Origin: Psychrobacter sp. DM4
GTDB taxonomy: Bacteria; Pseudomonadota; Gammaproteobacteria; Pseudomonadales; Moraxellaceae
NCBI RefSeq assembly: GCF_051307035.1
Contig: NZ_CP195536.1
Location: forward strand, 2,370,001-2,402,000
DNA length: 32,000 nucleotides
Reading direction: 5' to 3'
Positions 1 through 32,000 of this stretch are shown here, piece by piece. The position numbers and the translations under genes were made by a program. The notes beneath the pieces were generated by a model. The model was not told the origin of the DNA and searched no databases. It saw nothing but the letters and a program-made list of their open reading frames with translations. Each line of letters opens with the position of its first letter. The stretch's first letter is position 1.

Positions 1-170
1 TGACGTACCTGCTGGATACCCAGCTGCTTGATAAGTGCCTGTCTCTGGCGGCGGCTGTACCAAATAAATACCAGCATTGCGCCAACCGTCATTGCCCAGC
101 AAGACCAGACAAAAACACCATGATTACCCATAGCAATAAATTCAGAAAAACTATAAAAATAAGGCTGCAT
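1..170 (-). CDS. ccmD: Heme exporter protein D (CcmD), partial; C-terminus runs off the left edge
   Basis: Absent from the ORF track because it is truncated. The reverse-strand ATG at 170 translates to MQPYFYSFSEFIAMGNHGVFVWSCWAMTVGAMLVFIWYSRRQRQALIKQLGIQQVR. This is a small single-TM protein with the CcmD-like EF-x-AMG...FVW...MT pattern. It starts 16 nt after the ccmC stop. Confidence 0.75.
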   Translation of the reverse strand, partial: MQPYFYSFSEFIAMGNHGVFVWSCWAMTVGAMLVFIWYSRRQRQALIKQLGIQQVR

Positions 171-186
171 ATATTACTCTCGCAGG

Positions 187-975
187 TTATTTGTGTTGAC
201 CACGTAGATATTCTTTGACCCAAGCTTTGCCTTGATCACGCTGCAAAATTAGCGTATTGGTACGGTATATAGCAAGCGTTGCCACCAGCAAATAGCTGCC
301 GATAATCATAAGCAGTAGCGGCATCCACATATCAGCGGACATCTTTGGCGCTTCGGTTAACGTAAATGTCGCGCCTTGATGTAACGTATTCCACCACTCA
401 ACCGAGTATTTTATAATTGGCAAATTTACTGCGCCAACGACAGATAATATAGCGGCAGCTTTACCGCGATTAGCCGTATGCTCAAACGCTGCAAAGAGTG
501 CCATCACGCCTGCGTACAAAAACGCCAAAATCAGCATAGAAGTCAGACGCGCATCCCATACCCAGTAAGTACCCCACGTCGGCTTAGCCCAAATAGATCC
601 TGTCAACAGACTGAGCACACACAACAAAAACCCTATCGGTGCTAACGCTTGCGCGACTAAATTGGCGGTTTTTATTTTCCAAACCAAGTAGATGACCCCA
701 AGTACCGCCATAGCAAAGTAGATGGAGATTGCGATACTCGCCGCTGGTACATGGATAAAAATAATACGATAGCTGTTGCCTTGCAAGTAATCAGGCGGCG
801 CAAAGGCCAGACCCCAAACGCTACCGATAAGTAGAAAGAGCGTTGCCAAAATGCCCAGCCACTTCACCCAAGGCGCAAAGGTACGAAAGAACTGCTTGGT
901 GCCTACTGTGGTCAAAAAACCTTGCCAAAGGCGCTGCCACAAGCTAGGAGACGAGACGTTATTTAAATTGGGCAT
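187..975 (-). CDS. ccmC: Heme exporter protein C (CcmC)
   Basis: Polytopic membrane protein carrying the Trp-rich heme-handling motif WGTYWVWDARLTS. It sits in ccmA-B-C-D order. The track ORF runs to 1068, but I place the start at the internal Met (MPNLNNVSS..., ATG at 975) to give a typical CcmC length. Confidence 0.9.
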   Translation of the reverse strand: MPNLNNVSSPSLWQRLWQGFLTTVGTKQFFRTFAPWVKWLGILATLFLLIGSVWGLAFAPPDYLQGNSYRIIFIHVPAASIAISIYFAMAVLGVIYLVWKIKTANLVAQALAPIGFLLCVLSLLTGSIWAKPTWGTYWVWDARLTSMLILAFLYAGVMALFAAFEHTANRGKAAAILSVVGAVNLPIIKYSVEWWNTLHQGATFTLTEAPKMSADMWMPLLLMIIGSYLLVATLAIYRTNTLILQRDQGKAWVKEYLRGQHK

Positions 976-1169
976 AGTAGAGCACCTATTGCGCCTAATA
1001 TTGATAAAAGGTTTTGATAATAAGTAGTGATAAAAAGCAGTGTATTGATAAGTAATATCAAAAAGCAAATGGTATAAAAGAGCTGTCGCTTCTTTATGTG
1101 CCTATTATAGCAAAGTTGCCAACGCTCGCCATCTTGTTAGTCTACTGATGGGGTAAATCAGTCATGCTA

Positions 1170-1937
1170 TCAGTTCAGCCAAGACATCTTGAGAGTCAAA
1201 GCAATCACCCACGGCGTCACCAGTACTGAGACGATACTGCCTGCTAGCAATAGCGCTAATACAGGTAAGCCGTTAAGACCGCTGGCAAACAAATCGACTG
1301 CGCCAGTAGCAAAAATCAATACGGGCAGCTGCATCGGGAGCGCAATCAGTGGCACAAGTACTGCGCCGTTTTTGAGCGATAATGTCAAGCTACTGGCTAT
1401 AGCAGATAGCATCAGTAGCATCGGGCTACCGGCAAGGATAGATGCCATCAAGATACCAGCATCAAACCAGCTTAGGCCAAACAAAGGCACGGCAAGTAAG
1501 CTTAGTACCGCGACGATACCACTACTAAATAGCCAATGAATCGACAAACGGATAAGCACCCACAAGGGCAGTGACGCTTTTGCCACAACCAGTTGCGCCA
1601 AGGTGCCATTATCAAGCGCGGGCTTAAATAAGCCATCGACGCCCATAACTAAAGATAACAAAGCTGCAATCCACACCGCAGGTACGCCTAAACGCTGCAA
1701 TAGCTGTGGCTCGGTGCCGACCGATAAGGGAAACAAAGTAATAACGACTAAGAATAACACTAAAGGATAGAGCCACTGTACCGCGCCTTGCTGCTTGACG
1801 TGCCATTCGCGCCGCCACAATTGCACAAAGCTGATTTGACGCAAAGTAGAGGTATTTGCTACGCGATTGATTTCTCTGTTTGCGTTGTTTGCATTGTGAT
1901 CTACAACTGCTGGTTGTGCTCGACTCTCTAACATCAT
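1170..1937 (-). CDS. ccmB: Heme exporter permease (CcmB)
   Basis: Aligns by eye with E. coli CcmB (LFLVVITLFPLSVGTEPQLL..., LPLIALPMQLPVLIFATGA). It has an N-terminal extension of about 35 aa. The start is ambiguous between GTG at 1949 and ATG at 1937 or 1934. Confidence 0.88.
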   Translation of the reverse strand: MMLESRAQPAVVDHNANNANREINRVANTSTLRQISFVQLWRREWHVKQQGAVQWLYPLVLFLVVITLFPLSVGTEPQLLQRLGVPAVWIAALLSLVMGVDGLFKPALDNGTLAQLVVAKASLPLWVLIRLSIHWLFSSGIVAVLSLLAVPLFGLSWFDAGILMASILAGSPMLLMLSAIASSLTLSLKNGAVLVPLIALPMQLPVLIFATGAVDLFASGLNGLPVLALLLAGSIVSVLVTPWVIALTLKMSWLN

Positions 1938-1958
1938 ACACCCTTTCACTTATCGCAT

Positions 1959-2627
1959 TTAAGCCATGTACTCTGACAAATCAAGCATTTGATCCGCGAC
2001 GCCAACCGACTGATGGCTGGTCATCAGTATCGACCCGCCTGCCGCTGTAAACTTGCGTAGTCTATGCTCCATACGCGCGACCATATCGACATCTAGTGCC
2101 GTAAAAGGCTCATCAAGTAGCCATAGCGGCGTGATATCAGGCGTTAATAAGTACAGCCGAGCCAAGGTAATTCGCCGCGTCTGACCTGCGGATAGATGAC
2201 TTGAGCTTAAATCCTCAAACCCTTGCAGACCTACCCACTCTAGCGCCTCGTTAATCTCGGTAAATGTCGGCGATACGCCATACAAATTCAGTAAAAATGT
2301 CAAATTCTGTGCCACAGTGAGACTCGGATGAATACCTAATTGGTGCGAGACATAGAGCGGCTGCACGGGTAGTCCAACTTGACCTTGGTAATGCACCAAG
2401 CCCGTTAGCACAGGTAATAGTCCTGCCAGTTGCATAAGTAGCGTCGTCTTACCCGTACCATTAGCCCCTATCAGATGACAGATATCCCCCGCAGCCAAGT
2501 CAAGATTGACGCTGGTGCATAGCGGCAACTCTCCACGTTGAACCGTCACATTATCAAGTGTCAATGTAGACATATTTGCTGTGTTTATAGCTATGGATGA
2601 ATCAGATAAAGGCGAAGCGGTCATCAA
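1959..2627 (-). CDS. ccmA: Heme-exporting ABC ATPase (CcmA)
   Basis: Walker A GANGTGKTTLL, ABC signature LSAGQTRRITLA and Walker B LWLLDEPFTALD. It lies directly upstream of ccmB. An alternative start at 2573 (MSTLTLDNV) would match E. coli CcmA spacing better. Confidence 0.9.
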   Translation of the reverse strand: MMTASPLSDSSIAINTANMSTLTLDNVTVQRGELPLCTSVNLDLAAGDICHLIGANGTGKTTLLMQLAGLLPVLTGLVHYQGQVGLPVQPLYVSHQLGIHPSLTVAQNLTFLLNLYGVSPTFTEINEALEWVGLQGFEDLSSSHLSAGQTRRITLARLYLLTPDITPLWLLDEPFTALDVDMVARMEHRLRKFTAAGGSILMTSHQSVGVADQMLDLSEYMA

Positions 2628-2787
2628 AATCTCTTATGGTTTATAATGTGTGAGCTCAGTTGTTTTATTGATATCGCTTGGCAAATAAACCAAGCCGTAA
2701 ACAAGTATCACAACAATAATCAGCACAACTCGCCCGTTCGTTCATGGCATAATACATTTTGCGCGTCACTGCCCACATTATAACAAA

Positions 2788-3873
2788 TTGTTGACTACTA
2801 TGGCCTCAAAACATATGCAAACCCCATCTATTGAAGACACCTCTATTACAAACGACTCTGCAAATATCGCAGGTATAGACGGCTTAATACAAGCACAAGT
2901 CACTTTTATGCGAGAGTGGCTCCGCGGGCAAGCCGAGCCATTGGCGCTTGAAGCGTGGCATTGGCTTGGCGCGCAGCCGATGAGCCGCTACATTAGTAGC
3001 CTAGATATTCAGCATCTAATCAACAATTGGCTCCTCACTCATCCGATAAGTGAGGTTGTCCGTAAAGACATTCGCGATATTATGCATACGGTCATTTATC
3101 ATCCTGTCAATGATACTATGCCACTACGAGAGCTAGTCGATGACACCCAAATTGAGACTCTTGCTACTTATATTGGCAGTCATGATGAGCAGCGCAATGC
3201 TCTGATTCACAGCTTTATTGGTAACGAAGCGTTTGCTGATCTATTGACCCAAACCTTGTACCACGCTATCAACGACTTTATGGAAACTACGCTCGATAAG
3301 GCAGGCGGCGTGGGTAAACTTATGAAGATGGGACGCAGCTCATTTGAAAGAGCCACCAACAGCAATCTTGATGGGAAACTGCAAACCTACTTACATCGCA
3401 ATATCAAAGATTTGACGCGGCGTGCTGAGAGCAATGCGCAAGAGCATCTATCAAATGAAGAAGTCACGCGCATGCTAACAACGGGCTGGGCACGCATCAA
3501 AGACAAGCCTGTTAGTGAGTTACAGACTTATCTCAGTGATGAGCCAAACCATAGCAGTATCGATCATATCGAGGCAAGCATCCAGCAAAGCTACAACCGT
3601 TTGCGCATATCGCCTTATCTGCATAGTTTGATAGCCGCCAGCGTCGAGACATGGTTTGCCACTCATCAAGATGACACGATTGCGAGTTTGGCCAGCAGTT
3701 TGTATATTGACGAGCAAGCAGTAGCGCAGGCCAGCCAAGTCCTGTTACCACTCGCCCATGATGCTATTGACAGTCCTTGGTTCAGTACTCATATTGAGCA
3801 GATGCTCCACGCTTTTTATGCACAAGATACTATTAAAAGTAGTCTGGCAAATGGGTTATTATCTGACAGCTAA
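2788..3873 (+). CDS. Hypothetical protein (361 aa), no motif recognised
   Basis: Long ORF with normal composition and no competing ORF. The start is uncertain (TTG at 2788 or ATG at 2800). It reads as a soluble, helical-looking protein with recurring W-F-x-T-H motifs (ETWFATHQDD, SPWFSTHIEQ). Confidence 0.75.
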   Translation: MLTTMASKHMQTPSIEDTSITNDSANIAGIDGLIQAQVTFMREWLRGQAEPLALEAWHWLGAQPMSRYISSLDIQHLINNWLLTHPISEVVRKDIRDIMHTVIYHPVNDTMPLRELVDDTQIETLATYIGSHDEQRNALIHSFIGNEAFADLLTQTLYHAINDFMETTLDKAGGVGKLMKMGRSSFERATNSNLDGKLQTYLHRNIKDLTRRAESNAQEHLSNEEVTRMLTTGWARIKDKPVSELQTYLSDEPNHSSIDHIEASIQQSYNRLRISPYLHSLIAASVETWFATHQDDTIASLASSLYIDEQAVAQASQVLLPLAHDAIDSPWFSTHIEQMLHAFYAQDTIKSSLANGLLSDS

Positions 3874-3907
3874 AATCAGTATTTATTTGATAGTTGTATT
3901 TACTTGA

Positions 3908-3953
3908 GTCTGTTGAACAGTCATAAATGAACATCGCTGATAGTTCAACAGAC
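3908..3953. other. Perfect 11-bp inverted repeat (gtctgttgaac ... gttcaacagac) with a 24-nt spacer
   Basis: Read directly: arms at 3908-3918 and 3943-3953, between the 361-aa ORF and the YbjN-like ORF. No T-run follows, so it is not a canonical intrinsic terminator. Confidence 0.5.
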
Positions 3954-4002
3954 CCTTATTACTATGAATCATCGTTAACGATAAGCAGTCACTACCGCAA
4001 TT

Positions 4003-4719
4003 ATGAGCCACGACAACAAACTCAGCTTATGGCAAAAACTCAAACGGTTATTGACCTCACCTGCACCGCAGCCTGCATCGATTGAGCGCTCGCAAACAGC
4101 CGAGCGACTACAGACTGCTGATAGAGCGTCGCAAGATACCCCCTCTATTGCTAAAGCAAACCCTAAAGTCTCTTTAGTGAAACCGCGCCCTGCTAGCCCA
4201 ATTGTCGATACCATCAAGCAGTTTTTGCAAGACAAGCATTGGCACTACACTTACTATCGACCTAGAGCCGATGATTCTCAGCAGTCGCATCATTTGTCTT
4301 TGCGGATGCGTAACGGGCAGCTTGATTGCGGATATCTGTTTCGAATACAAGAAAAGAACGCTTTACTGGCTTTTTACGGTATCTTGCCGTTTATGATACC
4401 TGAGAGTCATCAGAGTGCTGCGATGCTACTGGTCACCCAAATCAATTACGATATGATTATTGGCAATCTAGAGATGGATGTACGTGACGGCGAGATACGT
4501 TACAAAAACGCTATCGATGTTGAAGCTATCGGCTTAGATGACGATATTATCGAGCAATTGCTCCAAAGCGTAGTGGCGATGACGACGGTGTCTTTTGAGA
4601 TCTTTGATGACTTGCTCAACTTTGAGAATCCAAGCGAAGATATCCAAACTTTGCTCCTAGAATTACGGCAACAATCAGACGCACGTACCTTTTATTTACC
4701 GACGCAGTTTGTACAATAG
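4003..4719 (+). CDS. YbjN-like (type III secretion chaperone-like fold family) protein with a disordered Pro/Ala/Ser/Gln-rich N-terminus
   Basis: The C-terminal 160 aa or so (HWHYTYYRP...LLAFYGILPFMIPESHQSAAMLLVTQINYDMIIGNLEMDVRDGEIRYKNAIDVE...) resembles the YbjN family pattern. The N-terminal 70 aa or so are low complexity. The family call is tentative. Confidence 0.6.
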   Translation: MSHDNKLSLWQKLKRLLTSPAPQPASIERSQTAERLQTADRASQDTPSIAKANPKVSLVKPRPASPIVDTIKQFLQDKHWHYTYYRPRADDSQQSHHLSLRMRNGQLDCGYLFRIQEKNALLAFYGILPFMIPESHQSAAMLLVTQINYDMIIGNLEMDVRDGEIRYKNAIDVEAIGLDDDIIEQLLQSVVAMTTVSFEIFDDLLNFENPSEDIQTLLLELRQQSDARTFYLPTQFVQ

Positions 4720-4777
4720 CTTTTATAAATGTGTTTGACAGCTCTAGCTTTTATTATTTCGCCCTCATCAAACTTTT

Positions 4778-4805
4778 TATCTTAAAACCAAACTATCTTA
4801 AAACC
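4778..4805. repeat. Direct repeat tatcttaaaacc x2 (16-bp period) just upstream of the deacetylase start
   Basis: Read directly: copies at 4778-4789 and 4794-4805. The second copy ends 10 nt before the ATG at 4816. Confidence 0.5.
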
Positions 4806-4815
4806 GAAAACACCT

Positions 4816-5745
4816 ATGCTAAAAATTGCCTACTCAGATATCTTTCGCTATTCGGTACCCGACAAGCACCGCTTTCCTATGCAAAAGTATACGATGATTC
4901 CTGAGCGCCTGCTGCGTGAAGGTACGATTACCCCTGATAATTTCTTTGCGCCTAAGCGCTTGAGTGAAGATGAGATTTTGACTACGCATACGCCAGAGTA
5001 CTGGTACAAATTGAAGACTCAAACCTTGACGCGCAAAGAGGCGCGTCCGATAGGTTTTGAGATGACGCCTGAACTGGTCAATCGTGGTCGGCATATCGCT
5101 CATGCCACTTATGAGTGTGCGCTATACGCTCAAGAGTATGGCGTAGCGATGAATGTCGCAGGCGGCACCCACCATGCTTTTGCTGATCATGGTGAGGGGT
5201 TTTGTGTGTTGAACGATGTGTGTATCGCTAGCAACTTATTACTGAGCCGTGAACAGGCAAAACAGATTTTGATCATTGATTTGGATGTGCATCAAGGCAA
5301 TGGTAATGCCAGTATCATGATAAATGAGCCGCGCGTTTTTGTCTTTAGTATGCATGGTGCCAAGAACTATCCATTTCGTAAAGAGACCTCTGATCTAGAT
5401 ATCGAATTTGCCAACGATACGGGTGACGAGGAATATTTACAGGTGTTGCACGATACTCTACCGCGTCTAATCCGTGATGTTGCACCCGATATGATCTTTT
5501 ATCAGTCAGCGGTAGATGTATTGGCAACGGACAAACTCGGTAAGCTTGGGTTGACTCAAGCGGGTTGCAAAGCACGCGACGAGTATGTCTTGCATCAAGC
5601 AAAAGCTGCGAGTATTCCAGTGGCTATCGTCATGGGCGGCGGTTATTCAGAGGATATTGAGGATGTGGTCGAGGCGCATTGCAATACCTTTCGCGTAGCA
5701 CAGCAGATTTATTTTGATAAAGCTACTCAATGCAATGAGGCGTAA
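4816..5745 (+). CDS. Histone deacetylase (HDAC)-family Zn-dependent deacetylase/amidohydrolase
   Basis: Hallmark HDAC motifs GGTHHAFADHGEGFCVLNDV and DLDVHQGNG, plus a C-terminal MGGGY. A length of about 309 aa is typical of bacterial HDAC-like proteins. Confidence 0.9.
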   Translation: MLKIAYSDIFRYSVPDKHRFPMQKYTMIPERLLREGTITPDNFFAPKRLSEDEILTTHTPEYWYKLKTQTLTRKEARPIGFEMTPELVNRGRHIAHATYECALYAQEYGVAMNVAGGTHHAFADHGEGFCVLNDVCIASNLLLSREQAKQILIIDLDVHQGNGNASIMINEPRVFVFSMHGAKNYPFRKETSDLDIEFANDTGDEEYLQVLHDTLPRLIRDVAPDMIFYQSAVDVLATDKLGKLGLTQAGCKARDEYVLHQAKAASIPVAIVMGGGYSEDIEDVVEAHCNTFRVAQQIYFDKATQCNEA

Positions 5746-5763
5746 GAACAAGGTATAAATTTT

Positions 5764-5970
5764 ATGGCGAAAATATTGATTGTTGTAGGTATTGCGTTTG
5801 TTGTTATCGGTATCATTTGGCTGCTATTTCCAAATGTATTTTCTTGGATTGGTAATATGCCAGGAGATATCAAACACACCTCAGGCAATACCCGCGTGTA
5901 CTTCCCGATTGTCTCTATGATTGTCATAAGTATAGTAGCGACTATTCTGTTGAACCTATTTAATCGTTAA
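5764..5970 (+). CDS. DUF2905-family small membrane protein
   Basis: A 68-aa protein with two TM segments and a central GNMPGDIKHTSGNTRVYFPI motif, characteristic of DUF2905. It starts 19 nt after the deacetylase gene. Confidence 0.7.
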   Translation: MAKILIVVGIAFVVIGIIWLLFPNVFSWIGNMPGDIKHTSGNTRVYFPIVSMIVISIVATILLNLFNR

Positions 5971-6096
5971 GTATAAGTACTCTTGATATACATATTGAAT
6001 TTGGCAATACCGTCTAAGTGCTGTCATTATTTACCGCGTTTATCGTAATGCTATAGGTGAAAATCTGTAGCGAAAACGCTGGCAGCGAAAGCACTA

Positions 6097-7473
6097 CTAG
6101 CCATGCCGGCGCTGCCCGATAGTCTCACCGATAATAGTAGCTAGCTGCTTAGCAATATCATCTTTACTGGCCTTGTCTAAGCTTATCGCCTCGCGCTCAT
6201 AGTCTTTTGCAAAAAATACTTGCATGGCATTGTCGTCGCTAGCAAAGCCAATGTCTGAACGTGAGACATCATTACACGCGATGATATCCAAATCTTTTGC
6301 GACCAGCTTGCCGCGCGCGTAGTGCTCAACATCTTGTGTCTCAGCGGCGAAGCCCACAACGAATAGTTCAGGATGAGCAAGAGAGATAGTCGCTAAAATA
6401 TCAGGGTTTTTGACGAGGCTTAAGCTCATAGCCTCTTGGGTTTTTTTGATTTTTTGCGGAGCTGCTTCTTCAGTACGGTAGTCGGCGACAGCGGCAGTAG
6501 CGATAAAAATATCTGCCACACGCGTATCATGTTTTTCGGACGTATTATCATCCGTTTGTACATCATCACAGTCGCCATGCTCATGTTCGTGTTCGTGAAG
6601 ATGAGCGTGCGCGGCATAGGATTGATGGTCTGAATTTGGCGTCTTATCTATGGCCACAATAGCACTGTGCGTCCCTTCAACACACTGCTGCGCGGCAATA
6701 AGCATATCTTTTGCAGACAGCACATCAATACGTGTGACCCCAAGCGGCGTCGGTAGCGCCACTTTACCACCTGCGATTAGAATGACCTCAGCGCCAGCGT
6801 ACTGACACGCTTGCGCTAAAGCAAATCCCATCTTACCTGATGAATGATTGGATAAATACCGTACTGGATCTATCGCCTCGACCGTCGGTCCTGCGGTGAT
6901 GACCACGCGCTTACCCGTGAGCAATTGCGGTATATGTCTTTGCGCGTTAAACAGCAGCACCTCATTAAGTAATTGCTCAGGCTCAGGCAAACGTCCAGCG
7001 CCAACATCCCCGCAAGCTTGCTCACCGCTTGCAGGAGTGATGATATGATAATTCATATCGCGTAGGGTCTGTATATTGAGACTGACCGCAGGATGCGCCC
7101 ACATTTGCTGATTCATCGCAGGCGCTATGATGACAGGCGCGGTCGTCGCTAGACATACCGTTGTGAGCAGATCATCTGCCATCCCCATCGCCAGACGAGC
7201 TAGCGTATTGGCAGACGCTGGAGCGATGACGACGAGATCCGCCCATCTGGCCAGTTCAATATGACCCATGCCCGCCTCAGCTTTTTCATCGAGCAATGAG
7301 GTATGTACCTCGTTACCTGTCAAAGCTTGCAAGGTCAACGGCGTGATAAAGGCTTGCGCGCCCGTTGTCATAATGACGCGCACATCAAACCCAGCTTTGA
7401 TTAATAAACGGGCAAAAAAGGCAGATTTATAAGCAGCGATACCGCCAGTAATTGCGAGTACGATATTTGACAT
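6097..7473 (-). CDS. coaBC: Bifunctional phosphopantothenoylcysteine decarboxylase / phosphopantothenate-cysteine ligase (CoaBC/Dfp)
   Basis: N-terminal flavoprotein domain (ITGGIAAYKS, PAMNQQMW) and C-terminal CoaB domain (SNHSSGKMG, AAVADYR, VGFAAET). It contains an atypical insertion of about 50 aa, described in the findings. Confidence 0.92.
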   Translation of the reverse strand: MSNIVLAITGGIAAYKSAFFARLLIKAGFDVRVIMTTGAQAFITPLTLQALTGNEVHTSLLDEKAEAGMGHIELARWADLVVIAPASANTLARLAMGMADDLLTTVCLATTAPVIIAPAMNQQMWAHPAVSLNIQTLRDMNYHIITPASGEQACGDVGAGRLPEPEQLLNEVLLFNAQRHIPQLLTGKRVVITAGPTVEAIDPVRYLSNHSSGKMGFALAQACQYAGAEVILIAGGKVALPTPLGVTRIDVLSAKDMLIAAQQCVEGTHSAIVAIDKTPNSDHQSYAAHAHLHEHEHEHGDCDDVQTDDNTSEKHDTRVADIFIATAAVADYRTEEAAPQKIKKTQEAMSLSLVKNPDILATISLAHPELFVVGFAAETQDVEHYARGKLVAKDLDIIACNDVSRSDIGFASDDNAMQVFFAKDYEREAISLDKASKDDIAKQLATIIGETIGQRRHG

Positions 7474-7603
7474 AAGCAGGTCATCAATTAGATAAAGGAT
7501 TAAAATTGCACATATAGTAACAATTATGCGATAAATTAGATAAGGTTTTGCGTATTAAGAGTCGTAGGCCTTCATTCAGAAGAAGAACTTACAAGGAAAC
7601 ATA

Positions 7604-8287
7604 ATGGCGATTAAAGACTGGCATGAAGATGATAGACCGCGTGAAAAACTATTAAAATTTGGCGCCGCACATCTATCAGACGCTGAAGTTTTAGCCATAT
7701 TTTTGCGTACGGGTACGCAGTCGCAGTCTGCTATCGAGCTGGCACGCCATTTGATTGATCATTTTGGCAGTTTAGCTGAGCTACTGGCCGCGCCCAAAGA
7801 TAGGGTACTCGCCTGCCACGGTATCGGACCTGCCAAATACGCGCAGATATTAGCCTCCCTCGAAATGGGCACCCGTTATCTGGACAGTAAGCTCAAGACA
7901 GGCCAAGCGCTCGGACGCTCACAAGTGGTCAAGGACTATATCAGTACCCAACTGCGCGGTGAGCATCGTGAAGTTTTCGCCGTACTGTGCTTAGATAACG
8001 CGCTTAACTTACTTAACTTTGAGATACTGTTCACAGGCGGCATCTCGTCTTGCTCAGTTTGTATCAAGCATGTGCTGCGTCATGCTCTGAGTCATGCAGC
8101 AAGTCAGCTTATCATCGCTCACAATCATCCGCATACGGATGCCAAACCATCAAGCGCTGACAATACATTGACTCATGAGCTCAAAAAAGCCTGCGATCTA
8201 TTAGATTTATCTCTAATAGATCATATTATCGTTGGTCGCAACGAGACATTATCTTACGCTGAGAGCAGCTTGACACCCTTTAATTAG
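7604..8287 (+). CDS. radC: RadC/YicR-family JAMM-motif protein
   Basis: N-terminal HhH-like region (RPREKLLKFGAAHLSDAEVLAIFLRTG) and C-terminal JAMM-like motif HNHPHTDAKPSSAD. It is divergent from coaBC, a common gammaproteobacterial arrangement. Confidence 0.88.
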   Translation: MAIKDWHEDDRPREKLLKFGAAHLSDAEVLAIFLRTGTQSQSAIELARHLIDHFGSLAELLAAPKDRVLACHGIGPAKYAQILASLEMGTRYLDSKLKTGQALGRSQVVKDYISTQLRGEHREVFAVLCLDNALNLLNFEILFTGGISSCSVCIKHVLRHALSHAASQLIIAHNHPHTDAKPSSADNTLTHELKKACDLLDLSLIDHIIVGRNETLSYAESSLTPFN

Positions 8288-8560
8288 GATTTTCTTGTAT
8301 ATTTTTATGCTAATAGATAGTCATCAGCGAGCTACTATACTAGTCTGTAAGACAAGGCATGCGTCTTATTCATTCTTATCGCTACATATTCTTGCACTTT
8401 ATCTATTGATAGTTGTTAAGAACGCTTTCATAGTAGTAGACAACTTTGTGTAAGTCATTTGTAGACGATATTAGCGCTTATCTAATGTCGTAGATGAGCA
8501 TGTTTTTACTACTTATACTCTCAATTAGGCTTAATACTTAATATTAAAAAGGAGACAGTC

Positions 8561-11542
8561 ATGGCGATTGGCTTATTCGTTCTAGCAGTACTTATTCAGC
8601 TAGCCATGATTCTGGCTATCTTCTTACTATCTTTGTCTCGAGTGACTGGCAGCGTCGTCGCTATCGTCACTGTCGTCGTTACCGCTTTTATTAGTCCTTG
8701 GTCATTGATACTGGGTGCGCCTTTGGCACTTTTGTGTCTCGTACTTTTGATCGCGCCTCTTCGCCAAGCCTTGATTACCAAGCCTGTCTACAAGACGCTA
8801 GCAGGTGCGATGCCAAGTATGAGTGACACTGAACGTGAAGCGCTCGATGCAGGTACTAGTTGGTGGGAAAAAGAGCTGTTTATGGGCGCGCCGAACTGGG
8901 AGAGCTTTGCACAATATCCTTATCCCAAGTTGTCTGATAGAGAACAGAGCTTTATTGATAACGAAGTTGAGACTTTGTGCTCGATGCTCGATGAGTGGCA
9001 AATCACGACAGAGTACAAAGACTTGCCACCGCAAGCGTGGCAATTCATCAAAGATAACGGCTTTTTGGGACTTATTATTCCTGAAGAATACGGCGGATTA
9101 GATTTTACGTCCTACGCTCAAAGCCGCGTCATGAGTAAAATTGCCTCGCGCTCCCCTACTGCTGCGGTCAGCTGCATGGTGCCAAACTCCTTGGGTCCTG
9201 GTGAGCTACTCATGCATTACGGTACCGACGCACAAAAACAGCGCTGGTTACCCGGTCTTGCCAAAGGCCAGGAGATTCCTTGCTTTGGACTCACAGGTCC
9301 TGAGGCAGGCTCTGATGCAGGCGCCATTCCTGACACAGGGGTAGTCTGCTACGGTACTCATGATGGCAAGCAGGTACTCGGCCTACGTATGAACTTCTCC
9401 AAACGCTGGATTACCTTGGCTCCTATTGCAACGGTTGTCGGTCTGGCGTTTAAAATGCACGATCCAGAAGCACTACTTGGCGATCCTGACAAGACTGACT
9501 ATGGTATTACTTGTGCGCTCGTGCCTGCCGATCATGAAGGCGTCGTCATAGGACCACGCCATTATCCTGGTGGCTCGCCCTTCATGAATGGTACGGTCGA
9601 TGGCAAAGACGTATTTATTCCTTTGGAATACATCATCGGTGGCGTCGAGAACGCAGGTCGTGGCTGGCGTATGCTCATGGAATGCCTGGGGGTTGGACGT
9701 GGTATCTCACTGCCTGCACTATCCACATCAGCGAGCGAGATGAGCTATTTGTCTGTTGGCGCATTTGCAAAAGTGCGTGAGCAGTTTAAAATCTCAGTGG
9801 GTAAGTTTGAAGGGGTACAAGACGCTACCAGCCGTATTGCCAGCCAAACTTATATGTTAGAGGCCTTTCGTCATCTAGTGACTTGTGGTCTGAATCAAGG
9901 CGGTACGCCTTCGGTTATGACTGCTATGGCCAAATACTATGCGACCGAAACCATGCGCAGCGTCGTCAATGACGGTATGGACGTAGTCGGTGGCCGCGCT
10001 ATTCAAATGGGTCCACGTAACTTCTTAGCCATTCCTTATCAGGCCATTCCTGTTTCTATTACGGTTGAGGGTGCCAATATTCTAACCCGATCCCTCATGA
10101 TATTTGGTCAAGGGGCGATGCGCTGTCACCCATATCTCTTCGACGAGTTACAACTTTTACAAAGCGAAGATAAGCAAAGCGCGCTCAAAGAATTTGACGG
10201 TTTATTCTTCAAGCATTTAGGCTATACCTTTAATCGCGGCGCTAGAGCGTTTGTCGCAGGTTATATCGGTGGTAGCAGCAAAGCGCCAAGCTTCGCTGAC
10301 AAATTTACTCGTCCCTATTACAAGCATATCAACCGCTTAAGTGCTAGTTTTGCTTTAACTGCTGATATGGCACTTGGTCTACTAGCAGGGGATCTAAAGC
10401 GTAAAGAGATGCTCTCAGGGCGCTTAGCAGATATTCATGCTCATCTATTTATTGCAACAGCTATTTTGCAATTTTATGAGCATGGTAGTAAGTCTGAAGC
10501 TGAGCGTTTGCACGCTGAAGTGGCGTTGCAAAACAGCTTATACACCATTCAAGAAGCCTTTGAATCCTTCTTTGAGAACTTCCCTAATCGCATGGCAGCA
10601 GCACTTGTCGGCTTTGTCACCTTTCCTAGTGGACGCATCTTTACGCCACCAAGTGACGAGCTCAAAGCCAAGCTTGGCGATACCTTTATGGATGATTTTG
10701 AAGCCAATCCATTCCGAGATTACCTAAAAACGATGGTGTATTACAATACCGAATCTGACGATGTTAACGGTCGCATGGAGAACGCCTATCAGACGCTATT
10801 ATCCATAGAACCACTATGGCAAAAGTTTAAAAAGGCGGAGCACAAAGGCAGCTTTGAGGGCTTAACCTTTGAGGATCATGTGGTTCAGGCCAGCCAAAGT
10901 GGAGAGATTACCGAAGATGAGGCTGAGCAATTAATCAATTATAATGGTCTACGTTTTGATTCGTTATTGACGGATGTATTCGATGAGCATCTTTTAGAAG
11001 CGCAAGAGCGCTACAATCCGCATACGCTTGAAAATGCGGTTCATCAGCTGACAGATTATGCGCAGCTCAAGAGTGAGGCACAAGCTGCTCACAGCGTCGA
11101 TGACAGTACTAAAGAGCACTCCGAGCATCTGGCAACTGCAGCTGAGACTCAGGAGTTAGCGACTGATCCTACGGCTACAGACCGTAGTGATAGCACTGAA
11201 TCTTCAACACACACTAATGAACCAACGGGCGATGCCAACCCCAACCACGGTTACGAGAGTGACGGCGATGTAGAGATGGCCCGTGAGAAGGATTCAATAG
11301 AGGAAAGTCAAGCGCAGACGAATTTTAGCGACGTAAGTCCTAATAAAGAAGCCCTGACTCATCGTCATCGTGACGCTGAATCTATATTAAGTGCTCGTAT
11401 GAATAGCAATCATAGTCGCAACGATACCGATGCTACTGATACTCGTAATGCTACTGATAACCACAATGCTATAGACAAGCAAGCAACAGATTCTGACGCT
11501 TGGAAAGATGGGCTACGCCGTGATGAAAGCGACAATGCTTAA
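8561..11542 (+). CDS. fadE: Large membrane-anchored acyl-CoA dehydrogenase (FadE type) with a long low-complexity C-terminal tail
   Basis: Strong SD (aaggagacagtcATG). It aligns by eye with E. coli FadE over most of its length (PNSLGPGELLMHYGTDAQK, CFGLTGPEAGSDAGAIPDTG, TVEGANILTRSLMIFGQGAMRCHPY, YYKHINRLSA). The last 165 residues or so have no FadE counterpart. Confidence 0.92.
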   Translation: MAIGLFVLAVLIQLAMILAIFLLSLSRVTGSVVAIVTVVVTAFISPWSLILGAPLALLCLVLLIAPLRQALITKPVYKTLAGAMPSMSDTEREALDAGTSWWEKELFMGAPNWESFAQYPYPKLSDREQSFIDNEVETLCSMLDEWQITTEYKDLPPQAWQFIKDNGFLGLIIPEEYGGLDFTSYAQSRVMSKIASRSPTAAVSCMVPNSLGPGELLMHYGTDAQKQRWLPGLAKGQEIPCFGLTGPEAGSDAGAIPDTGVVCYGTHDGKQVLGLRMNFSKRWITLAPIATVVGLAFKMHDPEALLGDPDKTDYGITCALVPADHEGVVIGPRHYPGGSPFMNGTVDGKDVFIPLEYIIGGVENAGRGWRMLMECLGVGRGISLPALSTSASEMSYLSVGAFAKVREQFKISVGKFEGVQDATSRIASQTYMLEAFRHLVTCGLNQGGTPSVMTAMAKYYATETMRSVVNDGMDVVGGRAIQMGPRNFLAIPYQAIPVSITVEGANILTRSLMIFGQGAMRCHPYLFDELQLLQSEDKQSALKEFDGLFFKHLGYTFNRGARAFVAGYIGGSSKAPSFADKFTRPYYKHINRLSASFALTADMALGLLAGDLKRKEMLSGRLADIHAHLFIATAILQFYEHGSKSEAERLHAEVALQNSLYTIQEAFESFFENFPNRMAAALVGFVTFPSGRIFTPPSDELKAKLGDTFMDDFEANPFRDYLKTMVYYNTESDDVNGRMENAYQTLLSIEPLWQKFKKAEHKGSFEGLTFEDHVVQASQSGEITEDEAEQLINYNGLRFDSLLTDVFDEHLLEAQERYNPHTLENAVHQLTDYAQLKSEAQAAHSVDDSTKEHSEHLATAAETQELATDPTATDRSDSTESSTHTNEPTGDANPNHGYESDGDVEMAREKDSIEESQAQTNFSDVSPNKEALTHRHRDAESILSARMNSNHSRNDTDATDTRNATDNHNAIDKQATDSDAWKDGLRRDESDNA
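11429..11500 (+). repeat. Degenerate 18-bp tandem repeats inside the fadE tail, encoding (D/N)ATD-type hexapeptides
   Basis: Read directly as gatgctactgatactcgt / aatgctactgataaccac / aatgctatagacaagcaa / gcaacagattctgacgct. These translate to DATDTR NATDNH NAIDKQ ATDSDA. Confidence 0.6.
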
Positions 11543-11553
11543 AGCGGCAATGA

Positions 11554-12234
11554 TTAAAACGTCAGGGCTTAATTGAGCAAGAGATGATCGTGCCCAAGCT
11601 ATTCTCAGGGTTATCTATCAAGACCTTTTTGTCAAAAATGCGTGAAGTACAGATCTTTGCTTTTAGTACTTCAAGCTCAAATGCAACGATTCCGATCACC
11701 TTGCGTACGGTAACCAAGCGCATGGGTGTTGATAATTCGGTGGCGTCGTTCACTGTACCCTTTGGTGCCACGATCAACATGGATGGTACGGCTATCATGC
11801 AGGGGACGGCGACTATTTTTATCGCTAACGTCTATGGCATTGATCTAGGTGTGACTGAATATTTGACCGTTATTTTGATGTCAGTACTTGCCTCTATCGG
11901 TACTGCTGGTGTACCCGGCGTAGGACTCATCATGCTCTCTATGGTGTTCTCACAAGTTGGCCTACCTATCGAAGGTATCGGTCTAATCTTGGGTGTTGAT
12001 CGTATTTTAGATATGTTACGTACGGCGGTGAACGTCGGCGGTGATGCGGCGGTGACTAGTATCGTCGCTAAGTCTGAAAACAAGATGAATGTTGCTATTT
12101 ATAATGACCCTCATGCTGGCGCCAAAGATGTCTTTGATGGTCATATCGATGAAGAGAACGAGCGCGAGTTCTCTAAAGTGTTTAGCGATGGCATGATGGG
12201 TAGCGATTACGATGATATCGATCGACGACGCTAA
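11554..12234 (+). pseudogene. 5'-truncated dicarboxylate/amino acid:cation symporter (DAACS, GltP/DctA-like) remnant
   Basis: Only the C-terminal half of the family is encoded: AFSTSSSNATIPITL (HP1 Ser motif), GATINMDGTAIMQG, GVPGVGLIM and GVDRILDMLRTAVNVGGDA. The frame is closed by a TGA at 11551-11553, only 9 nt after the fadE stop, so the 200 or so N-terminal residues (TM1-6) are absent. Confidence 0.8.
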
Positions 12235-12258
12235 TCAGTCCTGTTGATTTACCGAAAT

Positions 12259-12291
12259 AAAAAACCTCAATCATACTGATTGAGGTTTTTT
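12259..12291. terminator. Bidirectional Rho-independent terminator
   Basis: Stem cctcaatc / gattgagg with a 5-nt loop, flanked by an A6 run and a T6 run. It lies between the convergent DAACS remnant and the TauE gene. Confidence 0.85.
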
Positions 12292-12328
12292 AGGTTTAAT
12301 CTTTTAATAAGATAAAGCATAGTGGAGA

Positions 12329-13084
12329 TTAGCCAAAGACATACTTGGTCACCATCGCCAAACAGACCAAGACGATTACTGGACGAATGAGCTTGCTACC
12401 GCCTTTCACCACCATGTGCGAGCCAAAGTAGGCACCGATAATCTGTCCGACCATCATTGCCAGCCCTACTTTCCATAGCACATTGCCGCCCAATATAAAA
12501 AATATAAGCGACCCTATATTGGTTGATAAATTTAGTACCTTTGCCGCGCCCGTTGCCTCGATGATTTGCCGGCCACGCAGCGCGACATTACCTAGTGCAA
12601 AAAACATGCCTGTACCAGGTCCAATATAACCATCATAGAACCCAATTAGCGGCGCAACTACCTTTTGCCATTTACCTTCTGAGATACGCGGCGTCGCTTC
12701 TACCTCACCTAGGTTTGGCGCAAACAAGGTATAGATACCAATAGCAGCAATCAAAAAAGGAATAAGGGTTTCAAGCAAATCTGGCGGCGACAACTGTACC
12801 GCAATCGTCCCTATAACCGAGCCGATAAACGCAGCAAAAATCGCCGCTTTGATACGAGCGGGTTTTACAACGCCCTTTTTTATCATAGTAATAGACGCGG
12901 CGAGCGCCCCTGAAGCCGCTTGCAACTTATTGGTGCCTAGCGTCAATATGGGCGGTATATTGGCAAGTAGCATCGCAGGTATGGTCAGCAGGCCACCGCC
13001 GCCCGCGATAGCATCGATAAATCCTGCCAATGCAGCGACTGCCGTTAGCATCAAAATCACATCCAAAGATAGCGATATATCCAT
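12329..13084 (-). CDS. TauE/SafE-family (DUF81) anion permease
   Basis: Polytopic membrane protein with the family's Gly-rich motif near the N-terminus (FIDAIAGGGGLLTIPAML) and its internal repeat. The track ORF extends to 13102. I prefer the Met at 13084 (MDISLSL), which has an upstream aagg. Confidence 0.8.
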   Translation of the reverse strand: MDISLSLDVILMLTAVAALAGFIDAIAGGGGLLTIPAMLLANIPPILTLGTNKLQAASGALAASITMIKKGVVKPARIKAAIFAAFIGSVIGTIAVQLSPPDLLETLIPFLIAAIGIYTLFAPNLGEVEATPRISEGKWQKVVAPLIGFYDGYIGPGTGMFFALGNVALRGRQIIEATGAAKVLNLSTNIGSLIFFILGGNVLWKVGLAMMVGQIIGAYFGSHMVVKGGSKLIRPVIVLVCLAMVTKYVFG

Positions 13085-13430
13085 ACAACTTGCCTTAATC
13101 ATGCCATTAGAGGCGCAGCTAGTAACGCTTTAGAAATGGTGAAATTGAACAAAGTCTGTTAAATTTGTTATGACTGGCATTCAATAGTTAGCGTACACTA
13201 TCATGTCACTGTTTTATATTCTATGATAAAGACTTTGAAGATTTGAGATAGTAAAAAACAGCACACTATTATAAAAGAAAACACCAATAAAGATATTAAA
13301 GCTCGAATGAGCAACTGCTATAAACTGCTCGATATCATTTTTGATACGAATGGTTTGATAAATATAGTTGGATAAGATGGTATAAAGGTCGCCATTTAAG
13401 TTTAGTGTATATTTTGTGGATGAGGATTTT

Positions 13431-14630
13431 ATGGCAATACGACGGATCAAGGCATTTTTTGAATTTGAGGCGGCAGGCGGCATTATCTTAGCCTTAGCTG
13501 CCGTTGCTGCAATGATTATTGCCAATACCCCACTGAGCGAATGGTACAACGGTTTTATTCATGCGCCCGTTGCTATTCAGTTCGGTGATTTTGAGATTGC
13601 AAAGGACGCCCGTCACTGGATCAATGATGGTCTGATGGCGGTATTCTTTTTTTTGGTAGGACTTGAGCTCAAGCGCGAGGTGCTCGTTGGTGAGTTATCT
13701 AACCTCAAACAAATCATCTTGCCTGCAGGCGCCGCAGTCGGTGGTATGGTCGCGCCTGCCATTGTGTATATACTTTTTAATTACCATGAGCCTGAATACC
13801 TAAAAGGCTGGGCGATTCCTGCTGCCACTGACATAGCTTTTGCCTTAGGTATACTAAGCTTGCTGGGTAATCGCGTGCCCAATTCGTTGAAGATATTTTT
13901 GGTATCTATTGCCATTTTTGATGATATTGGTGCCATTTTAATTATTGCGCTATTTTATACTAGCGATTTATCTTTGTTCTCTTTGGCTGTTGCTGGTGCC
14001 TGTTTGCCATTTTTGTATATCCTCAATCGCCGTAACGTGACGAATATCACACCTTACATCTTCTTCGGTATTATCATGTGGATTGCGGTACTCAAATCAG
14101 GCGTTCATGCGACTTTGGCAGGGGTCGTTTTAGCACTATTTATCCCCATGTTCGATCGTACCGATCCTGAGCACTCGCCACTAGAGGAGCTTGAGCATGA
14201 TCTGCATAATACTGTCGCCTTTGCTATTTTGCCTCTATTCGCTTTTGCCAACTCAGGTATCTCTCTCAAGGGCGCAGGTTTCAATGAGCTTTTTCATTCG
14301 GTTCCGCTAGGTATCGCAGCAGGCTTATTCATCGGTAAGCAAATAGGCGTTATGGCGATGTGCTGGCTCATCTTTAAGCTCGGTCTATCAACGATGCCAA
14401 AGGCGATGAATTTCAAGCAAATATATGGCGCTGCATTACTGTGCGGTGTCGGTTTTACCATGAGTTTATTTATCGGTGGTCTGGCATTTGGCGGCGGTAC
14501 GCCAATGTTCGATGAGCGCTTAGGTATCATCATGGGCTCGATTGTCTCAGGTATTGCAGGCTACCTTATGCTCAAGCATACGCTAAAAGAAGAGATCAGT
14601 AACACCTCAGTCGATCTCACCCGTCACTAA
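13431..14630 (+). CDS. nhaA: Na+/H+ antiporter NhaA
   Basis: Aligns by eye with E. coli NhaA, including [33 protein letters not shown], the catalytic [16 protein letters not shown] (Asp-Asp pair) and [16 protein letters not shown] lies 4 nt before the ATG at 13431. The track's GTG at 13416 is less likely. Confidence 0.93.
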
Positions 14631-14737
14631 TTTGCCCACGTATGATGAGTCTAAAGGCCAACACAAGACTCATCGTACGCTACCAATTTATGACATATGG
14701 TTACGTTTAAATTTATGCATAATGGTACATTACTATT

Positions 14738-16075
14738 ATGACTTTAAATACGACTTCTCAAGACCACAATAAGTCCTCTTATGAGCCTTCTATGAGGTCT
14801 CGTTCTTCTGACTCAAACTATCAGCGTCATGGACGGACGACGTCTATCGATGATCATAGTGATTTGCAAGTATTGCGCCGCATCAGACGCTATTTGTTGC
14901 CCAAAGACTTCGTTATCTCGCAAACTCTACTTGATGAGATCGTCGCAGGTTACGATATTGGCGATCCTATTGCTGATAGCTTAGCAACTGATGACATACG
15001 TTTCGCTAAACCACTAGAGCAGTCTATCATAGACGATTTTGTACTCGATACGGATACGTCCAATCATCAATCCTTTATCGCTTTGACCGGGCAGTTTAGC
15101 GCGCAGCCTTCGTGGTTCGATCCGAAGCTTGCTGAGGTTGGCGCTATCGCTTATCGGCGTTATCCTCTGATGCTCATTTGGCTACTGCGCAACGTGGCAC
15201 TAATGGCGGGCTATAGCATCCCTGCTCTCTCGTTACCGCTCTTACAGACTGGCGCGCTGATGCATGATGCGCTACCGCGCTTGATGCGTACTTATGCTTA
15301 TATACTTGCTGTTTCAGAACATCCGCAGCTATCAAGCGATGTCGACCGCGTACTCGCTGTTGGCTCAGAGGGCTGGCGACAGTCGATCAAGGTACGCCAA
15401 GTACATACTTTGGTACGTCAAAGTTTGCTCAAGGGGAAGCTTAAGCTCTCAGATGATGTCATCGCATACAGAGATCAGCATCATAATTCGGACGGTAGTT
15501 GGAATAGCGACTATTGGGGTATTCCGATCAATCAGACCGATATGATTGCCACGCATTTGCAATTTTCTCTACTGATTATGCGTGGTCTGCGATTGCTAGG
15601 TGCACGTATGAGTACCGAGGAGGCCGAGGGTATCTTGCACCTATGGAATCTTGCCAGTTATTGGATGGGTGTAGATTTGGAGCGTCTGCCAAAAGATGAG
15701 GCGGCTTGCTGGGAGTGGCTCTATACTTATCTGTCTATTCAGCAGCTTGATTTTAAAATGGGACAGCCTTTAGCAAAAGCATTGCACGACTTGCCACGTC
15801 AGCTTATGGGTGAGGATAATCGCCGTGGGCGCTTTGTGGAGATGGTTAATGCTAGTGTCACGCGTACTTTAGTCGGTGACGATATCGGTGATGGCTTGGA
15901 TTTACCCAAATCAAAAATTCGCTTTGGAGTGCTGTCTTCTGTGCCTATTTTATTTGCATTAGATACCGCACGCCAGCACAATAGTACTGCTGCGCGTAAG
16001 CTTGAAGCGTTTCGTGCCAAACGTCAGGATAATATGAACTGGTGGCTCAAAAAGAACGACAATTATTATAAGTAA
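14738..16075 (+). CDS. Hypothetical protein, tentatively of the DUF2236 / MpaB-like oxygenase family
   Basis: A 445-aa ORF. The central region (WRQSIKVRQVHTLVRQSLL ... GIPINQTDMIATHLQFSLLIMRGLRLLG) resembles the DUF2236 pattern. The family call is from memory and is weak. Confidence 0.7.
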   Translation: MTLNTTSQDHNKSSYEPSMRSRSSDSNYQRHGRTTSIDDHSDLQVLRRIRRYLLPKDFVISQTLLDEIVAGYDIGDPIADSLATDDIRFAKPLEQSIIDDFVLDTDTSNHQSFIALTGQFSAQPSWFDPKLAEVGAIAYRRYPLMLIWLLRNVALMAGYSIPALSLPLLQTGALMHDALPRLMRTYAYILAVSEHPQLSSDVDRVLAVGSEGWRQSIKVRQVHTLVRQSLLKGKLKLSDDVIAYRDQHHNSDGSWNSDYWGIPINQTDMIATHLQFSLLIMRGLRLLGARMSTEEAEGILHLWNLASYWMGVDLERLPKDEAACWEWLYTYLSIQQLDFKMGQPLAKALHDLPRQLMGEDNRRGRFVEMVNASVTRTLVGDDIGDGLDLPKSKIRFGVLSSVPILFALDTARQHNSTAARKLEAFRAKRQDNMNWWLKKNDNYYK

Positions 16076-16088
16076 TTAGCTAAGGGGT

Positions 16089-16829
16089 TTAACGATCGAT
16101 ATCTGTCCCTGAATCTTGCATACGGTAATACCAATCAAGCTGTCTATCAAAACCTGTCTCAAGTAAACTTGCCAATACCTTTCCTGTCAAACCCCAAACG
16201 GTTTCACCTTCAATCTCCCAGCTAGGCGTCACGATGGTAGCGGTCTGCTCGAGCATCGTATACTCGATTGCATACTCAACAGTAGGCTGAGTAATCAAGC
16301 GCTCAAAGTCTGCCCAAAAGATACGCGCAATTTCTCCAATCTCAGGCACTAGTTGCAGGTTAGGCTCAATCAGAGCGACGATAGGCCGCACGCTCATGCC
16401 GCTCTTTGAGGTTTGGATAGGTAGTTGACCCAGCAACTGCACTTTGTTCGGGGGTAGCGCCGTCTCTTCACACGCTTCACGCAGCGCCGTTATCACATTG
16501 TTTCCATCATAACGCTCGTGCTTACCGCCTGCGCAAGACACCTCTCCTGCATGACTATTCATGTGCGCTGCGCGCCGTGTCAACAATAGCTTAGGGCGTG
16601 CCTCATTAGTAATCGCGACCAATACCGAGGCATCAGCAATGGGCGTCTGGTATAGACGCTCTAAAATACGTGCGCTTTGAGAATAGTGCTCAGCATCACC
16701 GTGCAAAGTCTGCGCTAGCATCTCGTATTGCATACGCTCAGCCAGTTGCCTGAGCACTGGCTGATGAATATAAGCGGGCAATGCCACTGACAAGTCATCA
16801 GGGAGGATAAGCGGCTGCGGTACGGTCAT
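16089..16829 (-). CDS. Nudix hydrolase, CoA pyrophosphatase (NudL)-like
   Basis: Nudix box GGKHERYDGNNVITALREACEETAL, preceded by the NudL-type motif LLLTRRAAHMNSHAGEVSCAGG (a variant of LLTxRx...FPGG). There is an N-terminal extension of about 75 aa. Confidence 0.8.
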   Translation of the reverse strand: MTVPQPLILPDDLSVALPAYIHQPVLRQLAERMQYEMLAQTLHGDAEHYSQSARILERLYQTPIADASVLVAITNEARPKLLLTRRAAHMNSHAGEVSCAGGKHERYDGNNVITALREACEETALPPNKVQLLGQLPIQTSKSGMSVRPIVALIEPNLQLVPEIGEIARIFWADFERLITQPTVEYAIEYTMLEQTATIVTPSWEIEGETVWGLTGKVLASLLETGFDRQLDWYYRMQDSGTDIDR

Positions 16830-16990
16830 TTTAATAGCCCTATAGGTTAAAGATAAATATTAAATGTTGTAACGCTATTATTGACAAGAATTAAGAGCAT
16901 CTAACAGTGAGGTATAGAATGTCCACGCGTAGTAGAGTAGCTCCGCTCTGACATTTAGAGAGTTATTGTTATATGATTTAGGATACCTGT

Positions 16991-17344
16991 GTGAACAAGG
17001 TTTTCTCATTGAGTAAAATGCAAAGCAAACACGATGACTGCCCTCAAAGATTACCATTATTTATTATAGTTCTCGCATGGCTTGGAGGTACGCTTGCTAC
17101 CGCAGCACTCGCGCTAATAGGCAATTGGCAAAACGTTGCTATGATTTTGGGATCTTTTGGTGCCAGCTGCTTACTCATCTTTTGTTACCCAAAGAGCCCT
17201 TTGGCTCAGCCTAAGAACATCGTTGGCGGTCATGTCACCATTACCTTTACAGGCTTAGCATTTATGTCTTTATTCGGTATTGAAATGATGCTCCTTCAAT
17301 ATAGACTAGCTGACTTTGATACTTGCTGCATGCTCTTTATGTGA
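16991..17344 (+). pseudogene. Truncated HPP-family membrane protein remnant
   Basis: LGSFGASCLLIFCYPKSPLAQPKNIVGGHVTITFTGLAF matches the N-terminal half of HPP-family proteins. The ORF ends at 117 aa, before the eponymous His-Pro-Pro region, with an aberrant tail (LADFDTCCMLFM). About 245 nt of non-coding sequence follows. Confidence 0.6.
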
Positions 17345-17588
17345 CTGCTTATAACTCACTCTTTAAGTAAGTAAGCGTCCTATAAATAGTATCGAGCCTT
17401 GATTAAGCTGGCGCTATGGATAACCATTTGAGCACAGATAATAAATGATGTGTTCCTGTTATCGTCACTCAGTTGAATACAAATTTGTGCTATCTTAATG
17501 CTAGAAACCATACTCATTGACGTCTCTGTATTTATGAAATATAGACCAAAGATATCTCCTCTTTTATTTCAATTAAAAGGCTGTAAAC

Positions 17589-18152
17589 ATGCAATTTTGT
17601 CTTCAATGCGGCCACGAAGCTGAGCGCAAAATACCTACCACGGATAACATGCCGCGCTTGGTATGCCCTAATTGTCACTACATTCATTACGAAAACCCAA
17701 AAGTTATCTGCGGCTCGCTGGTTATTCATGAAGGCAGAGTGTTACTGTGTCGCCGAGCGATTGAACCGCAATACGGTCTGTGGACAATACCAGCAGGGTT
17801 TATGGAGAATGGTGAAACCATCGCTGACGGCGCGGCACGTGAAAGCTTCGAGGAGGCAGAAGCAGTCGTTATCAACCCCCAATTGTACTGCCTGTATGAC
17901 ATCCCTGACATTGGGCAGATATATGTGATTTATCTGGCGGATCTAAAAGACGGTGCTTATGGTATTGGCTCAGAAAGCCTTGATTCAGCGTTATTTAGTG
18001 AAGAAGATATTCCTTGGGACAATATTGCTTTTGAGGCGGTACGCCGCACTTTGACCCACTATTTTGCCGATCGCAAGCAGTTCGATAACGTCAAACAATT
18101 TCCTATTCATCAGGAGTACGTCGGTAAAGATAAGAGTATCAAACGTTATTAA
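17589..18152 (+). CDS. Nudix hydrolase with N-terminal zinc ribbon
   Basis: The pairs CLQC...CPNC form a zinc ribbon. The Nudix box is GFMENGETIADGAARESFEEAEA. Confidence 0.85.
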   Translation: MQFCLQCGHEAERKIPTTDNMPRLVCPNCHYIHYENPKVICGSLVIHEGRVLLCRRAIEPQYGLWTIPAGFMENGETIADGAARESFEEAEAVVINPQLYCLYDIPDIGQIYVIYLADLKDGAYGIGSESLDSALFSEEDIPWDNIAFEAVRRTLTHYFADRKQFDNVKQFPIHQEYVGKDKSIKRY

Positions 18153-18195
18153 TCCTCCTCGTTACTCATAACCGTTACGCGACTCAATGTGAATT

Positions 18196-18232
18196 AAAAA
18201 CCCGCCATTCTGATGAGAATGGCGGGTTTTTT
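18196..18232. terminator. Bidirectional Rho-independent terminator
   Basis: Perfect 10-bp stem cccgccattc / gaatggcggg with a 6-nt loop, flanked by A5 and T6 runs. It lies between convergent genes. Confidence 0.9.
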
Positions 18233-18255
18233 ACGTCTATTACTAAGCTACTCTC

Positions 18256-21200
18256 TTAACCCTTTATTTTGCGTATCTCAAAGCCTAGTGCTTTTATATC
18301 TTCTTCTTTGTCAAATGGCGCAAGCACTGAGCGGACATGGTCTTGGCCTTGCAAGTACTGCTTGGCAACGCGCTGCAGATCTTGAGTAGTGACCGCTAGT
18401 ATCGCGGCGCGCGTTTTGCGTTGCCACTCAATATCACGATGATGGAGCTCTGTGAAGCAGGCTTTGATCGCCTCGCCAGCAGGAGATCCTGGTTTGTCCA
18501 TACCAGAGATGATCCCAAGTATCGCCTCCTCTAACTGCTCATCCGTCTGCGGCTCATTAATTAACCACTCGATACTAGCCTCAAAATGAGCAAAGGTTTC
18601 AATGCAATGCGGATCACGGTAGCTAAAGAATTTAAAGGCGCAGGCATTGGCATCATAGCCTGCCCCGCCGCCATAAGCACCGCCACGCTCACGAATCGCG
18701 CTATGCAAGTAGCCATTGCGTAGATAAGGCGCTAATACCATAAGAGCCACCGTATCTGGGTGATCAGCCGCAGGTACGGTATAGGCGCTAGCGTTATGAT
18801 AGACGTTGGTAGATACGAGCCAAGCGATATCCTCAACGATAGGATTATGCTCAAGCCTATGCGCTGCATCAGTTTCGCCGTTAAGCGTAGGATCTAGCGT
18901 CAAAGCTGTAAATTCGCTTGGAATATTAGCATCCGTTAGCGCAGGTTTTATAGTAGATGCCTCGTTGTCCTGCCAACTATCGACAATGAGCTGACTCAAA
19001 CGCTCGGTTTGCTCGGCTTCACATACGATAATCGCATGCTTAGGCAGACTGATGAGACGCTGATGTAAGTCCATTAAGGCTATAGCCAGTTGATCCCACT
19101 GCGTATCATCGTCGCTTGCATGACCCAAAAAGTCTTTGAGGGCGTTGAGCGCTGGCAAGCCGCTACGTACATACTCAAGCTGCGCTTGACGGCTCATACC
19201 GCGACTGGCCGTTTGCAAAGCATAAGCGTGCCCAGCACTCGCTAGGCGCGACTGCCAACTGGCAGCGCGCTGCTGTAAAATCTCTTTTATACGGTCGTGC
19301 TCACTAAAGACACTATGTTCCATAACTTCTTTGAGCAGATCGATCGCCTCAGGTTTACGGTTGAGCGCGCGCGTGGCAACCACAAAGAAGCTACTAATCG
19401 TCTGGCTATCATCAATACTAGTACGCTGACTAATACGGGCAGTGACACCCGATGAGTGCGCTGCTTGTTTTGCTTGCATCTCATAAGCGTCCGCTGTATC
19501 CGTACCTAGCTCTGATAGTAAACTTAAATAAATAGGCAATAGCGGATGATTGATGACATCATTGGCAGGTAGCTGTGTATCTGCAAAGTCGGCATTGACT
19601 TTATTAATCGCATCTGTGAGTGGTACAACGACTTGATAATAATACAAGCCATTGGTGCCCGCTTCGTATTCAAACAGCGTACTCTCCTGTCCGCTTAGCA
19701 TGACCTGTTTTTGCTTGCCTTCTTTTAAGCTGATATCGGTAGGTACGTCCTCTAGACCAACTTTAGGCAATAAACTTACGTCATCTGGTGCGGCTTGACG
19801 AGCAGCTAGATCAAGCGCTTGGCTTTTTAGGATAGCTTTGTCATCATTGCTTAAATCCATCGCAATAGTATCGAGGCGTACTTGCTCAGCAGCAACCAGA
19901 CGCGCTGACTTCTCACTATCAGGCGTCATGGTCACACGGACGCGGTGCGGGTTGTCGAGCAGATGAGTCTTAATTAAGTTAGGTAACCATGCTTCATCTT
20001 GAGTTTGCTCGCGCAGCCATGCCAAGTGCTCATCGACCTCCCATACATCGATGGGATTGCCGTCATGAATGGCGGTGCTAAAGCCTTCTAATAGCAAGTT
20101 TAAACCATAAGGCATGCTATCGCCGCCGATATGACGCTGATCGATCTCGATCTGATGCAAGATAGTTTCGATGGTTTCATCGTCGACAGGTTTGCTTGCC
20201 ACATCGGTCAATAAGTCGATAATACCTTGCTCAACTGCCTCAGCGTGTTCAGGCTCAGAACCGCGAAGACCCGTATAAAAGACCATTTCATAATGGCTAT
20301 CATCGAGTCCTAACAGCGGACTTGGCGCTTTGCCCAGCGCATGACTGTCCAAATAGGCGCGCAGTGGTGATCCTGCATGCTCAATCAACACGCCTTCTAA
20401 TAGACGCAGTGCTAGGCGCTGCTTGGGATCAGTGATAGACGGTAGCAACCACGCTACGACATGATGAGTCTGATCAGGTCCTGCTTCGTCAGCGGTATAC
20501 GTATCGGTCGCGCTAATCGGCGCTGCTAGACGGACTTCTGGACGAGACACGTGCTTTTGACCTGTCTCAAACTCAGTTAAGGCATCTTTGTGTATCTTCG
20601 TTTGCGTTTGAGCCACGGGAATATTACCAAAGCTCATAATCACACTGTTTGACGGATGATAATGGCTCTTATGAAATTCAACGAGCTCTGTATGAGTCAG
20701 ATCAGGAATGTCCGCAGGATCACCGCCTGAGTTGTAATGATAAGTGGTCGTTGGGAACAGGTGATGCGCGACCGTATGATAGAGCTGATCGATCTCACCG
20801 CTCATCGCCCCTTTCATCTCATTAAAAACAATACCCTTAAACTGCGGCTTGTCGTCTTCGTCTAGCTCAACACGAATGCCTTCTTGGGCAAAATCAAGCG
20901 GATGAATATTAGGGAAAAACGCGGCATCAAGGTAGACATCAAGCAAGTTAAAGTAGTCGTTTTTGTTTTGCGTGGCATAGGGATACGCTGTCCAATCGGC
21001 GGCGGTCATGGCATTCATAAAGGTATTAAGTGAGCGCTTAATCATCGAAAAGAACGGATCACGTACGGGGAACTTCTTGGAGCCACATAGCGCCACGTGC
21101 TCTAAGATATGCGCCTCGCCCTTTGAGTCCATTGGCTGAGTACGAAAACCAACCAAAAATGCATTCTCGTCACTGGGATGTGCCAAATGATAGTGCATAG

Positions 21201-21366
21201 CGCCTGTCTTGACATGCTGGCTTATTAGAACGTCTATCGAGAGCGCTTCAATATGACGATGCTCAATCAGTTCAAATGCTGGGTGCAACGTTAAGTCGAT
21301 ATCTGAGGCATTGTCCGTTGCTGTACGGGTAGTCGTATCGGCCATATCTGTCATTGTGTCGCTCAT
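18256..21366 (-). CDS. M16-family (insulinase / PreP-like, M16C) zinc metalloprotease
   Basis: Inverted zinc motif HILEHVALCGS (HxxEH) near the N-terminus. The length of about 1036 aa and four-domain size fit presequence-protease-like M16C enzymes. Confidence 0.9.
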   Translation of the reverse strand: MSDTMTDMADTTTRTATDNASDIDLTLHPAFELIEHRHIEALSIDVLISQHVKTGAMHYHLAHPSDENAFLVGFRTQPMDSKGEAHILEHVALCGSKKFPVRDPFFSMIKRSLNTFMNAMTAADWTAYPYATQNKNDYFNLLDVYLDAAFFPNIHPLDFAQEGIRVELDEDDKPQFKGIVFNEMKGAMSGEIDQLYHTVAHHLFPTTTYHYNSGGDPADIPDLTHTELVEFHKSHYHPSNSVIMSFGNIPVAQTQTKIHKDALTEFETGQKHVSRPEVRLAAPISATDTYTADEAGPDQTHHVVAWLLPSITDPKQRLALRLLEGVLIEHAGSPLRAYLDSHALGKAPSPLLGLDDSHYEMVFYTGLRGSEPEHAEAVEQGIIDLLTDVASKPVDDETIETILHQIEIDQRHIGGDSMPYGLNLLLEGFSTAIHDGNPIDVWEVDEHLAWLREQTQDEAWLPNLIKTHLLDNPHRVRVTMTPDSEKSARLVAAEQVRLDTIAMDLSNDDKAILKSQALDLAARQAAPDDVSLLPKVGLEDVPTDISLKEGKQKQVMLSGQESTLFEYEAGTNGLYYYQVVVPLTDAINKVNADFADTQLPANDVINHPLLPIYLSLLSELGTDTADAYEMQAKQAAHSSGVTARISQRTSIDDSQTISSFFVVATRALNRKPEAIDLLKEVMEHSVFSEHDRIKEILQQRAASWQSRLASAGHAYALQTASRGMSRQAQLEYVRSGLPALNALKDFLGHASDDDTQWDQLAIALMDLHQRLISLPKHAIIVCEAEQTERLSQLIVDSWQDNEASTIKPALTDANIPSEFTALTLDPTLNGETDAAHRLEHNPIVEDIAWLVSTNVYHNASAYTVPAADHPDTVALMVLAPYLRNGYLHSAIRERGGAYGGGAGYDANACAFKFFSYRDPHCIETFAHFEASIEWLINEPQTDEQLEEAILGIISGMDKPGSPAGEAIKACFTELHHRDIEWQRKTRAAILAVTTQDLQRVAKQYLQGQDHVRSVLAPFDKEEDIKALGFEIRKIKG

Positions 21367-21634
21367 AATTATCCTTGTTATTTATCGCTACAGTGCTTTT
21401 ATTAGTAAACTATATTTATAAATGTTGTCGCTGTTAGATGGGGCTGGCGCTGTGATAAGTCAAGTCAGTACATAGCTCTCCATTGTTATATTCAAGACCC
21501 CTTTTTACCGTTTAAAAGAGTAAAAACACAGTAACTTGTATAACCCTAATCAAATTATGGACCTAATTCTTAACAAAGGTTAGTGGTACTGTTACTATCA
21601 AGGTAGCCATTTGATAAATAGTGAGGAGCATATT

Positions 21635-22093
21635 ATGAGCTATCAGCATGTTTTACTGGTTACCGATTTATTACCGGACGCCGATATTGTCGCCGAGCGA
21701 GCCAAGCGCATTATTGCAGGCTCACCTGATGCTAAACTATCTGTGCTGCATATCGTCGAAGATGATATGGTGCGCTTCGGTTACGAGCTCGTTCCAGCCT
21801 CTGAATTATCAGGAGATAAAGACGGCGCGCACTGGCAAGCGGCGCGAGCCAAGCTAGCACAGTTTATTGAACGCAATACCTTAGAGGCAGTCAACTCCGA
21901 GGTGACCGCCGCTATCTCTAACGACAAAGGTATCGTCAGTTATTGCCACGAAAAAGACGTTGATCTATTGGTTATTGGGCGTCACGAGCGGCGCGGTATC
22001 GCAGCTTGGCTAGTAGGTGCTACTGCCGATAATATCTTGCCAAACACGCCTTGTGATAGCCTAGTCGTCAAGCTTGATCAATCAGTACCATAA
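21635..22093 (+). CDS. uspA: Universal stress protein (UspA family), copy 1
   Basis: About 152 aa with a Usp fold pattern (HVLLVTDL..., DLLVIGRHERRGIAAWLVGATADNILPNTPCDSLVV). GAGGAG lies 6 nt before the ATG at 21635. The track's start at 21611 is less likely. Confidence 0.88.
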   Translation: MSYQHVLLVTDLLPDADIVAERAKRIIAGSPDAKLSVLHIVEDDMVRFGYELVPASELSGDKDGAHWQAARAKLAQFIERNTLEAVNSEVTAAISNDKGIVSYCHEKDVDLLVIGRHERRGIAAWLVGATADNILPNTPCDSLVVKLDQSVP

Positions 22094-22214
22094 TCGTTAT
22101 ACGATTATCGGTGACTTCAAGTAGATGTGAAACTTAGCCAATATAAACAAGCTCTACTTAACAGCGCCCTATAGTAGTGCTATAGTTATTACTATCTGCT
22201 ATGAGGAAAACGTC

Positions 22215-22676
22215 ATGAGTTACGAACATATTTTATTGGTCACCGACCTGCTCTCTGATGCCGATATCGTCGCGCAAAAGGCCAAACGCATCGTTGATAA
22301 TCGCCCAGGCTCCAAGCTCTCGGTACTCCATATCGTCAAAGACACGATGGTCGGGTTTGGCTACGAGCTCGTTCCCGCCTCTAGTCTTTATGATGAGATC
22401 GATGATGAACGTTGCCAAGAAGCGCGCGCAAAACTGGCGCAGTTCTTAGAGCGCAACCAGTTAGATGCCACAACCTCTCAGGTGACCACCGCCATCTCTA
22501 GTAGCGAGGGTATCGTCAGTTATTGTCACAAAAACGATGTCGATCTATTGGTCATCGGTCGTCATAGACGCACAGGTATTGCCGCTTGGATTAGTGGCGC
22601 GACTGCCGACAATATCTTGCCAAACGTACCTTGCGATAGCTTTGTCGTTAGGCTGGACAAACCTGTTTCTAAATAA
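22215..22676 (+). CDS. uspA: Universal stress protein (UspA family), copy 2 (tandem paralogue)
   Basis: Collinear with copy 1 over its full length (MSYEHILLVTDLLSDADIV..., DLLVIGRHRRTGIAAWISGATADNILPNVPCDSFVV). Confidence 0.88.
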   Translation: MSYEHILLVTDLLSDADIVAQKAKRIVDNRPGSKLSVLHIVKDTMVGFGYELVPASSLYDEIDDERCQEARAKLAQFLERNQLDATTSQVTTAISSSEGIVSYCHKNDVDLLVIGRHRRTGIAAWISGATADNILPNVPCDSFVVRLDKPVSK

Positions 22677-22734
22677 CAGGTTTAGACTTAGTTTTATGAA
22701 CGGTTTAAACTTAGTGCTATAAAAAGATATAAAG

Positions 22735-22764
22735 CGCCGTGTCATAAGTGATACGGCGTTTTTT
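22735..22764 (+). terminator. Rho-independent terminator after the usp pair
   Basis: Stem cgccgtgtca / tgatacggcg (one G-T wobble) with tetraloop taag, followed by T6. Confidence 0.8.
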
Positions 22765-22785
22765 GCTTGGAACATAATAAAATCA

Positions 22786-23721
22786 CTACTCATCAATGAT
22801 GTCGATAAAGGTTTGCCAAATAGGACTTTTATGACGAACCTTGTGCCACACCAGCCACCATGTCCGTGATAGATCGATACCTGCAACTTTGATTTGTACT
22901 AGCGTCCCTGTGGTAAGCTCGTTTTCGATAATGTGCTGTGACAAACAGCCCAATCCGATATCAGCACTGACCATATTTTTGATAGCCTCTGATTGACTCA
23001 CCGCTTTAATCACTTCAGCATTTGGCAGATGTTGCAATAACTGCTCGTCGATAATTTGCCGCGTACCAGACCCCGCCTCTCGCACTAGTAGTGGCCGCGA
23101 GGCTAATTGCTCAAGGGTGAGCGTATAACTTTTATCCCTCCCTTTATCCATGTCCGCTAACCATTTGCTGTCACCTTTGGCAAATATCATCAGCGTATCG
23201 GTGCGCCAAGCGCGCTGCTCAATCACTTTGCTATCGGTTGGGCGCGGCATACCCTCAACTAGCGCAATATCGATATTCAGCTGCTCAATCTCACTGATGA
23301 CCTCTTGTGTATTGGCAATATAGGTTTCGATATTAGCTTCTGGTTGCGTCTCATACATCTGAGCAAGCAGAGCTGGCAATACATAATTACCGATAGTGGT
23401 ACTCGCACCAATATGTATTTGCCCCGCTTGGTGCTTGTGATAATGCTCTAGTGTCAATGCTTGCCCGAGCAGCGCTTGCGCTTGAACATAGATAGGATGA
23501 GCATTGGCATGAGGGGTGAGCCCACGCCCTACGCGCTCAAATAACGGCAGTTGTAAACGCGTCTCCAAAGTGCCAAGCGTACTACTCACCGCTGATTGCG
23601 ATAAATGCAGCTCTAAGCTTGCAAGACTCGTGCTGCCTGTCTGATAAATACTAACAAACACGGCTAATTGCTTCAGAGTAATTTTTGGTAAGGTCTGCGC
23701 CGATTTCTTCATATTATTCAT
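22786..23721 (-). CDS. LysR-family transcriptional regulator (YeiE-like by synteny)
   Basis: N-terminal wHTH (ITLKQLAVFVSIYQTGSTSLASLELHLSQSAVSSTLGTLE) plus a LysR substrate-binding domain. It is divergent from a yeiH-family gene, as with yeiE-yeiH in E. coli. The start is ambiguous among 23751, 23721 and 23712. Confidence 0.88.
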   Translation of the reverse strand: MNNMKKSAQTLPKITLKQLAVFVSIYQTGSTSLASLELHLSQSAVSSTLGTLETRLQLPLFERVGRGLTPHANAHPIYVQAQALLGQALTLEHYHKHQAGQIHIGASTTIGNYVLPALLAQMYETQPEANIETYIANTQEVISEIEQLNIDIALVEGMPRPTDSKVIEQRAWRTDTLMIFAKGDSKWLADMDKGRDKSYTLTLEQLASRPLLVREAGSGTRQIIDEQLLQHLPNAEVIKAVSQSEAIKNMVSADIGLGCLSQHIIENELTTGTLVQIKVAGIDLSRTWWLVWHKVRHKSPIWQTFIDIIDE

Positions 23722-23766
23722 CACTCTTAATTTTATAAATACAAGCGACACTATTAACCACTAAAA

Positions 23767-23809
23767 AAGATAGGTTCTATCTTATCAATCTGTTTTTATT
23801 ATAAACAGA
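23767..23809. promoter_or_regulatory. Two palindromes in the LysR/yeiH divergent intergenic region; candidate LysR operator sites
   Basis: aagatag-gtt-ctatctt (23767-23783) and tctgttt-ttattat-aaacaga (23789-23809), read directly. Both are A/T-rich dyads of the kind LysR regulators bind (T-N11-A class). Confidence 0.45.
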
Positions 23810-23929
23810 CTTTACTTATAATATCAACGTGTATAGGTACAGATAATCGTCATGCTGACGGTCATATCAGTAAGGTCGATAGTAAGCAAAGTAAATAGTA
23901 ATTAAGGTAAACCGTAGGCTAGGTCAATT

Positions 23930-25012
23930 ATGAGTACTATGAGTCAGACCATCGTCAATTATGTGCCAAGTAAACCTCAAGGATTGGGACTGATTGCGGT
24001 GCTATTAGCTAGCCTATTTTGTCTATGGCTCGATAGTCGCTTATATGTCTGGACGAATGGCGCTATGGTTGGACTGTCACCTTTAACCCTTGCCATCTTA
24101 ACCGGTATATTACTTGGCAATACAGTTTATCCACGTTTTGCCGATAAACTAAGCAATGGTGTGAATTTCTCCAAAGGTGAAATTTTACGCTTAGCCATTA
24201 TGTTTTATGGCTTTAAGTTGACCTTCACGCAAGTCGCTACTGTCGGCATGCCAGCCATTGTCAGCGATGCACTAGTGCTGATATCGACGTTTTTATTGAC
24301 CTATTGGCTTGGTACGAGATGGCTCAAAGTCGATAAGCAGACGACCATGCTCATTGGGTCAGGCGCAAGCATTTGCGGCGCGGCTGCGGTTATCGCGGCT
24401 GAACCTGTTATCAAAGCGGACGCTCACAAGGTGACTATTGCAGTCGCTACCGTAGTTGTGTTTGGCACTATTGCCATGCTGCTCTATCCGTTCTTGTATC
24501 ATTTAGGCTGGCTAGCCCCATGGCTCAACGCTCAGCAATACGGTATCTACACAGGCTCTACGGTTCATGAAGTCGCACAAGTCGTCGTCGCAGGCAACGC
24601 TGTCAGTCATGATGTCGGTAATACGGCAGTCGTGACCAAGATGATACGGGTCATGATGCTCGCGCCTTTTTTACTCATACTGTCCTTTTCTTTAACTAAA
24701 GACGAGAGTACACCTGGCGAAAAGCAGACGCTAATTGGTCGTGCCAAACAAGTCAAAGTGCCTTGGTTTGCATTCATCTTTATTCTTATTGTCGTAGTGC
24801 ATACTTGGGTGCCGATGTCCGACAGTTTTGAGCGTACGATGGTACGCATAGACGACTTACTACTGACAATGTCGATGTTTGCACTGGGACTGACCACGCA
24901 TTTGAGCGCTATCAAACAAGCAGGTATCAAGCCGTTACTGCTAGGTGCGATGATATTCGCTTGGCTGATACTCGGTGGCGGGCTTATCAATATTGGGGTT
25001 AGCTTGCTGTGA
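23930..25012 (+). CDS. yeiH: YeiH/UPF0324-family inner membrane protein
   Basis: A polytopic protein of about 360 aa with family-typical segments (GSGASICGAAAV, YTGSTVHEVAQVVVAG). It pairs divergently with the LysR regulator. Confidence 0.82.
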   Translation: MSTMSQTIVNYVPSKPQGLGLIAVLLASLFCLWLDSRLYVWTNGAMVGLSPLTLAILTGILLGNTVYPRFADKLSNGVNFSKGEILRLAIMFYGFKLTFTQVATVGMPAIVSDALVLISTFLLTYWLGTRWLKVDKQTTMLIGSGASICGAAAVIAAEPVIKADAHKVTIAVATVVVFGTIAMLLYPFLYHLGWLAPWLNAQQYGIYTGSTVHEVAQVVVAGNAVSHDVGNTAVVTKMIRVMMLAPFLLILSFSLTKDESTPGEKQTLIGRAKQVKVPWFAFIFILIVVVHTWVPMSDSFERTMVRIDDLLLTMSMFALGLTTHLSAIKQAGIKPLLLGAMIFAWLILGGGLINIGVSLL

Positions 25013-25032
25013 ATGATTCAAATTTTAGACCG

Positions 25033-25062
25033 AAAAAAGCGAACCCGAAGGTTCGCTTTTTT
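25033..25062. terminator. Bidirectional Rho-independent terminator
   Basis: Stem agcgaacc / ggttcgct with loop cgaa, flanked by A6 and T6 runs. It lies between convergent yeiH and csp. Confidence 0.9.
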
Positions 25063-25084
25063 AACATAGTGCTTTAATCAGAGA

Positions 25085-25294
25085 TTAAACAGCAACGATG
25101 TTATGAGCTTGTGGGCCTTTTTGACCTTGAGTTACAGTGAACTCAACTTCTTGACCTTCAGCCAAAGTTTTGAAACCAGAACCAGTGATTTCGCTGTAAT
25201 GAGCAAAAACGTCTGCGCCGTTTTCTGGAGCGATAAAACCAAAGCCTTTAGCTTCGTTGAACCACTTAACTGTACCTTTTTGAGTATCTGACAT
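25085..25294 (-). CDS. cspA: Cold-shock protein, CspA family
   Basis: A 69-aa protein with RNP1 KGFGFI and an RNP2-like motif VFAHY ([30 protein letters not shown]). Confidence 0.95.
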
Positions 25295-25442
25295 AGTAAT
25301 AACCTACTTTTTAATTTATTAATGGTCTAAGTGACCGGTAACGCTTGCAAATAGCTACTGTACGATAAATATTAAAACGAAGGATTATAACTAATACTAC
25401 GAGGTAATGATTTGGTGCAGAACTGCTTTTAAGCTTGGGCGT

Positions 25443-25471
25443 ATTATAAGACCCCTACAACACCAGTGCAA
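25443..25471 (-). promoter_or_regulatory. Near-consensus sigma70 promoter for csp (TTGCAC-N17-TATAAT)
   Basis: On the reverse strand the -35 ttgcac is at 25471-25466 and the -10 tataat at 25448-25443, with exactly 17 nt between them. This predicts a 5' leader of about 140 nt, typical of cold-shock genes. Confidence 0.65.
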
Positions 25472-25541
25472 GCCTTATCTGGTATTTTGTGTAACTAAGC
25501 CGATAGCATGGACTGAGTGCTTGATTTCTTGGACGATGAAT

Positions 25542-25964
25542 CTACTTGGCATCTGGCAGACGAAACAGATAGATAGCAACGCCCATGCAGATCACAGCGA
25601 CTACCCAGGCGATCCAAACCATATCCTCTGGTAGGTTAAAAAATAGCATCGTCGTTGATATCGCCATCATAATGCTCGCCAGCCACTTGGCATATCGCGG
25701 CACCGCATGGTTATTCTCCCAGTCGCGGACAAATTTGCCAAAATACTTGTGATTGATCAGCCAAAAATGAAAGCGTCGTGAACTACGCGCCCAGCACCCT
25801 GCAGCGAGCAATATAAAAGGCGCGGTTGGCATGACAGGCAATAATACACCAATGATTCCCAATACAAAAAACACCCAGCCCAGCGTCAAAAAAGTCCAGC
25901 GCACGGTAGGACTATTAGATTGATTGGTCTTTGGGCGGTGATAAAAGGCTTTTTTTTCAGTCAT
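25542..25964 (-). CDS. ybaN: YbaN/DUF454-family inner membrane protein
   Basis: LGIIGVLLPVMPTAPFILLAAGCWARSSRRFHFWLINHKYFGKFVRDWE matches the DUF454 core. The start is placed at MTEKKAFYH (25964). The track's upstream extension to 26066 looks non-coding. Confidence 0.8.
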   Translation of the reverse strand: MTEKKAFYHRPKTNQSNSPTVRWTFLTLGWVFFVLGIIGVLLPVMPTAPFILLAAGCWARSSRRFHFWLINHKYFGKFVRDWENNHAVPRYAKWLASIMMAISTTMLFFNLPEDMVWIAWVVAVICMGVAIYLFRLPDAK

Positions 25965-26285
25965 ATAAGAGATGTCATTGGGCAGTAGAAAATAGATCGC
26001 TATTAACGTATATCCTAGCAATCCACGTAAGCCAATAAGGATGCAACAAAGTACAAATGAGCACAAGATTATTTTTATAGCTTTATGTTATATCTTCAGT
26101 ATTAACACCACCTTAGAGACAATAACAGACGCTTGAGATAATTTTTTTTTGTATAAATAGTAGTAGGAGAATCCCAAAAACTCAGGCATAATTCGCCGTT
26201 ATCGAACTATTGTTCTCTATGGTCAGCTATCCATCGTTGACCTTGATTGTGTTTCTCAACTTTTATACTGTTTATAAGGATATTT

Positions 26286-27119
26286 ATGGTCACACGGTTT
26301 ACGCTCCCTTCTATCAAAGTGCTTACTCTACCTGTCGCACTCGCTGTCGTTACTGTATTTAGTGGCTGTGCGACGACGACAAACCCAGAAGCGCGATCTG
26401 CTTATGACAAGACGCAGCAAAACCTGAAGGCTCAATCTGTGGGTATTATCAGCGACGGTTGTGTACTACGAGTTGAGGTCGGTAAAGACGATATCATGTA
26501 CCAAAATTCTGACGCGCTTTCTGTCGCCATTGCCAATACGCTCAAGGAGAGACTCACGGAAAAAGGCGTTGTAGTCAATAACGTCTCATCCCCTTTTGTC
26601 TGCGGCGCACTGACACAAAAAGAGCTGTCACAGATGGATATCTTGGCGACTGAAGATGCCAAAGATGTGTTGAATACCAATTATCCTGTACTCAGCTCTA
26701 GCAATACCTTTGATGGCGTCACTAACCAAGCCTACCTAAACCTATATACTGCGCTAGTAAATGCCAAAAAAATTAGCGCGATCAATATGAAAACAGGCTC
26801 ATATACACCGCTCAACCTAGACGCTGCTAGCTTGAATACCATTCGCAAAACTGAAGGTGCGAATAAAGCCTTCGTCGTTTTGGGCGCTGCTAACAAACAG
26901 TCTTTTGGTCTAAAACTTACTGCGGCCTCTACGTCGCCGCTAGCGGGTGCGATGATCAATAGAGCGCCTGGCAAAGATTACTCCATCCACCTAGTCAATT
27001 TAGAAACCAATCAAATCGAGTGGAACAAATCAGGTAAGATCGATTCTGAAGTATTCAAGACGCCAGTGACGGGTACTATCGCCACCAAAAAAATGCTCGA
27101 CCCGCTGTACCCTGAATAA
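26286..27119 (+). CDS. Hypothetical lipoprotein
   Basis: AAGGA lies 5 nt before the ATG at 26286. The signal peptide carries a lipobox (LAVVTVFSGC-ATTTN). I recognise no motif in the mature part. Confidence 0.75.
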   Translation: MVTRFTLPSIKVLTLPVALAVVTVFSGCATTTNPEARSAYDKTQQNLKAQSVGIISDGCVLRVEVGKDDIMYQNSDALSVAIANTLKERLTEKGVVVNNVSSPFVCGALTQKELSQMDILATEDAKDVLNTNYPVLSSSNTFDGVTNQAYLNLYTALVNAKKISAINMKTGSYTPLNLDAASLNTIRKTEGANKAFVVLGAANKQSFGLKLTAASTSPLAGAMINRAPGKDYSIHLVNLETNQIEWNKSGKIDSEVFKTPVTGTIATKKMLDPLYPE

Positions 27120-27133
27120 GTCTATATCCTTAA

Positions 27134-27174
27134 TAAAAAAACCGCTCACAATTCATATTGCGAGCGGTTTTTTT
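27134..27174. terminator. Bidirectional Rho-independent terminator
   Basis: Composite stem ccgctc-a-caat [tcat] attg-c-gagcgg, flanked by an A8 run and a T7 run. It lies between the convergent lipoprotein and 3-TM genes. Confidence 0.8.
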
Positions 27175-27192
27175 ATCTGAGTGCCGCAACCC

Positions 27193-27633
27193 TTACACCA
27201 AGATAAGCGCCAATATCGCAAAAATGAAAAAGTAAGCAAAAACGCCGCCAATGGCATATAGCGATTTGATCTCTTTGCCGTCAGCGCGGCGTACTCGAGA
27301 CAGCGTATGACCGAGCTTGAGAATAGAGATAGTAAAAAAGTAAAATGCTAATAATAGCAGCACGATACTAATGGTAAAGATAGCCAGAGAAGATAGCGGG
27401 CCAAAAAAGGTCACTGTACCCGGAAACAAGGTTTCGCCCTTGATAATCAGTACCAATAAGACGACTGCAACGCCCGATGCTGACGCATGAAAAAACAGCA
27501 CATCATGAAGCGTCGCATCCTTTTTATAAAAACTCGTCTCAATCTCAAAAATATCACCCTTAGCAGGTCTTCTTGGGCGCGAGTCTCTAGCAAGGATCGA
27601 CTTATAACTGTTGATATTACTCACAGTAATCAA
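27193..27633 (-). CDS. Hypothetical membrane protein (about 50-aa soluble N-terminus plus 3 predicted TM segments)
   Basis: A 146-aa ORF with native-looking composition and hydrophobic stretches VAVVLLVLII, LAIFTISIVLLLLAFYFFTISIL and VFAYFFIFAILALILV. No family recognised. Confidence 0.65.
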   Translation of the reverse strand: MITVSNINSYKSILARDSRPRRPAKGDIFEIETSFYKKDATLHDVLFFHASASGVAVVLLVLIIKGETLFPGTVTFFGPLSSLAIFTISIVLLLLAFYFFTISILKLGHTLSRVRRADGKEIKSLYAIGGVFAYFFIFAILALILV

Positions 27634-27908
27634 AAATGCAAAAAACGTCAGGGCAATCCAAAAGACGACATATATATTTATGATAGCGATTACTCCAATA
27701 CAGAGGAAAGAATGACTTAACTATATCTAGGTATCGAACCTTATCGTTCTTGTTATATCGCTCACAGCACACTCGATACAGCGCAAATCGATACCATGGC
27801 GACATCCTTGTATCTTAGCAGTTTGTAGAGATGCCTTTGTAAAAAAGTGCTGTCATGGGTGGTGAGATTGTGTTGGTTTGGCTAGTAATATGGCAAGATT
27901 TAGTTATG

Positions 27909-27945
27909 AAAAAACCGCTACGGCGAGATGCGGTAACGGTTTTTT
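27909..27945 (-). terminator. Probable Rho-independent terminator downstream of the TerF-like gene
   Basis: Imperfect 10-bp stem ccgctacggc / gcggtaacgg (2 mismatches) with loop gagat, flanked by A6 and T6 runs. It lies about 30 nt past the stop at 27972. Confidence 0.6.
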
Positions 27946-27971
27946 GTACTAATCAAGATAAGAAGTTATTT

Positions 27972-29267
27972 TCATTTCTGTATCAACCCTATCTCACGTG
28001 CTTCTTTGAGCCAGCTTGGAAACTCTTCTAGCATATTCTCATATAAAGCTTCTTCGCTAACATCATCCAAATCGTCTAGTTCAAAAAAGCTGCAATTATC
28101 TACTAGTCGTCCCGTCATATCGTCTAAGTCTTTTAAGATGCCGTAACTACGACCACCCAAACCAACGAATTGCCAAAATATCGGTAGTTTCGCGGCTTCG
28201 GTCATGATCTTGGTAATGCCACGCGTATCTCGCACTCCGCCATCACTGATGAATAAAATATAAACGGGAACATTGAGTCCATCATTCTGATAAAAATCAG
28301 TGACCGCTTTCATTACTCCTGCTTCATTATTGGTACGTGCGCCTAACTGCCATTTACGCCAGCCACCCTGTACGGTATCGATAAAATCAGCGTAGTTATT
28401 GAGTCCGACCTCACCTAGATAAGAGCACTGCTCACCAAAAGCCCAACAGTCTAGCGCTTGGTCGTCATCGAAGCTCACTGCCAATGGCAATATGCGATTG
28501 ACCACTTCTTGCACGCGGCCTTTTTTGTACTGCCTGTTCATTGAGCCTGAAGCATCTAGCACCAACGCTACCTTTGCGGTTAATTGCTGCAATTGGCGTT
28601 TTTCTAGCGAAATGGTGGCTTTTTTGGCCAGATTGACCAGTTTTGGTGCTTTGTCTAGCATGACCTTCTCGAGCGACGGTTTTGCTTGCATTGGCGTGGC
28701 GGTCGTATCTGCTGCTTGTGGGCTACTCTCTTCTACATCGCCACCGAAATGCTGCACGATGGCGGCAAGTCCACCATTAAAGCCTTGCGCGACGTTGGAT
28801 ACTCGCCAAACGCCACTCTTACGGTAAAGCTGCATCAGCATACTGGCTTGCTGCTGAGCAAAGTCTGCTGCTTGATACGCTGCCTGCGCTTTTTGGGTTT
28901 GCTGCCAAATAACAATCTCTAACGATTGAATTTGATTAAGCGGCGTATCGGCTGATAATACAAAAAACAAGCTGTCTATATCAGTAGACAGTTTGGATAA
29001 GTTAACCTCAAACTCGGCTTGAATGCCTTTATTCGCCGTTGGCTGCGACTCGTAATGGGTGAGCTTGATTTGTCCGCATGATGAGGTTGGCTGATTATAA
29101 AACACCATGTAATCATCATTGATCAGTTTACCCGCTGCATCTAAGGCAAAGCAGCTGATATTCATCTCTATCGGGCTTTGGCGGGTAAATTTAAGCGTGA
29201 TGGGTGCGGTATCGTCAATAGTAAGGTTGCTTAAAGGTACGCGTTGTCCGACGGTGAGATGGTTCAT
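27972..29267 (-). CDS. TerF-like stress protein: N-terminal TerD domain fused to a C-terminal vWA (vWA-TerF-like) domain
   Basis: The N-terminal region fits the TerD pattern (ISCFALDAAGKLINDDYMVFYNQ..., FFVLSAD, GVWRVSNVAQGFNGGLAAIVQHFG). The C-terminal vWA has a MIDAS motif (VALVLDASGSM, then YILFISDGG). AAGGAA precedes the ATG at 29267. The track's start at 29297 is less likely. Confidence 0.85.
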   Translation of the reverse strand: MNHLTVGQRVPLSNLTIDDTAPITLKFTRQSPIEMNISCFALDAAGKLINDDYMVFYNQPTSSCGQIKLTHYESQPTANKGIQAEFEVNLSKLSTDIDSLFFVLSADTPLNQIQSLEIVIWQQTQKAQAAYQAADFAQQQASMLMQLYRKSGVWRVSNVAQGFNGGLAAIVQHFGGDVEESSPQAADTTATPMQAKPSLEKVMLDKAPKLVNLAKKATISLEKRQLQQLTAKVALVLDASGSMNRQYKKGRVQEVVNRILPLAVSFDDDQALDCWAFGEQCSYLGEVGLNNYADFIDTVQGGWRKWQLGARTNNEAGVMKAVTDFYQNDGLNVPVYILFISDGGVRDTRGITKIMTEAAKLPIFWQFVGLGGRSYGILKDLDDMTGRLVDNCSFFELDDLDDVSEEALYENMLEEFPSWLKEAREIGLIQK

Positions 29268-29332
29268 GGTGTTCCTTAATAGATCATAATTAATCACAAT
29301 TTTTTCTTGATCGATAACGCAGTTTTAGACAT

Positions 29333-29366
29333 TAAAAAGCCACTATAACTAAAAGCTATAGCGGCT
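29333..29366 (-). terminator. Rho-independent terminator ending the AT-rich two-gene operon
   Basis: On the reverse strand the stem is agccgctata / tatagtggct (1 mismatch) with a 9-nt loop, followed by tttttaa. It lies 42 nt past the stop of the 184-aa ORF and upstream of the TerF-like start. Confidence 0.7.
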
Positions 29367-29407
29367 GTGTATGTAGAACTGATATAATTTTACTAAGAAT
29401 AGCCTAG

Positions 29408-29962
29408 CTAACAAAATTTAGCTTGCTCAGCCTTATATTCTTTTCCCAGAGTTCTAATAAATTCTAAATCTTTTTCATAAGGAACTAACGATTTAAAACC
29501 TGCTTTTACAGCATTAGAGGTAATAAAATATAGTACTTTAATTATAACTTCAGACTTTAAGAAAGGAGTATAAGCTAGAAAAGCATCAAAAACTATATGA
29601 ACCAGTCGTACTTGAAATACTTTTACCTCTGGTAAAACATTGCTTTCTACTCTACTTTTCTTATTCTCAATAACTCTTAGCTTATCTATAAATCGTCGAA
29701 AATTAAACATTGTATGTTTACTATCCTTATAGTTATGGATAGTAACATTGTTAGTATTCAGAATTTCTCTCAGCTGAATATAATCAGACCTAGATAAACC
29801 ATTTCTCTCTTCGTATAGATATGTAATCATATCTCTGCGTAAATCACAAAATTCAAAAATATAACGATCGTGCTTCTGAATTCTTTTCAAGTAGACAGTT
29901 TCGAAAAGAGCAAATATTACAGCAATTACTAGCATTAGTATTAACATAATAATTTTCTCCAT
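29408..29962 (-). CDS. Hypothetical protein with N-terminal TM anchor (184 aa), AT-rich islet gene 2
   Basis: A 184-codon ORF in DNA of about 30% GC, where stop codons are frequent. It has an N-terminal hydrophobic helix (IIMLILMLVIAVIFALF) and then a Lys/Glu/Arg-rich, helical-looking domain. An alternative start at 29947 has GGAG 9 nt upstream. No family recognised. Confidence 0.65.
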   Translation of the reverse strand: MEKIIMLILMLVIAVIFALFETVYLKRIQKHDRYIFEFCDLRRDMITYLYEERNGLSRSDYIQLREILNTNNVTIHNYKDSKHTMFNFRRFIDKLRVIENKKSRVESNVLPEVKVFQVRLVHIVFDAFLAYTPFLKSEVIIKVLYFITSNAVKAGFKSLVPYEKDLEFIRTLGKEYKAEQAKFC

Positions 29963-29971
29963 TCTAACATT

Positions 29972-30319
29972 TCACTTAGCCTTCTTTTTACTGCTTTTTT
30001 TAGTAGTACTATCGTATGAAAACTTCTCATCAAGTATCGCGAGAAATCTGTCTCTATACTCACTATTATCTGCTGCTAATCGATCAATTTGTAATTGCCT
30101 ATTATCTAAATTGGACTTGTATAACTTGTGAAGATACCAGTGAGCACCAAAAAAAAATACTATAGCTACGAAATATTCTGGACCTACAGTTTCTAATAGA
30201 TTAGACAGAAAATTAGTCACCGCTTCAACCTTACCAGTGCTACCTTCTGCTAACTCGGTCTTTTGGGCTACTTCATTTGCAATATCAGTTTGTTCCACTC
30301 GTACCTCTGCATAAAACAA
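29972..30319 (-). CDS. Hypothetical single-TM protein with Lys-rich tail (108-115 aa), AT-rich islet gene 1
   Basis: The ORF ends 9 nt before gene 2. It has one central TM (YFVAIVFFFGAHWYL) and a C-terminal KKSSKKKAK. There is no in-frame ATG, so the start is either TTG at 30319 or, more plausibly, GTG at 30298, which has AGAGG 5 nt upstream. Confidence 0.55.
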   Translation of the reverse strand: MFYAEVRVEQTDIANEVAQKTELAEGSTGKVEAVTNFLSNLLETVGPEYFVAIVFFFGAHWYLHKLYKSNLDNRQLQIDRLAADNSEYRDRFLAILDEKFSYDSTTKKSSKKKAK

Positions 30320-30386
30320 ATCTCATATAAGCCTCTTGTAGATCAAGTATATAACAGTAAGCTAATTATAATTGTAACTAATATAT

Positions 30387-30414
30387 TTTTCTATTACGGT
30401 AGAGTAATAGAAAA
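30387..30414. promoter_or_regulatory. Perfect 11-bp-arm palindrome upstream of the islet operon (ttttctattac-ggtaga-gtaatagaaaa)
   Basis: Read directly. It lies about 70-115 nt upstream of the candidate starts of islet gene 1 and is a candidate operator. Confidence 0.4.
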
Positions 30415-30549
30415 TATGAATTTTCATAGCTTTCTAACGGAAAATAACCAGAGGTATTATAGAACTATAGTTCATTAATTAATAGTTGTTTTGCTAATAT
30501 TACCATATTATCGCTTGTTTCGTGCAAAACACTATGACTCTAAAGTAGC

Positions 30550-30567
30550 CTATAACAGCTATAACAG
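30550..30567. repeat. Tandem 9-mer ctataacag x2
   Basis: Read directly at the right-hand (GC-transition) edge of the AT-rich islet. Confidence 0.5.
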
Positions 30568-30705
30568 CGTAATACATCTAACTATATTCAATCTAGCGCG
30601 AGGGACAAGCTGAGTCATTAAAGAACACCGCCCCGTGCATCGCATATTTGCCCATTATTAAAGGACTCCGATGCTGAGGCCATGCTCTTTAAGCTTTTGC
30701 TTTAG

Positions 30706-32000
30706 TTACAACGCTTTTAACTCTTCCATCTGCGCCGTCATCGCGGTCAACTGCCCTTCTAGCTCAGCCAGTTTCGCCTTTTCAGCATCGACCACTTCCG
30801 CAGGTGCTTTACTGACAAAGCCTTCATTTCCTAGCTTACGCGCGATGCCCTCTAACTGACCTTTCAACTTATCATATGACTTACCTAAACGTGCTAGCTC
30901 AGCCGTTGGATCGATCAGACCTTTCATCGGTACGAGTACACGTAGCTGACCAACCATACTTGATGATGATAGTGGAATCTTTTGATCAGAGCCGTCACCA
31001 CTATTTATAATCTCTAAGCTCTCGACTTTGGCAAGCGCTTTGAACTGGTTTTTGATACGGGATAGACGCGCATCTTCATCGCTAGAGATATTTTGTAGTA
31101 GCACTGGCAGACGTACGGCATTGCCTAGCTTCATCTCACCACGGATGTTACGGACGCTGGCGATCAGCTCTTGTAGCCATGCCATATCCGACTCGATTTG
31201 CTCGCTGATTTGGGCATTATCGGTTTGTGGGTAGTCCGCGATGACGATGCTTTCGGTGTTTTTGCGACCTAATAGTGGCGCGATGGTCTGCCAGATTTGC
31301 TCAGTCAGATACGGCATGATTGGATGGGTGAAGCGCAACGCGGTCTCAAGCACATGCAAGAGGACATAGCGGATTTGTGCTTTGCGCTCGTCCGTCACCG
31401 AGTCATCATTGAGGCTGGCTTTGGCAAGCTCAACGTACCAATCACAATACTCGTTCCAGATGAACTCATAGATGTCTTGGCTGACCATATCGAGGCGATA
31501 CTGGGTAAAATGCTGATGGATGTCTTTGATGCTTGAGTTTAGGCGACTCATAATCCATTTTTCTGGTAATTCCCACACCTCAGGATTAGGCGCTTGGTCG
31601 ATAGGTTTGGCAGTACCTTCGCTATCGACACAGTTCATCAGTACAAAACGGCTGGCGTTCCAGATTTTATTACAGAAGTTACGATAGCCCTCGACACGCT
31701 TTAGGTCAAAGTTGATATCGCGACCCGTACTGGCAAGCGAGGTAAAGGTAAAGCGTAGCGCATCGGTACCAAAGGCTGGAATACCTTCTGGGAACTCTTT
31801 ACGCGTTTGCTTTTCGATTTTGGCCGCGTCTTTCGGGTTCATCATATTGCTGGTGCGTTTTTCTACCAGCGCTTCAAGCTCAATACCATCGATCAAGTCA
31901 ATCGGATCTAAAACGTTGCCTTTCGATTTTGACATTTTTTGACCATTGCCATCACGCACTAGACCATGCACATAAACGGTTTTAAACGGTACTTGCGGCG
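30706..32000 (-). CDS. valS: Valyl-tRNA synthetase, C-terminal part (N-terminus off the right edge)
   Basis: The frame stays open to the window end (…PFKTVYVHGLVRDGNGQKMSKSKGN with the class I KMSKS motif). The anticodon-binding region and the C-terminal coiled coil (AEVVDAEKAKLAELEGQLTAMTAQMEELKAL) are typical of ValRS. Confidence 0.95.
   Translation of the reverse strand, partial: PQVPFKTVYVHGLVRDGNGQKMSKSKGNVLDPIDLIDGIELEALVEKRTSNMMNPKDAAKIEKQTRKEFPEGIPAFGTDALRFTFTSLASTGRDINFDLKRVEGYRNFCNKIWNASRFVLMNCVDSEGTAKPIDQAPNPEVWELPEKWIMSRLNSSIKDIHQHFTQYRLDMVSQDIYEFIWNEYCDWYVELAKASLNDDSVTDERKAQIRYVLLHVLETALRFTHPIMPYLTEQIWQTIAPLLGRKNTESIVIADYPQTDNAQISEQIESDMAWLQELIASVRNIRGEMKLGNAVRLPVLLQNISSDEDARLSRIKNQFKALAKVESLEIINSGDGSDQKIPLSSSSMVGQLRVLVPMKGLIDPTAELARLGKSYDKLKGQLEGIARKLGNEGFVSKAPAEVVDAEKAKLAELEGQLTAMTAQMEELKAL

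Follow-up and report, generated by a model that had tools for sequence, protein, structure and literature searches.

A two-gene membrane-protein cassette in the hypervariable valS-TerF slot of Psychrobacter is a candidate phage-exclusion system

Results

The stretch of DNA analysed here, called the window, comprises 32,000 nucleotides of Psychrobacter sp. DM4 (contig NZ_CP195536.1). All the genes described below lie on its minus strand. The left core flank of the locus is the 3′ part of valS (valyl-tRNA synthetase; 30706 to 32000), which runs off the window edge and in which the KMSKS motif reads through to that edge. The right core flank is a TerF-like gene (27972 to 29267) with a vWA-TerF-like domain and a TerD domain (Pfam matches at 3.6e-75 and 6.9e-28, respectively). 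Its start codon is most likely ATG 29267 and not GTG 29297.

Between these flanks, the initial annotation had described an abrupt fall to roughly 30% GC against flanks in the mid-40s, and this was borne out. The islet at 29370 to 30600 has a GC content of 0.305 vs. 0.457 in the remaining window, which places it about 7 standard deviations under comparable windows (1231-bp windows outside the islet: mean GC 0.456, sd 0.022, minimum 0.403). The full interval from the valS stop codon to TerF (29298 to 30705) has a GC content of 0.318, and GC climbs to 0.45 to 0.48 from about 30500 to 30600 upward. At third codon positions, GC is 0.275 and 0.200 in the two islet genes (ORF1 and ORF2, respectively) vs. 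0.519 in valS and 0.465 in the TerF-like gene. The locus had also been described as having no adjacent integrase, transposase or tRNA, and our scans agree: domain scans of the six adjacent ORFs returned no integrase, transposase or phage domain, a tRNA scan of the window returned no tRNA, and an Rfam scan of the islet gave no match.

The two co-directional ORFs annotated in the islet, 9 nt apart, are both present: gene A (ORF1; 29972 to 30319, minus strand, 115 aa) and gene B (ORF2; 29408 to 29962, minus strand, 184 aa). Translation of A could instead begin at GTG 30298, giving 108 aa. For B, ATG 29947 (179 aa) is the more likely start judging by the GGAG element 9 nt upstream of it, and public annotation has the same start. 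The features first read from the two products hold. A combines an acidic N-terminus (9 D/E vs. 3 K/R), one transmembrane (TM) helix, a juxtamembrane coiled-coil motif (the heptad-like segment of the initial reading) conserved as RL.DRQ.EIDRLA.DN.EYR, and a polybasic tail. Its homologs are 77 to 115 aa long, and the C-terminal part carries a net charge of +1 to +14 across 14 of them, with a K/R-rich tail; an N-out/C-in topology is predicted for A from the charge distribution. B has an N-terminal TM anchor that continues into a predicted cytoplasmic all-alpha domain, the soluble domain of about 155 aa noted initially. The charges obey the positive-inside rule in both families, and A and B are probably single-pass inner-membrane proteins whose bulk lies in the cytoplasm.

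A confident AF2 model was obtained for B (pLDDT 90.7), a first run with 4 sequences having been too poor for use (pLDDT 65). Foldseek of this model against PDB and BFVD returned nothing under E = 0.2. A PDB sequence-profile search gave no match for B and coiled-coil noise only for A. Neither protein matched Pfam, NCBIfam, PADLOC or PHROGs; the PADLOC-DB v2.0.0 HMMs gave 0 matches at E ≤ 1 for both, and no toxin or antitoxin domain was found in either with Pfam, NCBIfam or PADLOC. A one-by-one Pfam scan of 55 B-family members revealed no recurrent weak family. Conserved positions in B include D32, C39, R42/R43, F86-N87 and T132-P133. An HD-domain or HEPN reading of its KHD and RR motifs was considered by eye and dropped because the motif spacing misfits and no HMM supports it.

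The initial annotation recognized no motif in either product. That stands as far as the family libraries go, but A and B are not orphans: they belong to a conserved two-gene family that extends well beyond Psychrobacter. The B family consists of proteins of about 180 aa without annotation; a profile search gave 247 cluster representatives, and the 200 relatives with E < 1e-10 are similar in length throughout. In 19 of 20 loci, the gene immediately upstream of B is an A-like partner, and the stop codon of one often overlaps the start codon of the other. dN/dS values are low at dS up to 1.3 (0.11 to 0.21 for A and 0.11 to 0.17 for B). These comparisons indicate that A and B are strictly linked and under purifying selection; frameshifted A occurs in two copies (L102 and L105). 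AT-rich DNA gives many spurious ORFs and no library family matches these two, as would be expected of chance frames in AT-rich junk or of decaying pseudogenes. Nevertheless, we give that reading almost no credence, since it is refuted by the conservation data, i.e., the dN/dS values, the 200 relatives of B, the partner kept in 19/20 loci, and the confident AF2 model.

The long region upstream of A had been taken as one unit. It is 386 nt long and made of two parts, about 105 nt of GC-normal sequence downstream of valS (30601 to 30705, minus strand) and an AT-rich leader of about 280 nt (30320 to 30600, minus strand). The former lies outside the AT-rich cargo, holds an imperfect inverted repeat (arms 30618 to 30632 and 30678 to 30692), and is 94 to 98% identical to the related loci L001 and L098; at least 88 nt of homology past the valS stop are kept in 13 loci. 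The leader, 90 to 99% identical in L001 and L098, 76% in L009 and 67% in L010, travels with the A-B pair. It contains a putative sigma-70-like promoter, TAGAAA-17-TATAAT (30393 to 30365), with the -35 box at 30393 to 30388 and the -10 box at 30370 to 30365; L009 retains the latter, and L010 nearly does. This prediction is a consensus match only, as promoter-like sites are not enriched over shuffled sequence (10 found vs. 6.7 ± 2.4 expected). The perfect palindrome with 11-bp arms reported earlier was confirmed (30387 to 30397 and 30404 to 30414) and overlaps the -35 box. We dropped its reading as a conserved operator because the palindrome is not conserved in the alignment with L009 and L010.

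At the other end, the intrinsic terminator first placed at 29333 to 29366 was confirmed at 29338 to 29366 (minus strand), with a 13-bp stem, a 3-nt loop and a T tail. It folds strongly (-22.7 kcal/mol, z = -3.6); none of 200 shuffled sequences was equally stable. Beyond the terminator, a cargo-specific spacer (29279 to 29337), for which no alignment to L009 was possible, leads to the right border of the variable region at about 29278. This border lies 11 nt ahead of the TerF start codon: of 72 loci, 40 regain homology to the window at precisely that distance upstream of ATG 29267.

The A-B family is rare and patchy, consisting mostly of singleton clusters spread over distant taxa, and in 14 of 15 unrelated contexts the GC content of the module is 6 to 24 points under that of its surroundings. 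Between the window and L001, the pair is 97 to 99% identical, vs. 81% for TerF and 90% for valS; between the window and L009, the pair is 81 to 88% identical and the flanks 91 to 94%. Identity to related loci thus forms a mosaic along the locus. These patterns indicate that the module is mobile among lineages, with a history decoupled from that of its flanks. Its neighborhoods elsewhere are of a few kinds. The pair sits 1.7 kb from a GmrSD gene in L099, beside DUF1016/YhcG nuclease genes in L095 and L106, inside a PIN/YoeB/ParE toxin-antitoxin array in L105, against a prophage integrase and an S24 repressor in L107, and after a tape-measure gene on a viral contig in L097. By these comparisons the module recurs at defence-type, toxin-antitoxin-type and prophage-moron positions. 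Occurrence in viruses is sparse: the module was found on 1 among 2.9 million viral contigs, further viral-contig scans returned the same single contig and no others, and tblastn against reference phages and plasmids did not find it. Like a moron, the pair in the window is an autonomous unit of deviant composition, with a strong terminator, a putative promoter and a GC content of 0.31 vs. 0.46. It resides here in a chromosomal slot, and a location in phage or prophage DNA applies to the distant L097 and L107 only.

The dense toxin-antitoxin array around the pair in L105 also bears on whether A-B might be a selfish toxin-antitoxin or addiction module. In such a module, A would be a membrane-depolarizing toxin and B its membrane-anchored antidote, with no direct anti-phage role, and the pair would persist in hotspots through post-segregational or stabilizing effects. 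The compact, tightly coupled operon, with stop/start overlap in several loci, the small-membrane-toxin and holin features of A, and the presence of PIN, HipA-like and SecB-like cargo in the same slot (see below) are consistent with it. However, neither protein matches a toxin or antitoxin family, and B exceeds the usual antidotes of small membrane toxins in both size and conservation. We consider this account unlikely as it stands, though it overlaps our preferred explanation because many such island modules act in phage defence.

The instances in prophage-like DNA (L097 and L107) could likewise suggest a remnant of prophage lysis timing, i.e., a holin with an antiholin or regulator, or else a moron for lysogenic conversion that has nothing to do with defence. 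A has the size of a holin and agrees with the small-membrane-protein description of holins in its one hydrophobic segment and charged, basic C-terminus. No holin family in Pfam or PHROGs matches it, however, and no endolysin, lysin or spanin gene was identified beside the pair in the contexts examined. Furthermore, the L097 pair follows the tape-measure gene rather than a lysis module, most instances are chromosomal without phage genes, and there is no PHROG match. A lysis or conversion origin is therefore very improbable.

The valS-TerF interval is a variable slot throughout the genus. All 54 Psychrobacter species representatives keep valS and the TerF-like gene in synteny; the valS protein is 84 to 97% identical in all Psychrobacter loci, and the TerF-like gene adjoins the slot in about 70 of them at 75 to 89% identity. 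The gap between the two genes is always occupied, by 1.0 to 5.8 kb of DNA with a GC content of 0.25 to 0.39 (54/54 representatives). Its borders are sharp and coincide with the valS stop codon and the TerF ribosome-binding site; in most loci, similarity between species breaks off at the valS stop or only a few bases from it. The 113 proteins encoded in the gaps gave 60 clusters, including 39 singletons; the commonest (cluster C1, in 12 species) is uncharacterized.

Genes recognized by PADLOC at E < 1e-5 occur in at least 20 of the 54 slot loci (at least 37%), a raw count and not an enrichment over the genome background. The matches are RT_UG5-nitrilase (DRT; 1e-205), ThsB (3e-99 and 1e-66), AriA (3e-29) with AriB (PARIS), a ThsA-like SIR2 (1e-28), Ppl (1e-20), PDC-S33 (2e-82), PD-T4-6 (1e-31), NsnA (7e-76), PDC-M03A (6e-92) and HEC-09 (2e-24). 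Pfam adds TIR, SLOG, GmrSD, HEPN, PIN and KAP NTPase domains, and toxin-antitoxin-type cargo is represented by PIN, HipA-like and SecB-like proteins. The slot behaves as a small core defence hotspot. Literature searches returned no described Psychrobacter or valS hotspot.

Not all the cargo is defensive; the slot also carries a Na+/H+ antiporter (6 species), a fatty-acid hydroxylase (2 species) and an IS630 transposase. The antiporter and the hydroxylase raise the prospect that A-B is niche-adaptive membrane cargo riding a recombination-prone slot, serving envelope, osmotic or cold-stress signalling in the manner of PspB/PspC. Both proteins would be membrane-anchored with cytoplasmic helical domains, and A, with its TM helix and cytoplasmic coiled coil, presumably resembles PspB. 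Yet the Pfam PspB and PspC models gave no match at E ≤ 1. The family is also uncommon and unevenly distributed, is richer in AT than its host in nearly every case, and turns up at prophage moron positions. Patchy spread, AT skew and moron positions fit conflict systems better than physiological functions, and we regard a niche-adaptive role as improbable.

The initial annotation proposed that the islet is horizontally acquired cargo dropped at the 3′ end of valS. Acquisition is strongly supported, by the absence of the pair from the slot in 54/54 species representatives, similarity discordant with the flanks, and low GC in 14/15 contexts. The picture of a drop into an empty site is not, as no empty junction was found and the slot is always occupied. 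Comparison of the valS-TerF junction across relatives, the check that the annotation had proposed, showed A or B in 0 of 54 species representatives. The islet is, in sum, hotspot cargo that has been exchanged horizontally.

In 16 of 60 loci, 2 to 4 copies of the valS 3′ end, each of 60 to 150 nt of coding sequence, separate the cassettes. These remnants were counted with a common probe; a stricter self-vs-self search under-counted them and mis-picked the valS end in L022. No integrase was found among 62 scanned representatives of the cargo clusters, nor was one called in the contexts. The window itself has no second valS 3′ copy in positions 1 to 30700, and with no tRNA, adjacent integrase or valS 3′ repeat it differs from a site-specific island. 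The idea that valS remnants travel with the cassettes was unsupported: remnants are no nearer to those of the same cassette than to resident valS, and the L010 remnant matches its own genome's valS (86% identity). In L010, an NYN gene was inserted upstream of an ancestral valS′-A-B arrangement. The A-B pair occupies the TerF-proximal position of the slot, where change takes the form of replacement of whole cassettes. On the valS side, cassettes such as NYN/HEC-09, a small membrane protein and the Na+/H+ antiporter are stacked, each insertion there duplicating the last 60 to 150 nt of valS.

Discussion

The present study identifies the AT-rich islet as what now fills a hypervariable slot that is never empty. 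A-B is a self-contained cassette, and its products would form a membrane complex that excludes phage. We put the probability of this explanation at about one half. A role in phage exclusion, abortive infection or toxin/immunity had been guessed at initially. Context now supports that guess strongly: at least 20/54 loci carry defence genes in the slot, and the module recurs in a toxin-antitoxin array and at moron positions. Searches by homology, motif and fold tied neither protein to a characterized defence, toxin, holin or exclusion protein. We thus infer the anti-phage function from context only, and consider A-B a good candidate for a new phage-exclusion system.

In the proposed mechanism, A and B would associate in the membrane by way of their TM helices and of the charged juxtamembrane helices, which are highly conserved in both. 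The sensor or gatekeeper would be B, which carries the new all-alpha domain, and A, being small, with one TM helix, a coiled coil and a polybasic tail, would be a holin-like membrane effector. On infection, A might collapse membrane integrity and so cause abortive infection. Alternatively, like HK97 gp15, the complex could stop the phage genome from crossing the inner membrane.

A broader and more tentative reading, possible in our view, has two separate parts. A-B would be the first example of an unrecognized two-gene anti-phage system, spread widely but thinly, in which two single-pass inner-membrane proteins, one with a new all-alpha fold, act at the cytoplasmic membrane face. The slot, for its part, would capture cassettes independently of an integrase. 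Capture would proceed by Campbell-type recombination via a piece of about 100 nt of the 3′ end of an essential gene; in naturally transformable Moraxellaceae, it would build integron-like arrays. The valS-3′ repeat arrays hint at such a capture route without a dedicated recombinase.

Should A-B prove protective against phage, both its membrane-based mechanism and its fold would be new to the defence repertoire. The cassette is compact (about 1.3 kb), carries its native regulatory signals and is ready for experiment, and the slot supplies dozens more uncharacterized candidates, such as cluster C1, found in 12 species. It has been asked whether core defence hotspots occur beyond Pseudomonas (PMC10250203). 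Our survey suggests that they do, in the cold-adapted genus Psychrobacter.

Compared with holins in general rather than with a specific family, A is similar in length (77 to 115 aa), in its single TM helix and in its highly charged, basic cytoplasmic C-terminus, but differs in its strongly conserved coiled-coil motif and its obligatory partner B. At the level of the slot, tandem accretion at a target 3′ end and integron arrays offer a parallel. In these, cassettes are arranged head-to-tail, separated by direct repeats, and a functional gene is restored proximally. The slot cassettes are likewise stacked head-to-tail between direct repeats of the valS 3′ end, with the functional valS restored at the proximal end. 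However, neither the slot nor the scanned adjacent genes of the window yielded an integrase or recombinase, the repeats are coding and 60 to 150 nt long, the L010 remnant derives from resident valS, and the islet of the window stands without a remnant.

In HK97, a moron adjoining the tape-measure gene encodes gp15, a small exclusion protein of the inner membrane; this moron carries its own promoter and terminator and deviates in composition (PMC3594210). A-B is similarly an autonomous unit of deviant composition, and its L097 instance adjoins a tape-measure gene. Unlike gp15, a single YebO-like protein confined to Enterobacteriaceae, A-B comprises two genes, includes a cytoplasmic domain of 150 aa, and is mostly chromosomal; this comparison is by description. 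SNIPE, a membrane-bound nuclease that is constitutively membrane-localized, cleaves phage DNA during injection (PMC13190303). Action at the site of genome entry is similarly plausible for the membrane-anchored, cytoplasm-facing A and B, although neither has a detectable nuclease domain or enzyme motif.

Core defence hotspots are characterized by lower GC, discordant phylogeny and, often, no mobility gene (PMC10250203). The valS-TerF slot resembles cDHS1 and cDHS2 of Pseudomonas aeruginosa (PMC10250203) and hotspot #37 of E. coli (PMC10121019) in its core-gene flanks, near-constant occupancy, GC content under that of the chromosome, hypervariability, and richness in defence and unknown genes. 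It also shares with them a phylogeny of the cargo discordant with that of the flanks and many sites without a mobility gene. In contrast to these hotspots, with medians of 6 to 26 kb, the slot measures 1 to 6 kb and holds 1 to 5 genes, has an aminoacyl-tRNA synthetase gene at its border in place of a tRNA or tmRNA gene, and was surveyed across the species of a genus and not the strains of one species. A further difference is that its growth is partly marked by tandem duplications of the valS 3′ end.

Results

The abrupt drop in base composition that the initial annotation reported between valS and the TerF-like gene was borne out by a sliding profile, where GC fell from 0.44-0.52 in both flanks to 0.28-0.31 at ~29300-30600. 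Specifically, positions 29370-30600 (GC 0.305 vs 0.457 for the remaining window) form the lowest 1231-bp stretch of the 32 kb; windows of this size elsewhere have a mean GC of 0.456 (SD 0.022, minimum 0.403). GC3 drops to 0.275 in ORF1 and 0.200 in ORF2, compared with 0.519 in valS, whose ORF is incomplete and continues past the window edge, and 0.465 in TerF, which probably starts at ATG 29267. Both co-directional ORFs were found on the minus strand where they had been placed: ORF1, hereafter gene A (29972-30319, 115 aa; GTG 30298 may be an alternative start), and ORF2, gene B (29408-29962, 184 aa as an ORF). Since GGAG lies 9 nt upstream of ATG 29947 and the resulting 179 aa also appear in public annotation, B probably starts there. 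The pair has its own intrinsic terminator (29338-29366, 13-bp stem, z = -3.6), as claimed, and the perfect palindrome with 11-bp arms (30387-30397 and 30404-30414) overlaps the -35 of a predicted promoter and lacks conservation in the cassette's two diverged copies. The long upstream region does contain this palindrome; its first ~105 nt past valS (30601-30705) are GC-normal. At least ~88 nt of that stretch are kept in 13 loci, and therefore the cargo proper spans about 29279-30600. In line with the reported lack of adjacent mobility genes, no integrase or transposase domain was found in the neighbouring ORFs scanned and no tRNA in the window; an Rfam scan gave no match in the islet.

Two metagenomic Psychrobacter contigs arranged as in the window (L001, L002) match it at 96.6% (ORF1) and 98.9% (ORF2) identity, with dS ~0.05, whereas their TerF and valS are only 80.6% and 90% identical. 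In a third locus (L009), the flanks reach 91-94% and the pair only 81-88%. Furthermore, valS is separated from the pair by an additional NYN/HEC-09 gene in L009 and L010, and L010 has a thioredoxin-like gene downstream in place of TerF. Thus, the history of the cassette is decoupled from that of its flanks. This discordance upholds the proposed horizontal acquisition, and we assign a probability of about 0.9 to the pair being hotspot cargo acquired horizontally.

With the TerF-like protein (TerD and vWA-TerF-like domains) as anchor, ~70 Psychrobacter loci were retrieved from species-representative genomes. valS and TerF were syntenic in all 54 loci having both flanks on one contig, with gaps of 1.0-5.8 kb and GC 0.25-0.39. 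Comparison of this junction across related genomes, as the initial annotation had proposed, revealed variable content; neither ORF1 nor ORF2 occurred in any of the 54. No empty site was seen among them either, so the islet was not dropped into an empty junction. A contig end falls inside or just upstream of the slot in ~14 of the ~70 assemblies (L017, L018, L031, L032, L034, L041, L043, L045, L049, L051, L059, L063, L071, L092); repeats or extreme AT content may be interrupting short-read assembly at this point.

Counting products of 90 aa or longer, the gaps hold 113 proteins, which fall into 60 clusters including 39 singletons. Cluster representatives were compared with Pfam and with named or candidate defence systems in PADLOC. 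PADLOC recognised an RT_UG5-nitrilase DRT (L044, 1e-205), two ThsB proteins with TIR and SLOG partners (L075, 3e-99 and 1e-66), AriA/AriB of PARIS (L046, AriA 3e-29), a ThsA-like SIR2 (L035, 1e-28), a Ppl-like ATPase (L060, 1e-20) and PDC-M03A with HIRAN and exonuclease (L064, 6e-92). PDC-S33 (RelA/SpoT, 2e-82), NsnA with a HEPN partner (7e-76) and HEC-09 (NYN, 2e-24) each occurred in three species, and the PD-T4-6 kinase (1e-31) in four. At least 20 of the 54 loci therefore hold a PADLOC-recognised gene. Pfam added GmrSD, TIR-DUF3298, HATPase_c_3, SecB-like, PIN, PIN_12, KAP NTPase, AAA_15/21 and T5orf172. The slot is not exclusively defensive: it also receives an Na+/H+ antiporter (6 species), a fatty-acid hydroxylase and an IS630 transposase. 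That A-B is likewise adaptive membrane or stress cargo is improbable in our estimate. The commonest cargo, a cluster of 520-690-aa proteins in 12 species (L021:3885-5963 and 11 other species loci), has a weak pentapeptide-repeat match and a hydrophobic C-terminal region; unmatched in PADLOC, it is another uncharacterised candidate.

A second variable slot lies beyond TerF, where a conserved DUF454 gene lies 141-5351 bp from the TerF end in ~65 Psychrobacter loci (L017-L092); the TerF-like core gene is thus sandwiched by two variable regions. In the window this slot (26067-27971) holds a 146-aa membrane ORF (27193-27633, GC ~0.38-0.41), found in only 9 loci, and a 290-aa ORF (26247-27119), found in 6.

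The boundaries of the valS-TerF slot are sharp. In most loci, between-species homology breaks off no more than a few bases from the valS stop codon; in 13 it extends ~90-100 nt past it, and in 40 of 72 it restarts exactly 11 nt ahead of the TerF start. In 16 of 60 loci the last 60-150 nt of valS recur as 2-4 direct copies separating cassettes; these remnants are decayed (L019, L022, L025, L027, L028, L030, L033, L039, L047, L053, L058, L060, L065, L076, L085, L010). L027, for instance, reads valS, small membrane protein, remnant, NYN, remnant, antiporter, remnant, 399-aa protein, TerF. Three recurrent cassettes (clusters C3, NYN/C6 and C2) are invariably valS-proximal with a remnant after each, and hypervariable cargo sits next to TerF; the recurrent products are a 108-118-aa membrane protein, NYN/HEC-09 and a 488-aa Na+/H+ antiporter. 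Several lineages have the NYN-domain gene (224-240 aa, PADLOC HEC-09 2e-24) inserted at the 3' end of valS (L009:334-1056, L010:335-1057, L019:4697-5371, L027:1606-2280, L039:4490-5164), in two cases directly upstream of A-B. The window's islet is the sole cargo, TerF-proximal and free of valS remnants. Its order of valS, leader, ORF1 and ORF2 is colinear with remnant, leader, ORF1 and ORF2 in L010, indicating that NYN entered a window-like arrangement and duplicated ~135 nt of valS. The L010 remnant is 86% identical to L010's own valS and only 58-75% to post-NYN remnants of other genomes; therefore, it is a displaced resident valS copy. In L033 and L047 the junction lies ~10 nt inside valS. 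No integrase was identified in the slot, remnant-bearing loci included. On the valS side, cassettes may enter by Campbell-type insertion via short valS homology or through a trans-acting recombinase, and on the TerF side flanking homologous recombination might replace whole cassettes.

The initial annotation recognised no motif in either product, and our searches linked neither to a known family: Pfam, NCBIfam, PADLOC and PHROGs had no match for A or B, 55 B homologs scanned singly shared no recurring family, sequence profiles searched against PDB returned no hit for B and coiled-coil noise only for A, and Foldseek of the B model against PDB and BFVD found nothing below E = 0.2. The products are nevertheless not orphans but a conserved two-gene module. 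Word-indexed searches with the pair returned only 3-4 clusters, all Psychrobacter or without organism name; a profile search of 1.84 billion representatives yielded 247 B relatives, 200 below 1e-10 and nearly all of 170-195 aa. Those with source data form 58 clusters, mostly metagenomic singletons, and named sources (Psychrobacter, Marinospirillum, a Rickettsiales MAG, a Blastocatellia MAG) are all annotated 'hypothetical'. The closest non-Psychrobacter relatives (33-34% identity) lie on GC-rich contigs (L016, GC 0.51; P0004/P0008), one bearing the label Blastocatellia; the family thus spans more than one phylum, or at the least genomes of widely differing composition. Searching 20 loci with a local ORF1 HMM placed an A homolog directly before B in 19, and the stop codon of A often overlaps the start codon of B. 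In L016, the one locus without such a homolog, the sequence ahead of B is just 247 nt long; A is frameshifted in two copies (L102, L105).

B conserves an N-terminal TM helix, KHD (D32 invariant), C39, R42/R43, TIH.Y, F86-N87 (FN.R.F) and F128...YTPF.KSE, with T132 and P133 invariant. A (77-115 aa) combines a TM helix (FFF.AH) with a juxtamembrane coiled-coil motif whose sequence (RL.DRQ.EIDRLA.DN.EYR..FL) is strongly conserved, a K/R-rich tail and a Psychrobacter-specific acidic N-terminal extension of 30-40 aa. Charge distribution predicts N-out/C-in for both, which would place their bulk in the cytoplasm. From 55 sequences, AlphaFold2 modelled B with confidence as all-alpha (pLDDT 90.7, pTM 0.76): the TM segment runs on into a long helix (2-51), and six more helices accompany it. 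For A and B, dN/dS is 0.11-0.21 at dS 0.45-1.3, a signature of purifying selection. Spurious ORFs are refuted by this conservation and hardly credible.

Discussion

A-B is a mobile, selected and strictly paired membrane module in defence, toxin-antitoxin and moron surroundings. Its GC is 6-24 points below the surroundings in 14 of 15 loci. Elsewhere, its neighbours include a full GmrSD gene at a distance of 1.7 kb (L099), adjacent fragments of DUF1016/YhcG nucleases (L095, L106) and, in L093, transposases together with an HSDR_N protein and a group II intron. From genomic context entirely, we put an anti-phage role (phage exclusion) at roughly even odds. An addiction-type toxin-antitoxin module is unlikely; in L105, A-B does stand beside a PIN/YoeB/ParE cassette array and a DUF4145 gene. 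This array (L105:1-5738) comprises at least 7 small toxin-antitoxin-like cassettes, all on one strand and arranged in tandem, and it recalls the cassette arrays of chromosomal integrons. That A-B is what remains of a lysis cassette, or some other moron, is more improbable still. Among its further contexts, A-B abuts a prophage integrase and S24 repressor in L107, comes straight after a tape-measure gene in L097, a viral contig of 49 kb, and lies near a P4 cII-like gene in L094. It is rare in viral contigs and absent from reference phages and plasmids.

A-B also adjoins aminoacyl-tRNA synthetase genes in three unrelated contexts (aspS in L095, cysS/glnS in L106, valS in the window), two of them with DUF1016/YhcG fragments; the pattern could be chance or reflect a preference for essential-gene 3' ends.

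For phage exclusion, the model we favour would have A and B joined in a complex through their TM helices and conserved charged juxtamembrane helices, with B as sensor or gate and A as a holin-like effector, leading to abortive infection; this specific gating is a doubtful proposal. A close alternative would be that genome entry is blocked at the inner membrane. A precedent for such a block is gp15 of HK97, a moron that lies beside the tape-measure gene, deviates in composition and has a promoter and terminator of its own (PMC3594210). SNIPE, a membrane-localised defence at the injection site (PMC13190303), is a precedent for the site; unlike SNIPE, A and B have no detectable nuclease domain.

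Our literature search found no publication on a Psychrobacter or valS hotspot, and the libraries and papers searched contain no description of the A and B families, of B's fold or of cassette arrays with valS repeats. The slot itself fits the 'core defence hotspot' of P. aeruginosa, defined by flanking core genes, lower GC and discordant phylogeny, where 29-47% of sites are without any mobility gene (PMC10250203), and it also resembles the near-always occupied hotspot #37 of E. coli (PMC10121019). The pair is of an already known kind, namely defence-hotspot cargo and a candidate defence system.
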